A stretch of 20,293 nt of DNA, from the IMG/VR virus record IMGVR_UViG_3300044911_003846; one strand, written 5' to 3'. The notes below the pieces were generated by a model, which was not told the DNA's origin, did not search any database, and saw only the letters and a program-made list of their open reading frames with translations. How positions within the stretch are numbered: position 1 is the stretch's first letter; each line of letters starts with the position of its first letter. Position numbers and translations under genes: made by a program. The DNA is from an uncultured virus (IMG/VR IMGVR_UViG_3300044911_003846) (Duplodnaviria > Heunggongvirae > Uroviricota > Caudoviricetes). Positions 1 through 20,293 of this stretch are shown one piece after another.

Positions 1-157
1 CCCGGATTTCTTGGCGCTTGGCCTCCGCCTCAGCGGCATCTCCACCAGGAATCTGTTTCATGATCACCTCGTCGTAAGGCTTGAACTCCTCTGCCCGCAT
101 GGCGCGACGCTTGTCGTGGCCAATGGCTTTAGCTTTATCCAGGTTGATGGTAATCAT
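1..157 (-). CDS. Tail fibre assembly/chaperone-like protein, partial (runs off the left edge; not in the ORF track)
   Basis: ATG at 157 overlaps the TGA of the upstream gene (ATGA). Reads MITINLDKAKAIGHDKRRAMRAEEFKPYDEVIMKQIPGGDAAEAEAKRQEIR with no stop to the edge, similar to small proteins that follow phage tail fibres. Confidence 0.75.
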   Translation of the reverse strand, partial: MITINLDKAKAIGHDKRRAMRAEEFKPYDEVIMKQIPGGDAAEAEAKRQEIR

Positions 158-399
158 TGGGCTGCCTCCTTGGCGGCGAAGTAAGCGTCGGCACCGATGC
201 CGTAACCGTCAGGGTTGCTGAAGTCAGCCTCCCAAGCGTTACGGAAGGTGCGGTCAGATGGCACACTGTCAGCAGGAATAAACAGGTAAGGGACGCCAGC
301 AGGGACATCTTTTTGAGCAACTTCTTCGATGCTCAGCTCACCCGTGGGAATGACGACAGAGATGCCGCCGGTTTCGTTTGGATAGATGATTTTTGTCAT
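154..399 (-). CDS. Small tail-fibre-associated protein (81 aa)
   Basis: KIIYPNETGGISVVIP...KDVPAGVPY...PSDRTFRNAWEAD is a pattern typical of proteins downstream of tail fibres. SD-like GAGGTG upstream. Confidence 0.8.
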   Translation of the reverse strand: MTKIIYPNETGGISVVIPTGELSIEEVAQKDVPAGVPYLFIPADSVPSDRTFRNAWEADFSNPDGYGIGADAYFAAKEAAQ

Positions 400-408
400 G
401 GAGACACC

Positions 409-1917
409 TCAACGGAAGACGGAGACGGATATGTTTGCAATATCCGCAGCGGTGCTAATTGCAGTAACCTGAAACGTGCCAACTTCTACTTGCGTGGTGG
501 TACTCGGCTGACAAGATACAAGAGCAAATGCAACACCGGTATTGATTCCCGTGGCAGCGACTGAATAATTAGTATCCGGCATAGCATTTGAAAGATTAAC
601 TCCGTATGCTCCAACGGCAGCATCCGTAATGCTACTTACATTGCCACTAGCCCGTACAGCAGGTGTTCCTGTTCCGTTAAAATTAACCCAAGCTCTTGCA
701 AAGAAAGCAGGGTATAAAGTGGCGTTACCAGGAACAACGGCAGACAGTTGACCATTGCTCGCAATGCGTAGACGCTCTGTTGGGCTGCTTGCACCATCGG
801 CGGTAGTGGAGAACACTAACCTGCCCGGCATGTCGTTAGCACCGGGTGTGCCGTCTACTACCGCTACAATATTTGCTGCAGAAACAAGATCAGTACCATC
901 CGCACCCTGGAAGTGAATGCTTCCGATCGTATCTCCATCTGCAACAACAGTAACAGCTCCGTTAGTTGTGCCACGAGAGCGCGCTAAAACTAAATTTGTA
1001 TTTGCTCCAGTTGCATTACAAGTGACCGAAAGCATTGATGTTGAAAAATCTGTACCTTCGACTTGAAAGCGTGGCGCAAATGTTGTGGCATTAAAAAAAT
1101 CGCTACGCGCAGAAGACGTGCCAACTAAAAAACGACCACTTGAATCACACCTGAATCTTTCGCTACCACTGTTAGCAAAGACGAGCTGAGTTGCATCTAG
1201 TTGAAGTGCCTCTCGGGAACCTGCACCCGTTAAAGATCGAAGAATGTTTGCAGTGCCACCTACCGGGTCAAATTGGAAATAGGCGGTTCCATCCGATACA
1301 GCTAGCTTGCCACCAGGCGAAGTAGTGCCAATCCCTACGTTGCCTGAACTATTAACAAACAACCGCCCCTGGCTATTAGTTGAGATAGCTACATTATTTG
1401 CCGAAGGAAGATAAACCCCGTTAGTGGGGACAGTACTGCTGGTGGGAATAAAACTCGGCGCCGTTAAAGAAGTAGTTGCTAATATTGCAGCCTGAACCGA
1501 ATTACTTGAGAACGAAACAACACCAGATCCGCTGCGATAGAATCCAGTGTCCGTATCCTGGTCAAAAGTAATGCTGGGAACTGCAGCACTACCATCTGGA
1601 TATGTAGCACCTGCATTGACGTAATCAGCGCCAGCAAGAATTACACCAAAAAAATCAGCACCAGTTGCTGGAGCCGAACTAAAAACAATATTGCCGCCAC
1701 TAAGACGAAAACCTTCAGCACCGGTATCGTCAGGTCGTTGAAGAACACCTGCAACGGAAATAAGACACTGTTGCGAGTTTAACGGCAGCGGTACAGGAGC
1801 TGCACCACGAACAAGGAGAGCGAAGGATGTGGTAGAACCATTGAAGGACCCACTGATGTCGTCAATGTTGACATAAGTGGGATAGGCAACCTTTAGGTCA
1901 TTACCAAGATAGGCCAC
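409..1917 (-). CDS. Tail fibre protein (502 aa)
   Basis: GTG start. N-terminal MAYLGN...FNGSTTSF module, PSITFDQDTDTGFY, repeated SSGNVGIGTTSP / ERLRIASNG fibre motifs and a C-terminal ARAWVNFNG...SGNVSSITD tip domain. Confidence 0.85.
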   Translation of the reverse strand: MAYLGNDLKVAYPTYVNIDDISGSFNGSTTSFALLVRGAAPVPLPLNSQQCLISVAGVLQRPDDTGAEGFRLSGGNIVFSSAPATGADFFGVILAGADYVNAGATYPDGSAAVPSITFDQDTDTGFYRSGSGVVSFSSNSVQAAILATTSLTAPSFIPTSSTVPTNGVYLPSANNVAISTNSQGRLFVNSSGNVGIGTTSPGGKLAVSDGTAYFQFDPVGGTANILRSLTGAGSREALQLDATQLVFANSGSERFRCDSSGRFLVGTSSARSDFFNATTFAPRFQVEGTDFSTSMLSVTCNATGANTNLVLARSRGTTNGAVTVVADGDTIGSIHFQGADGTDLVSAANIVAVVDGTPGANDMPGRLVFSTTADGASSPTERLRIASNGQLSAVVPGNATLYPAFFARAWVNFNGTGTPAVRASGNVSSITDAAVGAYGVNLSNAMPDTNYSVAATGINTGVAFALVSCQPSTTTQVEVGTFQVTAISTAADIANISVSVFR

Positions 1918-1944
1918 AGCGTCTCTTTATTAACTCAATTATGT

Positions 1945-2343
1945 TTATTCTACTGGAGTGCTGTTTGGACCGTCAGTAGATGGTTGTTTTGGCCAGACCA
2001 CAGATTCTGGACCAGCTTTAGCAAAGGTTTGAGGAAGATCACGCAGAATCTGACGGTACGCAGCCCACTGTGCTTGATCGACTGAAGCATCCGGAGTCAT
2101 GGTCCAGTCTGTGTCACGGATGATTTGATCACGTTTTTCGCGGATTGAATCCCAGGTGACGGGGGCTACGGGTGCAGGCTCGGGGGTGTTGCCCGCTTCT
2201 AGCCAGGCGAGGTAGGCCTGGTAGTCGGTGTTGGCAGGGTCGGCAGGTACGCCGTATGTTTTGCCGCCTTCATCAGTAATCACAATGGAAGTGGTATTTC
2301 CACTAAGAGGATCACTGCAGAGCCTTGCTGTACTGATTTTCAT
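1945..2343 (-). CDS. Tail fibre assembly chaperone (Phage_tail_APC-like)
   Basis: PADPANTDYQAYLAW followed by WDSIREKRDQIIRDTDWT...WAAYRQILRDLPQ...WP, the characteristic chaperone motif. Confidence 0.85.
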   Translation of the reverse strand: MKISTARLCSDPLSGNTTSIVITDEGGKTYGVPADPANTDYQAYLAWLEAGNTPEPAPVAPVTWDSIREKRDQIIRDTDWTMTPDASVDQAQWAAYRQILRDLPQTFAKAGPESVVWPKQPSTDGPNSTPVE

Positions 2344-3350
2344 AGTTCTGCTCCGGTAAGTTCGACAAAGCCGGTTGACTGCATTAGGACTTTTGCGGCT
2401 AAACCTACTGTTGTGTTTAGGCCGCTTGTGTTTAAATCGGCATCAACATTGTTAACAGTAGTGAAACTACCTGAAACTGAGACCGCGCCGCCTATTGCCG
2501 CGTTCCAGCCTAGACAATTAGTGAACGATATTGTCGGGGCGGCCCTCATTGGGGGCTCCAATGTAAAACCCCATCGAGCTATTGTAGAGGCACCATTGCT
2601 GGCGCCGCTTCCAATACTAGTGTATAAAGCGCCGCTGTTGTTGTATCTGCGATAATACCTCTGACACAACGCCAGCTCCTGCCCGTAGCTCCTGCGCTCA
2701 AAGGCGGTTGCTGACGAGCCAGCCTCTAATTGAACGTCACCAATTGTCCATGTGCCAGAAGTTTGCGCCCCTACTGTAAATACAATTTCAATTCCAGTGG
2801 TGGCTGCAGCAGGTATACTGATGCTGGCACTGTAACGGGTAACCGTACTATTAACAGTAAACGTTCCAGTAGCAATCTGCGTTCGCGTAGGACTGGCTAA
2901 TGTTCCAAACGTATCTGCGGTGTTGGCATAAAAAGCCGTCCAAGTGACAGACGTAAGAAGAGAGTTGGCGAGGTCAACGCTCAGTGTTGCTGTGGTTGTA
3001 TTAAGGTCGTAGCTGTTTAACTGTTCAATTCGTTGCGCAAAACCAATTGCCGTTACGCTAGAGGCGCCAGTAAATCGATAACGATATTGATCTGCTCCGG
3101 TCCCTGCTACTCTTTGTCCTGTAACATTGGCACCAGTGCAGTAACCGTACCAACGATCTACAGCATAAGCAAGTGCAGCACCTGCTGTAAAGGTTTGAGA
3201 GGCTCCAGCATTCCGCTGGTCCACCGCCATTGCGCCGTTAATGATTTTATTTTTAAACGGACCTGTCTGAGAAAAAACGTTACCAGTTGTGGAGTTACTG
3301 GATGCACCAGATCCACTGAGGCCACTTGTTTCAACCTGTGTTAATGGCAT
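2340..3350 (-). CDS. Tail fibre / receptor-binding protein with carbohydrate-binding-like domain (336 aa)
   Basis: KNKIINGAMAVDQR...DRW and VQLEAGSSATAFERRSYGQELALCQRYY motifs, common in phage fibre proteins. Confidence 0.8.
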   Translation of the reverse strand: MPLTQVETSGLSGSGASSNSTTGNVFSQTGPFKNKIINGAMAVDQRNAGASQTFTAGAALAYAVDRWYGYCTGANVTGQRVAGTGADQYRYRFTGASSVTAIGFAQRIEQLNSYDLNTTTATLSVDLANSLLTSVTWTAFYANTADTFGTLASPTRTQIATGTFTVNSTVTRYSASISIPAAATTGIEIVFTVGAQTSGTWTIGDVQLEAGSSATAFERRSYGQELALCQRYYRRYNNSGALYTSIGSGASNGASTIARWGFTLEPPMRAAPTISFTNCLGWNAAIGGAVSVSGSFTTVNNVDADLNTSGLNTTVGLAAKVLMQSTGFVELTGAEL

Positions 3351-3365
3351 TATCTTGACCTCCTA

Positions 3366-3707
3366 TCAGGTTTGCTCAAGGTAGCTGACGGCAATGTCCA
3401 AAGCAGTGGCTGTATCGGCGCGAGCCCTCAGCACATCGCTGGACTCCATGATGATCTTGTTGCCGCTGATGATCTCAAGGGAAGAGCCGGCAGGAACTGG
3501 AGCATTACGGATCAAATAAACATCATCACCAGTATTAGTTACTAAATAAACATCAACGTTGGCACTGCTTCCGGTTTTGTTTGAAACCATGGCACTCAGC
3601 AGAATGAGGGTCGCAGATGCACCTGCACTTAATACGTTGGTCGTCGAAAGACTGACCGCGTCTGTAACCAAGCTAGATTTGGTGTCAATCTTAAAGGTAT
3701 TGGCCAT
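3366..3707 (-). CDS. Small beta-rich tail adaptor protein (MANTFK type, 113 aa)
   Basis: MANTFK start and LIRNAPVPAGSSLEIISGNKIIMESSDVL motif; lies among the fibre genes. Confidence 0.75.
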   Translation of the reverse strand: MANTFKIDTKSSLVTDAVSLSTTNVLSAGASATLILLSAMVSNKTGSSANVDVYLVTNTGDDVYLIRNAPVPAGSSLEIISGNKIIMESSDVLRARADTATALDIAVSYLEQT

Positions 3708-3708
3708 A

Positions 3709-4113
3709 TCAGCTCAAAGCAACAATAAGTGCGAGGTTTTCAGTTGAATTAAAGTTCCCTGTCAGCGTCAAACTACCAGTAATAGCGACGTTGCCAGGAA
3801 TGGTGACTGCACCAGATGAATCTATTGTAAGTCTAACAACACCACCTGTCACCAAGGCAATTTGATCAGCACCAGGACTAATAAGCCCTGTATTGGAATC
3901 ATTGGCAAATTTTAAAGCACAGCTACTGAGAGAACCCAAAGACAGAGCAGAGTTAGTGCCATCTTCCCGGAGGAGAGGATAACCACCTGCTTGGCTACCG
4001 TTGTGGACAACACAAGTTTGCTTAACAGTATCAACGGTAACTTCACCTACAGCACCCGTAAAAGTTGCGGTTTCAGCAGATGTACCACGACGGAATTGTA
4101 CTTGAGTTGCCAT
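3709..4113 (-). CDS. Short fibre protein with Mtd_N/hyaluronidase-N-like domain
   Basis: QVQFRRGT...FTGAVGEVTVDT...VVHNGSQAGG matches the major tropism determinant N-terminal domain pattern. Ends in hydrophobic NLALIVALS. Confidence 0.8.
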   Translation of the reverse strand: MATQVQFRRGTSAETATFTGAVGEVTVDTVKQTCVVHNGSQAGGYPLLREDGTNSALSLGSLSSCALKFANDSNTGLISPGADQIALVTGGVVRLTIDSSGAVTIPGNVAITGSLTLTGNFNSTENLALIVALS

Positions 4114-4117
4114 AATC

Positions 4118-6373
4118 TTATCCTAATGCAATTGCAATTGCAGTGGCAAAATCTTGTGTAGCAACAGTGCCAGTTTCATCCGGCAATGTCACGGTTTGAT
4201 TAGCGGTTAGTGTTGCAGGGGTAATTGAAGCGGAAAATGAACCTGAACCCCCCGCTCGTCCAGTGATAACAATTCCATCCTGTGTTGCGGCCCGGCGAAA
4301 AACTTGTCCCGTTGCATTTGTAAATGTATTTGCCCCGGTAAAGGCATTGTTAGCACCTAAATAAGCAACAGTGCCACCAGCTCCGAATGCAACCGACGAT
4401 GCATCCGTACCTGAAAAAGTTAAAGTATTAGATACAGTAAGAGTTTTACCATCTGCAATGGTTAAAGTGGCACTAGTAGCTGGTGCTGTAATTGCAACTT
4501 TATTAATTGATGTCGCGCTAGCAACACCCAAAGATGGAGTCGTAAGTGATGGTGACGTTGCAAAAACAAGCAAGCCAGTACCGGTTTCATTGGTTACAGC
4601 GGCTGCTAAGTTAGCGCTAGTTGGCGTTGCAAGAAATGTTGCAATACCTGTAGCAAGGCCAGAAATGCCGGTAGAGATAGGCAATCCAGTGCAGTTTGTT
4701 AATGTTCCAGACGCCGGTGTTCCTAAAGCAGGGGTGATAAATGTAGGTGAATTATTAAAAACAAGCAAGCCGGTACCGGTTTCATCGGTTACAGCGGCTG
4801 CTAAGTTAGCGCTAGTTGGCGTTGCAAGAAATGTTGCAATACCTGTAGCAAGACCAGAAATACCGGTAGAGACAGGCAATCCAGTGCAGTTTGTTAATGT
4901 TCCAGACGCCGGTGTTCCTAAAGTAGGGGTGATAAATGTAGGTGAATTATTAAAAACAAGCAAGCCAGTACCGGTTTCATTGGTTACAGCGGCTGCCAAG
5001 TTGGCGCTAGTTGGCGTTGCAAGAAATGTTGCAATACCTGTAGCAAGACCAGAAATACCGGTAGAGACAGGCAATCCAGTGCAGTTTGTTAATGTTCCAG
5101 ACGCCGGTGTTCCTAAAGTAGGGGTGATAAATGTAGGTGAATTATTAAAAACAAGCAAGCCGGTACCGGTTTCATCGCTAATAACCCCAGCCAATTCCGC
5201 TGAAGTTGTCGCCGCAAAAAACGATAATTTATTACCACTTAAGGCAATTGTTCCGTCTAAATCCTGTACGGTTAGTGTTCGTGTGGTTGCAGCTGTAATA
5301 CTTGAGGCACTAAAAGCAATTTGCTTTGTAATATCAGTCGTATTACGAATCCGGAATCCGCTGTCATTAGTGGTAATTCCAGTGGAAGTTACCGATGTCA
5401 AACCAGTGAGTGTCGTCGAGCTGCTGCCAAGTGCAATAGCAGTGCTTCCAACAGTAATTGAGCTATTTGCTAATTGAGAGTTGGGGATTGCGCTGGTACC
5501 GAACTGACCCGTGGTGCTGTTGTAAGTTAATCCCGAACCAACTGCGACACTAAGTGCGCCGCGAATATTGGCGTCGGTAACAACAGCAAAAGCATAATTA
5601 CCGGTGGTACTGTTATACGTTAAAGATCCGTAACCCGTACCAGTTGTAGAGGCACTTAATGCGCCTCTGATGTTGGCATCTGTAACAACAGCGTAACTAA
5701 AAGCTCCGGTAGCACTGTTGTAAGAAAGCGAACCATAGCCAGTGCCAGTATTTGCAGCACTGAGGGAAGTCAGAAGAGCAACGGTACCAGCGGCATCAGG
5801 AAACGTAATAGTGCGATCAGCTGTTGGGTTGGTAACAGTAAGAGTTGTTTCAAAAGCATCAACTCCAGAGCCTTCAAAAACAATGCCAGTGCTATCCAGC
5901 TGGATGGTGTTTGCGGCTCCAGCAGCACCTCCAGCAATCAGTGTTGTAGAACTGAGACTCGTAAGGCCTGCAACGGTGGTTGCTGTGCCTCCAAGAGAAA
6001 CAGAAGTGGATCCAATCGTAACTGAACTATTGGCCAGCTGGGAGTTGGGGATGGCACTGGTGCCAAAAACCCCGGTGCTGCTGTTATATGTAAGTCCCGA
6101 ACCAGCAGCGACACTGAGTGCCCCACGAATATTGGCGTCGGTAACAACAGAAAACGTAATAACGCCCGTAGCGGAACTATAAGAAAGTGCTCCATATCCT
6201 GTACCGCTTGTGCTTACGGAGATGGCACCACGAGCGCGAGCATCCGTGTAATAAAGACGGGTTCCTTCCGCTAAATCAGTTGTAGAGTTACCAGCAAAAT
6301 CAAGCTTATCGGTAGGAGTATTGACCTCCTCAAATAAACCGCTAACAAGACAAAGTGCTTTTCTAGTTGCCAT
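4118..6373 (-). CDS. Long repetitive tail fibre (751 aa)
   Basis: Thr/Ser/Gly/Ala-rich. Contains TTDLAEGTRLYYTDARAR, FEGSGVDAFETTLTVTNPTADRTITFPDAAGTV and DETGTGLLVF repeats. Ends in FATAIAIALG. Confidence 0.85.
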   Translation of the reverse strand: MATRKALCLVSGLFEEVNTPTDKLDFAGNSTTDLAEGTRLYYTDARARGAISVSTSGTGYGALSYSSATGVITFSVVTDANIRGALSVAAGSGLTYNSSTGVFGTSAIPNSQLANSSVTIGSTSVSLGGTATTVAGLTSLSSTTLIAGGAAGAANTIQLDSTGIVFEGSGVDAFETTLTVTNPTADRTITFPDAAGTVALLTSLSAANTGTGYGSLSYNSATGAFSYAVVTDANIRGALSASTTGTGYGSLTYNSTTGNYAFAVVTDANIRGALSVAVGSGLTYNSTTGQFGTSAIPNSQLANSSITVGSTAIALGSSSTTLTGLTSVTSTGITTNDSGFRIRNTTDITKQIAFSASSITAATTRTLTVQDLDGTIALSGNKLSFFAATTSAELAGVISDETGTGLLVFNNSPTFITPTLGTPASGTLTNCTGLPVSTGISGLATGIATFLATPTSANLAAAVTNETGTGLLVFNNSPTFITPTLGTPASGTLTNCTGLPVSTGISGLATGIATFLATPTSANLAAAVTDETGTGLLVFNNSPTFITPALGTPASGTLTNCTGLPISTGISGLATGIATFLATPTSANLAAAVTNETGTGLLVFATSPSLTTPSLGVASATSINKVAITAPATSATLTIADGKTLTVSNTLTFSGTDASSVAFGAGGTVAYLGANNAFTGANTFTNATGQVFRRAATQDGIVITGRAGGSGSFSASITPATLTANQTVTLPDETGTVATQDFATAIAIALG
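4562..5176. repeat. Tandem 195-bp (65-aa) near-identical coding repeat, about 3.1 copies
   Basis: caagcaagcc(a/g)gtaccggtttcat recurs at 4567, 4762, 4957 and 5152 (exact 195-nt period) with only a few substitutions between units. Confidence 0.95.
5440..6210 (-). repeat. Diverged coding repeats in the fibre N-terminal half
   Basis: GTGYGxLxYxSxTG...VVTDANIRGALS occurs three times (about 6120-6205, 5655-5750, 5550-5640). GSGLTYNSxTGxFGTSAIPNSQLANSS occurs twice. Confidence 0.85.
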
Positions 6374-6448
6374 TTTTAGCTCTACTTGACTCCTCTTAGA
6401 ATCCTAAGATTGCGCCTTTAGTTATACCCATCCTACCAACAGTACCGT

Positions 6449-6913
6449 TCACGCCAGTAAGATGGGTGGTTCCAGCTGAACAGTTAACTCTGCTGCACTT
6501 GCGGCCTCGCCAACGCGAGTAACATAGTGACCAGCAGTCGATGGTGGCGTAGAGGTGATTGTACCTGCGCTGACCGCTGATAAATAATAAATAGCCCCTG
6601 GGGACAGGCCAGAATTTGGTGCAACACCGACGATTGAAACGCGAACCAGTTCTCCAGAGAGCTTTGTTGTTTGGGCAAAACCGATGACATTGGCCTTATC
6701 AAATGTATCGTTTGCAATTGCACGCCCCACTTTACCGTCACTAGAGCGGGCGTAAAGAGCCTCTCCCTGATTAATATTTTCAAATGCCAAAGCCTGAAAG
6801 CCAGCAACTGAGTATGGGATTTTTTCGGCCATTGTTGACTTTAGATCAATCAATGCCTCGGTCAGTCCCTGATTATTTGGAGCGTAAGGCTCGTAATTAC
6901 TAATCCCAGACAT
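6449..6913 (-). CDS. Virion structural protein, paralog A (154 aa; DUF2190/cement-like fold suspected)
   Basis: ALYARSSDGKVG...IGFA...PGAIYYLS...GTITSTPPS...YVTRVGEA...QLEPPI; clearly paralogous to the adjacent gene. Confidence 0.75.
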   Translation of the reverse strand: MSGISNYEPYAPNNQGLTEALIDLKSTMAEKIPYSVAGFQALAFENINQGEALYARSSDGKVGRAIANDTFDKANVIGFAQTTKLSGELVRVSIVGVAPNSGLSPGAIYYLSAVSAGTITSTPPSTAGHYVTRVGEAASAAELTVQLEPPILLA

Positions 6914-7440
6914 TAAGACAGCCGAATAGGTGGTTCTAATTGAATACTAAAATCAGCTGCGGTAGCACCTTCTCCGACACGGGTAACATATTGTCCCGCA
7001 ACGGCTGGTGCTGTCGTTGTAATTACTCCTGCTGTACTACTTAAAAAATAAACATCTCCAGGGTCAACAACAAATGGCATCGTTTTAACACCTGCAACCA
7101 AAACCTTGACAATTTCTCCAGTATTTGCGGCAGTATTAGCAAAGCCAACAACCAATGCTTCATCCGCTGTACCATCAGCTTGTGCCAAACCAACTTTTCC
7201 ATCACTACTGCGCATATAAAGAGCTGCTCCGTCGGTCACTGGTTCAAATGTAAGCGCATTAAAACCAACACGGGAAGGTGCAAAAACAGGAAAGCCGTCC
7301 TTGAGATCAATAATTGCATCAACCAAACCACGATAATTTGGTTCATACGGTCGGCGAGTCATCGTAAACTCATTGGCCGTCATCAGATCAACCAAAACGG
7401 CAATTGCGCCCTCTATATTCGGTTCGTATCCGGTTGACAT
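6913..7440 (-). CDS. Virion structural protein, paralog B (175 aa)
   Basis: Same C-terminal domain as 6449..6913, plus two YEPN...G...(I/V)DL N-terminal repeats. TAATG stop/start coupling with the downstream gene. Confidence 0.75.
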   Translation of the reverse strand: MSTGYEPNIEGAIAVLVDLMTANEFTMTRRPYEPNYRGLVDAIIDLKDGFPVFAPSRVGFNALTFEPVTDGAALYMRSSDGKVGLAQADGTADEALVVGFANTAANTGEIVKVLVAGVKTMPFVVDPGDVYFLSSTAGVITTTAPAVAGQYVTRVGEGATAADFSIQLEPPIRLS

Positions 7441-7462
7441 CGACTTCTACCTTCGTATCAAC

Positions 7463-7489
7463 ATTCTAAGTTGGTACTTACTCTAGAAT
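7463..7489. promoter_or_regulatory. Back-to-back divergent -10 boxes (TAGAAT on each strand)
   Basis: Minus-strand TAGAAT at 7463-7468 and plus-strand TAGAAT at 7484-7489, each 22 nt upstream of its start codon (7440 and 7512). Confidence 0.6.
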
Positions 7490-7511
7490 AGAGAAAAAAT
7501 ATACAGTAAAA

Positions 7512-7760
7512 GTGTCGCCGGAATTAATTGCAGCTGTATTATCTGGCAGTATCGGCGCTTTTGCTGGTCTGTCCAGGGCTTTAAGCAATTTTAATCGCCG
7601 TATTGAACGTCGATTTGAAATAATTGAACGGAACTTGGATAGTTTCCAAGACCGGGTGATCCGTGATTATGTACTGAAAGAGGACTTTCTTAGAGAGGTC
7701 CAGGCGGTACATACAAAATTAGATCGGATCCTGGACCATATCCTTAACCATCCTCACTAA
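7512..7760 (+). CDS. Small membrane-anchored coiled-coil protein (holin/antiholin-like candidate); only plus-strand gene
   Basis: GTG start, N-terminal hydrophobic segment LIAAVLSGSIGAFAGL, then a heptad pattern ending YVLKEDF...KLDRILD. Exactly fills the gap between minus-strand genes. Confidence 0.75.
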   Translation: MSPELIAAVLSGSIGAFAGLSRALSNFNRRIERRFEIIERNLDSFQDRVIRDYVLKEDFLREVQAVHTKLDRILDHILNHPH

Positions 7761-8186
7761 TTAAATAGCAATCCAAGCAGCAGTAGCAGCGTTATACATA
7801 AACAATCCGGGGATTAGCTGGTCGTAGTGAAGTTGCCCATCGGTTGGGTTGACCGGCTTTCCGTTGCTATTAGAGACTACTGCTTTCGGCGTTCTCCACG
7901 TAGTACCGTCATACAGTTTGAAGATATAGGTGCTTGATGTATCGAGCCAGGACTCTCCTTTACTAAATAAGGTAAAACCAGCCGCTGGGGTGTTCGGTGA
8001 TGTGGCGCCGATAAATGTTGGACCAACCTTAATTAAACCAGTAGAGGGGGTCGCTGTATTGTCAGCAAAATACAATCCAGGATCGCCGGGATTATTATTA
8101 ACGGCTAACTCGGCTACACCCAAACGAATCGGGAATGGCCTGTCGTACAGAACCGACGACCTACGAGATAAGATCTGAACAGCCAT
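7761..8186 (-). CDS. Short tail-fibre-like structural protein (141 aa)
   Basis: QILSRRSS...RP...ELAVN...PGLYF...LIKVGP and GESWLDTS / GQLHYD...YNAATAAW motifs, typical of fibre N-termini. Confidence 0.75.
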   Translation of the reverse strand: MAVQILSRRSSVLYDRPFPIRLGVAELAVNNNPGDPGLYFADNTATPSTGLIKVGPTFIGATSPNTPAAGFTLFSKGESWLDTSSTYIFKLYDGTTWRTPKAVVSNSNGKPVNPTDGQLHYDQLIPGLFMYNAATAAWIAI

Positions 8187-8188
8187 CG

Positions 8189-10489
8189 CTATGAATTGAT
8201 ATACAAACCGCCGTCAACAACAGTATCCTGGGCGGTTAAAGGCGAATATGTTTCACAGTCTATCAGACTGGTCTGCGAAGCAGGTTCGACGGGAACACCA
8301 TTCAGATAAGTACCACCAATAATCAAGCCAAATTCAAAATCCGGTACATAATTAACCAGTGGCTCATCCAACATTCCAAGCTTTGTATCCTGAATCAAAG
8401 TTGGTTGGATATTAAATAGTTTGCTCATCATCGTGAGCATCCGGTTTGCTGTATTAACTTCAGTACCACTACGATCTAATTCACCGTTAACGCCACGACG
8501 AATGCTGTCGGTCATCATCATGGTGACCAATTCTGTGTTGTAATTTGCAACCTGTTCTGGTTGGTTTCTCGATCCAGTAATTGAAATGCCTCCAACCCAG
8601 GGCATACCCTGCTGCATCATTGCAAGTCGTTCGGCTGCCTGCCTTAGCCTCTCATTCTCTTTTTCAAAATTACGATAAAAAACATCGAGCCCATTGCCAA
8701 TTGGTTTATCACTCGGCTCTAAAATCCAAGAGCTGACAAAATCATGCTCCCTTAAATTACTGACCGTTACATAGCCGCCGGTAACTTCGCTAAAAGGATA
8801 AACAACAACAAACGTATTTTTGTCCGGTACGCTTGTAATCGTATAGCGACCCGACAAAGCATTTCCACTAGTGAAATCTAGCTGAATTTTAGTGTTTGCA
8901 ACCAACCCGTGATCTGGTGCGGTGATTGTAATATTTGGACCCGACTGTGTATATGTAGCGGCAAGGGCAATTGGTTCATTTCCTTCATCATGAACAACGG
9001 AAAACATTGCCGCATAAATGTGTTTACACCAGCGGATTTGATAATAATAGAGATTTGGATATGAATACTCACTGGTGTCCTGATAATCCGGAAGCCCATA
9101 AAAGTTATTGATTACAGAGTAACCAAGATCAGCGAAGCTACCGGGAATATCTCTCTCATTACTTAAAGTATTGTCGTCATTTTGAGTCTGTCCAGGCTTT
9201 GTGGATGAGATAGCGGTAACCGGAAACCTTTGGCTGGTTTTATCTTTGTATAAGTTAAAGCCCTCGCGGCGCATAAAATCTTGGCAGGAACACTGCCACC
9301 GTAGTTCCGTGGTCAAAAAGCGGCCAACAATGAATCCGCGTTGAGCCGGAACTGTTGTTACGTATTTATTGTCAACAAGAATACTTCCGTAGCTATCTTC
9401 TTTTTGGAAAATAATCTCATTGGTTGTAACATCAACGCCAGTAACGGTATATCCTACATAATCGTCATACCGGAATCCAGGGATTAACCGGCTAAGAATT
9501 AAATTGCCGCTTGTAACACCGCTGTCAATAGTAGTAATTCTTAACTGCGTAGAACTAGTGACGGTCACATCATATTGACCAGACGAGACTAACCCACTCG
9601 TTACTGCAATAAATATTCGATTTCCAGTGGATAAACCGTGGGGGGATGTGCAATTAATTGTTACGAGAGAGCCGGTCCTGGTGTACGTAGAGAAGATTCC
9701 TGGATCTTTCTCGACCACACGGTCAATTAATCGCTCACCAGCAAAAAATCGTACTGGTACAGGAATAGAGCGCAGTCGAACACGAGTCGTTGTCCAACGT
9801 GGATCAGAAAAAGACGTGGTTAAGTAGTAAATTAAAGCGCCACTAGCTGTGAGAGAGCTGCCGGCGGTTACTGTAAAAGTATTCTGAGTTGTAGAGACAA
9901 CGGTTAGGGTTGCATCAATACCAGCACCGGTAAGGACATCTAAATAAACACTCTCGCCAATCAACAAATTGTGATCCGGAGACGAAATCGTTAACGTAGT
10001 CCCAGATTGAGAATATGTTGCAGTAACTGGATCCGCCAAATAGCGAACAGCCAGAATGGGTAAGCCGAAATTATAAAAATTAAACGCATTTGCATCACGC
10101 ATCCCAACAACCTGCTCATTGATCTCTTTGTCTGTTGTTGGGAACGTGAAAACACGGCCAGGGATAAACACGCCGGGGAACTGCTGGAAAGCGCAGTACA
10201 TGCGGAAATCACCCCGTCTACGCCGTTCATTAGCGAATGACCCCAGGACACTCTGAGTGATGGTATACAGCTCGTATCCGCGACGCCAACGAGTCCACAA
10301 AGAATCGTAATCGTAGAAACGAACTCGACTCTTTAAATCTTTATTTTGTGGTAAAAAATTAAATTTTTGTGTTTCCTTCGCGTAATCCTCTACAGCTCGA
10401 AACTGATTTGGATCTTCAAAATTACCAAACGTTTTGCCACTAAAAGTTTTTTTCGACGGAGGATCGAATCCGCCAACGTCGAATGGCAT
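8189..10489 (-). CDS. Large protein (766 aa) with three beta-barrel repeats and a SWIM-type zinc finger
   Basis: Three (A/S)TY.....TI....H.L..G..(V/I)....T.G repeats, plus WQCSCQDF...WCKHIYAAM (CxC...CxH). Confidence 0.8.
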   Translation of the reverse strand: MPFDVGGFDPPSKKTFSGKTFGNFEDPNQFRAVEDYAKETQKFNFLPQNKDLKSRVRFYDYDSLWTRWRRGYELYTITQSVLGSFANERRRRGDFRMYCAFQQFPGVFIPGRVFTFPTTDKEINEQVVGMRDANAFNFYNFGLPILAVRYLADPVTATYSQSGTTLTISSPDHNLLIGESVYLDVLTGAGIDATLTVVSTTQNTFTVTAGSSLTASGALIYYLTTSFSDPRWTTTRVRLRSIPVPVRFFAGERLIDRVVEKDPGIFSTYTRTGSLVTINCTSPHGLSTGNRIFIAVTSGLVSSGQYDVTVTSSTQLRITTIDSGVTSGNLILSRLIPGFRYDDYVGYTVTGVDVTTNEIIFQKEDSYGSILVDNKYVTTVPAQRGFIVGRFLTTELRWQCSCQDFMRREGFNLYKDKTSQRFPVTAISSTKPGQTQNDDNTLSNERDIPGSFADLGYSVINNFYGLPDYQDTSEYSYPNLYYYQIRWCKHIYAAMFSVVHDEGNEPIALAATYTQSGPNITITAPDHGLVANTKIQLDFTSGNALSGRYTITSVPDKNTFVVVYPFSEVTGGYVTVSNLREHDFVSSWILEPSDKPIGNGLDVFYRNFEKENERLRQAAERLAMMQQGMPWVGGISITGSRNQPEQVANYNTELVTMMMTDSIRRGVNGELDRSGTEVNTANRMLTMMSKLFNIQPTLIQDTKLGMLDEPLVNYVPDFEFGLIIGGTYLNGVPVEPASQTSLIDCETYSPLTAQDTVVDGGLYINS

Positions 10490-10496
10490 GGCTACA

Positions 10497-11285
10497 TCAA
10501 TAGAATCCGGCTTGAACGCCGATGTAAAAACCGTTGGTCAGAGACGTTGCTCCACTTGCGGCAACATACAGGGCCTGCCCTCGCTGGAGGATCAAACCAC
10601 GAGTCTTAGGGGATGTCGTGCTGTTGGCACTGGTAAAGTTGGCGCCAGCTTGAACAACGGGGTGGTTGATCAAGGGCAAAACATTATTGATGGTCAAACT
10701 GTAAGTTTGGTTTTCGTAAACAGCCGGGATACTGGAAACAAACAGTGGGAAAAATTGGTTGATATTGGTGATCGTGCCGGTATTTACCAGATAGAAGCAG
10801 AAGTCCAGGGGTAGACGGCAACTGACGTTACCCGTAATTGGACCAGAAATGCTAGGAATAGTGCCTGTGAAAGTCGTCGGCGTGACAGCCGTCACGGTAA
10901 CGGCCTGGTCAATTGGAGTAGTACCAGAGCTATAGGAGGTGAAGTCGAGCCAGACTTTTTGACCAACTTGGACGTTATGACCAGCACTGATCGTTACAAC
11001 GACATTAGTACTGTCCGCAGAATACGTTCCAGACGTCGTACTAGCCGCATCAATAAACTCAATATTGCGCTTACTGTATTGGAACCAGATTTCATCAATA
11101 TAGGCGCCACTGATCGAGGTATCGGTCAGAGAAGAGTCAACGTCAAATACTTTGGTAGCATTACCAACGGAAGTCGGTACCAGGCTGGTCGAAAATGATT
11201 GGCCAGATGCAACGGTAACCAGTGTGGACGTGGTTGCCGGCCGGTCAACCAAAAGCGGCTGCTTGTTTGAGCTTGAAGACGACAT
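10497..11285 (-). CDS. Virion structural protein (262 aa) with one copy of the same beta repeat
   Basis: GTYSADSTNVVVTISAGHNVQVGQKVWLDFTS matches the repeats of the downstream gene. Ser/Thr-rich. Confidence 0.75.
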   Translation of the reverse strand: MSSSSSNKQPLLVDRPATTSTLVTVASGQSFSTSLVPTSVGNATKVFDVDSSLTDTSISGAYIDEIWFQYSKRNIEFIDAASTTSGTYSADSTNVVVTISAGHNVQVGQKVWLDFTSYSSGTTPIDQAVTVTAVTPTTFTGTIPSISGPITGNVSCRLPLDFCFYLVNTGTITNINQFFPLFVSSIPAVYENQTYSLTINNVLPLINHPVVQAGANFTSANSTTSPKTRGLILQRGQALYVAASGATSLTNGFYIGVQAGFY

Positions 11286-11315
11286 TAGCTCTTTTACGCT
11301 ATCTCTGACTAAATC

Positions 11316-11456
11316 TTATTGTAGCGCAGTTGCCTTCTTGGCTTCTTTTTGCTTCTTTTTATTGGCTAACCAAAGCCGAAAATACTGAAGCTCTGCCGGG
11401 GTGTACAGATCAGGCTTTTTTAACGCCTTCTTTACCAGCTTTTTCTTCTTTGTCAT
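11316..11456 (-). CDS. Small highly basic protein (46 aa), below the ORF-track cutoff
   Basis: ATG at 11456 to TAA at 11316: MTKKKKLVKKALKKPDLYTPAELQYFRLWLANKKKQKEAKKATALQ. Fills an otherwise empty gap and overlaps the upstream gene by 47 nt. Confidence 0.7.
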   Translation of the reverse strand: MTKKKKLVKKALKKPDLYTPAELQYFRLWLANKKKQKEAKKATALQ

Positions 11457-11625
11457 GCTTACGCCCCCGCTTCTGTTCTTCCAGTCTAACGCGAGCTTTC
11501 TTTACGGCTTCCTTGCGCCGCTCTTTGTCACCCTTCTTTTTATCTTCGGGTGAACCTTCTTTTTCTTCTTGTTTATTTTTGAAATGAGCCAGTAACTCGG
11601 GCGGCATCGAACCTTTTTTGGACAT
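11410..11625 (-). CDS. Small Lys/Glu-rich protein (71 aa)
   Basis: MPPELLAHFK motif followed by highly charged sequence; in operon order. Confidence 0.75.
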   Translation of the reverse strand: MSKKGSMPPELLAHFKNKQEEKEGSPEDKKKGDKERRKEAVKKARVRLEEQKRGRKHDKEEKAGKEGVKKA

Positions 11626-11630
11626 TTTAA

Positions 11631-11939
11631 TTAAACGCCGGTAGTGCGTACAGGAGAGGAACTATAGGCCAAATACTGAGAGCCAGGAGCCTTGCTAACT
11701 TTGTCTGGCGAGTATTTCATCGTTGCTGCTTCTTCCGCCATACTAGTTACAGGTTGCAGGGGGCTGAGGCGATCGCCGGCCATGCGAACGCCGCCAGTTC
11801 CAGTGACCCTAGAAACGACCGAATCGCGAATTTGACGAACATAGTCATTTTGAGGGGCCGAAACACCTGCTTCTGCTCCCTGAGCTTCAGCAATAGCTCC
11901 TTTTGAAATATTAGAAGTTCCGGAAGGAGATGCTCCCAT
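11631..11939 (-). CDS. Hypothetical low-complexity protein (102 aa)
   Basis: Tightly packed with its neighbours (5-6 nt gaps). Confidence 0.7.
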   Translation of the reverse strand: MGASPSGTSNISKGAIAEAQGAEAGVSAPQNDYVRQIRDSVVSRVTGTGGVRMAGDRLSPLQPVTSMAEEAATMKYSPDKVSKAPGSQYLAYSSSPVRTTGV

Positions 11940-11945
11940 AACAAA

Positions 11946-12248
11946 TTAACTGACGATGTCTAAATTACGCAATTCTGCGCCACCAATATAAGGTGCAGGT
12001 AGTGCGGGTGGATTACCAGTACTACCTATTAAGTTTAAATTAAATGCATCCCCAGCGAGCCGAGATTTCCGCTCACGCGGTAATCGGGCACCGACTCCCA
12101 AATATCCGCCCCCACCTCCAGGTAGAGTTGGATCTGCAGCCATAAAACCCTGGAAGTCGCCCTGGTTGGTGGCTAGAGGGGCTTCAGACGGACGCTTGTT
12201 TTGGGATATACCGAGCATATAGCCCATTCGAGTACCAGCTTTATCCAT
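11946..12248 (-). CDS. Hypothetical Gly/Pro-rich protein (about 100 aa)
   Basis: Likely start is ATG 12248 (MDKAG), preceded by SD GAGGAGG and overlapping the upstream stop. Confidence 0.7.
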   Translation of the reverse strand: MDKAGTRMGYMLGISQNKRPSEAPLATNQGDFQGFMAADPTLPGGGGGYLGVGARLPRERKSRLAGDAFNLNLIGSTGNPPALPAPYIGGAELRNLDIVS

Positions 12249-12459
12249 TTTGTTTCCTCCTCGATGCAAGTTCTACTGCTCGCCGAGCTTTTTTTGCTCG
12301 TTCAGTATTTGAAACAAATTGCTTACCCTCTCGGGATTCTCGTTGTTTTTTCTCGTCTGTACGGCGCCGCTCTTCTGGCGTTAACTTCGACCACGCAGAT
12401 TCTGGAAGGTAACGCTCGGTACCTTTTTTACCAGGTTCAATAGCCTTGTCGACAGCCAT
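12241..12459 (-). CDS. Basic protein matching the C-terminal half of DUF5872-type proteins
   Basis: TERYLPESAWSKLTPEERRRTDEKKQRESREGKQFVSNTERAKKAR. Start ATG 12459 via TAATG coupling. Confidence 0.75.
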   Translation of the reverse strand: MAVDKAIEPGKKGTERYLPESAWSKLTPEERRRTDEKKQRESREGKQFVSNTERAKKARRAVELASRRKQNG

Positions 12460-12878
12460 TACTCTTGGATTGATCCGCCATAAAGCCACGCATCACAAGT
12501 GCGCGACCCTGCACATTTAAATTTGAACAACTGACAATAGCCAAGGTTTGCGCGTTCTTGTACATCCCAAGGATCTGCCGCTTCTTTCTCATTGATTCCC
12601 TGAATGATGCAATCAATAACTTTTGGAGATTGATCAAATGCAGCGCAATTACAACAGCGTGCAGACATGACAGTGTTTACATCACTGTTCCACATCTCCG
12701 CCTTCTTCTCCCAAAAGCCGGGATCCGGAACATCTGGGTTTAAGGGACCATAGGCAAAGTTTTTAATAGTCCAATTTCGATTTTTGATGTTCTCTTCAAT
12801 ATCAGTCGTTGCACGAGGACAGGATTCACCTACCTCGGTAACAGTTTTATTGAGCAGAATCTTTACTTTATTTTCCAT
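12459..12878 (-). CDS. Cys-rich protein with HiPIP-like cysteine spacing (139 aa)
   Basis: RCCNCAAF...GYCQLFKFKCAGSRTCDAW. Start ATG 12878 via TGATG coupling. Confidence 0.75.
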   Translation of the reverse strand: MENKVKILLNKTVTEVGESCPRATTDIEENIKNRNWTIKNFAYGPLNPDVPDPGFWEKKAEMWNSDVNTVMSARCCNCAAFDQSPKVIDCIIQGINEKEAADPWDVQERANLGYCQLFKFKCAGSRTCDAWLYGGSIQE

Positions 12879-13225
12879 CACGCAGCCGCCACGCTGAACG
12901 TCACTACTGCAGCCGTGCCGCCAGACTCACTAACAAAGCGAGGACGAACATATTTAACAGGCCTGTCGCCCACACTGTACACAGTGGTCCCGTTGGCAGT
13001 GATGGTTTGATCTGCAATGATCGGAGCATAATTTGTCCCATCAATACTACCTTCCAGGCGAACAACAACGTTGGTATTGATGGTAGCGACCGTCACAATC
13101 AAGGTGTACGCCTTGGTACTACACAAATCATTTACACCGACCTCAACAGTGGTACCAAGCCCAGCCTCGGTTAAGGCTGTGCTAGTACTAAAAATTGTGT
13201 CTTGAAAGAAATAACCCGCCGCCAT
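12878..13225 (-). CDS. Small all-beta structural protein (115 aa)
   Basis: VVVRLEGSIDGTNY...YVRPRFVS jelly-roll-like pattern; Thr/Val-rich. Confidence 0.7.
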   Translation of the reverse strand: MAAGYFFQDTIFSTSTALTEAGLGTTVEVGVNDLCSTKAYTLIVTVATINTNVVVRLEGSIDGTNYAPIIADQTITANGTTVYSVGDRPVKYVRPRFVSESGGTAAVVTFSVAAA

Positions 13226-13253
13226 GATTTCCGATATTTTCTTTTAGTTTAGT

Positions 13254-13490
13254 TCAGCCCTTATCCTTTTTCTCGTACTCTTCACGAGTCATCCATTTCT
13301 GTTCGCCCCAACGCTTCAACGACTTTTGGCCCTCGGTACGCTCGCCTTTGTAACCACCACCACGTCGCTTATAGGCCTGCGCCAGAAGCTGTGCCTTGCG
13401 GGCTGACCATTGACCCGGCTTGCCACCTTTAGATCCCGCTTTGATCTGGGCTTTAAGACGCTCGCGTAGTTCTGGTTTTGTATATGCCAT
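13254..13490 (-). CDS. DUF5872-type basic protein, N-terminal half only (78 aa)
   Basis: YTKPELRERLK..IKAGSKGGKPGQWSARKAQLLAQAYKRRGGGY...QKSLKRWGEQKW signature. Confidence 0.8.
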   Translation of the reverse strand: MAYTKPELRERLKAQIKAGSKGGKPGQWSARKAQLLAQAYKRRGGGYKGERTEGQKSLKRWGEQKWMTREEYEKKDKG

Positions 13491-13771
13491 CAGAACTGAT
13501 TTTGAATCGGCCTTTTATTAAGAATAACAGGCGGAATGCTGTCACTGTAACTGCGACTAACCTCTCTCATGTAAGCAGGATTATTCATTTGGTAACGTGG
13601 ATCGTCGGTGCCGTTATATGCAACGACGTAACCGCATTTGCTTTCAGATTCCCGACGAACCTCATTAAATGGATCGCTAAACCCAGCGGTTTGCAGGCTG
13701 TAATCCTGATACATATTTTGATAGGTTACCGGAAATCCCTGAGAATAACCGGGAACAGCAGCGAATCTCAT
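13490..13771 (-). CDS. Hypothetical protein (93 aa)
   Basis: Stop/start coupled to both neighbours. Confidence 0.7.
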   Translation of the reverse strand: MRFAAVPGYSQGFPVTYQNMYQDYSLQTAGFSDPFNEVRRESESKCGYVVAYNGTDDPRYQMNNPAYMREVSRSYSDSIPPVILNKRPIQNQF

Positions 13772-14406
13772 TACGTTAAGTAGTTAGGCGTTTGTGAGAA
13801 CGCTTGGGTGAGCATCCCGACCGGGTCAATCATTGAGCGAACCTCTGGTTCTACTCCAAGAGATTGCTGAAGGTAAGAACTTAAGAAACTTTCCGGAGTG
13901 GTTGCCTTTTTACGGCCACCAACAATGATATAAGTATCGGCCGGAGCGATCTGAGGTTGAACCATTGGAGAAGCCTCAGTCTGCTTACCACCCTTGGTAT
14001 GAAGAAGACGAATCTCGTATGGAGTGCCCTGTGGGTCGGTGGTTTTAATCGTTCCATATCCCTTTCCCGGAGTAAATGTACCCGGTCCTTCCCAGGCTAG
14101 TGGGGTGCCTCCAGCGATCCCATAATCCTGCCCCATGTGTTGGGTGGAAGCCCCCTTGGTTGGTGCAACACGCTGTCCAAAAGGAGAAGTAATGGTGTAG
14201 CTTGGGCTCCACTCCTCTCCTTTCTGCTGCCAAAGAGGCTTCCGTTCTTTTCCGACTTTTAATCTCGTTAACAGAGAACGGATCGTACCGGGATCAACAT
14301 ACTTCCCATCTTTTAAAACACGGACATCAAGATGAGGCCCGGTCGTAGGAAATACATCTTGTCCGGCCGGTGTCACATATCCGACATCAGTTAACGAGTT
14401 TGCCAT
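13771..14406 (-). CDS. M23-family peptidase-like protein, circularly permuted
   Basis: TTGPHLDVRVLKDGKYVDP precedes ITSPFGQR...HMGQD...GTP...GYG...LLH, the reverse of the canonical M23 motif order. Confidence 0.8.
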   Translation of the reverse strand: MANSLTDVGYVTPAGQDVFPTTGPHLDVRVLKDGKYVDPGTIRSLLTRLKVGKERKPLWQQKGEEWSPSYTITSPFGQRVAPTKGASTQHMGQDYGIAGGTPLAWEGPGTFTPGKGYGTIKTTDPQGTPYEIRLLHTKGGKQTEASPMVQPQIAPADTYIIVGGRKKATTPESFLSSYLQQSLGVEPEVRSMIDPVGMLTQAFSQTPNYLT

Positions 14407-14408
14407 TA

Positions 14409-15059
14409 TCAGGACCCCAGATAATTAGGTGTCTGCGAAAAAGCAGCAGTTAGCATCGCTGCAGGGTCAAGACTCGATTGCACTTTCGGGGCTTTACCAC
14501 CAGCGATGTTGCGCATGATGAAATCGTCTAAATAGCTGCTTGGTTCGACCTGTGGTTCAGTATCACCAAAAATGATAAAAGTCCTACCACGAGCAGCGGT
14601 CTCTTGCGATGGACTTGGCTGACGACCCTGAAGAGCCTCCGTAAAACTAAACTGATCAGGACCAATAATTTTTTGAACATACCGGTTGGTTTCGGCGTAC
14701 TTCTTACTGGCCTCAACGGCTCCGGGTCCAGCATTGTAAGCGCGTAGACCTTTTTCATAAGCAGCCCTGAGTTGCATTGGGTCACTAACCTGACCTGGTT
14801 GTTTACCACCAAGGTAGGTTTTGATGTAACCCGCCATATTCTTGGCAGCAGCATCTAATGCGGCAACGGGATCATCCGGATTAACACCCCAACCCTTGGC
14901 GGTTGCAGGCATAATCTGAGCAATTCCACGGGCGCCAGCAGAAGAAATAGCCTTCGGATTAAAGCCAGATTCGGCTTGAATTTGGCGCTCAAATACTTGA
15001 GGTAAAAGCCCATATTTTTGGGCTTTTTGACGGGCAATCTCGCGATAGTCGGTAGGCAT
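14409..15059 (-). CDS. Soluble lytic transglycosylase (SLT domain, about 216 aa)
   Basis: QAESGFNPKAISSAGARGIAQIMPATA and AYNAGPG motifs. Likely start is ATG 15059 (MPTDY), not 15218, which overlaps the upstream gene. Confidence 0.92.
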   Translation of the reverse strand: MPTDYREIARQKAQKYGLLPQVFERQIQAESGFNPKAISSAGARGIAQIMPATAKGWGVNPDDPVAALDAAAKNMAGYIKTYLGGKQPGQVSDPMQLRAAYEKGLRAYNAGPGAVEASKKYAETNRYVQKIIGPDQFSFTEALQGRQPSPSQETAARGRTFIIFGDTEPQVEPSSYLDDFIMRNIAGGKAPKVQSSLDPAAMLTAAFSQTPNYLGS

Positions 15060-15081
15060 ACGTATGGCTGAGTACGTGGCG

Positions 15082-15561
15082 TTAGCGGAAATCGGTTGAA
15101 AGCATAAGCCGAGTACCGACAGCAACGTCGGCAGGGCCAGGGAGCGCTTGAATGAATTCAGCGCCTTCTCGGTTGAACCGATACCGAGCTTGCTCGGGAT
15201 TTCGGTAATTGGGGACATACAGATGTAGGGCTAATCGATCCGTCTCGTATAAATAAATCGCCGTCCAAGTTTTCAGCGTGTCTCTGAAATCAGAGGTCGC
15301 AATCGTACGATCAACGTCACCGGCTATGCTCTCAATACGACTACGTGGGACGGTATTATTATTCACGCTGCCAGTCATGTCAGTGCGCTTTTCAGCCTCG
15401 TCGCACCGACCGATCTGTTCGACAATTTTCGAATACCAGAACGAATCTTGGATGTTGTTGACAGCTTCCTCTAGACGCGCTTGGTCACCAGCCGGGACAG
15501 ACGTCAGGTTATAACCCAGGTGCCAGCGGACTTTGGACTTAAGGAAGGTATCGAGTTGCAT
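15082..15561 (-). CDS. Putative head-tail adaptor / head completion protein (159 aa)
   Basis: Helical protein beginning KSKVRWHLGY, located downstream of the capsid genes. Function inferred from position. Confidence 0.55.
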   Translation of the reverse strand: MQLDTFLKSKVRWHLGYNLTSVPAGDQARLEEAVNNIQDSFWYSKIVEQIGRCDEAEKRTDMTGSVNNNTVPRSRIESIAGDVDRTIATSDFRDTLKTWTAIYLYETDRLALHLYVPNYRNPEQARYRFNREGAEFIQALPGPADVAVGTRLMLSTDFR

Positions 15562-15632
15562 TACTGAAACGAAATGCGTTACAGGTACACCATCTCAGAT
15601 GTACCCAGTAACACACTAGCACGCGCAAATAA

Positions 15633-16073
15633 TTACTCGACGCGAACTAAATTCTCTTTAAAAATTTCATCCCAATCAACACGTTTGATGCCCTTCAATT
15701 GCTCCAATCTTTGGAAACGTTCGCCAGGCATCGACATTTGAAGGTCTTTGATATCTCGCGCTGTTTTGAGACCAACACCAGGGAGCGCATCCGCAATCTG
15801 TCGGGCACTAGCGGTGTTGATATTCATCCGCGTATCTAACGGGAAGGTTTCCTTTTTCGTCGGAATCGCCGGGTTCACGCCCTCTGACGCAAGTTGTGCG
15901 GTCAAGCGCTCTTCGGTCTTGATCTGCTCAGTGGTCGCATCCAGGTGCGGAACCAGATCAGATTCATCGATGTAAAGAACTTCATCTTGGGAATCGATGC
16001 ACATGACGATCCCATCGCCATGCTTCGCAATCATTTCCACCAAACCGCCGGTTACACGGTATTGATACAGCAT
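15633..16073 (-). CDS. Helix-hairpin-helix (ComEA/HHH_3-like) DNA-binding protein (146 aa)
   Basis: MNINTASARQIADALPGVGLKTARDI...F..LEQLKGIK is the ComEA-type HhH signature. Confidence 0.85.
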   Translation of the reverse strand: MLYQYRVTGGLVEMIAKHGDGIVMCIDSQDEVLYIDESDLVPHLDATTEQIKTEERLTAQLASEGVNPAIPTKKETFPLDTRMNINTASARQIADALPGVGLKTARDIKDLQMSMPGERFQRLEQLKGIKRVDWDEIFKENLVRVE

Positions 16074-16131
16074 CGTTGTAATTTTAGTCTCTGCTTAGCC
16101 TAACAAACTAAATCCAAACCAACAACAGATA

Positions 16132-16160
16132 ATAAAAAAGGGGCTCCGAAGAGCCCCTTC
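16132..16160 (-). terminator. Rho-independent terminator after the capsid operon
   Basis: Minus strand AAGGGGCTC-TTCG-GAGCCCCTT-TTTTATT: perfect stem, UUCG tetraloop and U-tract. Confidence 0.92.
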
Positions 16161-16179
16161 ATTTGCATCGATTGACAGA

Positions 16180-16998
16180 TCAGCTGTCGGTACCGCCCAC
16201 TTGGGAGGCGAAATCGATGAAGCCTTGGATATCGTTCCAAGCCACAGCGGCTTCAGGACGCAGGTAGTTGATGCGGCACAGCAGGTAAGCAGCCTTACCA
16301 GCGGCCTGGTCATCTGCGCTGATGAACACACCGTCGCCGTTCACGGAAGTATCGGTGATGGCGTTGATGTTGTAGACCTTGAACAGCTGGTCCGAGGTCA
16401 CCCGGTACATCATCGAGTTGGCAGCGTTAGCAGCCGTGATGCCGCCGGTGGTGACGGTGGTCCAGAAAGGCAGGTCGCCGTTGGTGGTGTCGCCAGTACC
16501 CTGAGCAATGCCGGAAGCACCGATGGTCAGGCTGGAGCTAGCAGCGGCCAGACCATTGCCCTGCGAGGAGGGAACGCCGAAGGGGCTACCCGAGTTATCG
16601 GGACCCAGCAGCAGCACCTCGGTGTTGGTGCCGCCCAGGTCGGCAGTCACAGGAGAGGCGGGGAAACCGGCCAGGCCACCAGCGGGGATGTCCTGGGCCA
16701 GCGCCAGAGATGCGCCGTAAATGTATGCGGGGCGATCAGAGCTGGCTTGCACCGTCAGAGTGGTGCGGTTATCACGCACCCGATCATCGGGACGACGGTC
16801 GGGGGAGGGGATGGTGATGTTGAAGCTCTTGTAGTTGGCTTTGTCTGCAGCAAGGTTATCAATCTTGATGTAGCCAATCAGCTCGAAAGCTTCAATGCCA
16901 GGCCAGCCAAACACACCTTCGGTGTTATAGGAGGACAGGCGGTTGATCTGATTACCGGGTTGCAGAATTGCACCGGCTTCTTCTTTGTAAGCAGCCAT
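16180..16998 (-). CDS. Abundant structural protein co-transcribed with the capsid gene (decoration/minor capsid candidate, 272 aa)
   Basis: Strong SD GGGAGGT, same C-ending codon bias as the capsid gene, located between the capsid gene and the terminator. Confidence 0.7.
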   Translation of the reverse strand: MAAYKEEAGAILQPGNQINRLSSYNTEGVFGWPGIEAFELIGYIKIDNLAADKANYKSFNITIPSPDRRPDDRVRDNRTTLTVQASSDRPAYIYGASLALAQDIPAGGLAGFPASPVTADLGGTNTEVLLLGPDNSGSPFGVPSSQGNGLAAASSSLTIGASGIAQGTGDTTNGDLPFWTTVTTGGITAANAANSMMYRVTSDQLFKVYNINAITDTSVNGDGVFISADDQAAGKAAYLLCRINYLRPEAAVAWNDIQGFIDFASQVGGTDS

Positions 16999-17016
16999 TG
17001 TTAAGTACCTCCCTTA

Positions 17017-18162
17017 TCACTCAGTAATGGTAAAGGCACAGGTCACGAAGTCCTTGTTCAGGTTCGCGAAACCGGCGTACAGCTGCCAAATCAGGATGAT
17101 GAAGCGGCTGAAGTCATCGTTGTTGTTGATCAGAACTTGAGCGTTCGGACCACCGATGCCCACACCCACAGCCTGAGGACCGAAGAACAGGGCAGGAGGA
17201 GTGTCGTGAGAAACAGAGCCGTCGCCGTCGTTGATGTCAACGGTGATGGACTTGCTGGGGAAGTTGGTGGATTCGAAGAACCGCACACCTTCAAACACAA
17301 AGCCGGAAGGCATCACGGGTTCGCCAGCCACGAACTGAGCTTGGCCAAACTGACCACCACCATAGATGGCGGCGTTAGGAGCCATGGCGCCCATCAGCGG
17401 GTTGGGAACGCCAGCGCCAGGATAGCGAGCCACTTCACGGAAGCCCTGGTCAGCACGCAGGTCCTTCATGAAGGAAGGATCAGCAATACAACGGTAGTAG
17501 CCGTCGGCGAACACAGGCACGTTGCGCTTGCGGAGGCTCTTCACAACGTTCAGAAGGTCGGTCTTAACGTTGAACTTGAAGCGCTCAGAAGCGTACTCGG
17601 TGGCGGTATAGGTAGCCAGAGTGGTCGAACCAGTCTTGGCGTGGTTGTTCGGATAGTAGTAACCACCCTGGGTGTCGGAGGACTGACCACGGGATTCGGC
17701 CTTGAACAGTTCGTCCAGGAACACGCGGTCGCGCCAGCGGCGGTAGTCATCCAGCAGGGTCAGCGAACCGATGGACTGGTGGAACATGTTGAGGTTCCCG
17801 GTGTCCAGCAGCAGACGCTGAGCGGTCATCAGAGTCTCGCGAGCAATCTTGAAGGTGCTCGGGAGGTTGGCATTGTTCGGGTCAGCAGGACCGGTGTACT
17901 CACGGAGAGACACCAGCACCTTGTCCTTCACGATGGACCGGCTGTTAGCAGTACCGATGGTTTGATCCTGGGTACGCTCACGGTTGGTCTTCGTGCCGGG
18001 GTTACCCCAGAAGCGGTAACGATCCAGCTGAACGGTCTGACCAGGCTGTTTGGTGAAGTCGTGGACGACCACAGGCTCGCAAGCCATTTCCACGATATAA
18101 GCCGGATGGGGGCGGTACAGCTCCGCACCCAACAGCTTGGGAAAGTCGTTATCAATAAACAT
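17017..18162 (-). CDS. Major capsid protein (HK97 fold, 381 aa)
   Basis: Size and position after the scaffold; DFTKQPGQTVQLDRY E-loop-like motif and G.FEGVRFFESTN...FFGPQAVG...DDFSR...W C-terminal pattern; strong codon bias. Confidence 0.88.
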   Translation of the reverse strand: MFIDNDFPKLLGAELYRPHPAYIVEMACEPVVVHDFTKQPGQTVQLDRYRFWGNPGTKTNRERTQDQTIGTANSRSIVKDKVLVSLREYTGPADPNNANLPSTFKIARETLMTAQRLLLDTGNLNMFHQSIGSLTLLDDYRRWRDRVFLDELFKAESRGQSSDTQGGYYYPNNHAKTGSTTLATYTATEYASERFKFNVKTDLLNVVKSLRKRNVPVFADGYYRCIADPSFMKDLRADQGFREVARYPGAGVPNPLMGAMAPNAAIYGGGQFGQAQFVAGEPVMPSGFVFEGVRFFESTNFPSKSITVDINDGDGSVSHDTPPALFFGPQAVGVGIGGPNAQVLINNNDDFSRFIILIWQLYAGFANLNKDFVTCAFTITE

Positions 18163-18257
18163 GTTGGTTTCTCAGCGTAGGGAAAGCTGATACCTGAGAT
18201 CAGGCGATCTCAAACTCAACAGCCAAAGCTGTTAACTCTGGAACTGTTGGTTCCATT
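18163..18257 (-). promoter_or_regulatory. Structured 5' leader of the capsid mRNA: four tandem hairpins
   Basis: Perfect inverted repeats at 18172-18190, 18195-18212, 18218-18233 and 18239-18255. Confidence 0.75.
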
Positions 18258-18263
18258 AAAAAA

Positions 18264-18272
18264 ATTATAGCA
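18264..18272 (-). promoter_or_regulatory. Extended -10 promoter for the capsid operon
   Basis: Minus strand TGcTATAAT is the consensus extended -10; no -35 at canonical spacing. Confidence 0.75.
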
Positions 18273-18293
18273 ATCCTTTATCAATCCGGATTA

Positions 18294-18566
18294 TTAAGCT
18301 TCCGGATTTACCATCACGGGATAATTGTATCCATCGAGCATATTGCCGGCAGAGTACATCATCGGCGCCATGGAGCCCATGGCGTGGTAAGGATTCACGT
18401 AGCCGTCTGCAGGCTGCATGTCAATCCGTGCCGCTTGAATCTCAGGATCAATCGCCCCGCCACCAGCTGCTTTCATGGCTAGCATCGCCCCAACAGCTTG
18501 GGCTTCTGCCTGTTGCTTACGTTCAGTCGACTTCTTGACGGCTTTTTTGGCTTTAGATTTGTCCAT
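18294..18566 (-). CDS. Hypothetical protein (90 aa; basic N-terminus, Met/Pro-rich C-terminus)
   Basis: TAATG coupling with the upstream gene. Confidence 0.7.
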   Translation of the reverse strand: MDKSKAKKAVKKSTERKQQAEAQAVGAMLAMKAAGGGAIDPEIQAARIDMQPADGYVNPYHAMGSMAPMMYSAGNMLDGYNYPVMVNPEA

Positions 18567-19000
18567 TAGCGGCTACCTTTTTTCTGCGGCATTGGAGGTT
18601 GAATACCCATCGGCAAGGGTGGGACGAGGGGCATGGCCCGCATCACCATATACTGCTCGTTTGTAAATGCCATATTTTGAGCATTTTCAGCAGCTGTTTG
18701 AAACTGCGGAGCCAGTAAACCATTCCGAGGAAGCGGGGATCCGGGGAGGTTAAGTTTGAGATATGCCGAATCAAGATCTCTGGGCATTGGCGGTTGTGGC
18801 GCATTTGGGTTGCCAATAACAGGAGCAGTCGCAACACGAATTGCGGCATACTCATCAATGTTCCCGGATTGAACTTGATTGGCGGTATCACCCGCACCAA
18901 ACATCACAAGGCCGGGAGCGCCAATAGGACCACCAGCAGTCCCGAAACTAGCGAGGAACTGAGCGGCTCTATCCCCAGCACTTGCTTTTTTTGATGCCAT
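18566..19000 (-). CDS. Hypothetical Pro/Ala-rich protein (144 aa)
   Basis: SD AAGGA upstream of the ATG; lies between scaffold and capsid genes. Confidence 0.72.
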   Translation of the reverse strand: MASKKASAGDRAAQFLASFGTAGGPIGAPGLVMFGAGDTANQVQSGNIDEYAAIRVATAPVIGNPNAPQPPMPRDLDSAYLKLNLPGSPLPRNGLLAPQFQTAAENAQNMAFTNEQYMVMRAMPLVPPLPMGIQPPMPQKKGSR

Positions 19001-19014
19001 AACAAATCCTTTTT

Positions 19015-19050
19015 AAATAAAAAGGGGCAGCGTTTGCTACCCCTTATTTT
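19015..19050 (-). terminator. Rho-independent terminator after the scaffold gene (possibly bidirectional)
   Basis: Minus strand AAGGGGTAGC-AAAC-GCTGCCCCTT-TTTATTT; A/T tracts on both sides. Confidence 0.8.
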
Positions 19051-19090
19051 ACGTTTACTAAGTTTAGGAAAATCGGGTTATTTCCGATTA

Positions 19091-20098
19091 TCACTCCATC
19101 ACCAGCAGCTTCTGACGGAACACTTCCGGATTCTGCTGGGCAGCATTCAGATAGCGCCAAGCGTTGGAGGGGTCACGCTCAGCCAGGGAGCCGAAGCTGT
19201 TCCAGAAATCAACGGGATTACCCTGAGCCTGGGGCTGAGGGGGGACCGGCATTTCAGGGCGCTGGGGAGCAACCGGACGCTGGAACTGTTGACCCACGGC
19301 CTGAGCCTGAGCTTGCTGAGGAGCGGCGTAACCGATCTCTTCATCGGGGATCGGGTAGGGGCCGTTCTCGCCGAAGAACTCACAGGTGTAATCAGCGAGC
19401 ACATCGGGGTCGGTCAGGATGGTCTCGTAAGCTTTGTGCTCATTCGACAGTTCCTGAAGCAGATTGACGGCTTCGATCAGCTGATTGTTGGTGGTGATCA
19501 GAGCGTCTTCAAGCTGGCAAGCGTAGTTATTGAGGATCGCCGGAACGTCAGGACCGAAATAATCAATAACCTCAAGACTTGCTTCGCTTACCCCGTTTGC
19601 TCGGAGCTGCTGGGGGCTGATTTCCAGCGAAGTTTGGGAAGAGCCGTTGGAGTAGGCCTGGTTGTTGTTGATCCCAGGCATAGAGGTCGGCATCCCCGCG
19701 TTGCTGTACTGGGGAGCCTGCTGGGAAGCGTAGCTGGCCGGGTCGATTTGAGGGCTCAGATTCGACTGTTGACCCTGGAATGGGAATTGGACGGGCGAAC
19801 TCAGGAGCCCCACCACTCGGTTGAACGCTTCCTTGTACGGATTCTCCGCCTGTTGGGGCGCCTGGGGTGCTTGGGGGTACGACGCTGTAGGGGCGGAGGG
19901 GTACCCGTTCACCCCCATCTGGGCCTGCATTTGCGGGGCTGGGGCCGCCACTTGCTGGTAAGGCGCCACCCATTGGGAAGTCGTTGAAACCGCTGGAGCT
20001 TGTGCCGCCGTCTGCGCCACCGGAGCCCCGTAGCTGATCGGCTGGGTCGGGGATACTTGGGGTGCCGATTGGGTCGGCATTGCGGTATCGGCCTGCAT
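19091..20098 (-). CDS. Putative capsid scaffolding protein (335 aa)
   Basis: SD GAGGT before ATG 20098. Pro/Gln-rich disordered N-terminus, acidic helical/coiled-coil core, position upstream of the capsid gene. Confidence 0.7.
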   Translation of the reverse strand: MQADTAMPTQSAPQVSPTQPISYGAPVAQTAAQAPAVSTTSQWVAPYQQVAAPAPQMQAQMGVNGYPSAPTASYPQAPQAPQQAENPYKEAFNRVVGLLSSPVQFPFQGQQSNLSPQIDPASYASQQAPQYSNAGMPTSMPGINNNQAYSNGSSQTSLEISPQQLRANGVSEASLEVIDYFGPDVPAILNNYACQLEDALITTNNQLIEAVNLLQELSNEHKAYETILTDPDVLADYTCEFFGENGPYPIPDEEIGYAAPQQAQAQAVGQQFQRPVAPQRPEMPVPPQPQAQGNPVDFWNSFGSLAERDPSNAWRYLNAAQQNPEVFRQKLLVME

Positions 20099-20293
20099 AG
20101 GTTACCTCTTTTTGTAGGCTTTCGAGTGTTCGGTAAAGGAAGGGAGTGAGATCAAGTCTCGGATCCGCAGCCATCGGTAAATTCGGTTGCTGCGGATGTG
20201 GTGTCCGCATTTCTAGATTTACGAGATCTATAAATGCGGAGTAGGCCCTCTGTACTTCCCCTACCATTCGGAATGGGAAACCGGAGAGCATGC
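19572..20293 (-). CDS. C-terminal part of a larger gene, probably the portal (begins outside the window); its tail overlaps the scaffold gene
   Basis: Frame is open from the window edge to TGA at 19572. First about 65 aa look globular, the rest is Pro/Gly-rich. The portal call is positional only. Confidence 0.55.
   Translation of the reverse strand, partial: MLSGFPFRMVGEVQRAYSAFIDLVNLEMRTPHPQQPNLPMAADPRLDLTPFLYRTLESLQKEVTYAGRYRNADPIGTPSIPDPADQLRGSGGADGGTSSSGFNDFPMGGALPASGGPSPANAGPDGGERVPLRPYSVVPPSTPGAPTGGESVQGSVQPSGGAPEFARPIPIPGSTVESEPSNRPGQLRFPAGSPVQQRGDADLYAWDQQQPGLLQRLFPNFAGNQPPAAPSKRGKRSKS

Follow-up and report, generated by a model that had tools for sequence, protein, structure and literature searches.

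Ribosome hopping over a gap within a coding sequence is known from very few genes: the accessible portions of two articles name the T4 gene 60 family and its relatives, the mitochondria of Magnusiomyces, and Streptomyces phage Hau3, and the T4 cassette is described there as unique (Manning and Atkins, bioRxiv 10.1101/2022.08.31.505936; Antonov et al., PMC10732093). Specifically, a 50-nt bypass at T4 genes 39/60 is linked to the MobA element, for which the available text describes an element-encoded homologous region, matched codons, a UAG, a tetraloop hairpin (GNRA in some cases) and an AU-rich tail, as well as gaps that can be as short as 20 nt, a site shielded from being cut again, and a nuclease that is lost later on; by the same text, its metagenomic tables concern topoisomerase genes (Manning and Atkins, bioRxiv 10.1101/2022.08.31.505936). 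The DUF5872 family (PF19197) is without described function, and its place in the literature searched, which excludes subscription journals, amounts to a table entry in a single paper. A split of a DUF5872-type protein like the one considered here is present in Synechococcus phage S-EIVl (KJ410740), in which AHV82147 and AHV82149 are each 60% identical to the corresponding half, and whose capsid protein shares 69% identity with that of the genome studied here; S-EIVl differs, however, in having one unrelated gene between the halves, in the annotation of both halves as hypothetical, and in its other gene neighbourhood. A search of the literature outside subscription journals found neither this split nor the element described below in print.

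The DNA analysed here, hereafter the window, is a stretch of 20,293 nucleotides that forms the end of the complete genome, 82,293 bp long, of a lake phage (IMG/VR IMGVR_UViG_3300044911_003846), in which the N and C pieces of a DUF5872-type protein are each present once and no more. A sequence-only reading had described this protein as encoded by two non-adjacent genes with two unrelated genes between them, and the open reading frames, their coordinates and their motif blocks bear this out: the N-half carries GGKPGQWSARKAQ, GGGY and SLKRWGEQKWMT, the C-half carries TERYLPESAW and KQFVSNT, and the order along the coding strand is N-half, 115-aa gene, Cys-rich gene, C-half. The intact coupled start codons that it reported are likewise present, each ATG sharing one base with the upstream stop (TGATG at 13490, TAATG at 12459). 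The features of the locus are given below.

13490..13771, minus strand: 93-aa gene upstream, its stop overlapping the N-half start
13254..13490, minus strand: N-half of the split DUF5872-type protein; 78 aa, pI 10.3; PF19197 E 7.5e-6, profile positions 4-70 of 116; phrog_17747
13254..13490, minus strand: the same N-half allele, uninterrupted (empty) in the window, in which a new helical tail follows the W-x-T motif and closes the reading frame
13404..13409, minus strand: codons of Trp28-Ser29 (TGG TCA), insertion site of the endonuclease element and gap of relatives; empty in the window
12878..13225, minus strand: 115-aa beta-rich gene between the halves, a variable passenger; phrog_9522 E 6e-5; DUF6385 E 9e-4, below cut-off
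12459..12881, minus strand: Cys-rich 140-aa gene between the halves, a variable passenger of an unnamed phage family; ATG at 12878 overlapping the preceding stop
12241..12459, minus strand: C-half of the split protein; 72 aa, pI 10.4; phrog_14910; its start is the loop that follows W-x-T in fused homologs

The 115-aa product weakly resembles, in sequence, the C-terminal domain of a tail protein, and searches of Pfam and PHROGs returned no family for the Cys-rich protein.

The two halves correspond to consecutive parts of one longer protein. A search for longer relatives of the N-half found 2140 proteins, and among the best 120 of these, which were analysed, 113 are matched by both halves, N then C, at a distance of -1 to 15 residues; the tiling of full-length homologs that had been anticipated is therefore observed, far beyond chance. 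The fused protein P0013 (34.3 bits, PF19197 profile 4-110) illustrates the arrangement, its residues 4-71 matching the N-half (71%) and its residues 82-127 the C-half (63%). Identity to single-chain proteins named DUF5872 is 60-70% for the N-half and about 50-60% for the C-half. Unlike the fused PF19197 proteins, the window has two genes with new termini, neither of which alone reaches the Pfam cut-off: the N-half, which corresponds to part of a model that covers both halves, scores 27.0 bits against a gathering cut-off of 27.5, and no Pfam family matches the C-half. Many fused homologs also score under this cut-off. The protein is cut within the loop that follows W-x-T: the C-half begins at the D-K-A-I segment, and the N-half runs on into a short new helix. 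An origin of the two halves by duplication was considered and rejected, the profile comparison giving a probability of 4.7%.

In relatives of the window the N-half gene is the target of an element. Among viral contigs, 52 have the gene interrupted at Trp28-Ser29, usually with an endonuclease-VII-type gene upstream, and the break, at GEWS/SARKAQ, is present in 12 of 160 loci found by protein and in 11 of 74 complete loci found with the C-half. The nuclease upstream of the break is 201-204 aa long and belongs to the endonuclease VII family (PF02945, E 1e-22), and an orphaned stub, often found upstream of the break, corresponds to the original first 27 codons of the N-half gene. A search with the nuclease only yielded 46 loci. 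In all 38 close ones a replacement 5' end precedes TCG-TAG, and the stub is present in 30 of them (ending at GQ-stop in most of the 30); the 8 distant ones are without the cassette. One example is located as follows.

L219, 1465-2230: the element (further cases in L212, L093 and L241)

The element measures approximately 765 nt. Its left end was mapped to the Trp codon because two near-identical contigs from RNA libraries, which match the left flank of L219 at 117/119 and 130/131 letters (98-99%), continue as empty alleles. A fixed insertion site with near-identical empty alleles, as in homing endonuclease elements, is thus present. Both subclades contain filled alleles (in 13 and 22 distinct loci, respectively), and one such allele, L093, has the gene neighbours of the window. 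As judged by motif, the full nuclease is kept in 31 of 42 alleles, and 7 alleles with enough flank have lost both nuclease and stub with the gap retained; most of the nuclease is gone, and the gap still there, in L130:3547-4001 and L137:3066-3630. No copy of the endonuclease is found in the complete genome of the window, and a scan of that genome for the hairpin signature returned one unrelated match only. Mechanistically, the element would insert in the N-half gene, orphan the first 27 codons, supply a nuclease together with a replacement 5' end, and leave behind in the gene a gap of 20-30 nt.

Hairpins control T4 homing nucleases, and a hairpin at the left end of the element recalls them: located upstream of the nuclease in L219 (1466-1492) and in L241, it holds a promoter-like TGnTATnGT just before the nuclease start, and a comparison of L241 with L246 reveals a change on both sides of one pair.

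The gap itself has a largely constant layout, consisting of a take-off TCG, TAG, a GNRA hairpin, an AU-rich tail and a landing TCG, with alleles in all three frames. The pattern used for viral contigs left the hairpin and both third bases free; it matched 54 contigs, of which 52 are true alleles (43 distinct), L371 and L389 being dropped, like 10 of the 87 metagenome matches, as non-DUF5872 or cut by contig ends. All 43 distinct viral alleles take off from TCG, 41 land on TCG and 2 on TCT, and a 5-bp stem with a GTAA, GTGA, GGGA, GCAA or GAAA loop is present in 42 of the 43. In the metagenome scan, the pattern for which excluded the landing codon, the 77 matches within the N-half gene land on TCG (73), TCT (3) or TCA (1), and at the level of alleles the TCG/TCG pair is found in 65 of 68, the rest landing on TCT or TCA. 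Within a set of 42 alleles, TAG directly follows take-off in 42/42, the 5-bp stem and GNRA loop are found in 41/42, and mean AU is 0.87. Gaps measure 20-26 or 30 nt and hold 2-4 in-frame stops, the metagenome matches covering every length from 20 to 26 nt as well as 30 nt. TCG stands at the site in only 4 of 56 empty alleles, a contrast that is partly one of descent since the landing codon travels with the element; neighbouring codons provide the better, internal control. The codons after landing vary synonymously, the commonest type of the next Ala and Arg codons accounting for only 23 of 42, and the AU-rich tail varies right up to the landing codon. Purifying selection flanks the gap (dN/dS 0.185 before, 0.13 after). 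Together these data suggest that the ribosome hops over the gap from one TCG to the other, a reading to which we assign a good probability: it would take off at TCG, stall at TAG in the GNRA hairpin, and land on the matching TCG. The same TCG-TAG-GNRA hairpin word also occurs outside the N-half gene in metagenome contigs L394, L399, L416, L417, L427, L442, L457 and L476, reflecting either chance or other elements.

A competing reading, which we regard as doubtful, is that no hopping takes place: the gap would do no more than disrupt the gene, or the ribosome would get past it through re-initiation at the KAQM Met, through stop readthrough or through intron removal. A broken gene would be compatible with recent elements, and the Met at the KAQM place, six codons after landing, is present in 12 of 14 out-of-frame alleles (e.g., L035, L093, L094), compared with 3 of 28 in-frame and 13 of 56 empty alleles, an excess that is either a lineage effect or a back-up start. 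Yet the 28 of 42 alleles that are independent of frame hold 2-4 in-frame stops all the same, and 25 of these 28, as well as 2 out-of-frame alleles, are without the Met. Furthermore, the S-A-R-K-A-Q codons before the Met vary only synonymously across 10 distinct out-of-frame forms, and the same signals are kept with endonucleases as far apart as 51% identity. Rfam searches returned no family in the window or in four element loci, hence no intron match, and a 696-nt RNA-library contig covers nuclease, replacement 5' end and gap in undeleted form, although its source is a single run and DNA may be what was sequenced.

If hopping does take place, its closest parallel is the T4 MobA element, which the element of the relatives resembles in several respects: a nuclease lies within the gene, the element encodes a copy of the displaced region, take-off and landing codons match, UAG follows take-off, a stable tetraloop hairpin and an AU-rich tail are present, and the nuclease is progressively lost while the gap stays. 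In contrast to T4, the nuclease is an endonuclease VII (PF02945) rather than MobA, the target is a DUF5872-type gene rather than the topoisomerase large subunit, and the codon is Ser TCG rather than Gly or Asp. Additionally, the invariant stem begins at the stop codon, and no mini Shine-Dalgarno is found 5-7 nt before landing, where the listed gaps contain A, T and C only; the nearest AGG or GAG belongs to the hairpin, at least about 9 nt before the landing codon. Unlike in T4, the element replaces the whole 5' end, and a single product of hopping would thus take the place of the original protein. Given another nuclease, target and codon, and the missing mini Shine-Dalgarno, the sequences indicate an element that works like the T4 MobA element and is no member of it; by analogy, the gap probably keeps the nuclease from cutting the site again. 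The Hau3 terminase bypass and the Magnusiomyces mitochondrial inserts are similar in that short coding gaps are crossed by re-pairing at a landing codon, and they differ in that a rare codon, not a stop, is the trigger; the accessible text on Hau3 contains 0 occurrences of a homing nuclease (Antonov et al., PMC10732093).

The cassette of the relatives is therefore put forward as a strong sequence-level candidate for a second, independent bypass linked to a homing nuclease, with the window's N-half gene as its empty target. Stated in full, we consider it likely that cyanophages carry an independently evolved programmed bypass in which an endonuclease-VII homing element rebuilds the 5' end of the N-half gene and leaves a minimal 20-30 nt TCG-UAG-GNRA-hairpin-TCG hop, represented by dozens of variants in three frames, and that the window holds the empty target within a gene split into reassembling halves. 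This candidate matters more than the split. If true, a further cassette tied to a nuclease, but distinct in enzyme, target and codon, would mean that hopping has evolved more than once as a way for homing elements to gain immunity, and the minimal signals for bypassing could be tested directly on its short gaps with their natural variation. The split alone is a modest result: for a family that has hardly been studied, it indicates where constructs may begin and end and offers evidence that the protein has a function.

To place the split, fused and cut architectures were surveyed across related phages, and both were found. Scanning 2 of the 64 parts of IMG/VR with the N-half gave 599 relatives, the best 80 of which comprise 43 fused loci, 22 with the cut after GGGY, 12 with the window's cut and 3 that are incomplete; the best 80 of 194 C-half relatives comprise 74 cut as in the window and 6 incomplete. 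Consistently, 74 of the 80 loci found with the C-half hold the N part, another 5 end at most 627 nt upstream (contig ends), and 1 is without the middle. In L144:3892-4207, a deletion derivative, the middle of the N-half gene is missing next to an intact C-half. In a FastTree tree (161 rows, 114 columns, midpoint root, no topology test), which took in 31 of the 113 fused proteins and excluded interrupted and incomplete loci, all 61 rows with the window-type cut fall in one clade (support 0.898) nested among fused rows, and 24 of the 25 with the GGGY-type cut fall in another (support 0.852), also among fused rows. Two separate clades of cut rows point to at least two independent fissions in the DUF5872-type family, and the tree indicates that the window's split is inherited, common to one clade of S-EIV1-like phages and not peculiar to this genome. 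The idea that the split marks a unique domain boundary does not hold, since 25 loci, including HMO-2011, pelagiphage Lederberg and MEP402, are cut at the second point, after GGGY.

Both halves are under purifying selection, with dN/dS of 0.115 (57 N cores) and 0.148 (63 C cores) for pairs with pS <0.7; between the window and L081, pS is 0.50 and 0.57 in the two cores, and neither contains an amino-acid change. With fused homologs and a single clade of split rows, this supports the natural fission that the sequence-only reading had proposed: the fission of the window's gene is real, inherited and selected, a new instance of a kind already known. The 98 distinct loci with the window-type cut show 23 arrangements of genes between the halves (adjacent in 29, the Cys-rich gene only in 15, both window genes in 14, others in fewer), at a spacing of -11 to 1383 nt and always on one strand. 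The two intervening genes, though present and unrelated as described, are therefore no defining feature of the locus; they are incidental passengers. The ancestral gene would have broken once, in the loop after W-x-T, each half would then have acquired its own new end, genes would have moved into and out of the space between them, and the two chains would together adopt the compact fold that modelling gives for the fused form.

Reassembly of the products in trans, which rests on homology and co-occurrence, is somewhat likely. It competes with the view, which we think unlikely, that the halves are independent small basic modules that form no complex, the fused forms being mosaics. Several observations fit independence: the family is cut at two different points, its first module is also embedded in a 1022-aa phage protein, fusions to other small modules such as DUF6321 exist, and PHROGs keeps the halves as two families (17747 for N, 14910 for C). 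The second cut point and the embedded module suggest that parts of the family may be semi-independent. However, a near-constant short linker joins the parts in 113 of the best 120 longer homologs, the halves lie at most 1.4 kb apart on one strand in 98 of 98 distinct loci, and the N-half alone models poorly, with a pLDDT of 61.5 as opposed to 90.6 for the fused form, a comparison confounded by its less diverse alignment.

The fused homolog is modelled with a pLDDT of 90.6 and a pTM of 0.62 as helices with short strands at residues 2-3, 47-48, 66-67, 75-80 and 84-85. The window's cut maps between residues 67 and 75, with short strands on both sides, and the DSSP line would suggest a fold that needs both halves, its strands pairing across the cut. 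The predicted complex of the two halves, run without controls, scored 0.24 against a mark of 0.32 and weighs neither for nor against assembly. Sequence search returned no solved structural relative, and the fold search gave no Foldseek match at E 0.001 and a best VIA Z of 4.6, which does not make the fold new.

With respect to the origin of the fission, a since-departed homing endonuclease may have caused it, as for T4 genes 39/60, instead of a stop-start mutation followed by gene insertions; we hold the former improbable. In its favour, the same gene is invaded elsewhere, and in 4 of 98 distinct loci (including L138:260-649, L139:3526-4011 and L210) nuclease-like genes with AP2 and a weak HNH_3, or HTH, lie between the halves, the HNH label resting in part on motifs and Pfam support being weak. 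The new termini of both halves are, moreover, like the insert-derived tails described in the accessible part of Manning and Atkins (bioRxiv 10.1101/2022.08.31.505936). Against a homing origin, the halves are adjacent with coupled stop-start in 29 of 98 loci, the tails are short, and neither a bypass nor a nuclease relic is found at the window's junction. Finally, rejoining of the window's halves by RNA splicing, protein splicing or a long ribosome hop, for which collinear order on one strand might speak, is exceedingly improbable in view of the separate coupled start and stop and non-homologous tail of each half, the variable spacing with unrelated genes between, and the lack of any Rfam family in the window or intein domain in Pfam scans.

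The protein formed by the halves, both of which have a pI >10, may perhaps be a small basic nucleic-acid-binding late protein or one with a role inside the head, a tentative proposal. Fused relatives carry Rho_N, DUF6321 or histone-like tails, the window's halves sit among capsid, transglycosylase and tail genes, and in L169 the gene is flanked by terminase and a portal-like gene, whereas in MEP402 it precedes terminase. Considered jointly, the favoured and probable explanation is that selected split halves, likely reassembling into a basic late protein, include an N-half whose gene is targeted in relatives by the element. Among 80 bacterial DUF5872 loci, of which 12 representative neighbours were scanned, no consistent function emerged from the neighbourhoods; UvdE adjoins in 5 and DUF6321 in 3 (e.g., L308, L334). 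DUF6321 is also fused to DUF5872 in several proteins, such as P0010 and P0026.

Several further observations concern the window as a whole. Promoter and terminator scans gave counts at or below those of shuffled sequence, and RNA runs matched the window in only 3 short pieces, each <40 nt. On the minus strand, the endolysin-like gene (13771-14406) and the transglycosylase gene (14409-15218) have a C-terminal stretch in common, closing with DPxxMLxxAFSQTPNYL and possibly a targeting tag, and NYFA/NYLA ends similar to those of the window's lytic genes are found upstream in L166, L171, L205, L207 and L208. A 751-aa fibre-like protein (4118-6373, minus strand) contains several internal repeats, including about 4 copies of a unit of about 57 residues, and at 19572-20098, also on the minus strand, two open reading frames overlap at length on the same strand.

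Follow-up and report, generated by a model that had tools for sequence, protein, structure and literature searches.

The window analysed here, a stretch of 20,293 nucleotides from an uncultured virus (IMG/VR record IMGVR_UViG_3300044911_003846), is part of the morphogenesis module of an S-EIV1-like cyanophage. The product of ORF 17017-18162 matches the PHROG family of major head proteins (E-value 6e-17) and is 69% identical to the capsid protein of Synechococcus phage S-EIV1, which was its sole match among 50,697 phage records. Due to this match, the host is probably a freshwater picocyanobacterium. ORF 14406-13771 on the minus strand encodes P0001, a protein of 211 amino acids, and directly upstream lies a gene for a protein with a lytic transglycosylase (SLT) domain. 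In nearly all related loci, this pair belongs to the block of capsid and morphogenesis genes. The features of the locus are compiled in Table 1.

Several other genes of the window deserve mention. ORF 15633-16073 (minus strand) encodes a conserved protein of 146 residues with a weak helix-hairpin-helix (ComEA-like) match, which the capsid block contains in almost every locus, S-EIV1 included. ORF 4118-6373 (minus strand, 751 residues) is tail-fibre-like and has internal repeats of about 60 residues; ORF 8189-10489 (minus strand, 766 residues) combines endosialidase beta-barrel-like repeats, CxC...CKH motifs and a faint SWIM zinc-finger match, and is conserved in S-EIV1-like loci. In the S-EIV1 record itself (L081, 9397-10623), the annotation of the capsid region consists of a hypothetical ORF on the reverse strand and a C-terminal fragment. 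A single S-EIV1 ORF of 358 residues matches the capsid protein of the window over 99%, and the annotation is probably wrong.

Table 1. Features of the P0001 locus, given in window coordinates
Feature	Position	Strand	Basis
ORF of the permuted M23 protein P0001	13771..14406	-	ORF listing; 318 homologues at E<=0.001 among 434 candidates
Segment A, residues 5-43, corresponding to the canonical M23 C-terminal part; H25, D27	14278..14394	-	Matches to 3slu 311-339 and to MepM around H393/H395; shuffles 0/1000
GPHLD motif (HxD), residues 23-27	14326..14340	-	H25 in 65/66, D or H at 27 in 66/66 permuted clusters
Linker, residues 44-67, connecting the old C- and N-termini	14206..14277	-	DSSP H39-46, E49-51, E59-62, E65-68; pLDDT 97-98
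Segment B, residues 68-138, corresponding to the canonical M23 N-terminal part; H90, D94, H136	13993..14205	-	Sequence matches and structural alignment to LytM 2b0p
HMGQD motif (HxxxD), residues 90-94	14125..14139	-	H90 and D94 in 66/66 permuted clusters
H136, second catalytic His, near the new domain C-terminus	13999..14001	-	63/66 permuted clusters; gaps in the alignment in the remaining 3
C-terminal tail, residues ~156-211, two predicted helices	13774..13941	-	Tail homology with the upstream muramidase; pLDDT 45-72 (low)
Gene of the upstream lytic transglycosylase (SLT), separated from the M23 start by 2 nt	14409..15218	-	Pfam SLT, E-value 5.5e-19
Tail of the SLT protein, residues 213-267, common to the M23 protein	14418..14582	-	Sequence and profile comparison
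Conserved upstream block: major capsid 17017-18162, ORF 16180-16998, HhH-like ORF 15633-16073, ORF 15082-15561	15082..18162	-	Order retained in most related loci

P0001 has HxxxD, the upstream catalytic histidine and GPH in common with canonical M23B peptidases (PF01551; LytM 2b0p, lysostaphin 4lxc, MepM, ShyA 2gu1/6u2a, NMB0315 3slu, Pgp3 6jmx), and it also contains their TSxFGxR, GTP, GYG and VDP landmarks. However, the two halves of the domain are reversed. The stretch TTGPHLDVRVLKDGKYVDP (residues 21-39) with the GPHLD motif (14340-14326) precedes the HMGQD motif (14139-14125) and the LLH that finishes at H136, at the positions at which the initial annotation had placed them. The connection between the old termini is a new linker (residues ~40-67) of roughly 25-30 amino acids, close to the 30 or so that had been proposed; according to the AlphaFold2 model and DSSP, residues 44-67 would comprise a helix end, a strand and a beta-hairpin.

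That this order reflects a circular permutation of an M23 domain, as suggested at the outset, is borne out by out-of-order matches to solved M23 structures. A phmmer search of the PDB gave four weak M23 matches, and all three alignments shown consist of two pieces in reversed order; in the case of NMB0315 (3slu), residues 70-118 of P0001 align with residues 225-277 and residues 20-43 with residues 319-342, at an E-value of 0.017, which is weak when taken alone. With a profile of 13 family sequences, 18 of the 19 PDB matches at E<=1 were M23 proteins or proteins carrying an M23 domain (best E-value 6.7e-7), and all five alignments shown were again composed of two out-of-order pieces. A canonical profile was then built from the 63 canonical-order M23 domains among the query's own search matches, a choice that biases it towards the query. 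It matched the native domain in two pieces, with 24.4 bits for residues 21-43 (profile positions 100-122) and 54.1 bits for residues 68-137 (profile positions 3-74), and the re-ordered domain in a single piece of 80-82 bits (81.6). The score jump upon re-ordering that the initial annotation had predicted was thus seen in the score of the best single domain, which rose from 54 to 82 bits, but not for the whole sequence (80.1 to 82.3 bits), since HMMER already adds up the pieces. Residues 1-45 on their own reached 28.1 bits with the canonical profile, and none of 1000 shuffled sequences scored as high (maximum 9.0 bits). Beyond residue 137 the canonical profile found no match (best score -2.5 bits); therefore, no second HxH half is located downstream.

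Because of the bias of the canonical profile, a reverse test was made with MepM of E. coli K-12, which was chosen independently of its likeness to the query. A profile of 66 permuted clusters recognised native MepM in two out-of-order pieces of 39.0 and 16.4 bits, and re-ordered MepM in one piece of 52-54 bits (53.5). The C-terminal part of MepM alone scored 19.8 bits, which was not attained in 1000 shuffles (maximum 10.0 bits). Re-ordering tests based on single sequences are weak: for MepM, the total rose from 18.2 to 20.6 bits, a gain of about 2 bits; for S-PM2 p210 there was no gain (32.0 to 30.2 bits), and two other E. coli LytM proteins, presumably NlpD and ActS/YgeR, gave no signal in either order.

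The claim that the whole domain is permuted holds for the order of the halves, but a clean rotation was not found. About 12-15 canonical residues (MepM ~365-376), which form the hairpin after the first catalytic histidine (MepM H362), lack a counterpart, and the permutation was therefore accompanied by a loss at the new termini. Judging from the alignments and the model, the new termini are located where this hairpin is absent. Altogether, the domain is almost certainly a true M23 homologue with its halves in exchanged order.

Profile libraries recognise the family poorly, as had been anticipated. Neither P0001 nor four pieces of it gave an M23 match in Pfam, where the gathering score of PF01551 (28.7 bits) was not reached, and NCBIfam yielded no M23 match for P0001; a single dbPDZ_assoc match in the Pfam search was dismissed as spurious. 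Among 35 relatives scanned, five permuted ones passed the PF01551 threshold (P0169, P0174, P0189, P0191, P0231), and some of the less diverged relatives matched only part of the profile (positions 2-55 for P0174, 69-93 for P0189). Since P0001 has HxxxD after rather than before the second motif, HxD (H25-L-D27) instead of a literal HxH, and a score below the Pfam threshold, it was filed as a permuted M23B variant and not as a plain member. By sequence, it is nevertheless homologous to M23B peptidases, and by analogy it would work like them.

The alternative that no true permutation exists, the N-terminal GPHLD being a chance look-alike or the result of an assembly chimera of two gene fragments, could draw on the low single-sequence scores of segment A against solved M23 proteins (only 0.1-4.6 bits) and on the poor fold predicted from the single sequence (pLDDT 42). 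It is refuted by conservation across independent genomes and retains hardly any probability. A motif search detected the permuted order in 119 of 120 listed close homologues; it also occurs in 66 clusters and in the cultured phages S-EIV1, S-TIM5, R3177 and Mcat23, and the shuffle controls were negative throughout (0/1000).

These clusters were obtained from a search that gave 278 matches among representatives at 50% identity, the best 150 of which were examined. After 18 fragments or unclassifiable sequences had been dropped and three collinear calls had been removed as canonical (P0243 with tandem domains, P0246, P0248), 66 permuted and 63 canonical clusters were kept. The permuted subfamily postulated by the initial annotation is thus supported, and it has members in cultured phages. 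The domain is N-terminal, as in P0001, in 40 of the 66 permuted clusters, C-terminal in a larger protein in 25, and internal in one; among the fused and internal forms, 15 of the 19 scanned (of 26) have a muramidase or endolysin match. In the fused examples examined, the chain stops 1-6 residues past the equivalent of H136. In P0255, the permuted domain occupies the C-terminus, and the N-terminal part matches an S-CBP4 gene located between tail tube and internal virion genes. Of the longer homologues in the set of 5.8 billion sequences, four were found, and both of the two examined are lysozyme fusions. Searches of GTDB genomes with the close family and P0231, which reach close relatives only, found no relative. 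The nearest record (G001), which is a fragment, contains no permuted M23 gene.

Larger virion proteins carry the domain as well. Tape measure or tail proteins with a permuted M23 occur in 26 Acinetobacter and three Moraxella phage records, two of which were examined in detail: in Acinetobacter phage YMC11/11/R3177 (L082, 5001-5330) and Moraxella phage Mcat23 (L083, 5001-5330), the domain is unannotated and all five active-site positions are complete. A structure search added S-TIM5 AEZ65701 (L159, 6129-9122), whose GenBank annotation reads 'virion structural protein and packaging'; its permuted M23 domain has HxH and is preceded by a stretch resembling a degenerate M23 hairpin, possibly a relic of duplication. 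In these three proteins of 1000-1460 residues the domain is internal, the order is that of P0001, the motif is HxD in the first two, and the records lack an M23 annotation. In a tree of 136 re-ordered domains computed with a quick method, the label 'permuted' needs three changes. The tandem canonical domains of P0243 are collinear with the permuted profile across their junction, and an origin of the permutation via domain duplication is plausible.

Predictions of structure were made with and without an alignment. AlphaFold2 with 71 sequences modelled residues 1-140 as one block (pLDDT 86-98, pTM 0.70) and the tail poorly (pLDDT 45-72); residues 1-140 folded without alignment gave a poor and uninformative result (pLDDT 41.7). 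A Foldseek search of the PDB with the model of P0001 returned nothing at E<=0.001. In a wide structural search (VIA), 19 of the top 23 chains had an M23/LytM fold, if the LECT2 and SpoIIQ chains are counted, as we assume they should be, at Z-scores of only 3.1-4.2, which lie in the range of chance. The M23 chains aligned over 74-85 residues with Z-scores of 3-4.2, on segment B only, and a lectin tied for first place. Most of them align from about residue 41 of the model onwards with the N-terminal part of the M23 domain; one example, LytM 2b0p 188-273 (Z 4.2, rmsd 2.9, 76 residues), ends before H291 and H293. A restriction to the N-terminal part is what a sequential aligner is expected to give for a permutant, at Z-values that are themselves in the chance range. 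A second structural alignment added nothing further and again had LecB lectins tied with M23 chains; these lectins (Z about 4, 6-10% identity, no common motif) were dismissed as sharing a common beta arrangement. In a shallow coevolution analysis (226 sequences, effectively 77), seven of the top 15 pairs, such as L31-R133, T22-P82 and V8-I120, span both segments; since an estimated 37% or so of all pairs do likewise, the analysis was not taken to support the permutation.

In LytM, the zinc ligands are H210, D214 and H293, and H260 and H291 activate the water molecule (PMC4594094, PMC9662197). The equivalent residues of P0001 are H90, D94 and D27 on the one hand and H136 and H25 on the other; with MepM, D27 aligns with H395, the second histidine of HxH, and H136 with H362. 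An aspartate thus replaces the histidine that is the third zinc ligand, as had been proposed from the sequence. By the chemistry of LytM, H90, D94 and D27 would bind the zinc ion, and H25 and H136 would activate water, so that a metal ligand would be retained in spite of the exchange at position 27. H136 corresponds to the extra catalytic histidine of the LytM H260 type, normally found about 30 residues before HxH, though it follows HxD in this chain.

The five active-site positions are kept over the 66 permuted clusters (Table 1), and synonymous codons vary at these positions in 72 of the 74 distinct genes that were counted. Position 27 is aspartate in 50 and histidine in 16 of the 66, with nothing else observed. 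In canonical-order M23 sequences, 45 of 63 have histidine at this position, 17 aspartate and one glutamate. As aspartate is frequent in both groups, HxD is a recurrent variant that is independent of the permutation. On a rough tree, the D/H label changes nine times in permuted and ten times in canonical rows, a pattern that fits an exchangeable metal ligand, Asp or His. Among the literature matches listed and the PDB matches, no characterised or solved M23 protein with HxD was found.

These observations bear on the idea that P0001 has an M23 fold with little or no catalytic activity and serves as a peptidoglycan binder or as a partner activator like EnvC or NlpD, the H-to-D exchange and the lost hairpin marking a loss of function. 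The literal HxH motif, which defines M23 catalysis according to PMC9662197, is indeed missing, the middle of the domain is shortened, and no equivalent of Tyr204, the oxyanion tyrosine of LytM (PMC4594094), was assigned. However, inactive LytM factors such as EnvC and NlpD have lost zinc ligands or catalytic histidines, and the two E. coli LytM sequences compared lack such residues; P0001 and its relatives retain both water-activating histidines and all three ligand positions, and position 27, with its nine changes in permuted and ten in canonical rows, takes only D or H in the permuted clusters, as expected of two exchangeable ligands. We regard a loss of function as improbable, and P0001 is quite likely an active peptidase. 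The walls of cyanobacteria contain mDAP. P0001 would probably cut D-Ala-mDAP cross-links, as judged from its nearest solved relatives NMB0315, ShyA and Pgp3, whose specificities are given in a table of PMC9662197.

The gene upstream offers a hint at the biological context. The SLT protein's best PHROG match is the family 'internal virion protein with endolysin domain' (E-value 5.4e-25), and its last 55 residues are similar to those of P0001 (45% identity, E-value 3e-16; hhalign probability 99.6). A gene of at least 180 codons adjoins the M23 ORF in 82 of the 83 loci that contain the whole M23 ORF, which yields 59 distinct pairs. The catalytic domain in this slot shows an SLT motif in 16 pairs, another motif, which we take to be lambda-lysozyme-like, in seven, and is lysozyme-like by inspection in the other 36. 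The slot (14409-15218 in the window; loci L001-L154) thus exchanges muramidase types, and position and tail stay constant.

The tails moreover vary in a concerted manner. Over the 59 pairs, the tail similarity was 81.7 within a genome versus 54.3 across genomes (shuffles 22.6). For 23 dereplicated pairs with less than 50% tail identity, the values were 84.6 and 47.5, and none of 20,000 permutations was as high; the tail of the own partner ranked first in eight of the 23 cases and within the top three in 15. This co-variation can partly result from common ancestry. A tail profile, which was built from such tails, found 87 M23 and 89 muramidase-slot ORFs in 95 loci and no other gene. In the linkers of the fused forms the shared tail was not detected (best E-value 0.036). 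In S-EIV1, the tail of AHV82231 differs from that of P0001 and resembles, though more weakly than in the window pair, that of the phage's own lysozyme-like AHV82234 (score 56; one of 2000 shuffles was as high).

The start of the SLT gene requires a comment. As annotated, the ORF shares the stretch 15082-15218 (minus strand) with the final 45 codons of ORF 15082-15561, which are read in a different frame, and this overlap provides a 53-residue N-terminal extension with a hydrophobic stretch. No stop interrupts the extension frame in 65 of 66 relatives; in a separate count, it was open in 46 of 47 versus 16 expected. Openness depends on only three stop-capable sites, stops are likewise avoided at other sites of this kind, and synonymous divergence shows no reduction. 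For these reasons a signal-peptide-like extension was judged doubtful. The extension is probably an overlap artefact and the true start probably M54 at 15059; a dual start is still conceivable.

Two sites of action can be considered for the pair. The same permuted, active peptidase could be a lysis enzyme that acts from inside together with the muramidase at the end of infection, with the tail as a wall- or membrane-binding or export element. Most of the weak PHROG matches of P0001 (E-values 0.001-0.007) are with endolysin-labelled families, cyanophage PaV-LD has an M23 endopeptidase that acts with a holin (PMC9096620), and the possible hydrophobic extension of the muramidase would suit this role. 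On the other hand, the extension is open to the objections given above, the pair is placed among capsid and morphogenesis genes in almost all loci, none of the 15 window proteins scanned matched a holin family of Pfam or PHROG, S-EIV1 has a separate gene annotated as lysozyme about 9 kb downstream, and relatives are found in tape measures and virion proteins. A role in lysis therefore seems unlikely to us. Like virion lysins, P0001 and its relatives are encoded in a morphogenesis module or fused to virion proteins, and from this context a function in the virion is probable.

A precedent is the ejection protein gp28 of cyanopodophage A4 (9k2v), which unites a lytic transglycosylase and an M23 domain in a cyanophage virion protein and for which peptidoglycan hydrolysis at infection has been proposed (PMC12002296). 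It is a single protein of 1058 residues with an M23 domain in canonical order, whereas in the window the two domains are encoded by separate small genes whose products have a tail in common, and the M23 is permuted. By analogy, both enzymes would probably travel inside the particle and be set free at entry, where the muramidase would cleave the glycan strands and P0001 the cross-links; the shared tail may direct the two to one location in the particle. On balance, we favour the interpretation that P0001 is a circularly permuted M23 peptidoglycan endopeptidase which depends on Zn, is probably active and is most likely packaged into the virion together with the muramidase for entry.

A more specific version is tentative and appears doubtful at present: in S-EIV1-like phages, the tail might act as a dedicated address label by which exchangeable wall hydrolases enter the virion as cargo for ejection. 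It was considered because the slot swaps catalytic families while keeping the tail, the tails drift in step, and no other gene carries the tail. As part of the same speculation, a permutation that ends the domain just after the catalytic histidine might have made the peptidase portable, for attachment to the tail tag, to tape measures or to internal virion proteins.

The closest named relative is S-EIV1 AHV82231, annotated as 'peptidase M23 family', an orthologue with 50% identity over 97% of the domain, which is permuted, has HxD and is encoded near the capsid gene. It differs in its tail and in that the muramidase gene is downstream and not directly upstream; a permutation is not noted in the record. 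Natural permutation that exchanges the order of catalytic residues is known from another wall peptidase family, the circularly permuted NlpC/P60 proteins (YaeF/G6R, LRAT-like; PMC6403190), which as cysteine peptidases are unrelated to M23 in fold and chemistry. The term 'circularly permuted' refers to these NlpC/P60 proteins in PMC6403190 and to RdRPs in bioRxiv 10.1101/2022.02.15.480533. M23 peptidases are a much-studied family of wall hydrolases; their review PMC9662197 describes one fold, and 'permut' occurs 0 times in its main text. No mention of M23 was found in PMC10087341. No paper on a permuted M23 was found among the literature matches listed, in a search of openly accessible papers. 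A further novelty is the 55-residue C-terminal tail common to the M23 protein and the upstream muramidase and co-varying across genomes.

A widespread and conserved natural permutant shows that new termini next to the active site are compatible with the M23 fold. Permuted M23 proteins mark a group of phage lysins which escape Pfam, NCBIfam and Foldseek or are matched only by half, and this group includes an unannotated peptidase domain in the tape measures of Acinetobacter and Moraxella phages. The natural pairs of HxD and HxH enzymes allow one to ask whether a His-Asp-Asp zinc site works in M23. Finally, the shared tail provides a lead, open to testing, to the way in which entry enzymes may be packaged in a little-understood lineage of freshwater cyanophages, of which S-EIV1 is available in culture.

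What the first reader, a model, noticed from the sequence alone, without database searches (positions are those of the whole stretch)
13771..14590. Two unrelated cell-wall hydrolases share a C-terminal tag: candidate virion loading/ejection signal
Seen: the SLT ends RTFIIFGDTEPQVEPSSYLDDFIMRNIAGGKAPKVQSSLDPAAMLTAAFSQTPNYLGS. The M23-like protein ends DTYIIVGGRKKATTPESFLSSYLQQSLGVEPEVRSMIDPVGMLTQAFSQTPNYLT. The shared pattern of about 55 aa is T(F/Y)II.G......P.S(Y/F)L..(F/Y)...V.S.(L/I)DP..MLT.AFSQTPNYL, each following a Q/P-rich linker. The DNA has diverged, so conservation is at the protein level. Inference: a modular address that docks a glycan-cleaving and a peptide-cleaving enzyme on the same partner (portal, core or tail) or hetero-oligomerises them into a two-enzyme wall-drilling unit for genome entry. 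I know no named domain for it.
Basis: partly seen in the sequence, partly recalled or inferred. Interest (0 to 1): 0.85.

Follow-up and report, generated by a model that had tools for sequence, protein, structure and literature searches.

The report
Matched docking tails on phage wall-cutters
Two cell-wall-cutting enzymes of an uncultured lake cyanophage end in the same short tail, which stays in place while the enzyme part is swapped, so it looks like a portable address label whose partner is still unknown.

Summary
The SLT protein and the M23-like protein end in the same ~55-residue tail (BLASTP E 3e-13), which follows a disordered P/Q/A-rich linker and matches no Pfam, PHROG or PDB entry.

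The window is an S-EIV1-like cyanophage structural module. In relatives the tail is always C-terminal, on exactly two proteins per genome:
- 83 of 102 sources carry two tail-bearing ORFs and none carries three.
- A 90%-complete 77.6-kb relative has two matches in the whole genome.

The enzyme part is exchangeable. Five glycosidase-type domains and two LAS-type peptidase domains occur, and 9 of the 10 combinations are seen among 64 distinct pairs.

The two tails of one genome match each other better than tails of other genomes (29 non-redundant genomes, 0 of 10,000 permutations). Shared residues mostly use different codons, 100 of 168. The matching is therefore kept at protein level.

Best reading: a portable docking tag that takes one glycan-cutter and one peptide-cutter to a common co-evolving partner, or to each other, probably for loading into the virion. 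Virion association and the partner are not shown. The tail-tail complex prediction gave no verdict.

The parts
14412..14588 (-). C-terminal tail of the SLT protein (59 aa, GRTFIIFGD...QTPNYLGS). It has three blocks: a T(F/Y)II-G strand, an (S/D)(Y/F)L..(F/Y) helix, and DP..MLT.AF.QTPNYL.
   Evidence: Present in the orthologous slot of related loci.
13774..13941 (-). C-terminal tail of the M23-like protein (56 aa, ADTYIIVGG...QTPNYLT).
   Evidence: AF2 pLDDT 43-57, with short helices at residues 174-182 and 195-204.
13942..13986 (-). Disordered P/Q/A-rich linker of the M23-like protein (KQTEASPMVQPQIAP).
   Evidence: pLDDT below 50 over residues 147-166. Length and sequence vary in alignment A3.
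13987..14406 (-). Catalytic domain of the M23-like (LAS-type) peptidase, residues 1-140. It looks circularly permuted: the TGPHLD strand comes first and HxxxD (H90..D94) follows.
   Evidence: pLDDT above 90. PDB phmmer E 0.017 to M23 entries 3slu/6muk. VIA-align Z 3-4.2 to LytM, lysostaphin and EnvC. Residues H25, D27, H90, D94 and H136 are invariant in 30 sequences.
14409..15059 (-). SLT lytic transglycosylase gene as it is most likely translated (216 aa from M54, plus stop). The listed ORF runs on to 15218.
   Evidence: Pfam SLT 68.3 bits against a cut-off of 21.3, at residues 62-177 of the 269-aa ORF, which is 14688-15035. Start site.
14589..14636 (-). P/Q/S-rich linker of the SLT protein (QGRQPSPSQETAAR).
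   Evidence: Sequence. Variable among loci.
15082..15561 (-). Upstream gene in phrog_29158, a possible head-tail adaptor. The lysin gene starts 22 nt after its stop.
   Evidence: PHROG E 2.5e-58. Nearest named Atlas cluster is the PhiTE adaptor at 0.91, a lead only. 57.9% identical to its S-EIVl homologue.
13254..13490 (-). Small basic DUF5872-like protein (78 aa). One database protein (P0130) joins its first 49 residues to an M23-type tail.
   Evidence: 45 of 49 residues identical. No such fusion among the best 80 viral loci.
17017..18162 (-). Major head protein, which sets the context: the two lysin genes lie between head and tail genes.
   Evidence: phrog_1357 E 6e-17. 69.2% identical to S-EIVl.

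Best explanation
The ~55-residue tail is a portable protein-protein docking tag. In S-EIV1-like cyanophages two gene slots of the head-neck module each hold 'catalytic domain, floppy linker, tail'. One slot carries a glycan-cleaving domain and the other a LAS-type peptidase.

Recombination at the linker exchanges the catalytic domain and leaves the tail. Selection keeps the two tails of a genome matched. This implies that both are read by the same fast-evolving binding site, either on a third phage protein or on each other.

The most likely purpose is to load one glycan-cutter and one peptide-cutter together into the particle, so that the thick cyanobacterial wall can be opened at infection.

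Shown: modularity, two copies per genome, protein-level co-variation, disorder of the free tail.

Inferred: that the tail binds something, that the enzymes are virion-borne, and the entry role.
For: Tail shared in the window: E 3e-13.

Distribution of the tail:
- In 102 sources, 83 have two adjacent tail-bearing ORFs, 12 have one and none has three. The 12 are cut contigs or tails below threshold. Many loci are re-fetches of the same contigs, leaving 55-64 distinct pairs.
- The 77.6-kb relative G002 has exactly 2 matches at E<=1.
- A profile of 24 tails against 1.84 billion representatives gives only 17 hits at E<=0.001. All clear ones are C-terminal on short lysin-like proteins or on fragments.

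Cargo exchange:
- Glycosidase types: SLT PF01464, SLT_3 PF18896, a weak SLT-like type, a phrog_90 lambda-lysozyme-like type and a phrog_12490-like type.
- The M23-like domain is replaced by a hedgehog/DD-peptidase-like LAS domain. Foldseek gives probability 0.9-0.95 to ShhN/IhhN and 0.82 to 1lbu, with invariant H/D/H motifs.
- L110 carries the LAS domain on a tail almost identical to the M23 tails of L068-L070.
- 9 of 10 combinations occur among 64 distinct pairs.

Co-variation:
- Own-pair score 93.7 against 62.3 +/- 3.2 in 29 non-redundant genomes, 0 of 10,000 permutations. The own partner ranks first in 11 and in the top three in 20.
- The two tail distance matrices correlate at 0.52, and at 0.415 after removing the catalytic domain that lies between them (0 of 999 permutations).
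- Divergent lineages have other tail 'flavours', again matched within the genome. This holds even where the two genes are not adjacent, in L112, L127, L130 and L133.
- It is not recent gene conversion: 100 of 168 shared residues use different codons.

Context pointing to the virion:
- The genes sit between the head protein and the tail genes and are tightly coupled.
- The best PHROG for the SLT domain is 'internal virion protein with endolysin domain'. PDB hits include T7 gp16 and a tape measure protein.
- G002 has a separate tail-less lysozyme+Peptidase_C39_2 gene just after an 84-aa hydrophobic holin-like gene.
Against: - There is no direct evidence that either enzyme is in virions. I could not read the S-EIV1 paper.
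- No partner was found. Every neighbouring structural protein examined is far less divergent than the tails (0.085-0.31 against about 0.55), and none co-varies with the tails beyond the general tree signal.
- The matching is uneven. In the L047/L050-L054 group the two tails are only loosely alike, and the own partner ranks 11th-19th in 5 of the 29 genomes.
- In S-EIVl itself the shared stretch is short and weak (E 0.01).
- SLT domains of this kind also score as 'endolysin' (phrog_669).
- Old gene conversion followed by synonymous drift cannot be excluded.
Confidence: 0.5

Rival explanations
1. The two tails bind each other, as a strand plus helical hairpin from each chain. They join the glycosidase and the peptidase into one two-enzyme lysin, comparable to the two domains of phi29 gp13 or to multimeric endolysins. 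This could hold in the virion or in lysis.
For: - Within-genome matching with no equally variable third protein nearby.
- The tails are the fastest-evolving part of the locus, as expected of a self-contained specificity pair.
- The free tail is predicted disordered.
- There are always exactly two bearers, one of each enzyme class.
Against: - A heterodimer does not require the two partners to stay alike in sequence. Likeness fits a shared receptor or a symmetric mixed oligomer better.
- No experimental or computed support was obtained.
Confidence: 0.2
2. The tail directs both enzymes to a host envelope structure, acting as a small unconventional wall- or membrane-binding region. The pair acts as endolysins, or acts from outside, and host variation drives the tail flavours.
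For: - Fast, host-range-like divergence of the tails compared with structural genes.
- Modular swapping of catalytic domains on a constant C-terminal part is the classic pattern of endolysins with binding domains.
- PHROG 'endolysin' hits for several cargo domains.
Against: - No Pfam wall-binding family matches.
- The tail is acidic to neutral and predicted unfolded.
- The candidate lysis-cassette lysozyme of G002 lacks the tail.
- The genes lie in the head-neck block, not beside the holin-like gene.
Confidence: 0.15
3. The tail is a regulatory or processing element: a pro-peptide that keeps the enzymes inactive in the cytoplasm, or a tag read by a phage protease, chaperone or release factor. 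It would be removed or masked before the enzymes act.
For: A C-terminal position after a flexible linker and shared recognition by one factor would also give two matched tails.
Against: - Pfam and PHROGs recognise no prohead protease or chaperone in the window or in G002.
- The AF2 models do not dock the tail onto its own catalytic domain.
Confidence: 0.1
4. The likeness is only a remnant of an old tandem duplication or of domain shuffling, and has no function of its own.
For: The two genes are adjacent in most genomes.
Against: - Synonymous sites are scrambled while the residues are kept.
- The tail survives repeated replacement of the catalytic domain.
- Matching persists where the genes are not adjacent.
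Confidence: 0.03

Closest known systems
Encapsulin cargo-loading (targeting) peptides
   Same: A short C-terminal peptide behind a flexible linker, shared by unrelated cargo enzymes and sufficient as an address. The shell has the same HK97 fold family as phage capsids. Source: abstract of PMC7925596 seen in the listing; the rest is recalled.
   Different: Encapsulin peptides are about 10-20 residues with other motifs. Here the tail is about 55 residues in three blocks, sits on exactly two proteins, comes in genome-specific flavours, and has no demonstrated receptor.
T7 gp16 and other internal virion or tape-measure proteins with an SLT domain
   Same: An SLT-type transglycosylase carried in the particle to open the wall at entry. 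The window's SLT domain hits T7 gp16 (6yt5, 7eyb, E about 8e-4), a tape measure protein (9b45, E 1.2e-5) and phrog_342.
   Different: Those enzymes are domains of very large structural proteins. Here the enzyme is a free protein of about 216 aa that would need the tail to be incorporated.
phi29 gp13 tail-knob protein (lysozyme-like plus M23/LytM domain in one chain)
   Same: A glycan-cutter paired with a LAS peptidase for wall penetration. The gp13 structure 3csq appears among the fold matches of the M23-like model (Z 2.6, rank 36).
   Different: In gp13 the two activities are fused. Here they are two polypeptides with matched tails. The function of gp13 is recalled, not tested here.
T4 capsid targeting sequence of internal proteins
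   Same: A short portable peptide that loads otherwise unrelated proteins into the head (recalled).
   Different: The T4 signal is N-terminal, about 10 residues long, and is cut off by the prohead protease. Here the tag is C-terminal and no protease is recognisable.
Modular and multimeric endolysins (shared binding domains; PlyC; LysIME-EF1-type C-terminal oligomerisation)
   Same: Catalytic domains are exchanged on a constant C-terminal module, and C-terminal parts can assemble several chains into one lysin. Source: abstract of PMC7098653 in the listing; the rest is recalled.
   Different: Those modules are folded wall-binding domains with Pfam families, found in phages of Gram-positive hosts and in lysis cassettes. 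This tail is unfolded on its own, matches no family and lies in the head-neck gene block.

Membership tests
Transglycosylase SLT (PF01464), for the upstream protein | Match to the family model above the curated cut-off | tested here: met
   68.3 bits against a cut-off of 21.3, E 5.5e-19, residues 62-177.
Transglycosylase SLT (PF01464) | Catalytic Glu in the E-S motif at the start of the domain | tested here: met
   QIQAESGFNP is present in the window protein and in all type-A relatives. Which residue is catalytic is recalled.
Peptidase M23 (PF01551), for the downstream protein | Match to the family model | tested here: not met
   No PF01551 hit at E<=1. NCBIfam MepM E 0.17.
Peptidase M23 | HxxxD zinc motif | tested here: met
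   H90-M-G-Q-D94, invariant in 30 sequences. It aligns to the motif of 3slu/6muk.
Peptidase M23 | C-terminal HxH motif in the usual order | tested here: not met
   No HxH follows LLH136. A TGPH25-L-D27 strand that aligns to the HxH strand of 3slu lies at the N-terminus. This suggests a circular permutation with Asp in place of the second His. That reading is an inference.
Peptidase M23 | LytM fold | tested here: inconclusive
   VIA-align: many M23/LytM chains at Z 3.0-4.2 with 74-90 residues aligned over model residues 41-145. Foldseek: no match at E<=0.001.
Known cell-wall-binding domains (any Pfam family on the tail) | Family match within the last ~60 residues | tested here: not met
   Pfam scan at E<=1 finds nothing in either tail. 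The PDB sequence searches find nothing there either.
Cargo-loading or targeting peptide (functional class, encapsulin-like) | C-terminal, behind a flexible linker, shared by unrelated cargo domains | tested here: met
Cargo-loading or targeting peptide | Binds a defined site on the shell or another particle protein and is needed for incorporation | not testable with these tools
   This needs virion proteomics or binding assays.
LAS peptidase of hedgehog/DD-peptidase type (the alternative cargo in L110 and P0132) | Fold and H...D...HxH metal ligands | tested here: inconclusive
   Foldseek gives probability 0.9-0.95, about 103 columns and 23-25% identity to ShhN/IhhN/DhhN, and 0.82 to 1lbu, but E is only about 0.1. 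H38, H44, D51, H99, H102 and H104 are invariant in 17 sequences. No Pfam, PHROG, NCBIfam or PDB sequence hit.

The most novel reading that the evidence does not exclude
S-EIV1-like cyanophages have a cargo-loading system of their own. A genome-specific C-terminal peptide, read by a co-evolving receptor in the head or neck (or by its twin), decides which free enzymes are packed and ejected. The flavours would keep co-infecting relatives from stealing each other's cargo. The tag would then be a natural handle for packing any protein into a tailed-phage particle.
Probability: 0.3. Interest if true: 0.8.

Novelty: new variant of a known kind. Interest (0 to 1): 0.62.

Why it matters
How free, non-structural enzymes get into tailed-phage particles is known for only a few model phages. 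No shared C-terminal tag on a pair of wall-cutting enzymes turned up in my searches (which were lexical only).

This lineage offers a natural experiment:
- dozens of genomes;
- five glycosidase types and two peptidase types;
- several tail flavours, always matched within a genome.

If the tag is a loading or pairing signal, it gives three things:
- a testable rule for how cyanophages breach a thick, highly cross-linked wall;
- a specificity code that can be read from sequence;
- a possible tool for packing chosen proteins into phage particles.

If it turns out to be a wall-binding tail, it is still a new, very small targeting module for lysins of Gram-negative-type hosts.

Tried and rejected
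- Complex prediction of the two tails (alignments A5 + A4, 62 residues each): 'no answer', scores 0.01 and 0.02 against a mark of 0.32, controls not run. This is no evidence either way.
- Foldseek against the PDB gave no hit at E<=0.001 for either model. The M23-like fold appeared only with VIA-align at low Z.
- A signal peptide on the SLT protein was rejected. The first 53 codons of the 269-aa ORF look like a Sec signal. But they are the +1 frame of the conserved end of the upstream gene. That gene's third positions vary as freely there (0.398) as elsewhere (0.371-0.377). Every relative has a Met just after the upstream stop.
- Search for a partner by synteny found nothing. The genes downstream of the peptidase are a mosaic (MRFAAVPGY-, MRRLGSFNR-, DUF5872- and EndoVII-type) and do not follow tail flavour.
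- Search for a partner by divergence and Mantel correlation found no neighbour standing out.
- The nearest held record, G001, has no tail match. It is a 20-kb fragment.
- P0130, the DUF5872-tail fusion: no such fusion among the best 80 of at least 598 viral stretches. It may be a rare variant or an assembly chimera.
- P0140: no relative in 185,579 prokaryote genomes.
- The S-EIV1 paper (PMC4542036) is not held. I therefore do not know its particle shape or any proteomics.
- The window's own assembly is not held.

Full report
**What is there**

All genes in the window lie on the minus strand and form a phage structural module. In order they are:
- the C-terminal part of a large virion protein;
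- the major head protein (17017-18162);
- a 272-aa protein;
- a helix-hairpin-helix protein;
- a phrog_29158 protein (15082-15561);
- the two wall hydrolases;
- several small proteins;
- tail, spike and fibre genes.

The only named relative in 50,697 phage records is Synechococcus phage S-EIVl. Identities are 69% for the head protein, 58% for phrog_29158 and 51% for the peptidase. The window is therefore an uncultured S-EIV1-like cyanophage.

- The two proteins end as quoted.
- BLASTP aligns their last ~100 residues with E 3e-13 and nothing else.
- The upstream protein is an SLT transglycosylase (Pfam 68.3 bits).
- The downstream one has no Pfam hit. It does have the HxxxD motif, a weak PDB sequence match to M23 peptidases (E 0.017), a confident AF2 domain at residues 1-140, and low-Z fold matches dominated by LytM/M23 chains.
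- Its TGPHLD strand, which in normal M23 enzymes closes the domain, comes first. This suggests a circular permutation.
- The tails match no Pfam, PHROG or PDB entry. In the models they are low-confidence, with two short helices behind a disordered linker.

**Start of the SLT gene**

The listed 269-aa ORF begins with what looks like a signal peptide, but those 53 codons overlap the end of the upstream gene.
- In 50 distinct relatives, the upstream gene's third codon positions differ as often in the overlap (0.398 per pair) as outside it (0.371-0.377). Its first and second positions are conserved.
- Every relative has a Met right after the upstream stop.
- The gene therefore most likely starts at 15059, 22 nt after that stop, and there is no export signal.

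**The tail is lineage-wide and always comes in twos**

- Two scans of viral contigs gave 100 loci; many are re-fetches of the same contigs.
- With a tail profile, 83 of 102 sources have two adjacent tail-bearing ORFs, 12 have one and none has three. The 12 are cut contigs or tails below threshold. Seven have none at E<0.001.
- Those seven, and S-EIVl, carry other tail flavours that again resemble each other within the genome.
- A 77.6-kb, 90%-complete relative has exactly two matches.
- A profile search of 1.84 billion representatives found only 17 proteins at E<=0.001, so the tail is confined to this group.

**The catalytic part is interchangeable**

- The upstream slot holds SLT, SLT_3, a weak SLT-like type, a lambda-lysozyme-like type (phrog_90) or a phrog_12490-like type.
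- The downstream slot holds the M23-like domain or a second domain with invariant H/D/H motifs. Its model resembles hedgehog N-domains and the Streptomyces DD-peptidase, the other branch of the LAS zinc peptidases.
- L110 carries that second domain on a tail nearly identical to the M23 tails of L068-L070.
- Among 64 distinct adjacent pairs, 9 of the 10 possible combinations occur. Each is one glycosidase type with one peptidase type.

**The two tails of a genome are matched**

- In 55 distinct genomes, the own pair scores 91.6 against 65.6 for foreign pairs.
- In 29 non-redundant genomes it scores 93.7 against 62.3 +/- 3.2, reached by 0 of 10,000 permutations.
- Lineage-specific states are shared. 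Examples are LMQAINQTPNYF in L074, FNPTALLTQAIFQ in L046, and YNIY...AFN in L076.
- 100 of 168 shared residues use different codons, so this is not recent DNA copying.
- The tail distance matrices correlate with each other (0.52) more than with the catalytic domain lying between them (0.42). The partial correlation is 0.415, reached by 0 of 999 permutations.
- In genomes with the S-EIV1 gene order the two enzymes lie about 2 kb apart. There the best match of the peptidase tail is again the C-terminus of the lysozyme in L112, L127, L130 and L133. In seven other loci it was weak or out of range. In S-EIVl itself it is weak (E 0.01).
- The matching is not perfect: the L047/L050-L054 group has rather unlike tails.

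**What it most likely does**

A conserved, transferable, unfolded C-terminal piece on exactly two proteins, kept matched by selection, is best read as a docking tag.

Circumstantial points favouring a role in the particle:
- The genes lie between head and tail genes.
- The SLT domain resembles virion-borne ones.
- The complete relative has a separate tail-less lysozyme+C39-peptidase gene next to a small hydrophobic holin-like gene, which is the more ordinary lysis pair.

Against a confident claim:
- There are no proteomic data.
- No partner was found.
- The tails are 2-6 times more divergent than every neighbouring structural protein, adaptor included.

That last point fits direct tail-tail pairing or a variable partner elsewhere as well as it fits a shared receptor. 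The one complex prediction gave no verdict.

**Verdict**

The 'modular address' reading is supported. 'Virion loading' and the identity of the partner remain inference. I found no description of this in four lexical literature searches. The S-EIV1 paper could not be read.

Noticed in passing
window 15060-15218 (-): The first 53 codons of the SLT ORF mimic a Sec signal peptide (KR, hydrophobic core, ANA). They are the unconstrained +1 frame of the upstream gene's conserved end, so automatic gene callers are likely to predict a false secreted lysin here.
   Followed up: yes
window 13987-14406 (-): The M23-like domain appears circularly permuted. The TGPHLD strand, which is the HxH strand of normal M23 enzymes with Asp replacing the second His, lies at the N-terminus, ahead of HxxxD. 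The same order is seen in S-EIVl and in all 30 aligned relatives.
   Followed up: partly
L001 (KJ410740.1) record 60859-61983: The S-EIVl homologue of the major head protein (69% identical over 378 aa) lies under two 'hypothetical protein' features. In the table these sit on opposite strands, so the head gene seems mis-annotated in the record.
   Followed up: no
P0140 (database protein, 391 aa): This protein has a lipoprotein-like start and an S/T-rich end. It carries two and a half tandem copies of tail blocks 2 and 3 (EFLRSY...SLDPVGLLNTAI) and an RTIIIVGE stretch. It scores 38 bits against at most 7.9 bits for 500 shuffles. Its origin is unknown, and it has no relative in the prokaryote genome set.
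   Followed up: partly
P0130 (database protein); window 13254-13490: One protein joins the first ~50 residues of the DUF5872-like small basic protein to an M23-type tail. This would be a non-enzyme cargo, but it is a single case and could be a chimera.
   Followed up: partly
G002: L106:10651-11904(-) and L106:11942-12196(-); L106:2299-2955(-): The complete relative has a 417-aa Phage_lysozyme+Peptidase_C39_2 protein directly after an 84-aa protein with hydrophobic segments (a likely holin-endolysin pair). It also has a second PF00959 lysozyme. That makes four muralytic genes in one 78-kb phage.
   Followed up: partly
L034:2939-3559, L038:4677-5294, L097:3201-3854; G002 L107:2919-3524: In some relatives a 201-aa Cys-rich Endonuclease VII (PF02945) gene sits right after the peptidase gene, in place of the 93-aa and DUF5872 genes. 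It looks like a homing-endonuclease insertion at this joint.
   Followed up: no
loci L046, L057, L060, L076-L080, L082-L092, L096, L100: A family of ~100-aa proteins (MRRLGSFNR...RRMAG...AELR.P) alternates or co-occurs with the window's 93-aa MRFAAVPGY protein just downstream of the peptidase. Its function is unknown, and it does not follow tail flavour.
   Followed up: partly
window 15633-16073 (-): A helix-hairpin-helix (ComEA-like HHH_3, below the Pfam cut-off) protein is conserved between the head genes and the adaptor-like gene, in S-EIVl too. It may be a DNA-binding head or ejection protein.
   Followed up: no

Follow-up and report, generated by a model that had tools for sequence, protein, structure and literature searches.

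Evidence for an ancient half-kilobase out-of-frame overlap between a portal-like gene and a putative scaffold gene in S-EIV1-like cyanophages

Long out-of-frame gene overlaps are a textbook trait of tiny phages and RNA viruses. Those of phiX174 (A/B/K and D/E) and MS2 (L) are under selection in both frames, with the newer product usually disordered; small overprinting phages have genomes of 4-6 kb, and most of the genome is involved. Such overlaps are, to our knowledge, rare in tailed dsDNA phages, the spanin genes being the main known example, in which the small Rz1, about 60 codons long, lies entirely within Rz. Lambda C/Nu3 and similar protease-scaffold pairs derive two head-assembly proteins from shared DNA by internal initiation, and lambda G/GT and T7 10A/10B employ a programmed -1 frameshift at a slippery site, producing a fusion with a short shared stretch. 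The gene pair described here lies in a window of 20,293 nucleotides (the whole stretch of DNA that was analysed) from an uncultured tailed virus, a lake cyanophage. Unlike the overlaps of phiX174 and MS2, it is isolated, and the dsDNA genome of its cultured relative, Synechococcus phage S-EIVl, measures 79 kb. In lambda C/Nu3 the reading frame is the same, so that one protein is part of the other, whereas the window pair uses different frames and the shared parts are unrelated in sequence. Like lambda G/GT and T7 10A/10B, it uses two adjacent frames of a structural-gene region; unlike them, it has no conserved slippery site linking the frames, and a separate start serves the downstream frame.

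According to the excerpted text of PMC6139136, Rz holds Rz1 embedded in its +1 frame, and 528 spanin systems comprise 182 embedded, 228 overlapped and 118 separated arrangements. The spanins (lambda Rz/Rz1) share with the window pair a same-strand, out-of-frame arrangement in tailed phages, and the same excerpt describes both products as functional and the overprinted parts as proline-rich, with little structure and often missed by gene callers (PMC6139136). However, the spanins are lysis genes and the window pair are head-assembly genes, without homology between them, and in contrast to Rz/Rz1 it is the 3' end of a large gene that here overlaps the 5' half of the next gene, by 175 codons. The excerpted parts of PMC8903798 and PMC7017920 put DNA-virus overlaps typically at tens of bases, S-EIVl's genome size class included, and the description of this overlap by the sequence-only reading as unusually long for a tailed phage thus holds. 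The literature searched, with the S-EIV1 paper outside its scope, contained no printed account of a portal/scaffold overlap.

The dual-coding overlap occupies 527 nt on the minus strand (19572..20098), exactly where the sequence-only reading had placed it. A portal-like frame enters at the window end, where it is open from 20291, and continues for 175 codons beyond the start of the next gene, as that reading had claimed, to a TGA at 19574-19572. The downstream ORF, also on the minus strand, runs from an ATG at 20098-20096 to 19091 and encodes 335 aa. It is read in the +1 frame with respect to the portal gene, the one-base offset being visible as TAT GCA versus ATG CAG, and neither frame contains a stop over the 527 nt, which comprise 175 portal-frame codons plus the stop and encode residues 1-175 of the downstream protein. 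The portal stop (19572..19574, minus strand) falls within scaffold codons, just ahead of a conserved helical domain; its position varies among relatives, yet a basic cluster always precedes it. A terminator-like hairpin with a T run (19022..19045, minus strand), recognised by consensus match only, follows 46 nt past the scaffold stop, outside the overlap, and is likely to be the end of the transcription unit. An Rfam scan of the region found no element in the overlap and only a sub-threshold sraA match outside it, at 19012-19104.

The start of the downstream gene is embedded in portal codons. A Shine-Dalgarno-like AAGAGG (20105..20110, minus strand) lies 6 nt 5' of the ATG, its GAGG at 20108-20105 bearing out the ribosome-binding motif seen in the sequence-only reading, and the centroid RNA fold leaves both motif and ATG unpaired. 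The start anchor (20096..20099, minus strand) consists of a portal tyrosine codon, TAT (20099-20097), which together with the next G creates the scaffold ATG. This TAT/G anchor was found at 152/152 freshwater loci and 54/56 marine loci, and also in L241, L327 and L328. The start context is nearly invariant among relatives.

In a set of 50,697 phage records, S-EIVl (KJ410740) is the one cultured relative, and its homologous locus has the same arrangement: the portal-like AHV82224 (767 aa) and a 325-aa ORF in the +1 frame overlap by 554 nt, and the start anchor and the motifs of both frames are shared with the window, at a portal identity of about 51% and a scaffold identity of 41-48%. The record annotates the downstream gene, AHV82225, from an internal ATG as 133 aa, and the overlap is unannotated there because of that choice of start. 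Among freshwater relatives, 241 loci yielded 152 unique complete overlaps once 82 duplicates and 7 truncated loci had been set aside. Both sense frames are without stops in all 152, over lengths of 506-632 nt, so the upstream frame reads on in homologs instead of stopping near 20095. In most of these relatives, stops interrupt each of the four remaining frames (2-10 in the third sense frame; 5-17, 2-9 and 0-8 in the antisense frames). Of 63 evaluable loci from metagenomes, most of them marine, 61 likewise have both frames open, with overlaps of 434-524 nt; in one apparent exception, L320, the frame is still open and a GTG lies one codon past the usual start site. Both frames are open, too, in 6/7 evaluable contigs of genome collections, among them a Prochlorococcus single-cell contig with an overlap of 521 nt and a contig from a Leptolyngbya bin, at 35% portal identity, with one of 602 nt. 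A distant clade has both frames open in 8/8 loci, with overlaps of 146-398 nt. For the distant portals, single-protein scans gave none, none and one locus, and an alignment query recovered more; the arrangement extends to relatives at about 30% portal identity, where overlaps measure 146-602 nt. Broken copies exist, with interrupted portals in L311 and L332.

Could the double open frame be an artefact or a chance product, whether an assembly indel or a meaningless stop-poor stretch of GC-rich DNA? The overlap region has a high GC content (0.60), and a 317-aa antisense ORF (19034-19987, plus strand) is likewise open in the window, which indicates that composition lowers stop density. However, this antisense frame is stop-free in only 18/152 relatives, against 152/152 for both sense frames. 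When the scaffold protein was held fixed and codons were redrawn from window usage, the portal frame acquired a mean of 10.5 stops and was open in 0/20,000 recodings; this synonymous shuffling rejects chance for the portal frame. The exact number of positions in the overlap at risk of a stop is 23, in keeping with an earlier rough count of about 20 or more, and off-frame runs in 10 other genes of the window stay open for at most 113 codons. In the converse recoding, with the portal tail fixed, the scaffold frame was open in 47% of draws, so its openness in one sequence proves nothing alone, and permutation of synonymous codons within the region left the portal frame open in 3.6% and the scaffold frame in 14.5%. 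These single-sequence statistics are weaker than they seem, and the case rests on comparison. As for assembly, contigs from one DNA run and three RNA-library runs have no indels relative to 18900-20293, and in contigs from separate samples the overlap sequence is identical or within 0.3% at the protein level. The RNA-library contigs, from three studies, cover 19124-20293 with ends that do not coincide; they may derive from DNA and are uninformative on translation. None covers 18900-19087, an absence that is no evidence and says nothing on the terminator. An assembly artefact is unlikely, and artefact and chance taken together are hardly conceivable as the explanation.

Selection leaves its mark on both frames. 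Among 44 sister pairs, synonymous divergence in the portal frame falls about 5-fold, from 0.184 upstream to 0.037 in the tail (ratio 0.20, bootstrap 0.157-0.249), and is lower in the tail in 32 of 33 informative pairs; in the scaffold frame it is 0.0615 in the overlap versus 0.192 downstream, a drop of about 3-fold (ratio 0.32, 0.256-0.385), with the overlap lower in 31/35 pairs. The marine clade replicates the drop in 21/21 sister pairs for each frame, from 0.377 to 0.105 (portal) and from 0.355 to 0.136 (scaffold), all sister pairs being metagenome contigs in which recombination could blur pair independence. Non-synonymous divergence shows no such drop, going from 0.0098 in the portal to 0.0267 in its tail, and the overlap region is thus not simply younger. 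Within site classes, portal-silent transversions were fixed at 32/8248 versus 4/4236 for those altering both proteins (OR 4.1, p 0.0025), and scaffold-silent changes at 72/7581 versus 4/5276 (OR 12.6, p 1.5e-12); among transitions, doubly silent changes were fixed at 19/298 versus 123/6003 for portal-altering ones (OR 3.3, p 3.4e-5). The odds ratios of 4.1 and 3.3 bear on the portal frame and that of 12.6 on the scaffold frame. Omega values, hand-pooled from the site-class counts, are about 0.12 for the portal frame and about 0.06 for the scaffold frame. At the level of comparative sequence, these data show protein-level purifying selection acting on both frames. The prediction that two disordered regions are overprinted under selection is supported by frames that are conserved open, by the depressed synonymous change and by purifying selection on both products, and its low-structure part by shared sequences of low complexity with little secondary structure predicted by low-confidence models.

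It might be argued that only one frame matters, the portal tail being translated read-through junk over a genuine scaffold N-terminus, or the scaffold gene starting after the portal stop, with the open frame ahead of it a by-product of composition. The easily opened scaffold frame, the GC content and the S-EIVl record with its downstream start would agree with this, as would a naive pN/pS of 0.73 for the portal tail, a value confounded by the overlap; the tail is the less constrained product. Against it stand the 3-5 fold depression of synonymous change, seen for each frame and in two clade sets that are independent of each other, and the site-class tests, which detect selection on each protein with the other held fixed. 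A conserved downstream start was not found either: just 18/152 relatives have an ATG in the 60 nt that follow the portal stop, and the window has its next in-frame ATG 319 nt beyond that stop, where initiation would remove part of the conserved helical domain. Conserved motifs argue in the same direction. The portal C-terminal tail (19575..20099, minus strand) comprises 175 codons, is rich in P, G, S and A, and has short motifs that are invariant in an alignment of 16 diverse portals and recur in relatives of 35-49% portal identity. One motif block, ADL ... QPGLLxxLFPNF (19629..19691, minus strand), is better conserved as portal sequence than as scaffold sequence, as judged from alignments and per-codon conservation. 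By the same measures, the best-conserved scaffold-frame segment within the overlap is 19769..19843 (minus strand; residues 86-110), which opens with NP, an aromatic residue and AF, a helix motif kept across three clades; it shares DNA with a portal-frame IPxPGST motif (19764-19787, minus strand). We consider it very improbable that one frame alone matters.

A frameshift fusion, instead of or besides independent initiation, would also make use of both frames, as a +1 portal-scaffold or a -1 scaffold-N/portal-tail chimera. The frames are adjacent (+1/-1) and both open for 175 codons, and since the portal stop lies inside scaffold codons, a +1 slip at that stop could join the whole portal to the helical scaffold domain. 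Shifting by +1 is compatible with the sequence, its sites not being recognisable by sequence alone. Yet a fusion requires just a short shared stretch and not some 500 nt open in both frames. Scaffold-frame -1 heptamers occur in only 37/152 relatives and are absent from the window, the conserved portal-frame heptamer C_CCA_AAC would lead into the third, stop-rich frame, and the Rfam scan offers no recoding element in the region. The portal stop sits at several different places among relatives and so offers no conserved site for a shift. Moreover, the scaffold frame has its own ATG and SD-like motif in 152/152 relatives and is closed by a stop exactly one codon ahead of the ATG in every one of them (TAA in the window, 20102..20104, minus strand). 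The frameshift alternative raised by the sequence-only reading found no support in these comparisons and is distinctly improbable. The preferred reading is that an S-EIV1-like cyanophage carries, in its head-assembly module, two genes whose overlap is real and ancient; in our judgement it is very probably correct.

What are the two proteins? The upstream gene, of which the window holds the 3' part (19572..20293, minus strand, continuing beyond the window end), was identified from its ORF and a match to phrog_20475, 'virion structural protein' (E 4.9e-35 for the window fragment and 3.7e-208 for the full-length protein, which has 753 aa in near-identical contigs). The full-length protein resembles portal phrog_104 weakly (E 0.026); of 11 relatives, 5 match portal phrog_64 (best E 4.1e-8) and 4 match Pfam SPP1_portal (best E 0.0025), and a Pfam search with the window's own protein gave no match. 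The first portal profile retrieved nothing from the PDB by sequence, and a broader profile found portal 9gb3 weakly (E 0.051). Nearly all Foldseek matches to its AlphaFold model, which is of low confidence (mean pLDDT 41.7), are phage portals: 13 matches have E <= 0.001, and all 11 of those listed are portals or portal-containing phage assemblies, at low TM-scores of 0.13-0.28. In S-EIVl the portal-like homolog sits 3' of the annotated large terminase; in the window, which stops short of the terminase, the gene precedes the major head protein gene (17017-18162, phrog_1357).

The 335-aa protein (19091..20098, minus strand) is the product of the gene that lies between those for the portal and the major head protein. 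Its N-terminal part is rich in Q, A, P and S and acidic, its C-terminal part is acidic and predicted with low confidence to be all-helical, and its pI is 4.1-4.4. It has 927 database homologs, every one unnamed. The ESM Atlas contains the protein letter for letter, and the only match listed there is an unnamed viral cluster at 0.78, below lead level. Pfam and PHROGs assigned no family to any of the 15 family members tested, a PDB sequence search with the scaffold profile found nothing beyond chance, and Foldseek against the PDB gave no match with the low-confidence model (mean pLDDT 47.1), so that homology to a known scaffold family or fold was not detected. The protein nevertheless has a scaffold-type position, is acidic and about 300 aa in size, and is largely helical by low-confidence prediction, a combination between portal and capsid genes that we take to be typical of phage scaffolds. 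Position and physical character would thus make it a scaffold.

Because both structure models are of low confidence, statements about fold are weak. Portal residues 582-714 have no predicted secondary structure, short helices are predicted at residues 715-731, and in the scaffold-position protein helices are predicted at residues 87-100, within the conserved segment, and from 162 on. Both shared parts are of low complexity and almost devoid of predicted secondary structure, which suggests disorder in the models. The tail ends in a basic C-terminus (19575..19601, minus strand), whose last 25 aa have a pI of 12; this terminus, picked out already in the sequence-only reading, recurs in freshwater, marine and the most distant relatives.

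How might such a pair be expressed? Ribosomes on the portal gene would continue 175 codons beyond the folded core, adding a P/G/S-rich low-complexity tail, basic at its end and with a handful of short conserved motifs. Other ribosomes would initiate independently at the ATG at 20098, behind the AAGAGG lying in portal codons, and by reading the same DNA in the +1 frame would produce the acidic low-complexity N-terminal half of the next protein, the helical C-terminal half of which would be encoded beyond the overlap. Both products are probably made from these starts. The portal tail may lie inside the capsid, its basic end touching DNA or core proteins. The overlap probably arose through overprinting in regions for which little fixed structure is required. 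The order of events can be read in two ways: the codon usage of the scaffold N-terminal part matches the genome less well than that of the portal tail (mean log2 RSCU -0.144 versus -0.036), which, with the easily opened scaffold frame, hints that the portal tail is older, whereas the scaffold frame is now the more constrained, a hint of the opposite order. In a midpoint-rooted portal tree, long overlaps occur on either side of the root. A further reading, a long shot, is that the shared DNA does more than save space: the tail and the scaffold N-terminal part may cooperate at the portal vertex in procapsid nucleation, and rare ribosomes may shift frame somewhere in the overlap or on reaching the portal stop and so make a covalent portal-scaffold chimera that seeds assembly. 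If this were true, the overlap would couple the evolution and dosage of portal and scaffold partners.

Two core head-assembly genes are thus united by a 0.5-kb overlap in a globally abundant cyanophage lineage, represented by freshwater and marine contigs and by others from cyanobacteria. The overlap can be traced to relatives with about 30% portal identity, and its length varies between 146 and 632 nt. The finding flags an annotation problem, as the record of the only cultured member has a truncated downstream gene. The tail motifs and the basic end are candidate contacts inside the capsid, and the lineage offers a natural, sequence-rich series on the origin, growth and upkeep of overprinting in a large DNA genome.

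All genes in this region of the window lie on the minus strand. The portal-like frame enters from the window end, its 3' part having no stop between 20291 and the TGA at 19574-19572 (ORF and translation), and the ORF in the scaffold position runs from an ATG at 20098-20096 to 19091 and encodes 335 aa (ORF listing and translation). They share 19572-20098, 527 nt or 175 upstream-frame codons, with the downstream frame +1 relative to the upstream one. The coordinates and description of this same-strand overlap in the sequence-only reading were exact when the ORFs and sequence were re-read, and its "about 20" positions at risk of a stop become 23 on counting. The downstream start is anchored in the upstream-frame tyrosine codon TAT (20099-20097), which with the next G forms the scaffold ATG; ahead of it are a Shine-Dalgarno (SD)-like AAGAGG (20110-20105) and, one codon before the ATG, a TAA (20104-20102) that closes the downstream frame. 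In the centroid RNA fold of 20050-20160, both SD and ATG are unpaired. The GC content of 19501-20000 is 0.60, and that of the rest of the window 0.41-0.59. A strong terminator-like hairpin (19022-19045, minus strand; 10 pairs, 6 of them G-C, then a T run) sits 46 nt past the stop of the scaffold-position gene, before the next small head genes. A further listed minus-strand overlap, 137 nt (15082-15218) between ORFs 14409-15218 (SLT transglycosylase) and 15082-15561 (phrog_29158), would probably largely disappear with a later start, as the SLT match begins only at residue 54.

Support for calling the upstream gene a portal is good but not complete, and comes from PHROG and Pfam matches of relatives, structural matches, and gene position in the cultured Synechococcus phage S-EIVl, where the homologue follows the annotated large terminase. 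The fragment in the window matches phrog_20475 ("virion structural protein") over its entire length including the tail (E 4.9e-35). The full-length 753-aa protein of a near-identical contig matches the same family at E 3.7e-208 and the portal family phrog_104 weakly (E 0.026), with no match in Pfam. Among 11 diverse family members, phrog_20475 is matched by all 11, portal phrog_64 by five (best E 4.1e-8), Pfam SPP1_portal by four (best E 0.0025) and phrog_104 by two. The AlphaFold model, for which 16 sequences were used, is of poor quality (mean pLDDT 41.7); Foldseek with this low-confidence model returned almost only phage portals, with 13 matches at E ≤ 0.001 (best 1.4e-5) and low TM-scores (0.13-0.28).

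The downstream gene follows the portal and precedes the gene for the major head protein (17017-18162, phrog_1357). Neither the window protein nor any of 14 relatives has a Pfam or PHROG family, and a structural search with its low-confidence model gave no match, so "scaffold" is a label resting on gene position and physical character only. The protein is acidic (pI 4.1-4.4). In its model (mean pLDDT 47.1), residues 1-86 and 101-161 lack secondary structure, residues 87-100 form a single helix, and the C-part, starting at residue 162, is all-helical. In metagenomes the long form has repeatedly been predicted as a gene, never with a name, and the GenBank record of S-EIVl shortens it. In that record, 60784-62010 (7610-8836 of locus L001) is annotated as a minus-strand CDS and a short plus-strand CDS; the capsid gene looks mis-annotated there, because a 383-aa plus-strand ORF (L001 7685-8836) shares 71% identity with the major head protein of the window.

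Is the double open frame beyond chance in the window alone? Only partly, since the codon-shuffling check that the sequence-only reading had called for gave an answer that depends on direction. With the scaffold protein fixed and codons redrawn by window usage, the portal frame acquired a mean of 10.5 stops and was stop-free in 0/20,000 draws, which is striking; with the portal tail fixed, the scaffold frame stayed open in 47% of draws, as expected from composition. Permuting synonymous codons within the region left the portal frame open in 3.6% and the scaffold frame in 14.5%. The longest off-frame open run among 10 other window genes is 113 codons.

Relatives and contigs from other samples bear on the same question. 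The overlap stretch is present in lake-water metagenomes of many studies, and six metatranscriptome runs contain 20-50% of its words. Across contigs of four runs from separate studies (one DNA, three RNA-library) there are substitutions but no insertions or deletions, which argues against an assembly indel. The RNA-library contigs span 19124-20293, coverage that by itself is no proof of transcription or translation. Three viral-contig scans found 415, 561 and 585 relatives, 80 of each being retained; of the resulting 241 loci, which include the window and S-EIVl, 82 are duplicates and 7 are truncated, leaving 152 unique complete overlaps. Both coding frames are stop-free in 152/152 over 506-632 nt. 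Stops number 2-10 in the third sense frame and 5-17, 2-9 and 0-8 in the three antisense frames. A 317-aa antisense ORF (19034-19987, plus strand) lies over the overlap; it is a non-conserved by-product of stop-poor composition, since only 18/152 relatives are stop-free in that frame. The TAT-plus-G start, the stop one codon ahead of it and an SD-like word are each present in all 152 loci. An ATG within 60 nt past the portal stop occurs in only 18/152; in the window the next in-frame GTG and ATG lie 169 and 319 nt past it, both within the conserved helical part. The position of the portal stop varies, always preceded by a basic cluster. Per-codon conservation is the same in both frames (0.68 and 0.68), the favoured frame differing by segment.

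Selection on the two proteins was assessed in 44 sister pairs, chosen with a tree of the portal outside the overlap among 138 unique loci that carry both genes in full. Synonymous divergence of the portal falls from 0.184 upstream of the overlap to 0.037 in its tail, a ratio of 0.20 (bootstrap 0.157-0.249; lower in 32/33 informative pairs), and that of the scaffold from 0.192 downstream to 0.0615 within the overlap, a ratio of 0.32 (0.256-0.385; 31/35 pairs). A younger age of the segment does not account for the drop, since non-synonymous divergence is not reduced (portal, 0.0098 upstream and 0.0267 in the tail; scaffold, 0.0208 downstream and 0.0193 in the overlap). The synonymous drop recurs in a mostly marine clade of 53 unique loci: from 0.377 to 0.105 in the portal and from 0.355 to 0.136 in the scaffold, each in 21/21 sister pairs. 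Per codon, differences in the overlap amount to 0.045, 0.013 and 0.030 for its three site classes, against 0.12-0.13 at ordinary third positions. Coding and nucleotide-level constraint were separated by classing each possible single change by its two-frame effect within one site class and mutation type. At portal third/scaffold second positions, transversions were fixed in 32/8248 portal-silent versus 4/4236 both-altering cases (OR 4.1, p 0.0025), and at portal first/scaffold third positions in 72/7581 scaffold-silent cases versus 4/5276 (OR 12.6, p 1.5e-12); among transitions, 19/298 doubly silent changes compare with 123/6003 portal-changing ones (OR 3.3, p 3.4e-5). This deficit of fixed protein-altering changes indicates that both proteins are under purifying selection in the overlap, with omega, pooled by hand from site-class counts, ~0.12 in the portal frame and ~0.06 in the scaffold frame. 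The proposal of selected overprinting is borne out by both the depressed synonymous change and the site-class tests.

The sequence-only reading also raised a frameshift fusion joining the two frames, which we regard as very improbable. Such a fusion would not require ~500 nt to be open in both frames; only 37/152 relatives, and not the window, have a -1 slippery heptamer in the scaffold frame, and Rfam has no family within the overlap. The C_CCA_AAC heptamer in the portal frame (19638-19632, minus strand) is found in ~132/152 relatives, but slippage there would enter the third frame. This canonical -1 heptamer sits at the conserved LFPN motif, and a slip would lead into stop-rich sequence and replace the basic end; its conservation is probably explained by residues conserved in both frames.

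The overlapping arrangement extends well beyond the close relatives. A portal-core search of 1.84 billion representatives gave 300 proteins at E ≤ 0.001; most full-length matches have 690-843 aa, with long tails past the core, and tails of relatives at 35-49% identity retain the motif order and basic end. A metagenome scan retrieved 80 loci, to which one from a separate scan was added (L241, overlap 524 nt); in 18 the contig breaks off before the end of the portal gene. Among the remaining 63, which could be evaluated, 61 carry an ATG-started ORF of 293-385 aa in the +1 frame that shares 434-524 nt with the portal end, and in 60 the +1-frame ORF matches the window protein by BLASTP. Locus L320 has TAC at the anchor and no ATG, the frame still being open with a GTG one codon further; in L311 the portal is frameshifted near the core end and the tail carried on in another frame. 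The interrupted portal genes of L311, L332 and L307 may be sequencing errors or dead copies. A distant clade (~30-33% portal identity) keeps the +1-frame ORF in 8/8 loci, with overlaps of 146, 179 and 305-398 nt. There the tail ends just past the first conserved motif (~46-60 aa) or extends to later motifs (loci L322-L329 versus L327/L328), so that it looks modular, with a stop that appears to have moved many times. In a genome collection the overlap is kept in 6/7 evaluable contigs, the portal of L332 being broken. Overlaps of at least 500 nt lie on both sides of the root of the midpoint-rooted portal tree. As to which frame is older, the indications conflict: codon usage and ease of opening hint at an older portal tail, present constraint at the opposite.

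Gene overlaps of DNA viruses are short: when lengths are averaged genome by genome, the median of these means is 15.6 nt (IQR 8.5-61), and for +1 overlaps the median is 14 nt (PMC8903798); overlaps below 50 nt make up 84% of all overlaps (PMC7017920). Among tailed phages, the spanin genes come closest (PMC6139136). Literature searches, with S-EIV1's own paper and supplements outside their scope, found no published description of a portal-scaffold overlap. The S-EIV1 group is reported to make up a notable fraction of marine cyanophage reads and to bridge marine and freshwater genomes (PMC5332604; bioRxiv 10.1101/655167). Two contigs hint at a host range beyond Synechococcus: one from a Prochlorococcus single-cell assembly (window clade, 75% portal identity, 521-nt overlap) and one binned with Leptolyngbya (35% portal identity, 602-nt overlap).

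We propose that the portal would be translated through to 19572, yielding a tail of 175 residues that is of low complexity, carries short conserved motifs and ends in a basic stretch. The next protein would have its own initiation at 20098, in the +1 frame. Because of what portal C-termini do in other phages, we infer that the tail may lie inside the capsid with its basic end touching DNA. The overlap ends where the predicted helical domain of the second protein starts, and would be confined to parts of both proteins that, in low-confidence models, appear to need little fixed structure. At the level of comparative sequence evidence, the arrangement is confirmed as a real, old and selected dual-coding overlap of two putative head-assembly genes.
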